A stretch of DNA of 62,448 nucleotides, filler included, from Basidioascus undulatus (lineage: Eukaryota), in NCBI GenBank assembly GCA_000826855.1. It is 12 parts of 12 records of this genome, joined end to end, with 100 filler letters (N's around TTAATTAATTAA, not from the genome) between each part and the next. Parts side by side here need not be neighbours in the genome. Positions count along the whole stretch, not along the records: positions 1 to 24,274 come from JTLS01000243.1; 11 more parts are not named here. The stretch is one strand, 5' to 3'. The notes beneath the pieces are model-generated. The model was given only the letters and a program-made list of their open reading frames with translations. It searched no databases and had not been told where the DNA came from. This document shows positions 1-62,448 of the stretch, one piece after another; position 1 is the first letter of the stretch, and every line of letters begins with the position of its first letter. A program made the position numbers and the translations under genes.

Positions 1-63
1 GAGAAGGAGATGCTGGGTGAGCTGGGACTGGAGACTGATGATGGGTGTTCATTGGAATGATAG

Positions 64-1330
64 AGCACCGAGTGTTCATCGAGAAGGATGGCAAGGTGAG
101 TAGAGCGTCTTGCTCGCCTAGTCGTGGAGAGGGTGGACGCTGAAAACGCCCTTCCGGCCCCGCCAGGTCATCTCGCCCTTCCACGACATCCCGCTCTTCG
201 CCAACGAGCACCGCACCGTCCTCAACATGATCGTTGAGGTTCCCCGCTGGTGCGTCTCTGCTTTTCCTTCTTCGGAGCAGCCGGGCACAGCGACATCTGA
301 TCTGACCCCTGGTCCTACTTGCCTGCAGGACCAACGCCAAGCTCGAGATCTCTAAGGAGGAGTCGTTCAACCCGATCAAGCAGGACATCAAGAAGGGCAA
401 GCTCCGCTTCGTCCGCAACTGCTTCCCGCACAAGGGCTACATCTGGGCGCGTTCCTTGTCCCATGCCTTGCTTTCCCGGCATCTTCCCGCTGACGCAACC
501 CTCGGGCGCGCTCTCCAGAATTACGGTGCCTTCCCGCAGACGTGGGAGGACCCGAACGCGACGCACGCCGAGACCAAGGCCAAGGGCGACAACGACCCGC
601 TGGACGTGTGCGAGATCGGCGAGGCCGTCGGCTACCCGGGCCAGGTCAAGCAGGTCAAGGTGCTCGGCATCATGGCGCTCCTCGACGAGGGCGAGACCGA
701 CTGGAAGGTCATCGTCGTCGACGTTAACGACCCCCTCGCCCCCAAGCTCAACGACATCGAGGACGTCGAGCGTCACCTCCCCGGCCTCATCCGCGCCACT
801 AACGAGTGGTTCCGCATCTACAAGGTGGGCGATCGGTTTCCTTCACTCTGTCACCCTTTTTCCCCAGTCCTCGCTGCTTGCCTCCCTTTTTTGGTCTGGG
901 ACTGAGCAACGTTTTGCGACCCCAGATCCCCGACGGAAAGCCGGAGAACCACTTCGCGTTCTCGGGCGAGGCCAAGAACAAGAAGTACGCGACCGAGATC
1001 ATCCACGAGACCGCCGAGGCCTGGCGCAAGCTCGTCAATGGCGAGACCCCTGCCGGCGGCATCTCGATGTGCGTCTTCCTTCTTCCCCATCCCTCCTCCC
1101 ACCTTCCCCCTTTTCTCTCCCTCTCTCCTCTCGCCTTCTTCCGCTCTTCCGCACGTGTACTGAAGATTTGGCCCGTTCTCAGCGCTAACTCGACCGTCGA
1201 GGGCTCCGCCGGCAAGGTCGGCCCGAACGACGAGGCGTACGCCAAGCTGCCGCAGGACTCGCGCCAGCCGCCCGCGCCCATCGACGCCTCCATCGACAAG
1301 TGGTTCTTCATTTCCTCCGCCGCCGCCTAA
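64..1330 (+). CDS. IPP1: Soluble inorganic pyrophosphatase, 5'-truncated by the window edge; exons 64-95, 167-249, 329-446, 519-824, 926-1068, 1183-1330
   Basis: Spliced translation gives [80 protein letters not shown] and IDKWFFIS*, all family I PPase motifs. Confidence 0.96.
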
Positions 1331-1848
1331 GACACTTTTCTATCGCTCAGGACTCGCGCGCCTGTACTTCCTTTGGTGGATGGTTCGTTCGATGTCGGAA
1401 GGAGTGAAGGACGGGAAAGGCAATTAGAACGATTTGAGTGTGAGGAGCTGCGTATGCGCGTCAGGAGAGCTGCTGCTGATTCGCGTGGTGATTGCTCTGC
1501 GAAGTTCAATGCCTCGAGGGTCCGCTCGGTTCCCCGCAAGAGAGTGTCTCCATAAGGGAGCATGCTCACTGGGGACAAGGGGTATGCAGACCTAACGCAG
1601 TTGCTCAGCGACCCGAGTTACATCTGATGTGTCTGGCTACGTATTCGAACGTCAGATGCGAGAGAGAAGGCACCCAGGCAGACATGGACATGGCCAGTGG
1701 AAATCGGTTGAAGCGACCTCGCCCTCGCCCCTGGAAGGTGACTGAAAGACTTCTGCGAAGGGAAACGAGCTTTCGCATGCATGCGACGAGGGTGAATATG
1801 GTTTGGAAATCGATTTATATGCAAAAGTACCATTGGTAAACAGCACGT

Positions 1849-1932
1849 GGGCATATGGTGTAGTGGCTTATCACGCCTTCTTAGCATTAAGCTGAGTGGA
1901 GGAGGTCTCCGGTTCAATTCCGGATATGTCCA
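1849..1932 (+). tRNA. tRNA-Ala(AGC) with ~10-nt intron
   Basis: Acceptor stem GGGCATA/TATGTCC, anticodon arm CCTTC-TT AGC A|intron|T-GGAGG, T arm TCCGG-TTCAATT-CCGGA, followed by a T-rich Pol III terminator. Confidence 0.93.
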
Positions 1933-2166
1933 TTTCTTTTGCTATTTTTTGTTTCCGGCAAATACACCGAGCTGCTAAATCCCCTTTTGCATACCGATCA
2001 GCGGCGAACGCCGGCAGAGCAGTAAGGTCGAGGTGAAGGCACCCGACGCAGCGGCTTCCTGTCTGCCTGTGGGGCGCGTTCTCAGTCTTCTCGTCTTCTC
2101 TCTTCTTCTTCCTGGATCTCCCTCGAAAACCTGACTCTTTCCCCATCCCATCCTCACTAACCCACC

Positions 2167-3738
2167 ATGCTCATCGCCATCGTCGGCTTGCCGCTATCAG
2201 GCAAGCAAACCATCGCATCGCACCTCGTGCGGACTCGAAACTTCACGCAACTCTACCTCGATCCGTCCTCGTCCGCTCCGTCTTCGTCGTCCCTCACCGA
2301 CGTGCCGACCACCTTCGAGTCTTCGTCCAAGCTGCTCTCATTCGTGACGAAGAACTGGCGCTCGCCGTTCGTCACGGTCAATGTGGACGAGCGGCTCGCG
2401 GAGGACGAGCTCGACGCGATCTGGAAGAGGCCGTTCGTCCTCCTCGTCGCGGTCGACGCGCCGCTCATGACGCGGTTCGCCCGAGCACAAGCACAGTGCG
2501 CATCGTTCTCATCCAGCACTCACGGATAGAGCTGACCTCGAGCCTCCTGGCAGAGCGGCCTCGACAGGTCTCCCCTCGCCCTCTCTCGAATCGTTCGCTA
2601 CGGAGACCGACGAGGCGCTGTACGGCGGTGACGCCTCGTCCTCGGATGGCAATCGGAGACAGCCGCTAAGGTTGCTCCTCAAGCGCGGGCACCTCACCGT
2701 TTCCAACACGTACACCTCCATACCGCCGCTCCTCGCGAAGCTGGATGAGCTGGACTTTACGGATGGGGAGCGGCTGAGACCTTGCTGGTGAGCTCTGCGG
2801 TCCGAGCGCAGACCATGGGCGCATTTTCTTACCTATAGTTCCTTCCTTAAACAGGGATAACTACTTCATGGTACGAGGTGGGAAGAGGCGCTGGAACAGA
2901 ACTGACCCCAGTGATCCACGTTGGGGTACAGCAACTCGCTGACCTGGCATCCATGCGGTCCAACTGCATGAAGCGCCGCGTAGGCGCCGTGTTGACACAG
3001 AACAACCGCATCCTTGCGACAGGCTGTGCGTTTCCAGCATTATGCCTTTCCTCCGGTCGTCACGCTCACAGTCCGCCGCCCTAACTCGTACATCGTCTTC
3101 CCCTTCTGCCTCTCGCGCCATCTCTCGCTGTTCAACCCTCTAATTCGGCCCCGTTACCTCGCACTTTCGATCAATCTCACCATCTCCTCTCTTTCAATGG
3201 TCGTCTGGGCCACCTCACGCTTCTCCACCGCATCAATATCGTCTCCTTCAACTATTCCGCACTTTTCTCGCTATCGCCCTTCGCACCGCACACCATCTTC
3301 TTCACGTTCGATCCCACCAACTCTTCAGACAATGGCACGCCCCGTGGCCTGACGAACTGCGCAGAAGGCGGCTGCGCGCGGTGCAACTCCGGCATCGCCT
3401 CGGGTCTAAGCATGTCCAACTGCCTCTGCCTGCACGCAGAGGAGAACGCGCTTCTCGAAGCCGGGCGGGGCCGGATCGTCGGCGACGGGGTGATCCTGTA
3501 CTGCAACACGTGAGTTTCCTTTCACCTCCCTGTGCAGCTTGTCCGACAGTCTGACACGCGCATGGGCACGCGCAGGTGTCCTTGCCTCAGCTGCGCCATC
3601 AAGATCATCCAGACCGGCGTGGACGAGGTCGTCTATAACCTCGACTACAGCATGGACGCCGAGAGCGCGCGGATATTCCGCGAGGCAGGGGTGAAGCTCA
3701 GGAGGTACAGGCCCAGGGCATCGGGGATGGATGCATAG
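2167..3738 (+). CDS. DCD1: dCMP deaminase (multi-exon, includes 16-nt exon 2855-2870)
   Basis: RPCWDNYFM, SNCMKRRVGAV, GYNGTPRG, CLHAEENAL and CPCLSCAIKI (HAE plus PCxxC zinc motifs) after splicing GT-AG introns. Confidence 0.94.
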
Positions 3739-4033
3739 CGTGCATGCTGTGCAGCATTTGGTGGACTGGTACGCATGCCCTCGGGCCGCTGGGTTACGGT
3801 GCAGCAAGGACTACTCGCACTTCTGCCGGAAACTGCGTCTGATACTGATTGTTTGGAGAAATTGCTCGAACTCCGCTGTAGTAATCCGTGTTACTTCTGG
3901 CCGGCATAAGGAGCAACGACAGTACCAGGTGTGTGAGTACCTTTGGCATGAAAGTTCTCAATCTGTTGGTGTGCTGCACAGATTGAAGGAGCGGTTTTCG
4001 CAATTATACACAATTACAAACAGTGGCGATACA

Positions 4034-6594
4034 TCAATCCTTCTGACCCCCCACAACAGCCTCCTGCATCTCCACTTGCGCCCGTTCCTCTTCCTCCATC
4101 GGAGAAGCTTCCGGAACGGTGCGGACAACAAGCCACGTCGGAATGATGCAGGCAATGAGAAGGCCAAAATTGATGCCGCTGTTGAACTCGGGTGTGAGCG
4201 CAATGTAGAAACAGTTACTGTCACGTTAAAGGCACTCACAAGCCCACGAATCCGTCGTGGCCACTGGCGTTGATGCCAAAGCTTACGGCCTGGCCTATGG
4301 CTTCGATGGAACGAAAAACACCCCCGTTGCGGGCGTTCGACTGTACGTCGGTGGCAACTATACGATGGGGACGGAGTGTTCGTGAGCTCACTGCACGCGG
4401 CGTGGGTGGAGCGTGATTCAATGCTTACAGCTTGAAAGCAGCCTGCCAAAATGATGGTGAGTTGGGCGTTGTCCAGCGACAATACTAACAAAGGAGACGC
4501 CAAAGAACTTCGCACCAGTACATGTACTGTTGATACACGAAAGCAGCAGAATCAGCAAGCGGTTGGCGGTCTGGTCAAACGAAAGGAAGGAAGTAGCTTA
4601 CGTTCTGCCCCATCGGCCCGAACCTGTAAATAGTCGTGCATCAGTCACAATTTAATCCACATTGAGGGAGAGCACGGCCTTACGTCTGGATCAAAAAGTA
4701 CGGCATGAACGCGCGAGCCCAGCCATTATCCGTCCTGCAACACGGGACAAGCCGGCGTCAGCGAAGCCCGGAAAGTGGATCGTGATGGTTCATACAAGTC
4801 CAGAAATCCAGGGTCTTCCTTGTTGAAGCCGGCTTGGACCACGAATGTGTAGATGTAGGTGCCGAGCGCCGACAGGACGATGATCGCGAACCCCAGCTTC
4901 GCGCGCTGCGGCTGGCTCAGCTTCGGGTGGTCGAGGACCCAGCCGAGGGTGAAACACCCGCTGGTAATTGTATGAATGAAATGTGAGGCTCTGGATCCAT
5001 CACTGAAAGTAACGAAAAGAAAGGCATCACACATGATGCAAAATGCAGGGGAGATGAGGCTGGACAGCGCTCGCGCTCGCAACGAGAAGTACAGCGAGAG
5101 ATAGGTTCCATAAACCTGCAGTCGTGTATCTTTCATTAGTCTCGCTATAATCATTTGACTGGTAAGACTTACGCTGATGTAGAAGAATGAGTAGAAGAAG
5201 TAGATGGCCAGGAGGAGGGTCTTTACACGGAGGGTGGCGTGCCATCAGCTTCGAAAAACATCGAAACACGCATATGCCTTCAACTCACCCGCTTGGTGGC
5301 TGCGGCTTTCCAAAAAAGCTTCATCTCCTCTCTGAGCGTCCTGGGAGGAGCCACGTTAATCTTGGAACCGTCGCTACGTCGGACCTTGTCCGGCGCAGAG
5401 AACAAGAAGCCGGCAGGGAAGCCTGACAAAATCTCTTCAGCATACGAGACTTGCCAACTGTCTGGAGTGTGGCTCAGATAAAGTACCAAGGCACTCGATA
5501 GCCACGAAGATCAGATAAGTGGACGCCGCGATACCGCCAGTGGTGGAGGAGTTGACGCTGAAAGGCACAGGTCGTTAGGGCGGGACTAGCGAACGTATCG
5601 TGAAGTGTACCCACTTGGTAGAAAGGTTGATCGCGCCCCCCACCAGCTGTCCCAAGTTTCGAGAGACAATCCACAAGGACAGGTAGCTGTCGGGCAGAGC
5701 GAGTGGATGAGCATAGGTTGGACGAATGCAAAGAGAAGCGTTGTACCGTCCGCGCTTGTTCTGCTCCGGGTAGGACAGGATGATGCCGGCCTCGGAAACA
5801 TCTGAGGAATTTTTAGCCCATAGTCAAGATTTGGATCTGCATCCACTTAGAGACTCACACCACAGCCCGTATCCAATCCCCGACAGCGCAGATCCGAGAA
5901 CTGTCCGCCGCGATCAGCACGCAAACGATCCGGATCGACAACGCAGAACGTACTCAAGTACCACTGGATGCTGTACTTCGAATTGACATAGAGGGATGAA
6001 CCATCAAATGGAAAAGTAGCAGCGCCGATCAGAAGTGTCGTCTTGAGGCCCAGGCGGCCGACAATCGGTCCACCGAAAAAGCTGTTTAACATGGTTGTCG
6101 TTAGCGCACCTTCCACAAGAAAGCTTCAGGCAAGGCAATTTACCAGAAAAGTGCCATCATCGCGTAGCTAGCCGCACTTGCGGCATCTATTGGCAAGTCG
6201 TGTGAGCACTGCTTGTCATTCTATGAAAGGGAGAGCTCCACTGACTGGCTGTGTACGGTGTAGCGAGACTATGGGATACGGGGTCAGAATAATATTGCTC
6301 CCGCTTTGAAGCTCCTTCCTTGTACTCACCCACCACCACCCAGCCCAGCGATCGCTGCAAGTGCATCTGTCAGGACCTGACCCCCGATCTCCGACGCCTC
6401 GAAGACATACCATCGCTCATGGCTGGGCCCGCGAACGCGAGCATGCCTACAACAAGCATTTGGAAAAATGTGCTTCGATAAAATGCCTGTAGTCGCCCGA
6501 CAGGCTTGTCTGCCTCGGGCAGGCCCGCTTCAAGAATGTTGAGATCGACGTCGGATGGCTTGGATTTGGCATCGAGGGATGGTCGTGAGGACAT
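4034..6594 (-). CDS. UNC-93-like (DUF895) MFS transporter, many short exons, apparently intact copy 1
   Basis: FYRSTFFQMLVVGMLAFAGPAMSDAIAGLGGGGLATPY, FFGGPIVGRLGLKTTLLIGA, PDKVRRSDGSKI and GWARAFMPYF segments, several hydrophobic helices, TGA at 4036-4034. Not every exon junction was verified. Confidence 0.82.
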
Positions 6595-7713
6595 TGCGGT
6601 GTACTGACGAGATGGGGTGCTGAGGAGGATAGCAGGGACTGGAAAGGGCTTGATCGTCTACACGTTAAGGCACTTTATGAGAGCGGGCCTTATCCGGTCA
6701 CCTGTGTGGCAGCGGCGTCCCCCGGGAATCGACTGTATCTCACGAACCGTCGCCATCCAGGTGGGCACAGCCTATCACCAGGTGACCCATTGACGAATAT
6801 TTTTAGCTTGGCCAAGAGCCACATAGAGTTGTTTAACCGGCGGCAAAGAGATCAGTACCAACGTCCATGCGAGAGAGTGCGCAGGTAATTAGCCGCTTGT
6901 CCTTATCGCTCTTGACGTCTCCCGTGGGTTCCCTCGCATGGCGAATGAAGTTTGACTCTTGAATCGCTCACCTGCGCGGCAATGTCCATTATTTGATAGT
7001 GGTGTCGTCAAATGTTATGAGATCCCCTTGCTTTAGGGAAAGCGGACCGTCGATCCATGCGGCCGTGATACGCTCCATTGGTAGCCGACTCAAATGCCAA
7101 CGCAGAGCTGGCCTTCTAGTCCTTCTTGTATATCGAATGGGTTGTGAGATGCTGTGTCTTATTTCAAACTGTCACGATAGCCAGTAGCACCTCTAGATTA
7201 CGCAGTACAGGTCATTGAGATGATTTCCTCCAGCCAACAGCTCACACGCAGCACAGCAAGGCGCCTGTCGGAATTTCTTTCACTTGGTCCTCCACAACCC
7301 GCTATGCATCCACCTCTTAAACCCTCAATGTATCCGCCACTATTGCCTTAGCCTTATTATCTTCTGCCCGTACCGCACCCTGCCCGTTTGCTCCAAACGT
7401 CAACTTATGCCGTAGCAAAACCCCAAACGCTTCACCCGTTTCAATCCTTCGTCCTGCGGGCTTTCAGCATTTCGATCGTAGCTAGCTATGTAAATAAGTA
7501 GGGAGGGGCGGAAGGAGGTTGTATATGCGCAGGCATTTAGAACAATTGAAGTCTGCCGTTGCGCTAATTACAGAATACAAGATGCAAAACCAGCGGAATA
7601 TTGTACGCAGGGAAGAACAGGCGCGGATATTAAGGAGACCGGACCGTTGTTGGTCTGCTAGGCATGAATCAAGCAGTTGAAAGCCAGTTATCATGAAAGA
7701 AATACAAAGCGTG

Positions 7714-10118
7714 TCAGGCCTTCTGACCCCTCCACGACAGCCTCCTGCATCTCGACCTGCACCCGTTCCTCTTCCTCCTTAGGCGAAGCTTCGGGGAAGG
7801 TAGGGACGACAAGCAACGTTGGAATGATGCACGCGATGAAGAGCCCGAAGTCTTTCCCGCTGTTGAACCAGGGTTTGTCAGTTGCAAGATAGAAACAGCT
7901 GCAGCGACGTCAAGCGCTACTCACAAGCCCACAAATCCATTGTGGGCGCTGGCATTAACGCCAAAACTGACGGCGTGGCCGATGGCTTTGATGGAGCGAA
8001 AAACATCCCCGTTGCGGGCGTTCGACTGTACATCGGTGGCAATTGGAAGTTGGGAACAGAGTGTTTTGTAAGCTTGCTGCACGCTGGTTGGGGAGTAGCG
8101 ACAGTACTTACAGCTCGTAAGCAACCTGCTGAGCTGATGGTCAATTGAACGTTGTTGAGCCTTTGAACACCATGAAGAGAAGAGAAGAGTGCTTACCAGT
8201 ACATGTACTGTCGATGCATCAAAACAGCGCAAGTCAGCCAGCGAACGGTTGGCGCTGTGGTCGAACGAAGGAAATAAGCTTACGTTCTGCCGCATTGACC
8301 GGACCTGTGAATATTTCGGATAAGTTACAATCCGAATTCCTATTCTTGAAGAGGAGCAGCTTACGTCTGAATCAGAAAGTACGGCATGAACGCGCGAGCC
8401 CAGCCCTTATCAGTCCTGCGATACGGGGCAAGTCAGTGTAAGGGAAGCCCAGCAAGTGGATCGTGATCGTTCGTACCAGTCAAGAGGTCAGGGTCTTGCT
8501 TGTCGAATGTGTAGATGTAGGTAGCGAGCGCCGAAAGGACGATGATCGCCAAACCCAGCTTCGCGCGCTGCGTCTGGCTCAGCTTCGGGTGGTCAAGGAC
8601 CCAGCCGAGCGCGAAGCACCAGCTGAGAAAATTATGAATTGTGGGATGCCTTTCTAACAGAATCTGAAGCGAAAGGAAGAGGAGACTCCACGTACACCCA
8701 TGTAAAAGGCAGGGGAGACGAGACTGGAAAGCCCTCGCGCTCGCACGAGAAGTACAGCCTGAGGTAAGTTCCGTAGACCTGCGTCGGGGATACTTTCATT
8801 AGTCCAGTGTAGTCTTTGTAGTGGGAATTCCTACACTGATATAGAAGAATGAGTAGAAGAAGTAGAAGAGCCGGAGAAGTCTCCACACGAAGTAACGTGT
8901 CGTCAGCATTACAACGCGTCAAAACCAATTTCTGCCTGGGAACGCACTCGCTTGTTGAAGCAGCTTCATCTCTTCTCTAACTTGCTTCCGGGGAGCTAGG
9001 CTGATTTTGAACCCGTCGCTGCGGCGAACCTTGTCTGGCGGCGAGAATAGGAAGCCTGAAAGTACCTCCTCAGCAAACAAGAACCGCCAAACGGTAACCT
9101 CGAATACCCACCAAGGCACTCGATAGCCATGAAGATCAAATAGATAAACGCCGCAATACCGCCAGCGGTAGAAGAATTGAAGCTGCAAAGCACAGGTTGT
9201 CAGGGCGAGACTGACGGACATGTTGTAAAGTGTACGTTAATTGCCCCGCCGACCAGCTGTCCCAAGTCTCTCCCAAGTTAAGGGAAACAATCCACAAGGA
9301 CAGGTAGCTGGAAAGCAGCGCATTTAGATAAGCAGTAGTTGGACTATTGAAAAGACCACCGAGAAGTGTAGTACCGTCCACATTTGTTCTGCTCCTGGTA
9401 GGAAAGGATGATGCCGCCCTCCGCGACATCTGGGGATCGCTCTAAGGACGAACCAAAATGTAGGGTCCAGGGAGGAAAGACTCACACCGCAATGCGCTGC
9501 CAATCCCGGCGAGTGCAGGTCCAAGAACTGCTGGTAGCGATCAGCAACCAAATCTTTCAGAACAGAAGCGAATAAAAACTTACTCAGGTACCATTGGATG
9601 CCTTCCTTTGAGTTCACATAGAGAGATGATCCGTTGAGTGGGAAAGTAGCCGCGCCGATCAGAAGCGTCGTCTTGAGGCCCAGGCGGCCGACAATCGGTC
9701 CACCCAAGAAGCTGGTTCACGATGATCATCGTCAGTTTGTCTTCCCTAAGAGAAGCTCCTTGTGTTTAAAGTTCTAACATTCCAGGTCACAGCCATCTTC
9801 ACAGAACTCACAGCATGTGCAGCGTCTGTTTGGCCGGCTGCGTGAGTCCTTCCCGTCGCTCAATGGGACAGCGGAAGGGGGCGGCCCACTGACTGGCTTG
9901 TGTACGGCGTGGCAAGTCGGGGATTTCGTGTAAGAATAATATTTACCAACTACACGGATATTTATTTTTGTACTTACCCACCACCACCCAGAATCGCTGC
10001 AGGCGTGTCTGTCAGGACTGGGCCCCTTGTCCCCAAGCATCTCGAAGACGCACCACCATCGCCCATGGCTGGGCCTGTGAAAGCCAAAGGCAGCAGCAGT
10101 GCCCCGTGGGAGTGACAT
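7714..10118 (-). pseudogene. Degenerate copy 2 of the UNC-93-like transporter
   Basis: Colinear with copy 1 but lacks most of exon 1. Near 8477-8505 it has an 18-nt deletion plus a 1-nt deletion (GACCCTGACCTCTTGACTG versus GACCCTGGATTTCTGGACTT) that shifts the frame. Confidence 0.82.
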
Positions 10119-11281
10119 GAGTGACGTCGGTGTACGAGGAGAAGACCGCGAATTTAGATGCAATGTGCGAAAGTTATTGCGTGTTTTTATGCAATGTTAC
10201 CCAGTGCAATCACCTTATGCATTGTCAGATCACGCAAAATCACGCACCGTCTCCATCAGCTTGTCTCCATGCAGGTGGACACAGCCAATCACTACGCGTC
10301 ACCGAAGCGTATGGTTGGAGTCTCCAAGAGGTTGTAAATACTTATAACCAGCGATGAGGCCATTATCAACGTTCTGCGCGATGGACACGCAGGTAATTAG
10401 CCGTGGGTCGTTAACTCTCTTGCCGTCTTGCCTGCAGTTGCCATGAGATGCCTCGAGCTCGCCACCATCAGCAGTTGACCCACGGCAAATGAAGTTCGAA
10501 TCTTCAATTGCTAAGGAGTTTGACGATATCTGGCTTTGATGGCGTTATGTTATCTGTTGCTTAGTGATCTCATTGATTCATGGAAAGCGGACTGTCGCTT
10601 GCGGGGACGGCTGCGACGTTCGGCAGTGTTACAAGTCCGTCCGACTGAAATGCAATGCAGACGGGCTTTCGAGTCATGTCGAGCAAACAGGACGGAGGTG
10701 TTGTAACACCTTTGAAACACGCGATGAATGTCATCGATATGTCTTCTCTTCACCCAGCGGCACAATCAGTAACAAAACAGAGCAAGATCCTGCGGTGGGG
10801 ATGCGTCCAGTGCCCAGAAGCCTGCCCTCCTCCACCGGCCTCTCTTTCGACTCTGAAGGTAGCGGCTAGGTCTGCCTGGCTTTCATCCTCGGTGGGCTCT
10901 GCTCCTGCGTCCCTTGCTTTACACGCTAAGCTCGTGCGCAGCTCACACCCGTTTCAGTCGCTTCGTTCTGCGAGGCTTTCAGCATTTCGATCGTAACTAG
11001 CGGAGGGAGGGGTGTAAAGACGTACGCGGGAGGGCAGTAAAGGTAATACAGACGTAGATGCGTGTACGTATGCGCAGTGCGTGACGAAGGGAGCCCCAAG
11101 AAAGAAAGAGGGGAAGGGGAGACTAGTCGCTGCGGTGACGGGCGAGACGTGTGGAGGAAGGGATGAGGCAGTGGTGCAGGAAGAGGGGAATCTATGGATG
11201 CACGGGATGGACGTGGGATGCGATGAAGTGCGACGGTGCGTGTAGAAATGATGAAAAAAAAGGGCCCGGCGAGATAGAAGA

Positions 11282-12608
11282 TCACGCCATGACGCTGTGC
11301 AACACGAGACGTGTGTTCAGCCTTCCGATGGGGACGGAAGGAAGGCGCGTTGAGGATGAAGGGAGAAAGGGAAATAACGTACTTGTCGAACGACACGCCC
11401 TTCACCGATCCGCCCTTCATCGACTGCTTTACCCACAGCTTGAACTGATTCCGGTCCTGGATGAGGTCCTTCGCGGCGTCTGCCATCGGAAACCACGGAG
11501 AGCCGATCGAAAGAGCGAGAGGGAGGATCGTCGGTCGACATAAAGTGCGAGAATGAGAAGAGCCGAGCGATCATTGAGAAGTGCGGATAGCCCAACGTTT
11601 CAAGTCGATGCGAGTCCGAGATAGAGTCGGACGGGTTTGAAAAGTAACAAATGGTACGAGTAGGTAAGTTGATGGAACGTAAGTCGAGCGAGGCGGAAGA
11701 GGAAGTGGGAGAGGTCGAGGAGAGAGGGGTGAGGGAAGGGAAATATGAGGAAGAGGATATCGTCAGCTCGCTTTTCCGGTCACAGTCGAAACCAAGTTTG
11801 TATTTCTTTTTCTCCCATCCCTCCTAGGAACCAGCACGCAACCCCCGCCTTCCAGCACAGCCTCGGAACCTGACGAGCGCACTCACCCTTGTTGAGTGGG
11901 TCGTCCGCGTTCGGCTCGAGGAAGAGGTATTGCAAGCCGACGACAACGGCGTTGAGGTTGAGAACGGGCTTCCAATCCTCGCGGAGGATGTTGAGGCAGA
12001 CGTTTCCCTCGAGGTCGACGTTCGGGTGGTAGATCTGGCGGGGCGGCGCTGCTGACGTCAATGACGCGCCGGAACAGGGAGGGGAGGCAAGAGTGGTGAA
12101 AAGCGCACCTTCTGCACACACTTGACTTTAGGCGCCTCGTGCGGGTAGTTGTTGCTGATGGCAAAGGTGAACTTAAACGCGCCGCCCTTGTACATGCCTG
12201 CGCGGCCCGGCAGCACCGTCAGCCTCCATACGCTGCTAACGCAGCCCGGCTTAGGAAGAGTGCACCCTCGTCAGGCTTGATGACGAGCTCAAAGTTAAGA
12301 AGGTCGTTCGGTTCGGGGAAGTGCGTCTTCATCGTCGAGGGGAGCTCCAGCTCGGTGATGTCTGCCGGGTGCCTCCCAGCGTTCAGCTCTTCGTTTCAGG
12401 CATAGCGCAAGAATCAGACCCGGATAAGACAGGAACGCACCCTTCTGCACCCGCAACTGCGCCGCGCTCGTCTTGGGCTTCTTCTTCGCCGCGGAGTCCG
12501 CATCTTTCTTCATGTTCCAGATCTAAGCAGCCCCTCCGCCTCCAGTTCAGCTGCCTGGCCAGGCCTGCGTGACTCGTAGGCGATCGATATCCTGCGGACC
12601 TTGATCAT
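11282..12608 (-). CDS. UBC12: NEDD8-conjugating E2 enzyme Ubc12
   Basis: [64 protein letters not shown] and [21 protein letters not shown] introns. Confidence 0.95.
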
Positions 12609-13282
12609 GGTGGGTGGAGCGCTGGATTCGTCGTGAGCGAGCGGGAGGAGGTGAGTGCGTGAGCGTCTAGAGCGGCAATCTCGGTGGCGGTGAGCGGGGT
12701 GTGGTGGGCGGAGGTAATGAGCTTCGGATGGAGCTCGCGCGACTTGGCCGCGAAGCCGAGGGGCGTTACCGAGGGTCATCCCCGGATGTTCAGGCACTGC
12801 GTCGTTGATCTTGAGGTGTCCGGGAGGACACCGCTCGCAATCTCCAAGTATAGGTTTATACCTGATATTTGTTGAAGAAGCTAATGAGGGCACCTAAACG
12901 GCCCTAAAACCATGGGCTAAGCCTTGTTCGTCACCTTCATCAACCGCCGCATCGGCAGGCCACTTACAGGCACTGTTCACCGACAGCGCAGACAGCAGGC
13001 TTTCGAAGAATTTTCAAAATGTATCACATTGGCCGTCTCGTTGCCTCGCTGCTGTTTCTCCGATTGTCGCCTGCAAAATTCAGGCCTTTTTGGATCCGCT
13101 ATATCTTGCTCGCCAGTGGTAGGTCAGTGTCATCCCCTATACCCCACATACCGTGTTCCAGAGAGCTCCACATAACTTTTCGGTTGATTGCGCGTGGCGC
13201 TCACGCAGCTCCAAAATTGGTGCAAAACTGGCACAGGTACGAACAGCCACAGAGACTCCATTGAAGAAAATGGCAAAAGAAC

Positions 13283-13365
13283 TGGACATATCCGGAATTG
13301 AACCGGAGACCTCCTCCACTCAGCTAATGCTAAGAAGGCGTGATAAGCCACTACACCATATGCCC
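13283..13365 (-). tRNA. tRNA-Ala(AGC) with ~9-nt intron, second copy
   Basis: Reverse complement equals 1849-1932 except for one intron base (TTAGCTGAG versus TTAAGCTGAG). Confidence 0.93.
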
Positions 13366-13539
13366 TTTGCTTCTTTTTCTCAGGACAACTCAAGCTTGTG
13401 ACCAAGTATCTATCTACACATTTTGCAGCACCAGGCAAGCAGTTACTGTGTGGCCCATAAAGTGCGCGAACTTGGAACTCTCAGGATCTTTCAAGTTCAG
13501 ACCATTCCCCTCACCTTCCCTCCTCATCGACATACAACC

Positions 13540-13694
13540 ATGCCCGCACGACCATCCCTCGACGACGAACCAAAGCCATCCGAGTCGATGTCATCATTCT
13601 TGAAGCCGGCCTGCCTCAGGCAGACAAACCTGTGGGGCGGTTCGCGAAGTTTTATCGGAGCACTCTGTTCCAAATGATTGTCACAGGGAACTAA
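13540..13694 (+). pseudogene. Isolated, inverted exon-1 fragment (copy 3) of the UNC-93-like transporter
   Basis: Reads MPARPSLDDEPKPS, then after a 1-nt shift VDVIILEAGLPQADKPVGRFAKFYRSTLFQMIVTGN*. Copy 1 reads MSSRPSLDAKSKPSDVDLNILEAGLPEADKPVGRLQAFYRSTFFQMLVVG. Both have CATAAAGTGC upstream. Confidence 0.85.
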
Positions 13695-14809
13695 ATGAAG
13701 GGGTTGTTGACGGAAACAACGTGCACAGACTCTGCATGAGTCCTGTTAGGCTTACATTGCAATGAGCTGCTGTACGTTCACTATTCGGTTGTTAACCACT
13801 CCTGGGCCTTTCCAAAAGATTACGGGATGGTAGCTGCACGTTCGAACAGTCATAAAAAGGTGAATTTTACATGAAGAGCTGCTCACATCCTGCCTACCAA
13901 GAGGGCCTTCCGGTAAGGTAACAATCGGTTAAAGAACCACGAACTGTAGAAGCTCGAAGGGCTGTCATTGCCGCGTACCCCTGGATAGATCAATGCAGTT
14001 ACAACTGAAAAAGCGCAAATCAAGAGTTCATACAAGTCTCGTGCTTCAATCCCACCATGCGAGGGATGATTGCGACAGGAAGACGCGTTACAGTCAGAGA
14101 ACGGCGTCGCTGCTTCGTGTTCGTTCCGGCTGGACAAATGCCTTTGAGCAGATGGCTTGCCTTTTGATAAATGAAAGTTCAGGTTCATTTTGCATGATTC
14201 CTGATAGATTGGGGGCCTAAGGAATGGGAGGGCAGGATATGATTATGCACGCAGTCCTTTAGCTCATTTTCAGGCACACCCCACAGTTTGAGGAGCTTTG
14301 AATTCTTGAAGACGCGTATTGAAAGCGTCCCCGAATAATACATAACCCAACGTTTTTCTAAAAGCTCAAGAGGTGTGTCATTGCGTCGTCCGGGACGCTC
14401 AAGCAGCGGGAGCCTTTACGGGTTCAGTCTCTAGAATTGATTGACTGCTTTCTTGATATGGAGCCTCAACATACATCACCGGAAGACTGTTAAATTGTCC
14501 TTGCGTTATATACTGAAGTCTCTCCAAAGACAATGAATACCCGAAGGGTTTCCCCAGCCCCTTCACAGGACCGCATCCGGTCCGTGAAACGTTTCAACAA
14601 TCGACAGCCACATCCAGGGGTATCCTCGAAAAGATGTGAGAATGCATGTAGTTCAAGACGACTTTTTACTAACAAAGAAGCTTTCCAGCACGGCGTGCAG
14701 AGTCTCCGCAATGGTCAGAAGAGCCCACGACCAACGTCGCACCACGTCAAAAAGCGTAAGTAACAAAGAAAAATCCGGCAGTCTGAGCGAACTGGAAACC
14801 CAACGCAGT

Positions 14810-16182
14810 GGATGTCCCCAACATGCGGATGCGCCTAAAACTTCTTCCGCAAGCACTTCTCGAGCATTCGCGCAGGCGGCACTGCTCGACGAGGTTCTCT
14901 CTCGAACAGACGCATGACCTCGAGCCCAGCGCGGCAGGCGATCGCGTGCGACTGGTAGGTGTGCCCGTTGTTGAACGCGTCCGAGCCCTCGGCGAAGGCG
15001 CCGACGACCTTGTGCGAGAGGAGGACGGAGGCTATCGGTCGGCGCGTAACCGCTGCCCATGCGCTTGCCGACGACCTGGATGTCCGGCTGGACGTCCTCC
15101 CACTCCCAGGCGTGCATCTTGCCGGTCCGGCCCATGCCGCACATGATCTGCGAAGAAGCGCTCAAAATTGTTAGGAATGGTTAACGGCGACTGCTTAGAG
15201 GGAAGGGTTGAAGACCGACCTCGTCCAGCACCAGCAATGCACCGTGCCTATCGCATACTTCACACGTCGCCTTGAAATAGCCGCGAGGTGCGACAACGCA
15301 ACCGGTCGTGGCGCCGACACTGCAAGATCAAGGCAAGGAAGAAGAGCTAATCAGCATCTTACCCAAGAAGCTGAAAATTAACACATACTGGTTTCAGCGA
15401 AGAAGGCTGTCACAGTCTCCAGTCCGAGCTCCTGGAACTTCGCCTCGCGCTCGTCAGCGAGGCGCTGCACGTAAGCCTCTTAGAGCTCTCTCCCTCACCC
15501 GCCTAGCGATAGACGTAAGCGGGAGAAAGGGCGTGGAAGTTTCTGGAGAAGAGGGCCTCGTAGGGAGCGCGACGCTGCTGGAAGTGACAGTAACGTCAGT
15601 ATCCGAACAACCACAGTCGTACAGATCTGGACACTCACCCGATGCCGAGCAAGAGCAAGCGTACCGAGACCATTGCCGTGGTAGCTATGGTCCCGCCGGA
15701 TGTAGTTGGAACGCTGCGGCTGCCCGCGTTCGAGATGTTGGCGAGTGAGTTGATGGCGGATTTGAGAGCCTGGCTGCCGCCCGAGAAGAAGACGCCCGGC
15801 TCATCCCAGAGCTCGCCGTGAGCTTTTCCGCAAGCTGCTCGGCCAGCTGAGTATTGAAGAAAGGCAGAGGAAGGTCAGGACTCTGGAAAGGAAGGAGGGA
15901 ACAGAAAGCTTTCGTGACTCGCCTTGTTTGAGAAAGCGCCAGAGTGCACGTAGGAGAACGACGAGAGCTGCTCGGTCAAAGCAGCTACGGTCTCCTTATT
16001 CCCGTGACCAACGCTGACAACGGCGCACCGCCGCAGCCGTCGAGGATGCGCCGGCCGTCTTTCAGGTAAATGTAGACGCCATCAGCATGGTCAGCCTCGA
16101 CCGGCTCGTGGTTGAGGTAACGGTGGAAGATGCTCGAGATAGGCGCCGAGTCAACGCTGGGGGGCTGCGAATCGATGGACAT
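14810..16182 (-). pseudogene. Class III PLP-dependent aminotransferase, frameshifted; 3' limit approximate
   Basis: DGVYIYLKDGRRILDGCGGA / VVSVGHGN, MCGMGRTGKMHAW..PDIQVVGK..GSGYAP and NGHTYQSHAIAC motifs. Lesions: 1-nt loss near 16022, CCGA duplication near 15037-15044, further shifts near 14900. Confidence 0.88.
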
Positions 16183-16598
16183 GACTAGGATGCGAGGTAG
16201 TTGGACGAAGCGTGTGTCAATCAAATTGAAGAAGAGCGAGCGAAGGACGACAAGTCAGTTCGAAGAGGTGAGCGCGGACGTGGAACAGTATTTAAGGCAT
16301 CCAGGGTGTAGGGTGTACGTTCTTGTACGCGAGCCACCGGCGAAGGATCAAGACTTCTGAGAGACGATTTAAGGTGATTGGAGCGATAGAGATGTCCAGT
16401 CGGACCGACGCCTTGCGAAGGCCCGATGTCCGGGATGGATGCGGGGGTGGGACGGGGGGGGGGCGGGCGATAAGCAGCAGTCGGTGCTCGCTCAGACGAG
16501 GCACTCACAATCTTCTCTGCAATACAGGGTAGCCATCGGCTTACAACGTCTCACACCTTCTTCTCCGTTTGCTTTCTCCACGGTCCAACCTCCAAATT

Positions 16599-17528
16599 AT
16601 GCCCAAGATTCCCTACGCCGCGATTCCGGACGACTACCAGGAGCGCGTCCGACGCAATCCTACCCACTGGATACGTATACGCCAGGCAAGGATAATTTTC
16701 CTCCACTTTATTGGCGAACCAGACCTTTGACATAGAGGTCAGCCACAGATGCGGGGAAATGCACCGACGATGGTCGGGCTGGCAGCGCGCTGGAGAAAGG
16801 CGCAATTCAGCACTCTCTCGCTCAGCGGGAAGAACCGCGAGCTCGCTATCTTGCTGACCGGCGTCACAGGAGAGCGAGTACGAAGTAGTTCAAACTCCTA
16901 GCACCCGGACGGTGACTGGCTGTCTCCTGTTTGGCTTTGCGCCCTATACGTCGTTAAAGCGAAGTCTGAACAGCGGCTGCCTCTCCCCTTTCCACACTCG
17001 GACTTGAGGCCGGTTGGCATTATTGAGCCGCAGCTCCAAGCTTTGCAGAAGCACAGAAAGGACGAGGGATACTTCACTACTGAGGAAGCGTCGGATCTAT
17101 TCGACGCATCCGAGCTCGACCTTCTCAACTTTGTTACGGAGATGCACCGTTCTCCACGCGTCGAGGACGCGTTGCTTCAAAGGCTGCGCGAGGTGAGCTT
17201 GAGGTTGAAATAGATAACCTTTTTTGCACACTCTAGCTTTGGATACATTTACAGCACTTCTCTAACCGAGAAGTCTTCGAGATCACCACGGTGTCTTGCT
17301 TCTCTTACATGGTGGCTCGGTGGGTCCTCGGGCCTCTGCTGATGGTCGCCGGCGTGTTGTCTGATTCTGCCTTGCAGTATTTCGACCGCGTTCGACATCG
17401 ACCTTGACGCTGCACAGGGAACGGATGTGCTTAATGCCTTGTCGGCCATTGAGAACTATGGTGGTTTTTGCGTGCGGACTTTCATTGATTTGAGTCTGCA
17501 TTCCATCTCGAGCGCCACATGGTTATGA
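16599..17528 (+). pseudogene. AhpD-like / carboxymuconolactone decarboxylase family gene, disrupted
   Basis: MPKIPY start, LSGKNRELAILL, an out-of-frame SEYE, then FDASELDLLNFV, LRE|HFSNREVFEITT and YMVAR|ISTAFDIDLD. Unshifted frame hits TAG at 16898-16900. Confidence 0.62.
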
Positions 17529-19535
17529 AACACAATACCTGTTTGTTTCTAGATAAAAGGGCGCAAGTGTAATCTATGGTGTAGCGCTGGAAGTAGCTGC
17601 CATGACCGGAACGTTGCGAATAAGGTCCGCAAGGCTTGCGATCATACCGATGATGCCCTTGATATTCGGCCTCTTTTCAGAGCCGCGTTTGCGAGTAAAC
17701 TGTATGGCAGTTATAACAGTCTAATCTTCGACTTTTCAAGCAAGACGGGACCACTTACATTTCCTTCGTTGACATCTGCATGTTGCAATCGGTACAGAAG
17801 CTCTACAGCATAGTCCGTTTCGAAAGTGCTCGCCGCGGTCGATTCTAGGTGGATCACCCCTCGTGAGGAACTTATATCTGGAAGTACAACAAGGGTATCC
17901 TACACAACTTGCCAGAAGAAACAAACCAACCGTAGTAAACTAATACAAAAACCCACACAGCAGCGAGGCCGTAGGACACTATTGCCTACGCCTCAAAATC
18001 GTACCCTCAGCTGAATCACGCCCTAGCCGACCACACTGCGTCCCACTAGGACCACACCTGTCCCTTCCCAACAAGATTCCCTGATGCTTTCAGTATGGAC
18101 GCCTTCACCGGACAAAGGGGCTCTCCGCCAGCGTCAGCGGACCCAGCGAGGATATGGAAGACCGGGCGATGGGTTCACCTCAGAGCAGGTAGGAGGCATA
18201 GGCAAGCAGTTGAGAAGATCTTCGAGTACCTCAGGCTCGTCGTAGTGGGGCGGGTCGACAGGAATAAGTCCGCTGAAGCGCGGGCTGGACGCGGTTTGCT
18301 TGTACGGCGCGGAATAGAAAGTATTCGACGTCGGCGGAGGAGGTGGTGTGTTGTGGAATAGCTGTTCCACAGAGATTCGAGAGGGCCTGTAAAATGGGGC
18401 AGACTCTTTAGCCCAGCTCAAGGCGTGAACATGCGATTGTCGCGAGCCGTACGGTGCCACGCTCGGCGAGCGTTTCGGAGACAAGCCCGTCTTGCCGAAC
18501 CACGAGACTGGATATCAGGCTTGGAGAGGGCACTCGATCTGCCCTTGTGAGAGGTGAAGAACATCTTTGTCAAAGTTGGTTGGAGGTCGAGCGACGCGCA
18601 ACCGGCCGGAACGCAGAAACGGGTGGCGATAGGAAGGGTGGAAGGGGGAAGAGAGCGGAAAGAGAGGCACGGGGACATCTTGTCTTATTATCATCAGGAT
18701 GGATTGGGGATGTGACCGACAAACAGTACGGCAACCGGTGCCCGCGGCGGGCGAGCCTTCCTGAAAGCTCGAAGCCGGACGGAAGGGGCAGAAACAGCGC
18801 CAGGCGAGAACTGGTCGAGGAACGGGCTTTCATTGAGGGAGATACCTTGGGCCTCACAATATAGAGTTAGGAATGTTTAGGTCCCCGTAGAAACAGGCGC
18901 GGTTACTTGATCCTCGCGCACCGGTGCGTAAGGCACTGTTAAGCGTGGCTGAAAGGTCCGCAGGGCATGCTCTCAGCAGTGTGGGTCCTCGAAATGACCG
19001 GCAAACGTATCCCAATGTATACAGTACTGCGGGCGCTTTGTAGAGACCAACAATACTAATTACCTGCCAACAATCCTTGCATTTTGGGGCGGGACGAGAA
19101 TACGGCACTGGCTCAACGTCAAAGCCTGGTGGTGGGCCTTCCACCTAGGGAAGTGAAGGGTACTTTGGCATGAAAATCTTTTTGTTGTCCGTTTAATTTC
19201 ATCCTTGTTCGCTAGACTGCGCAAACGCACACAAGTACGGGTGCAGAGTACAAGACACTCGACGGCAAGGAAGCTCAGTGTCCTTGCAGCCAGGACGCCC
19301 CCACGGAAAAGAGGTGTGGCAGACTGGCTTTTGGGCATGAAGGAGAACGAGCGCGACGTCGGATACCTCTGGACACTAGTGTAAGAAGGAAATACACACG
19401 CCAACATGGTCGGGACAGAAAAATGGTCAGAGATGTCGTAGGCTTCGGAATATGCCTGCAGAGCTAAATTGGTTCCGCAGGGTGAAGGACGCGGTGTATT
19501 TTCCCGCCATAATCTTTAAAAAGTATTCTTTGAGA

Positions 19536-19625
19536 AGAAGAGAGTGGTGCAAAATAGCGTGGTGTAAAAGAGAGTGGTGTAAAAGAGAGTGGTGTAAAAG
19601 AGAGTAGTACAAAAGAGAGTGGTGT
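19536..19625. repeat. 15-bp minisatellite, ~6 units of AAAAGAGAGTGGTGT
   Basis: Directly visible tandem units, several with substitutions. Confidence 0.9.
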
Positions 19626-20556
19626 CCTAGGCGAGGCACCCGACTCCGGCCTTCTTTTCATTGTTGGGTCGAGAACCGTGAGTAGTGTACGGACATGCAC
19701 ATGAGAGTTACAAACCATTTGCACAGGGCCACAAAATACGATTCATGTTTGTACCACCCACTCAACGATCTTGCTATGCTGAGACAGTGCGGCTCCGGGA
19801 ACTGAAGGTAGTCATCGGAAAGGCAACATGACAAGTGCGAAGGGCAGCGAGAAACGCATTCGATTAAATTTTCTGCATTGTACAAGCAGCCGATACAGTG
19901 CGTGCTAAAATCTCCCGACTGAGGACCAGAAAAAGGACTGAGCTGACTCCCTGCCCACCAGCTTCTGAGAGAAGGCTTCGGAGTGTAGGAGGATTGTGTA
20001 ATGACGTTGTTTACTTCTCGACCCCTTCTTTTCTTCTTCTTGATTTTAAACAGGAAACCATTGCATAGAGGCGCCCTGTGCGGCGGGCGGCGCGCTCGGT
20101 ACCGTGGCCACGGGAACAGATACTGCCCGACTCGTGTATCTCGGGTGTGAAATGCATGTGGTGGAGAGGCAGCAGCGGCAGCAGAGCTTTGAGACGAGGA
20201 AGATGGCCTTCCTCAATCAGCTTCTTCCCGACACAAGTCCCTGTCCCTCTCGGAACAGGTCTCCATTCCGTAAACCAGCCGCTCAGGGGTCCTCGAAGAT
20301 CTACTTGGCAGCGCACACGGTCGTTTCTTTCACCGCAGTTGCAGTGGAAAAGCCGCTCGAGTCGCGACGGCTTCAAACCCCAAAGCGCTCTATTGATCTT
20401 CCGACTGTCTCGTTGGAATGCCCCATATTCACCTACTTCACTCTTTTTCAACCACATTTCGCCCGCTGCATTTGTGCTGCAGAAAACTGTCGTGCTTTCT
20501 GTTGGGACTTGGTTTAGAGATAGAGATAGTTATTATAACCGTATGAAAGACGCATC

Positions 20557-20630
20557 GGCCGCTTAACTCAGTTGGTTAGAGTGTGGAGCTAATAACTCCA
20601 AAGTCGCAGGTTCGACCCCTGCAGTGGCCA
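20557..20630 (+). tRNA. tRNA-Ile(AAT), intronless
   Basis: Acceptor stem GGCCGCT/AGTGGCC, D arm ACTC/GAGT, anticodon arm TGGAG-CT AAT AA-CTCCA, T arm GCAGG-TTCGACC-CCTGC, T-runs downstream. Confidence 0.94.
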
Positions 20631-21353
20631 TTACTTTTGCCATTTTTGTTTTGTTTTGATTAATCTTCATCGAGGATTGCCCAGGGCGTCGAAACAAGCG
20701 TCCGCGCCGCGCCGCGTGTCCCCGGTTGTCATTTATGCGGCCATCAGCGGTGCCCGTTGAGAATTTTCCTTTCATCTATGGATAGTATACATTTCATCCA
20801 CGACAAGAACCCCGCCGTTAGGAAAGCGTCTGAATGGGAAAGGATAGCCTTTTGGAATCCTTCCCCTTTTTTCCAAGCCCAAACATCTGAGTAATATATG
20901 AAAGTCATATATCATACAATAACACAATCACGCACAAACGGGGAAGCTGGGTGTTCATTTTCAAGCCGACTGCGACTTGCGGTGGCCGGCGCAGGTGCCG
21001 ACTACTGTACTCAGTCTACTACTCCCGAGCCGCCGCGCCGCCGCGAGCTCAGATGCCCTCGGATTGCCTTGCAGGAAGTGGGAAGCAGCGAGGGACAAAA
21101 GGCATGCCGACTGCATTGACAGGCCACTGGCAGTGCCACCCGTCGAGCGCTTCTGTTGGTTATCGGAGTCGTAACAGCCATTTTTTACCCTTCAAGCACT
21201 TCGTGTTCTCTTTTAAAACATCTTCTGTCGTTGGAATCATTGATTTGGCTCTGCAGTCCAACATTTCTGCATCACCTAAATAGCAATGAAAAATCTGTAG
21301 GATCTTCAACCTTCAGAAATTCCTTGGACTCAGCGATCTGATGAGTCACCATC

Positions 21354-22916
21354 ATGCCTGCTCTCGCCATGGCGCCTTCCCCGGCCTCGTCAAATGCCCT
21401 CATTTCCCTACCCCAAAAGCTGCTCTCCCTCTGCTGCTCGTTTTTCCCCTCGCGCGACGTGCTCTCACTGACACTGACGAGCAAGACCCTGCACGCGCTC
21501 ACGGCTGCCCCATATCGTGCACCTCAATGTTGCCCTCCGCGAGCCATCTCTCTCGCCGCATCGCGAGCGAGCCGCTCATTCGTCGACTCGAGCTGCGCCT
21601 GCACATCTTCGACCTCCACACGCGCGCCGTGCTCAACTTCGGGAGCGAGGAACCCAGCCCCCGACTTAAGAGCGCCCTGCTGCTGTGCGCCGGCTCGAAG
21701 CGGCGGTGGAACTGCTTGAGTGCCTCGCGCGGGGCAGACAACTGAGGGAAGTTGCGGTCGAGGAAAACGTCTTGGAGGAGGACTTTCACGCTTGCGGCTC
21801 GTCCGGGCCGTTTCTCTCGCACAGGACTTGTAGCACCTCGATCTGCGTCTAGCCTTCCGCTGTCTCGAGCGTGGTTAATCGACATCGATCGAATGGTCTC
21901 TCTCGCGGAGAAGAAGACGAAAAACCGATCGAGCCTCCTCGAGCCCTTCGCTCGCTGGTCGTCGCCGGCGGGCTCTGGCATCGCTCTTCCTGGCTGACGA
22001 CCTTCGCATCGCGCTCGATCACATCCTCGTCCTCCACTCTTCACGCGCTCGAACTCGTGGACCCATACTACCGGTACAGCGACAGCGCGCCTTCCTCGCT
22101 GCCCTCGCTCCTGCCCTCCTTCCTCCCTACGACGCACGCCTCCCTCCCCCCCCGATCCATCCCCGCATTCCACACCTTCCTCCTCGCGCACCCGCACCTG
22201 ACCACCCTCCGCTTCACGCTCCTCCTCCCGCGGGCATCCGCCCCGCGCCCCTTCCGCGCCCTCCCATCCAACGCGCTCCCCAACCTCCGCGCCCTGGAAT
22301 GCAGCATCCAAGACGCACACAACCTCCTCTCGGCGCTCTTTCGGCCGGACCACCTCGCGACACTGTCCACGCGCGCGGGCGCATTCGACCCCCCCGTCCG
22401 CGAGCTTCTCGAGCTCGTGCAGGCGCAGCGCATCCCGCTCCGCGCGCTCCGCCTGCAGTTCAGGGAGGACTGTAACCGCAAGGTGTTCTGTCCGTGGACG
22501 CTTATGCCGTGCCTGAACGACTCGCTCGAAATGCTCGACTGCAACTGGGACACACCGCGCAACGATGATTTCGTGCGTCCCTCTCCTCCCCCTCTTTTCT
22601 CCCCGAACTTCTTCCGCTGACGACAACACGACTACCTCGCGCGCAGGTGGAGACCATCAAGTCATCCCTCACGCTCCCCAGGCGCCTGCGCTTCGCCAAA
22701 CTACACTACTAGGTGGAGGTGACCGCCGAGCAAGTGCGCACGCTCGCCCGGGACGTGAAGAAGAGTGGGTGTCGCGCGCTCGAGGGGCTCGCGTATAGGG
22801 GGTGTTTGGTCGCGCTTGGGCGCAGAGGGAGGCGGGAGCGGCTGTCGGAAGAGGAGACGGACGAGGCGTACCCGGCCCTGGAGGGCTGGATTGGGGGAGT
22901 TTTCGAGGGGGTCTGA
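21354..22916 (+). pseudogene. Probable F-box/LRR-like gene, disrupted
   Basis: F-box-like LISLPQKLLSLCCSFFPSRDVLSLTLTSKTLH, leucine-repeat segments (HPHLTTLRF, LPNLRALEC, IPLRALRL), frame changes in the 5' half and an in-frame TAG at 22710-22712 in the last exon. Confidence 0.5.
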
Positions 22917-23563
22917 GAAGCGCGGAAGAGAGAGGAGGGGAAGGGGACAAGGCATTGCGATGCAGTACATCGAGTCACTTGTGTCGCGCGTTACATTAGC
23001 GTGCATATAGCATAAGCGCGGAGATTCATACTCAGGAGACGAACACTCTGAAATCTGCCTGCACTGCATGCAGCGTAGCTTCAGGTTTGGCTGACAGTCT
23101 GCGCGATGTCCGGACTGCGTGTACGTAGCAGCAGGACATCCAGATTATGGAGCTAATCAAAAATTGTCCTAATTACTTGTTCTAAAAATGGTAAACAGCC
23201 GGGACAGAGTTGGGAGAGCTATCGGGTGACGAAGTGGACGGAGTCTGTCGTGCGGGGGACACCGGGGAGGCTCGAGGCAAGCACTACACTTTTGCCCCTA
23301 ATCATCACCAACACTGTTCAATCGACAACGCATTGCCATATTTCCATAGCAACTTTCTTTGCTCATGTCGCTCAGACCCAGTGCAAGGTAGTCGTTGAAC
23401 ACTCTCAGCGCTCCGTACCGCTCTCGCGTACGCAGTCCTTTCTCTTTTCCCAGCTCAAGTCCAAGCAAATCACTGACGCAACTGTGGGAGGCCCACTCTG
23501 ACTTACTCGAAATAGTTTTTAACTTTCACATTATCAGTGTGCATGGGGGATGGGGGGACGCAC

Positions 23564-23656
23564 CTTGAACTTCCACTCGTGCTCGTGCGCGTCGATCGGC
23601 TCGACGTCCGTCACGTTCTCGAGATCCATCTTGACGAGGAGGTCGAGCAGCACCAT
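23564..23656 (-). pseudogene. First exon only of a DUF866/UPF0587 (CZIB-like) gene
   Basis: MVLLDLLVKMDLENVTDVEPIDAHEHEWKFK followed by a GTGCGT donor. I could not find the expected CxxC-bearing exons downstream. Confidence 0.6.
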
Positions 23657-24274
23657 GATGCGTGAGTTAGTTGGGTGGTTGGGGGATCGGGGAAGGGTGG
23701 GAGGATGGGAGGTGGGAGGAAGGCGCGCCGGGCACGCGTATGAGCTCGAGGCCGGGAACAGCGCCAACGTAAATGCCGCACACAGTCCGCGAGTTCGCCA
23801 CACTAATAGCCCATTTGAAAGAAGGAGCAATTTCAGTGGCAGGGTTACTAGTATTCATATCGGAGAACGACGCGTTGGGAAACCGGTTGCTGCTGCATCC
23901 ATCCTCCCCCAACGCAGCCTGCCTGTCCACAGCCTGATGTCGCTCAATGGCCTAACCTTGATCATGCGCTGCTTTCTTTCCATTTATTCGACCTTACGGT
24001 ACCACTCCGTTAACCTTTCGGATAGTCTGCGGTCCCGCAAGTCCGGGACTGTTGCATGCCGGCTGCCATGAAATATGCACAAACCCCGTAAAATCTCTCT
24101 GTGGAGACGATTCAGAAACGAAGAGAGCGAGTGCAAGAAGGAGCTCGGGCTCGACGTGCGAGGAGGTTGCCTTGAGCGGCACGTCGCTTCCCTGTAAGCA
24201 TATCCGGGCGGCACGACACTATCTCCAAACGTAGCATCAGTTCCTCCACCCCCTCCCACTTCTCCTCATCTTCC

Positions 24275-36509: not shown

Positions 36510-38221
36510 ATGCTGTTTCGCTCCTTGCTCGCTCACCGCATCACCGCGCCCACTCCTCACATTCACTCGCCCTTCCTCCGCCGCCTCAGCGCCATGTCCG
36601 CTCGCCCTGCCCCCCCGCGAATCTTCGACCCACCTCCGGTACGCGGCAAGCTCGCACTCGACAAGATCGACCGCGGCGCCTTCCAGCGCTCCGTTCCCAT
36701 CCTCGCTGCTAAAATTCCTGCCGCTGAATCTACCAAGTTTATGCGGGCGCCCGAAATGCGCAGGTGCGTTCGGAGGGCGCCGCAGGGCAGGCTTGGTTGA
36801 CGGACGCGCTGAAGGAGCTGACGGCCGCGGGGACTTCACAGTGCAATCCTGAACGCGGCCAAGGTCCGCGTTGTCGAGCCTGTGGAGGCTGAGCCGGATA
36901 GGCGGCTGCTATTGCTCCAGGCAGATACAGAGGGTGCGTCAGTTGCGCTTGTCCGACTGTCGGGGTGGTCTCGCGTGGCTCAAGTCCTGTTCCCGAGCAG
37001 CGGAAATTCCCTCTGAAGCCCTCACCTTCCTCCGCGAAAACGGCGCCTCCATCGTGCCCTTCGCGGTCCAGCTCGACTACACCTACTGGAACGCGGAGGA
37101 AATCCTCAAGGCGATCCTACCCGAGGAGGCGCTCGACGGCCTGCCTACCAGTTTCGCACAGACGGGGCATCTTGGTCAGTCCCGCTTTCACTGCTGTCAG
37201 GGAGTGGGAGTGGAAGGACTGCTGGAAGGGATCGGGAGGTGGTGGAAAAGGGTTGGACGGGCAACGGGTTTCAGATCTCATCGCTGTATTGTGCGCTCAT
37301 GGATGCTGCTCCTCACTTTGCCTTGGCCGGGACCTGCCCGGCGCAACCAGCCGAACACCCTCTGTGCATCTCTGCGACACGCCACACATCAGAACTGTTT
37401 GAGAACGTCTATTGACAACGCACCTTCGCCTCCCACAGCGCACTTCAACCTCCGCCAAGCCTACCTCCCCTACAAGCACTTGATCGGACAAGTCGTCCTG
37501 GATGTTGGTCTTGCCCTCACAATCGCACTCGCTCGCCTCTGCTCACTGCATGACTGGAGGGCCTTGCAGAAGAACCCCCGCCTCCGCACGGTCGTCAACA
37601 AGCTCGACACGATCGACACCGAGTTCCGCTTCTTCGCGATGGAGGTGCTCGCGGGCGAGCCCGACTTCGTAGTGACCACCGTAAGTGAGCCCTTCCGTTC
37701 TGCTCCCCCTTTATCCTTCCCCCACCCCCCCCTTTGACTGACCGGCGGCGTGTGGCAGACCGAGTCCAACTGCAAGTTCACCTTCGACTTCTCCAAAGTG
37801 TACTGGAACAGCCGGCTGTCGACAGAGCACACGCGCCTCGTCGACGCATTCCAGCCGGGGGAGGTCATTGCGGACGTGATGGCTGGCGTCGGGCCGTTCG
37901 CCGTTCCCGCGGGGAAGAAGGGGTGCCTCGTCCTCGCGAACGACCTGAACCCGGAGAGCTACAGGTGGATGAAGGAGAACATCGAGGCGAACAAGGTGCG
38001 CGCGCTCAATCGCTGTCTCTCCACTCTATCCTGGGTTTGTTCAAGACCGACTGAACGGGGAATGTGGACAGGTCCAAGACGCTGTTCGCCCATTCAACAT
38101 TGACGGACGCGAATTCATCCGCACCGCCTTGTCCGAAATTAAGTCCCACCCCTTCCCGCCCCTGCCCCCGCGCGTGACCCAGAAAGAGCGGCGCGAGCTT
38201 CGACGGCAGCGCGACGTCGGC
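36510..38221 (+). CDS. TRM5: tRNA (guanine37-N1)-methyltransferase, 3'-truncated
   Basis: [99 protein letters not shown]. Confidence 0.95.
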
Positions 38222-38321
38222 NNNNNNNNNNNNNNNNNNNNNNNNNNNNNNNNNNNNNNNNNNNNTTAATTAATTAANNNNNNNNNNNNNNNNNNNNNNN
38301 NNNNNNNNNNNNNNNNNNNNN

Positions 38322-39824
38322 ACCTCGAGCCCCCGCCGCACATCGACCAGCGCGGGCTCCCCCCCATCGTCCGCCCGCAGCGCTCCCTCGCGCGCCGCGC
38401 CCTCGCCGCCGCGCCGTGGTGGGCGTGGGCGGTCCTGGGTCTGGTCGTCCTCTACTGGGGCGCGCGGGTGTGGGATAGCATCCGGATTAAGGCGCGCGAG
38501 CGGGCGTTCAGGCTGTGCGTTGCGATTGCTTTCTGGACGGAGATGAGATGGCTGATGGGGTGGGGGAATAGTGAGCAGAGACGGAGACATGGGATCCCTG
38601 ATAGTGATCGACGGCCGTTCAAGGATGCGCTCGTGGATGCTAATGCTAGGAGGCGCGCGAAGGAGGCGGAGCGGGCGAGGATCGAGGAGCGCGAGCGCGC
38701 GGAGCGCAGAGAGGCGGACGGGCAGTGGAGGACGCTGGGACGGTCGACGGGTTGGGACGGTGCGTTTGCTCTTCCTCTCCCACTCCTCTTCTTCCTCCTC
38801 TTCTGTTTCTGTTCTTGGATGTGTGTGAGGTGAATGCGTGCTGACAGTGAGAACCCGGTCCACCACAGCCCGCCCCGCCTCTATCGCAAGCAACATCCAG
38901 TACCTGTCCGTGCCCGCGCAGCACGTCGCGCCCAGCCCATACAGCCCCGCGGACAAGGCGTCCTTCACGACGCAGTCGTACGCACCGCCTTCCCGCCGCA
39001 CCTCTCTCTCCGTTCCCGACTTCCGGCGCTCGTCCCTGTGCGTCACCCGTCCCTCCCATTTCCTCTCTTCCATCTACCTTGCCCCTCCCCTTCCCTCCTC
39101 TTCTTCACTGACCCTCACCCGCGCACAGCTCCCCCGTCCCCCCCGGCGCCCTGCAACACCGTCGCTCGCCCTCCCTCCTCTCCGTCCCCGCGCGCCACTC
39201 GCGCTCCCCCTCCGTCGCGTCCCGGCGGTCCAGCCACGGGGGGCACGGCACGCGGAAGCGCCTGTTCTTGACGGAGGAGGAGGAGCGCGATGCGGTGCGC
39301 GAGGAGGACGAGCGCATGCCGAGCGGGAAAAAGGTCCGCCGGATGGGGGGCGCGCGGGATGGGGACCAGGAGGCGAGGTGGGCGCCGCAGAGGGTGCGTT
39401 AATGCTGCTCTTCTCACGCTTTTTCGAGTAAGCTGATGTGGACTTTGTGCGTGGGGAACAGCACTCCTCCCAAAAGTCCACCACCCGCACCCGCAAGCGC
39501 TCCCCCTCCTCCGTCTCCCTCTCCGATTCGTCGCGCCCCAAGCGTGCGCGGCAGCACCAGCTCCAGCGGGAGGCGAGCACGTCCGCGACCTCGGACGAGG
39601 AGATGGCAGAGGAGCCCACGCCCGCGGCGCGCGGGTGGAAGCGCGAGGCCTCCCCGGAGGACGAGGAAGAGGAGGGTGGGAGGGACCACAAGCGGCGGAC
39701 GCGGAAGCGGAACCGGAGTGTTTCGGAAGGGGGAAGCGAGGAGGAGGAGAGCGAGCGTTGCGCCCAGGGAGGCGATCGTGACGGCGTCAATCACCGGCGG
39801 GCCCGGGGGCGAGGAGGAGGTTGA
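38322..39824 (+). CDS. Hypothetical multi-exon protein, 5'-truncated, with charged low-complexity C-terminus
   Basis: GC3-rich exons separated by GTGCGT introns (e.g. RRRHGIPDSDRRPFKDAL). No family recognised; exon structure and stop uncertain. Confidence 0.45.
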
Positions 39825-40506
39825 GAGGGTCATGAATTTGATCGAGGACCGAAAGAGAACAAAATTGAGGTGGGTTAGTAACTTATTGCGAGGGGTTGAA
39901 AGCGAGTGGGTGAGTAGTAGTGCACGCAGAGACTAGGAAAACGGTCGAAGTGAAAGAAGGGGCGCGTGCGCTGCCGCGGCGAAGTGCGTCCGCTGCGACC
40001 AACTGCGACTGGATTGTCAGCGAGCTGCAGATATCACTGCTTGCCACATTCACTTCTTGCTCACCCATCCAGTCCCTAAAGGCACAGATAAGAAAGCAAT
40101 CTGAGCGTTTTCTAACATTTCAGTATCTGCCTCGGACGGGTTTGGACAAGGACCATCTCTCAGCCATCCTCTGACCAGCCTCCTTATCCTCCAACCCTCC
40201 CTTGCACAAAACGTCGTCTCTTTCAGCCTTTGATTCCACGCGGCAAGCACGCACAAACCCCAAACATCAAGCGAAGCCCATGAAAACCTATTGTAGCAGT
40301 GTCCATCTCATGCGCTTGCTCTCACAAAAAAGAAAAGGAAAAAAAAAGGAAAAGCTTCGAAAATAATGCACATCGAATGTGATTGGTAGGTCGTCTTCGT
40401 TTGCAGGGGTCGTCGGGTGTGGTCACTATTGGGAGGGTCGTCGGTTCGGGTTGGTGTGGTACCCGGAGAGGAGGGGATGGAATGCGGGAGGTAGAGGGAG
40501 GGGAGT

Positions 40507-41701
40507 CTAGAGGACAGTGTACCCGCCGTCTTTATTCCCACACACGCCAGACCGTCAGCCTGGGTAAACGAGAGAAAGAGGGCAGGATGGGAGGAAAGGA
40601 GAAACGGACCGATGAGGATGTCCGTGCCGGTGACGAAGCTGCTCGCGGCCGAGAGGAGCCAGACTGCCGCGCCGTTCTGTTGTTCCGTCCCATCCCACCA
40701 TCACGCCCCCACAATATCAGCCATCCTCGCTCTTCCCACAAGGGCCGCTTCTCATACGTACCAAGTCCGTCACATGCCCCATCCGGCCCATCGGGGTGCG
40801 CTCGTCTGCAACCGCATCACGCTCGTCGGCCCACGCAAAGGGGGAGGAGAGGAGAGGAGGAAGAAAGAGACATACACCACGTCTTCTTGAGGTGCGGGTC
40901 GAACTTGTCCGTCAGGGCGGTGTTCATGTACCCTGGGGAGATGGAGTTCACCCGGATCTGTTCCGTTCCCCAAAGCGTCAGCGTCGGGTCCACAGTCGGT
41001 GCGAGAAGAAGAGAGGAAGGGGGGCAAGAAAGGGGGAGGGAGATGCTTGGAACAGGGGGGAAGCGACCCACGTTGTGCGGTGCCCACTCCGCCGCGAGGG
41101 ACTTCATGAGGTGGATGACAGCCGCCTTGCTCGCGTTGTATGCGCACTGCCCACCATCCCACATTCCCAAATCAGCCTCAAACCACAACCTGTACACGAG
41201 AAAAGAGACGGGCGACTGACCTGAGGCTGCGGGTAGTTAACAATGGAGCCGCTCATGGAGCCGATGAAGACGACCGAGCCCGGCCGCTTGGTCGCGATGA
41301 GGTGGTTCCCCACGGCCTGTGCGACAAAGAACGTCCCGTTCAGGTTGATGTCCATCACGCGCTTGAACCGGTCTGCGGGGTAGTCCTCCGCGGCGATCTG
41401 GCTCAGCGTACTCCAGTCAGCCCCGGGGGTCGAAAGATTGCAGGAAAGAAAGGGAGGGAACGCACGTTGTCGCACACCCCCGCGCTCGTCAGCAAGAGAT
41501 CGATGCCGCCGTAGTCGCGGACGACGCCGTCCACGGCGGCCTGGACGCCCTTGTGGTCGCGGACGTCGAGCTGGTAGAAGGACGCGCTGAGGTTGGGGAA
41601 GGACTCGTGCAGCTCCTTGACGGCGCTGTCGCCCCACTCGGTGAGGATGTCGAAGATCGCCAGGTGCGCGAGGTTCGCTTCGCAGAGGGCACTGGGGGAG
41701 A
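40507..41701 (-). CDS. Short-chain dehydrogenase/reductase (D-arabinitol 2-dehydrogenase / sorbose reductase-like), 5'-truncated
   Basis: IGSMSGSIVNYPQPQ|CAYNASKAAV (YxxxK), IRVNSISPGYMNT, TPMGRMG and SSFVTGTDILI..DGGYTVL-TAG. Confidence 0.92.
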
Positions 41702-44188
41702 NNNNNNNNNNNNNNNNNNNNNNNNNNNNNNNNNNNNNNNNNNNNTTAATTAATTAANNNNNNNNNNNNNNNNNNNNNNNNNNNNNNNNNNNNNNNNNNN
41801 NGACGTCCCCGCGCGCCGAGTTGGATGCGGTGGAGGGGGCGGGAGGGGAGGAGAGAGAAGGAGTGCGACTGCTTCAGGGCGGGTTTGGGCTTGAGCGGAG
41901 GGACGGAGGAGGGGCGTGCGATGGGCGAGGAGGGGGAGGAGAAGAGGGTCAGGCCCCGCTTGCGAGGGTGCGGCGCTGAGGAGGAGGAGGGCATCCTCCG
42001 AGCTCGAAGATGAGGATAAGGTGAGTGAGATGGAGGTGGGTGGCAGAAGGTTAGTCTCTGCTACTCCTGCTGCGCTCCTAGCTCGTACACCGCACCCGAG
42101 CGAGTTGATAAACGATCCCACACGGCCCACACGCCGGCCGGACGGCTCGCAGTGGGAGGCTTCAGCCTTCAACGTGCACGTTGGCGGATCGCTCGGGGGC
42201 CTGAGCGAGTGTGTTGCCCGGCAAGCGTGAAGAGTGAAAGAAGACGCAAGTCAGAGGATGAGGGAGGAAAAGGGCATGCTTGAGACACGTGGAGGCTGAA
42301 CGGGCTGGAAGAGAGAAAGGGTAGGAAAGGGAAGAGGGGGAGGACGAATGGGAAGATGAGCGAGGCGAGGGGCCAACGGCATGTTGAAAGGCGTTCGCCG
42401 TTAGCTGTGCGAGGTCCGGCTCCGTGGCTGTTTTGGAGCGAATGGGGTGGGGGGCTTAACAAATGAGAAGGCTCCTGTTTGGCCTGCGTTGTTTTCCTTT
42501 GGATTGAAAGGTCCGTTTGATGAGGTGGCCGTGAGAAGGAGGGGAGGTTACAGTATGATGAGAGACGGAGAAGGCGATGTACGCCGGTGTAGAAAATTGT
42601 CCCCGCTCGGAACCACTCCCTCATGAGCAAGCCATGGGCTGAGCACCGGAAATACCTCTGGGACCTATTATGTAAACATTCTTCCGGCATCGGCGAGAGA
42701 CAGATGCGGAGCTGCGAGCGGAGTGCATATCGCTCGGCCCGTTGGGGAGGTACCGAGCTGTATTCACTCGAACAGCTTCCTGGAAGCCAGCCAGTCAGGT
42801 CCAGCAGTACATGCCGCACCACAGTGTTCAGTTGGAAGGGTCCATTTCTGCTTCCAGAGGCGGAGATGCTACCTCAAGGGCGTGATAGGCTGGGGGCATG
42901 CTTAAAGGGCAGGAGAAAGAGCAGGCTGTGAAAGCAAACCGAGCCGAACATCGGGTTCAGGCCACTTACTTCTCTTTTCCAATGGAATCAGAGTTTCTTG
43001 ATTGAAGGAATAAAATCCCATCACAGCGAGAAAATGTACGACCTGGGCTCGCGGTTGGGCAGCAGGCCGCATCCTGGCGAAAGAGCGCCGGGGGTTTAAG
43101 GCTGGCCGTGCAGCAGAGTGCATCATGATGTCCGTGTCTAGAGTCAGCGACCAGCCCTTTGGGGTCTTTACTGGTTTTGATTGCTTCTGATGGTGGTAGT
43201 AAGTTTCGTATCTGGGCACTGATCGCTTGCATACGGTGGGTGGGCACTGCAAGACCGCATTCTGTGAATAAAGCTGTTCATGGACACCACCTCTCTGTAC
43301 GATTCGGGAAGAATCGAAGCTATGCTGAGATCCCAGTGTTAACTTTAGATACGTACGTTCAGCTCTCAGATTTGCCCTCCAAAGTGGACATGTCTGAAAA
43401 TCTTGTGTAGGCGCTGTGGCAGCAGTTGAGCACCGCCTCTCGACCGACTTCAGTCTGACTGGTAGAACGGTTCGTTTTCACGACACAGAATCAACCCCGT
43501 GCTCTTGTATTGCCCACGGAGCAGGAGCGACTTGCGAAAGTGACAAGGGAGAAGGAAAAAAGAAGAGCGAGTTGTGGAAAGTGTCCCAACCAGGTGTCAA
43601 GTGATCGACGCCCATGTCAACGTTCGACAGTCATTCTGTCACCACCGCCTCACGCTCATGCCCATCCACATTCCTTCCACTCAAACTCCCAACTCTCCAC
43701 CTCCCATTTCTTATCTTCCCCACCCACCATCCCCAATGCCCGCATAGCAACATCCTTTCCCTCTCCCACCCACGAGCCACCGAACGCGCGGAACGGACAG
43801 GCTGCAAACGACCGGACCTTCAACGCGTGCGCCTCCCCCGTCATAGACGCCTCATCTATCCCTGCGCTCACCGCCCCTCGCCCGCTACATATATTCCTGG
43901 CCGCCCGCGCCTGCACGCGTTGCGTCTGGCTCCAGCCGCGTCCTCCTCCTCCTTGCCTCCCACCACCACCACCACCACCCATCCCCGCACCATCCACTCG
44001 CGCCCGCCCTACCACCCCGCACAACGAGGGCCCAGATTAGGCCTTATCGAGCAGTCTGTGCACCCGCGTAGCCCAACGGCCCGAGCCGCACGTGCAATCC
44101 GCACTCCCAGCAGTCCTTTCTCCTTCCCTCCTTCCTTCTGTCCCCCAGCTTCATCAACATCCCATCCTCTCGCTGAGAGTGAACAACG

Positions 44189-45178
44189 ATGGACAACCTC
44201 AGGCGCGCCCTGCACATCCCGGACCACGCACTCTTCGCAATCCACCTGCAGATCCACGACCTAACGCAGGTCCCGCTCCTCTCGGGCGCGTTCGCCTGCC
44301 GCTGGCGCTTCAAGCACGCGCACCACTCGCACCCTGCCTCCTCCACCTCCCAGCAGCACGCGGACCAGGCGCGCGGGGAGACGGCCTCGGTCGGGCTGCG
44401 CGAGCACACAGCCAAATGGGAGGAGGACGTGAGGTGCGAGGTGAGAGTGCCGGTAGACCAGCGGTCGAGGATCCTGGGGGAGGCGGGGCTCAAGATTGTG
44501 GTGTTGCAGGTGCGCTTATCTCTCCTTCCCCTCCTTCCCTCCTTCCCTTCTCCCTTCTCCCTTCTCCCCCTCTTCCTCCACCAAGAGTTGCTGAGGCGGG
44601 AGGGAACTGCAGCGCCTAAGCGGCCACAGCCACACGACCCTCGGAAACGTCCACCTCAACCTCGCAGAGTACGCCTCCGAGCCGGGGCCCGTGTCTCGGC
44701 GTTACCTCCTGCGCGACTCGAAGTCAAACGCGACGCTCGGGGTGCGCGCTCTCTCTCCCTCTTTTCCCTTTGGGCGCGCAGGCTGACGGAGGCGCCAGCT
44801 GACGATCGAGTGCACGCATGTGGGCGGGACGGAGGACTATATCGCGTGCGTCTGTTTCCCGTGATTCCTGCAATGGGGGGCGGACGGGAAGCTTAGGTTG
44901 GACGGGGCGCGCAGACCACGGCTCCAGCGCGGGCAGGTGAAAGCTACCATCTCCGGGCTGATCGACGACCACGACTATGCGAGTGCGTCTTTCCCCTTCC
45001 CCTTCCTCCTTCTTCTCCCCATATTCTCCCCATCCCCCTCCTCCCCACTAATCCCGGCCCTCCGCTGCAGGCCGCCGCCGCGCCGACTCGCACCACAGCA
45101 CCTCGACCTCCTCCTCCGCCTCGACGTCCGCGCGCTCCTCTTCCCCTCGCGCTCCTCCTCCTCCTCCCTCTCCAGATC
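44189..45178 (+). CDS. NT-C2 (EEIG1/EHBP1 N-terminal C2) domain protein, 3'-truncated
   Basis: IHDLTQVPLLSG..CRWRF, HTAKWE, LGNVHLNLAEYA and RRYLLRDSKSNATL. Confidence 0.85.
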
Positions 45179-45278
45179 NNNNNNNNNNNNNNNNNNNNNN
45201 NNNNNNNNNNNNNNNNNNNNNNTTAATTAATTAANNNNNNNNNNNNNNNNNNNNNNNNNNNNNNNNNNNNNNNNNNNN

Positions 45279-45381
45279 GGGAAGGCTGGGACTGGGACGG
45301 CTGGGTCGCGGGTTGGGACGGCTGCGAGTCGGATTGTTGGGAGCGCAGGGAAGGCGCGGGCCGGATGGGGGGAGTCGCCAT
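45279..45381 (-). CDS. Possible N-terminus of an SQ/TQ-cluster protein, cut by contig end
   Basis: ATG at 45381 opens MATPPIRPAPSLRSQQSDSQPSQPATQPSQSQPS; only 34 codons are visible. Confidence 0.4.
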
Positions 45382-46750
45382 AATAGGAAGATGCGCTGGG
45401 AGGGTGAAAGAGGGTCAGGAGGGGGAGGGCATCGTGGGGGTGAGGGGAGGAGGACGAGCAAGGGTGAGGCAAAGAAGTCAGGAGGCAAGAGGCTCGAGAG
45501 CACCCACCGGGCTCGCGTGCGACACGCGTTTGATATCAGTCGCGTTGGAGCAAATGACACCTGCAGCCCTGCTGCGTAGGGCAGGCTCGCTGGGCATTTC
45601 CTGTGCCAATAGATGGACCGGCTCTCTTGAAGTAGGCTCTCGGAGCAAGAACAACATTCCAAAACTACACCCTGGGAGCTAACAACATTATCAGGCCGAC
45701 CTTTAACGCTCAGTGCAAGCCCACTCCGGCGCCCTTCCGGGGTCTTGTCGTCCGTGCCCGTCAGTGCACCACTGAATTGGGGAGGTCACAGTACCTAGTT
45801 GAAAAAGGTAAGCATGAGGAGTGAAAATGAGAAGGCCTTCTTTGCTGTCGTTGGGCTGGAATATAACTCACCCCCGCCGGCTGGAGCAGATACCTTCTCG
45901 GCTCATACATACAAATCATCTTGTGCATTTCAAACAAACCAGAGAGCCACGATGGAATTAGAAACCCAAGCAGTTCCAAGCAAGGTATTCAAATTGCACT
46001 TCCTGAGTCAACGCGCCAACTGAACACACTAGTGCAGGAGACTCTGCGTGGAAACGACGTGCGTGTGGTGGTGGCACTTTGCACAGGGAGACCTGCTCAA
46101 GGGTCATTAGACACTCTCCTGGCCAAGAATTACAGTAGAATACAACTTATGGTCCTGGGCTGCTCCTTACTGCAAGGCAGCCACAGGGCTTTGAGGTTGA
46201 AGCTCCCATATTGTTCAGCCTACCAGATCGCGTTGAAGGATTTGCAGTCCTGGCTCGCCGTTCCCGACATCAACAAGGCTGGTCATCAATTTCGGTGTTC
46301 AGGTCGAAATATGAAACATTAACACTTTTTGTACTCGACCCCCAATAATTCAACTCTCTGCAATGTGTTTCGACGTATGTTTGCTGATGGGAAGAGGCTG
46401 AAGACACAACACAAGCGCGTTCTGCTGCTCGACCGTCCTTCGCATGCGTTCCTACGCAGTGGACAGTCGGCTCGACTGCATTCAGGACCTTGTTTTGTGG
46501 ACCGCGGCCTTCAACGAATGCTCTTAACGACCTGAAAGTGTGTGTCACAGTAGTGTACACATCCAGTCAACATTTTCAGCTGAAGATTGGCATTTCGCTC
46601 ACGTGACGGGCCGATCGGCTTGAGCGTCATTTATCCCAACTGACGCACTTCGCGTTTCTTGACAACCCGCTCGTCCTTCCTATTTCTGCACCTTGTCTTC
46701 CTCCTTCCTTCACCAACCTCAACACCTCCTCCCAACAGCAACCGCTCCCA

Positions 46751-48641
46751 ATGGCCCGACCATTGCGCCCCGGCACGCTCGCCGCGCTGCACCTCGCGCT
46801 CCGCAGCGCCCTCGCGTCCCCGCTCCGATCGTTCGCCGAGCTTCCCGGCACGAGCGCCGAGCCCGAGACGCCCCCGAGCAGCCCCATGTTCGTCTGGAAG
46901 CTCATCGTCTCCGTCGTGCTCGTCCTCATCGGCGGGCTCTTCGCCGGGTGCGTCGTCCTTCCCCCGCTTCCCCGTTCTGGGAGAGCGCGGAAGCTGATGC
47001 GGGGTGGGTGGTGGGCAGGTTGACGCTTGGGATCCTGTCACTGGACGAGCTCAACTTGAAGGTCCTCGCGTCCTCCGCGGACACGGAGAAGGAGCGCAAG
47101 GACGCGAGCAAGCTGATGAAGCTGCTCAAGCGCGGGAGGCACTGGGTCGGTCGTCCTCCCCCCTCCCCCCGCCCTCTGTGTTTCCCAGGCCCCTCGAGAA
47201 CTCATGCGATGCGCGCGAGCACAGGTGCTCTGCGTGCTCCTGCTCTCTAATGTGGTTGTGAACGGTGCGTACGCGTTTGGGGGAGACGGCTGAGCAAGGA
47301 GGGTCGCTGAATGGAGGCGGGAATAGAGGCACTCCCCATCTTCCTCGACTCCATTTTGGGCGGAGGCGTGGTACGTGCCATCTCATACCTCCCAACTACT
47401 CTAACCAGCTTGCTTATTCTCGGTGTCCGGATAACAGGCCGCAGTCCTCCTAGCCACCGCAGCAATCTTTATCTTCGGCGAGTACGGCCCTCGCACTCCT
47501 ACCTTCCCGCCACCTCTCCTCTCTCCTCCCCCCGAAGCTGAACCCCCTCCCAACTCGCAGGATAATCCCCCAATCCGTCTGCGCGCGCTACGGACTCGCA
47601 ATCGGGAGGTACGCACTTTCGCCCTTTACCGTTCCCCTTCTTTCTTCCCTTCCATTACCACCCGCTTACACGCACGCTCGCATAGCTTCTTCGCCCCCCT
47701 CGTCCTCGCGCTCATGTACCTCACGGCGCCCATCACATGGCCCTTGGCGAAGGTGCCTTCTCTCCTCCCGTCCCTCTTTCCCCTTTTTCCCTTTGCTCCT
47801 CCCATCCACCTCTCCCAAGTTCCCGACCTCATCCAAGCGTGGGCGAAACAGATGCTCGACTGGCTGCTGGGCGGGGAGCACGACACTACTTGTTTGTCCA
47901 CTTCCCCTCGTCCTTCTCTCCGTGCGCGCTCTGACTGTGCTTTCAAAACGAAATGCTTTGCGGAACAGACAAGAAAGCCGAGCTCAAGTCGTTCCTCTCT
48001 CTGCACCGACACGGTGTCGAGCCTTTGCACGACGACGAGGTGCATCCACCTCCCCTCCTTCTCCCCGCTTTTTTTTTTATCTCTGCTCCGACTGATTGCG
48101 TCTGGCGACCCCGCAGATCACCATCATGGAAGCCGTCCTCTCGCTGAACGAGAAGCGCGTCGTGGAGATCATGACTCCGATCGAGGATGTCGTGCGTCTC
48201 ACGTCTTCCCTTCTTCCCTCTTCCCTTCTTCCCTCTTCCCTTCTTCCCTCTTCCCTTCTTCCCTCTTCCCTTCTTCCCTCTTCCTCTTCCATCTTCCCTC
48301 CTTCCCCTCTTCCCTTCTTCTCCTCTTCCCTTTTCCCTCTTCCCTCTTCCCTTATTGCCTCTTCCTTCTCCCCCTCTTCTGCTCTTCGCTTGTCGCGGGA
48401 TACTGATGAGAGGAATGCGGGATGAATGGATGGAAATCAGTTTACGCTCTCCGCTGACCAGATCCTGGACGAGGAGACGATCGAGAAGATCACGCACAAT
48501 GGGTACTCGCGCATCCCCATTTACACCCCGGGGAGGCCGAATCGGTTCGAGGGGATGGTGAGTCGGCTTGGTCCGAGGACAGCTTGTCGAGATAGAGCGA
48601 GTTGGGAGGCGAAAACTGCGTCCTGCTCCCATCCGTGTCGC
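46751..48641 (+). CDS. MAM3: CNNM/DUF21 plus CBS metal-homeostasis membrane protein (Mam3-like), 3'-truncated
   Basis: LVLIGGLFAG|LTLG, RHW|VLCVLLLSNVVVN|EALPIFLD, IFGEIIPQSVCARYGLAIG, YKKAELK, IMTPIEDV and GYSRIPIY. Confidence 0.92.
48204..48278. repeat. Five perfect copies of TCTTCCCTTCTTCCC inside an intron
   Basis: Directly visible; continues as a degenerate polypyrimidine tract to about 48390. Confidence 0.92.
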
Positions 48642-48741
48642 NNNNNNNNNNNNNNNNNNNNNNNNNNNNNNNNNNNNNNNNNNNNTTAATTAATTAANNN
48701 NNNNNNNNNNNNNNNNNNNNNNNNNNNNNNNNNNNNNNNNN

Positions 48742-50890
48742 GCTGGTGCTGTTGCTGCTGGTGCTGCTGTTGCGCCGCCGCAGCCGCCGCGGCCGCCGCA
48801 TGCTGCTGCTGCTGCTGGAACTGGGCCTGCTGGGCCTGCTGCTGCTCCATGATCTCGCGCTGGCGAAGGGCGAGGAGGAGCTCCTCGCGCGTGGAAGCGG
48901 GGGCGCCGACGCCCGGGCCGAACGCGTCAAAGCCGCCGACACCGGCGAAGGGCGTGACGGGGCTCTGCGCCCAGCCGGCGCGGCGGAACGACGGGCTGGC
49001 GGTGCCGCTCTCCCAGCCCTGGCGGACGCCACCGAACGCGTCGAACTGCGTCGGCTGGGGCTGCGCAAAGTGCGCCTGCTGCTGGTGCTGGCCGAAGGGG
49101 TCGAGCGCCGGGCTCGCGTGCCCGAGCACGGGGCTCGACGCCGCGCTGCCATTGAAGCGCGGGAGGCCCACGAGGTTCAGGATCGGCAGCTGCTGCATCG
49201 CCGGCTGGGCGGGCGGCGCCGGCGGCGCGGGAGGTGAGTGGAACGGACGCGTCTTGTCCGCGACGGACTGGAGGAGGACGCCGAGGGGCTGGAAGGTCGG
49301 CTCGTCGACGCGCCGGACGTTGAGCGACTCTGGGAAGAAGCTCTGCCGGAACCAGTTGTGCATCTGCTCGGCGCTGAAAGGGCCTGTGGATTCATAGAGC
49401 GCTCTTTAGCACCTTATACGCGACCCCCAGCACTCCAGATGACATCAAACGCACCTTGAACAACGCCCGTCGGGTCCTTATACACCCATTCCACCTCGGG
49501 CGGCGGCGGCGCAGGCGTAGGCTGCGACCAGCCCGGTGGCGGGCCCGCGGCAGCCGGCGTGTTGCGCCCGGACTCGCGCGGCGAAAGCGGGTCGTCGTCG
49601 GCGTCGAGGGCCAGCGACCCGAGCACAGACGTCGCCGTGGCGATCGTGTCCTCGGCCGCGGCGGAAGGCGCAGCGGCGCCAGAGGACACAGCCGGCTCGG
49701 GCTCCTCGGTCAGGGGCGTGCGCGTGCCACTCGCGCCGTTGCCGTTGTTGCGGAGGTTCTGCGTCGAACGGCGGGCGAGGTCCTGAAGCGAGGGGCGGTT
49801 GCGCTGTTGTATTGCCCAATTTCATCAGCAAGAATTTCTCCGGGAGGTAGCTTGAACGAGACGCACCCTGAGTGCAGACCCCGCGTATTTGACCTTCTCG
49901 CCGTTCTCGGTCGCGGGCCTGGCCGACTCGTCTTCCTCGTTGAGCGGCAAGGGCACCTTTTTGAAGCGGCTCGCCCAGCCGCCTTCCTCGCCCTCCTTCT
50001 TGCCCCATTCGGTGCGGCCGAGGACGCCGTCGAATCCGGGCGAGCGGGTCGAGCCCCACCCGCCTGGCGAAGTCGCCCCGGGCGAGTTGAGCGGGGTGCG
50101 GCGCGAGGGATAGTCTGTACCATGCCTCCGTCAGCCTCAGTTCCGCCTCAACACGGATGATGGTGAGCGGGAGGAACAAGCACGCACCTCCCGAATCGGT
50201 TCTACGCGCCCTGGGCGTAGTCGCGCCGCCGCCCAGGCCGCCGAGCACGCCGCCCTGAATGCCCGAGAAGCGCTCGCGCGACGGGCTGTCCTTGCCGGAC
50301 TCCGTGCGACGGAGACGGTCAGGACGGGTAGGGTGTCCGCCCTCGGCATGACGCTCGCCAGAGTCGGTGGAGAGATTGTGCGACGAGGCGTGGGAATGAT
50401 GGGGGGGACGGCGCTTGATCTCGGAGTGGATCGGACCACAGAAGAGCTGGGAAGAGGTAGGATGTCAGCGCTGTGCCCAAAACATTGCCCAGGATCTCCT
50501 GCGCTGATGCACAGCTACGCCTTCATTTCCCTTGACGAGCTCCATATGGCGCAAAGAAGACCAACTGCTCACCTTCTTCTCCTGCTCGGTCAAGTCCCTG
50601 CATCCGACGGGCACGACGGCGATCTCTGTGACCATCACGTCGTGCTTCTCCATCTCGAGAGGGACGCCCTGGGTGCGCTTGGGGTCCCAGAGGCTGAGCA
50701 TGTGCTCGCGGCTGTACTTGAACGGGTTCGTGACGTCTGCGCCGTTGGAGAACGCGGCGGCGGAGGGCAGGGGCGGGGTCGCGACGGACGAGTACGTCGG
50801 CGTGTCCGGGAGGGACGGCGTTGGCGGCTGGTCGGTGCTGATGTTGTGCTTGGACTTGCGCATCCACTCGGGCGTGAAAGCTTGCGACAT
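48742..50890 (-). CDS. GYF-domain protein (Smy2/GIGYF-like), 3'-truncated, with polyQ/polyA tract
   Basis: F.PEWMR start, PFKYSREHMLSLW, and WVYKDPTGVVQG|PFSAEQMHNWFRQSFFPESLNVRR. Confidence 0.88.
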
Positions 50891-51725
50891 TGTTGAGGCG
50901 GGTTTGTGCGTGTGAGAAGACGGTGGATTGTGGCTAAACGGAAAAATTGAGGACGCGTGAGCAGGAGAATTGGGCCTCGAAAAACGCGCGAGGATGATAG
51001 GGATAAACGGACAAGATTGTGGAGACTGTGATGGACACCGTCTGAAATGGATTTAATGGCAAAAGGTGCGAGCTGAGATGGAAGGCTGGCGTGGAGAAGA
51101 TCCCGGGCGTTCTGTACGCAGCCATTTGACGCACTTTGCTAAGGAATGCTAAACGCCGAAATGAGCCCGACCGTGGCATTCGTGGCCTGCGTTCCATATT
51201 GTTTGAAACTGAAACGCGTACGGCAACATAAGTTTGTACATCGAAGAGAGTCACAAGAAGGTACAAGATATAGATCTCCCAGTATCTCAAAGTTGGAGGG
51301 CAGCCTCAGACGATGGTTGCTTTCGACAGCTGTAATGGTACCGCACCCTGCGGCTACATTCACCAAATGAGGAACGCATTAGCCTTTCCAAAGCTAGGCC
51401 AATTCCTAGCCTTGCTTTCTTTGTAGGTCACGGCAGCATAAGGGCCCGACGACGCCTATCTGCTTCCGCCACTGGGTCACCCAACCTGAAGGTCACCGAT
51501 CACGCATCATGCTCTCGGCCAGCGGAAGCTACACGCCTCGCTGGATTCAAGGGGGCAGACTTAGCTCTGAATTCATACAGCGCAGAGGACTATTCGAGCA
51601 GAATGCCGCTCTGCTCCGTAGGTGAGGTCACCCAGACGTTCCGGCCAGCCGGCCAGCCAGGCATCGTCTTCTATCTCCCACGCTCATTCCCCTCCCTTAT
51701 AGTTTGAAATCAGTGTTGCACTCCA

Positions 51726-52015
51726 ATGACTACCCTTCTCTTCGGGGCACCCTGCATATACGACTCGCACGCGCACGATGCCGCGTCAGGCGCGTGCATG
51801 TACAAGTCCGACACGCCATTCAAGCGCCCGCCGACCACTCCCGTAACGACCGTGCTGCGCCGCGGGCCGGACGACCGCGAGCTAGCTCATATCGAATGGG
51901 GCTCTGGGGGTTGGGATGAGATGCGAATCACCGTGGGGCGGGAGAAGGATGAGCGCGGCTTGTGGGGCGGAGGGAGGGAGGTCGCGGTTGAGGAGCTTGT
52001 GAGAAGGTCGGATCA
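51726..52015 (+). CDS. Hypothetical small protein, first exon (possibly DUF6593-like)
   Basis: MTTLLFG..MYKSDTP..VTTVLRR..LAHIEW; GC3-rich, with TATA-like TTATAG upstream; contig ends shortly after. Confidence 0.4.
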
Positions 52016-52637
52016 GTGAGTGCGGGGATGGTTTCCCAGTTATGAAATAAAACTTAGTACCATCTTATATATCCTACAGAGAATTCGAGTTCTGCACGCC
52101 CANNNNNNNNNNNNNNNNNNNNNNNNNNNNNNNNNNNNNNNNNNNNTTAATTAATTAANNNNNNNNNNNNNNNNNNNNNNNNNNNNNNNNNNNNNNNNNN
52201 NNAGAGGAGGGAAGGAGAGGGAGGGATGGTGAGGTGGAGAGTGGGGGTTGGGAAGGACGGGGAGAGCGATTAGTTTAATTCCATGATACCTCGTTTTTGA
52301 TCGTTCATAGCGAAGGCTGGTGGAACTCGTGGGCTGGCTGGCCTGTCGGTGCAGGCAAGTACACGTCTTAACAGCAACGCCGGGCTCGCTGCTCGGAGTT
52401 CGTTCTCTCCTTTCCCTCCCACTCCGTTCGCCCCAGTGCCCCAGTTCCGATTTCAGCAATACAAACTGGCACCGTATGTAATTGTGTTTCAATTCCATGG
52501 CGAGCCCTCGCAGTGCATTGCACCGCACGTGACGATACTCAACCTTCTCGCTTCATCGAGAGAACTCAGCCTCCGCTCCTGCCTTGCAGTCCTTCAAGCG
52601 CCGATTCTCTGTTCCACCCCTCACTAGTATCTCAGCC

Positions 52638-53618
52638 ATGTCCGTCCGCTTCGTACCAGCAATCGTAAAAGAAGCGCGTCCCCGCTCAAGTCCAGCGCAG
52701 TGTCTCCAAGCGCTCCGCCTCTGACCCCCAGTCGCGCTCGCACCGCAGGAGCTGACGACGCGGCACACGCCCCTCCCCGACGAGGAGCTGCACCACTACG
52801 AGGGCTCTGGCGTCGGGTCGGCCGGCGGGGACGAGGAGAGGCGGGTTTTGTTGTGTTGGCATCGCGATGTGAGTGACGCGCTGTGCTGCTGTGCGGACGA
52901 CGGTGCGCTGAGTAAAGAGAGGAGGACATAGCAAGCTTCTGAGGAGGCGGTTTCGTAGTATGTTCTCGAGTAGTATCTGTGATATGTGGGGAAGCTAAGT
53001 GGCATGAGTGCGGCAGCTACATGAAGAACATCTCCCGGAAAGGGGACCAGTAGGTCCACGGAGCTTCCCCTTCGCCTTCTGCGGAACACGGGTACTGAAT
53101 GGCCAAAGAGCCTACAGCGTCTTCATCCTCACCGTCCTCCCCGCCTCCGTGCACGCCTCCGCCTGGGGCGAAGGCGTGCATCCGCCGGCCGAGGAGCGCG
53201 ACGCGCTGCGCATGATCCGCCAGGACGCGCTCGCGCAGCTGCGCGGGCTTGCGGAGCGGGTGTCGAAGGGCGTTCCGGGGGTGCGTTGGTTCCTAGTTAA
53301 GACGATATGAGAGATGGGGTGGGTGGGCTGATGAGAGAGGAGGGAGGGCATAGGTGAGCGTGTCGGTGCATGCGGTGCATGGGGATGCGAAGCTGGCTAT
53401 CCTGAAGATCGCGGAGGTGCATGAGGCTGATTTGATCATTCTAGGTAAGTACCTAGGGATTCAAGCTATTTCGAGGTAGATGATTCTGACGGGAATTCGC
53501 CGTAGGGAGGAGGAAACTCGGCCACTGGCAGCGGCTGTGCGAGGTAGGGAACGTCTCCAGCGCAGTCTACGCCCATGCGTCCGTGCCCGTGCTGGTGGTC
53601 AAGTGGTTCAGGGAATGA
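52638..53618 (+). CDS. Universal stress protein (USP) family, intact after splicing several micro-exons
   Basis: RRVLLCWHRD|QASEEAVS(Y)|YMKNISRKGD(H)|VFILTV..|VHGDAKLAILKIAEVHEADLIILG|RRKLG..GNVSSAVYAHASVPVLVVK. The start exon assignment is tentative. Confidence 0.85.
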
Positions 53619-54322
53619 TGTTCTTTTGCTCTTTTATTTCAAATTTTACGTCTTTCCGGTATGCCATGGCGTGTGAACAAACGAAGAATGCATGCCTGAC
53701 AATATCAAGCGACCGCCCGTCTGCGACCCAACCATTCCCGGCGCCTGTTCGTCCGGGTACGGGGTCTCCGGTCGAGGCACCGACTTGATATGACCCATAT
53801 TCAGGTATGTTTGTAGGCGTCTGAGCACAGTGAGGGCTTACCATGTGATCAGGTCGACCAGGAAGTCCCACGCTGCGATCAGGACGTCCACGATCCCGCC
53901 GACGATGGTGAGGAGCACGTTTGTGAGGGCGGTGATGACCGCCATGATCCTGTGTATCGCGTTTCATAAAGTGTTGTCATGTTGGTCCCAATGCCGTCGA
54001 GATGTATTTACGCGCCGCCTATGGCAGATATGACTTGACCCTGTGTCCACACGGCGTTCATCAGGTCTTTCGAGTGGAAGCTGTACTGGGCCTGATGACC
54101 GCACCATTCTGTATTCACTAGGGGTAGTTTTATGTAGAGATATATTGGTATAGTGGATGAAGAGACCCAAGGTAATGATGAGACGAGGTGGACAGCGGCG
54201 ATGGAGGAGGTCATGACCTGAGATCACGCATTCAAGCTCATGGAAACAGAATCCTGGACAGGTTTCAGCAGCTCAAATATACTATAGTTTAGTATTATGA
54301 ATGTAACGGTTAAGATTTTGTC

Positions 54323-54988
54323 TTACAGAGGGCGATAGTCCGGAAGGGACAGTGACAGGTAGCCTACGATCAGCTGTGCGATACGGGGAATGGCAAGCTT
54401 CGGCTCCCCATGAGCCCAGTAGACCGTAACGGAGCTTTCGGTAACCGCACTGTGAAGTCAGCCCGTTGCATTTCCTGCCAGAGTGCAAACGACCTACACA
54501 TGGGGAACACCCTTTGCCTCGATCTTCTCGGCTTGATCAAGCAGGGCCCCGATCGCCTCATATCGCCAGTTGAGAAGGTACTTCTCGTACTGGACGCGGC
54601 CTACATGCGAGACGGCACCGAAGTAGGTGGTCGGCACGACCACGACACGAATGACGGTGACCAAGAAGACGTGGTCGCCGGGGCGAAGAACGTGGTTGAT
54701 GTAGCTGTGAAGACAGGGCGACTCAGTTCTAAGGATTTATCTTAGCTGATTAATAATCCAAGGAGCAAAGTCATACTGCGTCAGCGCATTCTCCGAAGAG
54801 TGTTCCTGCTCGTCTTCCCGTCAGCCTGCGTGACAACTAGCGTCTCGAGGATCTCCACACGCCCGACGCATCTGGTAATCCCATGCGATGAAAACACGGC
54901 GGGCCTCCTTCTTCTGCGCTTTCCCTTGGGGACCGTGCGGACCCTGTACGTGATGATGGTCGTCCTCAGGCAGGGGAGTGCGTTTGAC
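54323..54988 (-). pseudogene. Second USP paralogue, probably disrupted; limits approximate
   Basis: KRTPLPEDDHHH, RRVFIAWD, ENALTH|YINHVLRPGDHVFLVTV and HGEPKLAIPRIA parallel the neighbouring USP. The expected donor reads ATGCGT (54871) and no C-terminal PVLVV segment was found. Confidence 0.65.
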
Positions 54989-55168
54989 CTGGCTCTTTAC
55001 ACGGCACTGTGTTACGACTTGCCAGAAGTGCGCAAGCAAGTTGTCGGTCACTTCACGCATCACGGTTCGGGCAGGCGGGGAACATCCGCAACTTCAGCGC
55101 CGCGCGTGTGTACGTTGCAGCGCTCAGGTCTGCACTGCTGCAGCTCAAACTCCATCTCCCAAAGCGCA

Positions 55169-55562
55169 ATGGATCAACCAACCCCGGCGCCTAATCCACC
55201 CTCTCACGCGCCCCACCCCCTCCCCACAAACCACCTCCTCACGCCCCTCGCCAACCCCCAGCCCCAGCCCAACCTCACGCGAACCTCCTTCCCCAGCTCC
55301 TCCCGTGCCAAGCGGCGCAAAACGCGCAAGTCCAGATCCGACAGGGGCGACAGACCGAGTGCGAGGACATCCCGGCCTGAGAGGCGTGTGGGGGGCGGGA
55401 CGAGGGACTCGGACTCGGACGGCTCGGTGGGATGGGAGAAGGTGGGAGAGGTCGGACGGGAAGAGGGGGGCGAGGAGGGGGAAGGCCGGAGTGCGAAGGA
55501 GAGAAGGACGGCGAGAAGGGCGTTTGTGTATGCGCGGAGGTAGGCTAGGATCCCCTCCGCGG
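55169..55562 (+). CDS. Hypothetical protein, 5' part
   Basis: ATG at 55169 opens a Pro-rich then charged frame ending at a possible GTAGGC donor near the contig end; no family recognised. Confidence 0.3.
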
Positions 55563-56674
55563 NNNNNNNNNNNNNNNNNNNNNNNNNNNNNNNNNNNNNN
55601 NNNNNNTTAATTAATTAANNNNNNNNNNNNNNNNNNNNNNNNNNNNNNNNNNNNNNNNNNNNAGCGCTTCAGTCCCTTCGCGCGTGCATCGGGTACGTCC
55701 TTGTTTTTCACTTGTTTCTCAAATACCTGTAAACCTTCTGACCACGACCTCGCCTTCCTTCCAATGCATCGGAGGTCAGCGACGCTCTCGACGAGGCCGA
55801 GCAGTACGCCTACTTTAACGTCCCCTCCGCCTGAACGGGTGACAAGATGACTTTCCGGGAAGAGATCTCAAGGAACATGGTATTCCAGGAGTTCATGTAG
55901 TTTTTCTCATTGGCGGTAATCTCACAGGCGATGGCTGCCTGACTACAGCTGTCATCGCTCAACAGATGACTGGCTTTTGTAAGATGCGTGAATGCCTGAA
56001 GTGTCATGCAGGACGAACTTTATTGCTTTTCAATAAGCTGGAAGGGACAAATGCGACATCAGGTTTTCATTGACCACACGCTTTTGCCAAGTTTTTCCCG
56101 GACACATTCAGTAAAATCTAGTCATCGGCAGTTACCACCATTTCTCTAGTGACTGACTCAGGGATGTCTTGAGGGAGCTGTGTACCTTGACCAGCCGTGG
56201 GCGTGAGCTTTGTAATATGCTCAAAAGCAGCAGCTCATCTACTGGTGTCAAAACTATCCTTTTATTCTTAACCTCACTGCACTCCTATCATGCAATTTCA
56301 CTCAGCCTGGAAAACTTACCACAGATGAAATTAGGCGGAGATGGGTCTGTCCTTGCTTGGCCCAAAGTAAATGGTGATCAGTAATTTTACACGATCGCAT
56401 TTTTTTTTGCTTTTTGGCTGCACTTGATTGCGAAGTTTGTCTCTTTGGCGAGTCCCCTGCTCCGTGTTTCGTCTTGATAGCCGACAAATCAGGAAGTGAC
56501 AGCGGCGTTTCCGTCAGACTCGTCTTAATCTCTTCTTTCTTCTCTCATCATAACTCATCATCCAACCACCGCCGTCCCTTCCGACAACATTTGCCATGAT
56601 GCGTGCGCCTCATTTATGTACCGACTTTGAGACTAGCGGCCTCGAGACTGAAATTCGCAGGACGGCAGGCCCCG

Positions 56675-57394
56675 CCCACCCTGCCCCCCGAGCTGCATGC
56701 CGAAATCCTCTCCTACACACCCCTCCTTCTCTCGCAACGTCATATCTAGTCCCTCCGCTGGCGCACGCTCGCAGACCCCGTCGCGCTCCACACGGTCGGC
56801 CCTGGAGCGCCGAGGTCCCGTCATCGACGTGGGCCTCATGAGCGGCTCGCCACGACGCTCACGCTCCGCCCGGACCTCAGAGTGCCCTTCGTGCAACTCT
56901 CCGTGCTCCAAAACCTCCGGGTACCGGCACTCATCATGCGCTCTTGCACCGCGCTCGACACCGTCGCCTTTGTGGGCGCATGGAACGCCTCCCCAATGGC
57001 GCAGATTAGTCGGTTGGCGGCCGCGCTGGGCAATGCGCAGCCGATGGTAGTGAAAGGCCTGTATGGTCTGGACCCTTCTTGCCTGGCTGTGCTCGGAGTA
57101 TGGATCGAGCGGTTGGAGGAAGCAGAAATGCGGGACTGGGATTGGGACCTCGAGTCCCGGTCGGGGTGGGACTGGGCGGCACAGGCGCCGAGCGTGAGGC
57201 GAATCAGGCTATACGAAGGCTTTCGCGAAGGGCGAGAAATCGGCGTGGTCGCAGGCCGGCTGAAGAGGTACATGAGAGGCTGGAGAGGGTTGGACCGGGT
57301 CCAGCTGGAGGTGACGGAGCCCTCGCAAATGGATTGGGTGTTTAGGGCGGCGGTGGAAGAGGTGGAGCGTGAAGGATGTTGTGAGGGGTTGTAG
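56675..57394 (+). pseudogene. F-box-like gene, disrupted
   Basis: PTLPPELHAEILSY F-box start followed by an in-frame TAG about ten codons later; a coding-like 170-aa frame follows at 56882-57394. Confidence 0.45.
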
Positions 57395-57861
57395 GGTGGA
57401 TATCGTCGTGGTACCGGGGTAAGGGTAGACATGCAATCGCTTCGTGTCCATGTCGACGGGCTTGTCACGGTGCTGAGCGCTGAGGATCCAGCTCCACTCT
57501 CCACTTATTCAATACCCTCTTCGACGATTCTGATGTTCGGATAATGTAGTGGGCGTACGCACGGTTGTGTTCACTGTCTCGTCTGACAGAGAGACGATAC
57601 GAACGTGGTTGCTGGACTCTAGCGACGTTGTCTTTTCTCCGCATCCACACGACCACGTCACCCGCTTCATCATGAGCAGGGATCGTTTGGGCGCGTCACG
57701 CTCGACCATGTACAAGCTGCTTCGCTCCGAGACACTCGAGGGCTTCAGACACTCTGTTCTCGCCCTACCGCATATCATTGCGCGGAGCTCGACGAAGCAT
57801 TTGACAACTGGGAACGCGGGTGCGAGTTTTCCAGAGAACCCTGCACAATTGGCGCCAAAAA

Positions 57862-57923
57862 TGCAAAGGCGCGACGTATGCGCCCGTGAGCACCTGCGGG
57901 AGGACTGGCCGGATCACAAGGAG
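57862..57923 (+). pseudogene. Degenerate MYND-type zinc finger remnant
   Basis: CKGATY in one frame joins CAREHLREDWPDHKE in another, followed by a GTGCGC donor. Confidence 0.35.
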
Positions 57924-58947
57924 GTGCGCTGTCTCCTGATGCACTTTCCAAATTCTCGCTCACGCAGGACGGTCCGACAGTGGTGGAAGGCTCATCGGCT
58001 CCCGTAAAGTGCTCGGAGGGCGTTTTGACGAAAGGTTGTGGGGAAGAGGCGATGGGCTGCGCTTTTTGCCATGCTTGGGATAACCTTCTGCTGGAGTGAG
58101 AGCGCAGTCCCCATATCTTCAGCGGTCATTCCTTACTTCTGGTATGGCCTTCTGGAGATAGCAACATGCGATGCATTTTCTCGGGAAAGCTTCATGTATC
58201 GGGATGCCAAGGCAATCCCGAGGATTCTTGGAAATCGGGAAACCCGGAGCTCGAAAGGCTACATCCTTGCGTGCACTCTGTTCACAACCCCCGGAGGTGG
58301 TCTCGAGTGGCACTGGGAAGGGAGAACCACGTCTGTGTGAGTTGAATATCGCTCTGTTCCGTTGGCAAGGGGAGAATCTCGATGCGACGGCATGCTGAGC
58401 GACGGCAAGCTGAGCTGCTGAGCGACGCTGGCGCACCCTCGTAGCCTCTTCAAACCGCCAGGACCTCCTTGAGCCATTGTTCCGTTGCGTTCACCTGGAA
58501 GGATCATCTCAATGTACAGAAATACCCAGGCGCATTTCTGGGCTGATGCAGCTTTGAAAATGCACTGGTCCCGATAGGCTGCACCAGCTGACCTCCCGCG
58601 AAAGCCTGGGCTGCTTAGTTCGGTCCAATGCAACGCAGGATTCCCCGCGCCCTGTTCTGTCCTCGTCCTCGACCCTAAGTCACAAACCGCTTCTCCTTGA
58701 CCCACAGTACACACGCATCATATAGCAAACAACATCAATCCTTTAAGTCCCTCAAACCAAGAAGCAGTACCGTCCAAGCTCGCCCCCCTGTCCGCTCCTC
58801 CCTCCCTCCTCCTCCAGCCCAACAATCCGACGCCTCCTCTCCTCCTTCACGTCACCTTCCGCCGGAAGTCTCCAAACCCCTACGCTACCTAGTCCTCGTC
58901 CCCCGCAAGCGCCCACATGTAATACACCCCCAAACTCCGATCTACCC

Positions 58948-58992
<45 letters not shown>

Positions 58993-59092
58993 NNNNNNNN
59001 NNNNNNNNNNNNNNNNNNNNNNNNNNNNNNNNNNNNTTAATTAATTAANNNNNNNNNNNNNNNNNNNNNNNNNNNNNNNNNNNNNNNNNNNN

Positions 59093-59159
59093 TGAACCCG
59101 GGTCGCCCGCGGTCAGGTTGAATGACAAGCGGATATACTAGCCACTATACTACCAAAGA
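59093..59159 (-). tRNA. Nuclear tRNA-Asp(GTC) with intron, 3' end cut by contig edge
   Basis: TCTTTGG TA GTATAGTGGCTAGTATA TCCGC TT GTC A|intron|..GCGGG CGAC CCGGG TTCA. Confidence 0.85.
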
Positions 59160-59962
59160 TTGACGTCTAAGTTTTCAGTCAATTTTAGTCAACACATGCA
59201 CAATAAATAATGTGTGCTTTCGGCCACAAGGCGGAGGGCGGACGTCTATGCATTCATTTTCAGTGGAATTGGTTTGGTTTGTATCACAATGCAAGATTAC
59301 ATTGAGCGAATACGCTCCGGTTACGCTTGCTATTGGACATCACCGGCAGCCACCACCGTCGGTTCTCTGCAGCAGCCGGGTCTTGCGCGCACAATCTGAA
59401 GGACTAAAACACGCTCATTCAGAGTCAATTGAAGCTCAATTCCGTCTAGGTTCTTGGCGAACAACCAAGGTCAGCCAGACGCCGATGCACCCTTCCAACC
59501 GTTCGTGTCCAACAGACTGCGCCGCAGACTACGTTATCCATGAAACCAACCTTCCGAATCGTAGAGTCGCTCGGAGATACTGAATCAATGGATCCTGAAG
59601 TAGGGGTGGCATTCAGCGACAATTGAATCCTCGAAGGCACGCGACCTGGTGCGCAGCCCGGCAAGCAGTTCTGAATCCCGAGCAACGCTTACGCATCGGT
59701 GACTCGGTGAGCTATGTGATTCCATGCTGACGCGGCCTCTGTTCGCTCAGAGCATAAGAACAGGCCTCAGCTTCGGTCTGTTGTACCGCCTTTGCACCCC
59801 TCCTCACCGCACTCGCCAAGTGCCTACAACTGCACCGAACACCTCCCCACTCCGAGCATCGGCTTCCGACGTTCTTGCAGCACGGCACCTTCTCACTTCA
59901 CTCCGAGTAGGTTCCCCCTCCACTGCTCTTCCAGACACAGGAGTCTGAGCTCTAGGCATAGA

Positions 59963-60232
59963 ATGTTATTCAAGCTCTTCCGCAAGTCATCTCCCGCGCC
60001 CTTGCCGCCTCCCAACAAGTCGTCCACCATCACCACCGCACCGAAACACACCCCGGCGCGCGACGAAACCAAGAAGCCCCACCCCATCGATACCTACGAG
60101 GAATTTCACGGAGTTCCTGTTCTCGGGAAACAGCAGGGCGTGGGGAAGGAGGACGCAGACCTGGCGGCTGTGCGCGAGCTGAAGAAGAAGTACGGGGAGC
60201 AGGTGGGGTCGGGGTTCACGATTTTCGGTTGA
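59963..60232 (+). CDS. Small hypothetical protein (89 aa)
   Basis: Single GC3-rich ORF MLFKLFRKSSPAP..ELKKKYGEQVGSGFTIFG*; no family recognised. Confidence 0.45.
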   Translation: MLFKLFRKSSPAPLPPPNKSSTITTAPKHTPARDETKKPHPIDTYEEFHGVPVLGKQQGVGKEDADLAAVRELKKKYGEQVGSGFTIFG

Positions 60233-60982
60233 GACTGGGTGGGGAGTTGGAGGAAGGTTGAGAAAATGATCTGCTTATTTGTTCATGAAATGCACGCAGC
60301 GTTTCTACAACGCTGTAGCAGTCGCGGAGACGAGCCACTTGCGAACCACTTCGTTTACAGCCGAACGTTCCTGATGCCTCAACGTTTCGAAAGCCAATAA
60401 CATGACAGAGACATCTCAGAAAAAAAAAGCGAGCAGATTCCACTTGACGCACCCATGAAGCAAGCACGACCGCAGAGTTCCAAGCACCGCTTCGAAGGAG
60501 CATCCAGTTGCGTCGGTCCTCGGTTCTCAGACTGCTGCGTATACTGCTTGAGCCTAAATCCATGCGACGGGCACCAGAAACAACACCCCGCAGCACCTCA
60601 CATCGCCATCTGCACGCAGCGACTCCGGTCGAATGCCAACCAATGCAAGATAGATCGTTATGAAAAGCCCAGCGCATGCGGCCGGGGGCAGGGGCAGGGG
60701 GTATTGGATTACACAGCCAAACCAAAGCGTGAAAGAATGCTCCTCCGCGAGAGACTAAGGTGATGAGCAAGATAAGACGAAAAAGAACGTAGTGAATGAA
60801 TGCAAGGGGTGAATGAATGCGAGGGAGGGTAATGGCGACCGAATGAGTGAGTGCAGGAGCATGTGGTGTGTGAACGAAAAAGCGTTCGTGAAACGGCAAG
60901 GTGGTAATGTAACTTGGAAGAGGAACGGGGTAATGGGAGAATAGGGTATGGGGTACTGAGGGAAGACAGAAATCTATGAGGC

Positions 60983-62448
60983 CTATGCGCGCCCGCGCCG
61001 GTCCGACCCGCGCAGGAGTTCCTCGAACAGGCCCTGCGCGCTCTTCTCCGCCTTGAGCTGCAGGAGGTAGACGATGCCCGTGCGCGCGCCGGAATTGCTG
61101 AGCTCGACGGCGACGCCGCTGCGCAACTCACATCTGCCATCAGTACCGACGCAGCAAGTGCAAAGGGCAAGACAAAGGGCAGCACTCACGTCTTGCCGAT
61201 TCGCTCGACACCGCTGCACACCCGAACCCGTCAGTCACGCTCGGGACGGGGGAGGGGGAGGAAGGGGAGGGAGAGAGACGCACTCGACCAAGATGATATT
61301 GCTAATAATGAGCCCCTTCCCCTTATCCGCCTCGACCACGAGCTGCTTGACGTTCGTGGGGCTCTGGTTATACAGCTTCAGCGCGCCCGTGCCCAAGCTC
61401 TTCCACTGCTGGTGGCCCTGCTGCAAAAAGACCTTGCACCGCATCTGCGCCACAAGAGTCGTCGTGACCGGGCCCGTGGGTCGCAGCGTCGGGCTGGGCG
61501 GGGGACTCGGTTCCTCGTCCTCGCCGCCCCGCACGGACGCAGCCGCAGATCCAGAAGCTGCCTCCCGCGCGCCCGCACGCACCTCCTCTAGCATCGCGGA
61601 GGGCATGGCGAACTGCGTCTGGCCGCCGTTCGGCCCGTCCGAGGAGCGCGAGCTGACAGACGGGGGGCCGGAGGGCGGGCCGCGCGAGGGCGGGTACCCG
61701 CGCGGGAGGTTGGGCGGGGACGCGAAGCCCGGGCGCCCGTTCATCATCATCGGCGGTTTCGGGTGCGGGGGAGGGTAGGGCTGGCCGGGGGGGATGGACG
61801 AGGGCCCGCGCGGCAAGTCGTAAGGCGAGGGCGGGACGGGCGAGGGGCCCCGCGAGTCGTACCCTCCTCCCGGTGGGCCTGGCGGGCCGCCCATGCGCGG
61901 ATGAGGATGGGGTGGGAGCCCCGGGCCCGGGCCGGGGGCGGGCGGGAGCGGGCCGTTGGAGAAGCTGCGCTGGGGGTAGGGTGCCGGGCCCGGCGGTCCC
62001 GGAGGGCCAGCTGACGCGCCTCGCGCAGGGTAAGCGCCCGGCGGGGGCAGGGGTCTCGGCAGGCTGCGGTCGAACCCTCCGCCAGGGGGCGGCGGCGGTG
62101 GCGCGGGGAAGGGCGAGTTCCGTCCGTCGAACGTCGCGTGTGGGGGAAGGACGGGGCTGGGTGCCGGGCTGTCAGACACCACGCCGGGCGGGGCAGGGTA
62201 CACGCTGCTTGTTCCGCTCCCGGACGAGTGGACGGAGAAGCCGCTCGGGCTGCGCGCGGGCGGCGGCGGCGGGGAGGCGTGCGGGGAGGAGGCTTGCGGG
62301 GAGGGGGCGGAGATGGTCGGTACTGAGGTGAAGGTGGTGGAGTGCGCGCTGAGCGGGCTGAGGGGCCCGCTGGTGGAGGAGGACGGGCCCGAGAGAGGGG
62401 GGAGGGCGGTCTTGAAGGGGGCGAGGAAGACTGTGGGGGTCCAAGGGA
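60983..62448 (-). CDS. Proline-rich protein with C-terminal PH-like domain, 5'-truncated by the window edge
   Basis: Long Pro/Gly-rich tract, then MRCKVFLQQGHQQWKSLGTGALKLY..KQLVVEA..|GVERIGKT|GVAVELS..RTGIVYLLQLK. Confidence 0.75.

Follow-up and report, generated by a model that had tools for sequence, protein, structure and literature searches.

How does the spliceosome select a 3' splice site when the only consensus branch point of an intron lies far upstream of it? This question is raised by the fifth intron of the gene for UBC12, the NEDD8 E2, in Basidioascus undulatus, which was analysed within a window of 62,448 nt (the whole stretch of DNA under study, 12 parts of the assembly joined end to end with filler). 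Scanning along the RNA and RNA folding have both been considered for distant acceptors, and mammals and yeasts gave different answers. In the sections of Gooding et al. (2006; PMC1431707) drawn on here, vertebrate AG exclusion zones extend over 100–400 nt, the class is estimated at 1/160 to 1/400 of introns, and scanning is described as bypassing AGs very close to the branch. For COF1 and UBC13 of S. cerevisiae, the corresponding sections of Gahura et al. (2011; PMC3239191) report a stem that shortens the distance between branch and acceptor and hides AGs, and the authors exclude scanning. In S. pombe, branchpoint-distant exons need Sde2, Cactin and Tls1, and structural bridging has been proposed; the distances are about 24–39 nt, and 30 nt or more is already spliced poorly, according to the part of PMC9508853 drawn on. 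No report of AG-free distant-branch-point introns in basidiomycetes was found in a literature search that left most subscription journals outside, and the parts consulted of PMC12861292, PMC2219887 and 10.1101/363804 do not mention such introns.

Intron 5 of UBC12 and its predicted branch point

The original prediction described a 407-nt minus-strand intron joining DPLNK to DAAK, and the gene structure agrees with it (Table 1). The GT-AG ends of this phase 1 intron (GTGAGT...GGCAG) restore an orthologous UBC12 protein with a Pfam UQ_con match, and the 177-aa product aligns without internal gap to eight basidiomycete-type orthologues (129–139 identities). Since this alignment is gap-free, no exon is missing from the gene model, and an unrecognised internal exon, which had been named as a possible objection, is not needed by the protein. 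A self-trained gene finder lacking a branch-point term also calls the 407-nt intron unaided. The remaining five UBC12 introns are 68–88 nt long, with branch points 22–25 nt before their ends. An in-frame ATG just 5' of the intron 5 acceptor (window 11487-11485, minus strand) could begin a 38-residue C-terminal peptide, but probably occurs by chance.

Table 1. Coordinates of UBC12, of the parts of its intron 5 and of further introns with a similar layout; positions without a locus name count along the window.
Feature	Position	Strand	Description
UBC12 (NEDD8 E2) gene	11282..12608	-	7 coding exons; spliced frame 177 aa; Pfam UQ_con
UBC12 coding exons	12608-12600, 12522-12441, 12361-12266, 12197-12109, 12034-11887, 11479-11383, 11294-11282	-	
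UBC12 intron 5	11480..11886	-	407 nt; U2-type GT-AG; phase 1
Intron 5 donor-to-branch segment	11768..11880	-	62% purine, 38% G; most internal AGs
Intron 5 predicted distant branch point, GCTGAC	11762..11767	-	branch A 11763; score 7.0 by the genome's own matrix
Intron 5 C/U-rich tract	11690..11757 (approximate ends)	-	directly 3' of branch point; read from sequence
Intron 5 AG exclusion zone	11482..11766	-	285 nt; 71% pyrimidine
Intron 5 acceptor, CAG	11480..11482	-	first AG downstream of branch point
DCD1 (dCMP deaminase) intron	3026..3328	+	303 nt; best branch point GCTCAC at 3064-3069; 261 nt to acceptor; exons checked with Pfam
RNA14/Suf intron	L036:2952-3216 (C2520)	+	265 nt; branch motif 199 nt from acceptor; AG-free spacer; Pfam profile contiguous at 190|191
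QCR9 intron	L217:718-402 (C2546)	-	317 nt; 17 AGs in purine-rich 5' part; branch motif, then 196-nt AG-free spacer
ATP19 intron	L015:1678-1349 (C805)	-	330 nt; strong branch motif 182 nt from acceptor, weaker one at about 58 nt
Probable fumarase (FUM1) first intron	L207:279-435 (C1946)	+	splits mitochondrial presequence; branch motif 81 nt from acceptor

As a reference, 80 stretches of this genome, 800 kb in total, were used to train this simple gene finder. Because it assigns coding status to only about 242 kb and puts one of the six UBC12 introns in the wrong place, rates derived from it are rough and genes with small exons are under-counted. A branch-point matrix was built from 319 short introns, in which the branch A lies 14–47 nt from the intron end (1st–99th percentile). 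GCTGAC at 11767-11762, the sole CTRAY anywhere in intron 5, scores 7.0 and holds up as the consensus branch point that had been proposed, with A11763 lying 284 nt from the intron end, counting the AG. Over the last 50 nt before the acceptor no candidate scores above -2.7, which is under the weakest 1% and indeed under all of the 319 introns. Weaker branch-like sites are found inside the spacer (3.9 at 201 nt, 3.7 at 186 nt and 2.6 at 75 nt).

AG exclusion and content of the spacer

Ten AGs lie between 11883 and 11768, a normal frequency for the first 120 nt of the intron, and the next one is at 11481. The predicted absence of AG from 11766 down to 11482 is confirmed by these positions, and neither strand of the window has an AG-free run longer than this 285-nt gap. 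GA, said to be frequent in the zone, occurs there 14 times. In the spacer 5.9 AGs are expected, and only 102 of 100,000 mononucleotide shuffles are AG-free (P about 1e-3). The matched control consisted of 134 pyrimidine-rich segments of introns that lie 5' of ordinary branch points; AG is not depleted there (O/E 1.38; 0.18 AG per A), and against these segments 42 spacer A's with zero AG give P about 2e-4. The argument that the lack of AG goes beyond a composition effect is thus upheld by the shuffles and by matched C/U-rich intron DNA. AG-free runs of such length are also found outside introns, with three of at least 280 nt in the 800 kb; the evidence is the coincidence of a zone that starts at the branch point and ends at an acceptor defined by homology, not length alone.

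Some other regions may be mentioned here. A 419-nt AG-free run without CTRAY (L098:2057-2479, plus strand) is 3' UTR-like, illustrating that long runs arise outside introns. In the window, a 230-nt AG-free run (39883-39650, minus strand) starts with ACTAAC and ends with GAG, and a scan for donor, branch point and acceptor did not flag it. Window positions 31001-35000, beyond contig C1590, form an AT-rich island (GC 0.26–0.32) amid DNA of 50–70% GC, and carry two low-complexity ORFs.

Intron 5 probably belongs to the distant-branch-point introns that carry an AG exclusion zone and are spliced, in the vertebrate style, to the first AG. U2 would pair at GCTGAC, about 120 nt past the donor and beside the pyrimidine tract, and branching would take place there; judging from the layout, the spliceosome would then settle on the first AG that it can use, 284 nt downstream. 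The observed exclusion would be maintained by purifying selection, since any AG newly arising there would divert the second step to itself and disrupt the reading frame. On another account, branching takes place at a weak, non-consensus site nearer to the acceptor, GCTGAC is a leftover, and AG was lost through C/U-rich expansion. It could appeal to the 56 of 436 predicted introns that also have no good proximal motif, and to the long AG-free C/U-rich runs in UTR-like DNA. However, the proximal score lies below every reference intron, C/U-rich intron DNA of the matched kind is not poor in AG, and in five genes the motif marks the start of the zone, all of which makes this account quite improbable.

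The spacer had also been suggested to hold a regulatory structure, which folding does not support: the UBC12 spacer has no excess stability over its shuffles (z = -0.07), and when three spacers including that of UBC12 were folded, none went beyond shuffles (z +0.1, +1.7 and +0.2). A stable stem of the yeast type between branch point and acceptor was sought in the UBC12 spacer and is absent (z -0.07 and +0.12); nor does this spacer hold silent AGs that are masked, since it has no AG at all. Sampled folds reduce the effective distance from branch to acceptor to about 27–72 nt, and the donor-to-branch segment of UBC12 is predicted to form a duplex of -73 kcal/mol with the spacer. These values bear on a yeast-like bridging, in which folding within the spacer, or loose pairing with the G-rich 5' segment (G 0.36–0.46 in six of seven candidates), would bring the acceptor near without scanning, as shown for S. 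cerevisiae COF1 and UBC13 (PMC3239191) and proposed for S. pombe (PMC9508853) in the sections cited. This is unlikely, as the stability does not exceed that of shuffles either for spacers (z -0.07 to +1.7) or for duplexes of the 5' segment with the spacer in seven introns (z -0.9 to +1.0; no sequence-specific pairing). In addition, a stem would mask AGs and make their exclusion needless, yet the exclusion is complete. Under the first-AG reading, we propose that the long spacer is tolerated because it is free of AG, not because it is folded.

A spacer of this length might instead carry some cargo, such as an alternative exon, an RNA (a snoRNA or another), the remnant of a mobile element or a 3' end within the intron. 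One frame through it is open (ORF 11317-11823), but an open frame is guaranteed because the spacer has just two stop codons, and coding scores are -9.5 to -14.5 per 100 nt in all three frames, whereas the flanking exons score +10 to +14. Rfam gives two chance-level matches (E 2.1 and 3, below gathering scores), none being better than E 2, and the spacer is present in a single copy in the genome, which speaks against a repeat or mobile element. CstF-77/RNA14 genes are controlled by intronic polyadenylation, a precedent for an intronic 3' end. The DCD1 and RNA14 spacers are alike at TTCAACCC...CGTTAC, a likeness reached by 5 of 200 shuffles; as a motif family it was discarded, with 7 genome matches against 5 in the control, and no motif common to three spacers was found. 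With no extra exon needed either, cargo of any of these kinds is very improbable.

Recurrence and rarity of the layout

A second case within 9 kb had been announced, and it is real: the DCD1 intron at 3026-3328 (plus strand), which is also called by the gene finder without a branch-point term, has one AG 2 nt past the branch A and is then AG-free for 255 nt. From the layout, AGs 2–3 nt past the branch A appear to be bypassed in both DCD1 and RNA14. When the genome was searched for branch points followed by 26 bases without G, 53 matches were obtained (70 in the reversed control), of which 50 were examined; candidates were retained only if the first AG was at least 70 nt away, so that cases with masked AGs would be missed. 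This search recovered UBC12, QCR9, ATP19 and the probable fumarase gene, and in each of them the first downstream AG is the acceptor, in QCR9 and ATP19 over a distance where about four AGs are expected in each. Most of the remaining matches were set aside, having an AG within 70 nt or being UTR-like, and a candidate at L078 has no exon evidence. The QCR9 exons meet at Pfam positions 43|44, the second exon being a weak match (E 0.24), while both ATP19 exons match Pfam (positions 46 / 52). The gene at L207 is one which we take to be fumarase (FUM1), and Pfam gave no match at its junction. The G content between donor and branch point that was given above for six of seven candidates compares with a median of 0.22 in ordinary introns (90th percentile 0.36–0.37); being G-rich before the branch point, these six candidates reverse the arrangement of ordinary introns in this genome. 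As far as sequence can tell, the layout recurs in at least five genes with exon evidence (UBC12, DCD1, RNA14, QCR9 and ATP19) and probably in FUM1.

L010:671-396 (minus strand; C448), in a gene that is presumably NDUFB11-like and has no Pfam match, shows a donor, a G-rich segment, a branch motif and 120 nt without AG, and then CAG directly followed by GTAAAG. This CAG-GTAAAG is possibly a zero-length or poison exon; the expected next exon was not found up to the contig end.

Among the 436 high-confidence introns predicted in the 800 kb, a proximal branch point is present in 378 and neither kind in 56, and two are consistent with a distal one. The only convincing case of the two is RNA14/Suf, and the other, at L032, was rejected as a probable model error with 27 AGs after its best motif; 1/436 corresponds to an upper bound near 1.3%, with small-exon genes under-sampled. 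In 17 further predicted introns there is a strong distal motif with AGs within the spacer, and these look like gene-model errors. AG-free runs of at least 150 nt number 71 in the 800 kb, compared with 53–65 for GA, AC/GT and CA/TG, and a donor and branch point followed by 100 nt without AG are found 5 times, compared with 1–18 for other dinucleotides, which is no clear excess. Distant-branch-point introns are probably a small minority here, under about 1%. The recurrence in the genome of a distant branch point with first-AG selection is supported, but the proposed lineage-wide mode of 3' splice-site scanning is not: 378 of 436 introns are proximal and one is convincingly distal. The genome-wide AG-free length distribution, offered at the outset as a refuting test, resembles its controls and largely sinks the lineage-wide claim, leaving the individual introns unaffected.

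The UBC12 intron would be one member of a rare class, and any regulatory role of its spacer is hypothetical. A wider proposal, which we regard as doubtful, is that basidiomycetes perform a long-range search for the first AG across hundreds of bases that lack structure and with no need of a PTB-type protein, in a small class of housekeeping-gene introns (UBC12, QCR9, ATP19, RNA14, DCD1 and FUM1) with an inverted layout, G-rich before and C/U-rich after the branch point; through its length the spacer would delay the second step and serve as a point of control, via discard after branching or intronic 3'-end formation.

Origin of the intron and comparison with known systems

Other fungi share the position of intron 5: in 87 of 120 homologues a G follows DPLNK, as would be expected if translation had been read on into an intron there, and 25 of the 120 homologous proteins have inserts of 13–21 codons there (read-through). 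Orthologous introns at four fungal loci are 47–58 nt long, with proximal branch-like motifs in L167/168, L186 and L189. Since these are about 50 nt, the long UBC12 form would be derived, and the intron expansion that had been suggested is borne out for intron 5; the spacer would have arisen specifically in this lineage, through C/U-rich expansion of an ancestral intron about 50 nt long. Judging from their sequences, intron length is not conserved in the distant fungi compared. None of 80 metagenome loci, mostly transcripts or genes without this intron, aligns to the intron (best about 75–77% DNA identity). Loss of U2AF1, U2AF2, Slu7 or Prp18 had been considered, but U2AF2, Slu7, Prp18 and also Cactin are matched in the genome, and the zinc finger of the U2AF small subunit (U2AF1) is present. 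The few introns of the genome built in this way would accordingly use the standard set of 3' splice-site factors. PTB and hnRNP L were sought and gave no match in this assembly, whose fragmentation means that absence is not implied.

If the wider proposal of a long-range search is true, vertebrate distant-branch-point splicing would have a fungal model that is open to genetics. Unstructured AG-free spacers of 180–285 nt in natural fungal introns favour the mammalian solution for basidiomycetes, and one-base AG insertions in short reporter genes make it testable. Gene predictors tuned to fungal branch points no more than about 50 nt before the acceptor may model such introns wrongly.

Compared with known systems, in the sections of the sources cited, the UBC12 intron is similar to the S. 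pombe case in that an intron-rich fungus shows a longer branch-acceptor spacing and Cactin is present, but the spacing is 80–284 nt here and about 24–39 nt there (PMC9508853). It shares a fungal host with the Saccharomycotina introns, whose branch-to-acceptor distances are 60 to 471 nt, although the B. undulatus spacer, unlike COF1 and UBC13, has neither AG nor excess structure (PMC3239191). It differs from the vertebrate class in its host, a fungus with introns of about 70 nt, in being short in other fungi, and in that no PTB/hnRNP L match was found here. Regulatory elements in the spacer, such as silencers, and alternative splicing are typical of the vertebrate cases studied; any counterparts here would be hypothetical, with no motif shared among three spacers. 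On the other hand, as in the vertebrate class (PMC1431707), a branch point and pyrimidine tract open the AG-free zone, upstream AG is normal, near-branch AGs are bypassed, and rarity is similar (about 1/436 here). With its branch point a predicted one, the UBC12 intron appears to display every sequence-level feature of the vertebrate class that was examined.
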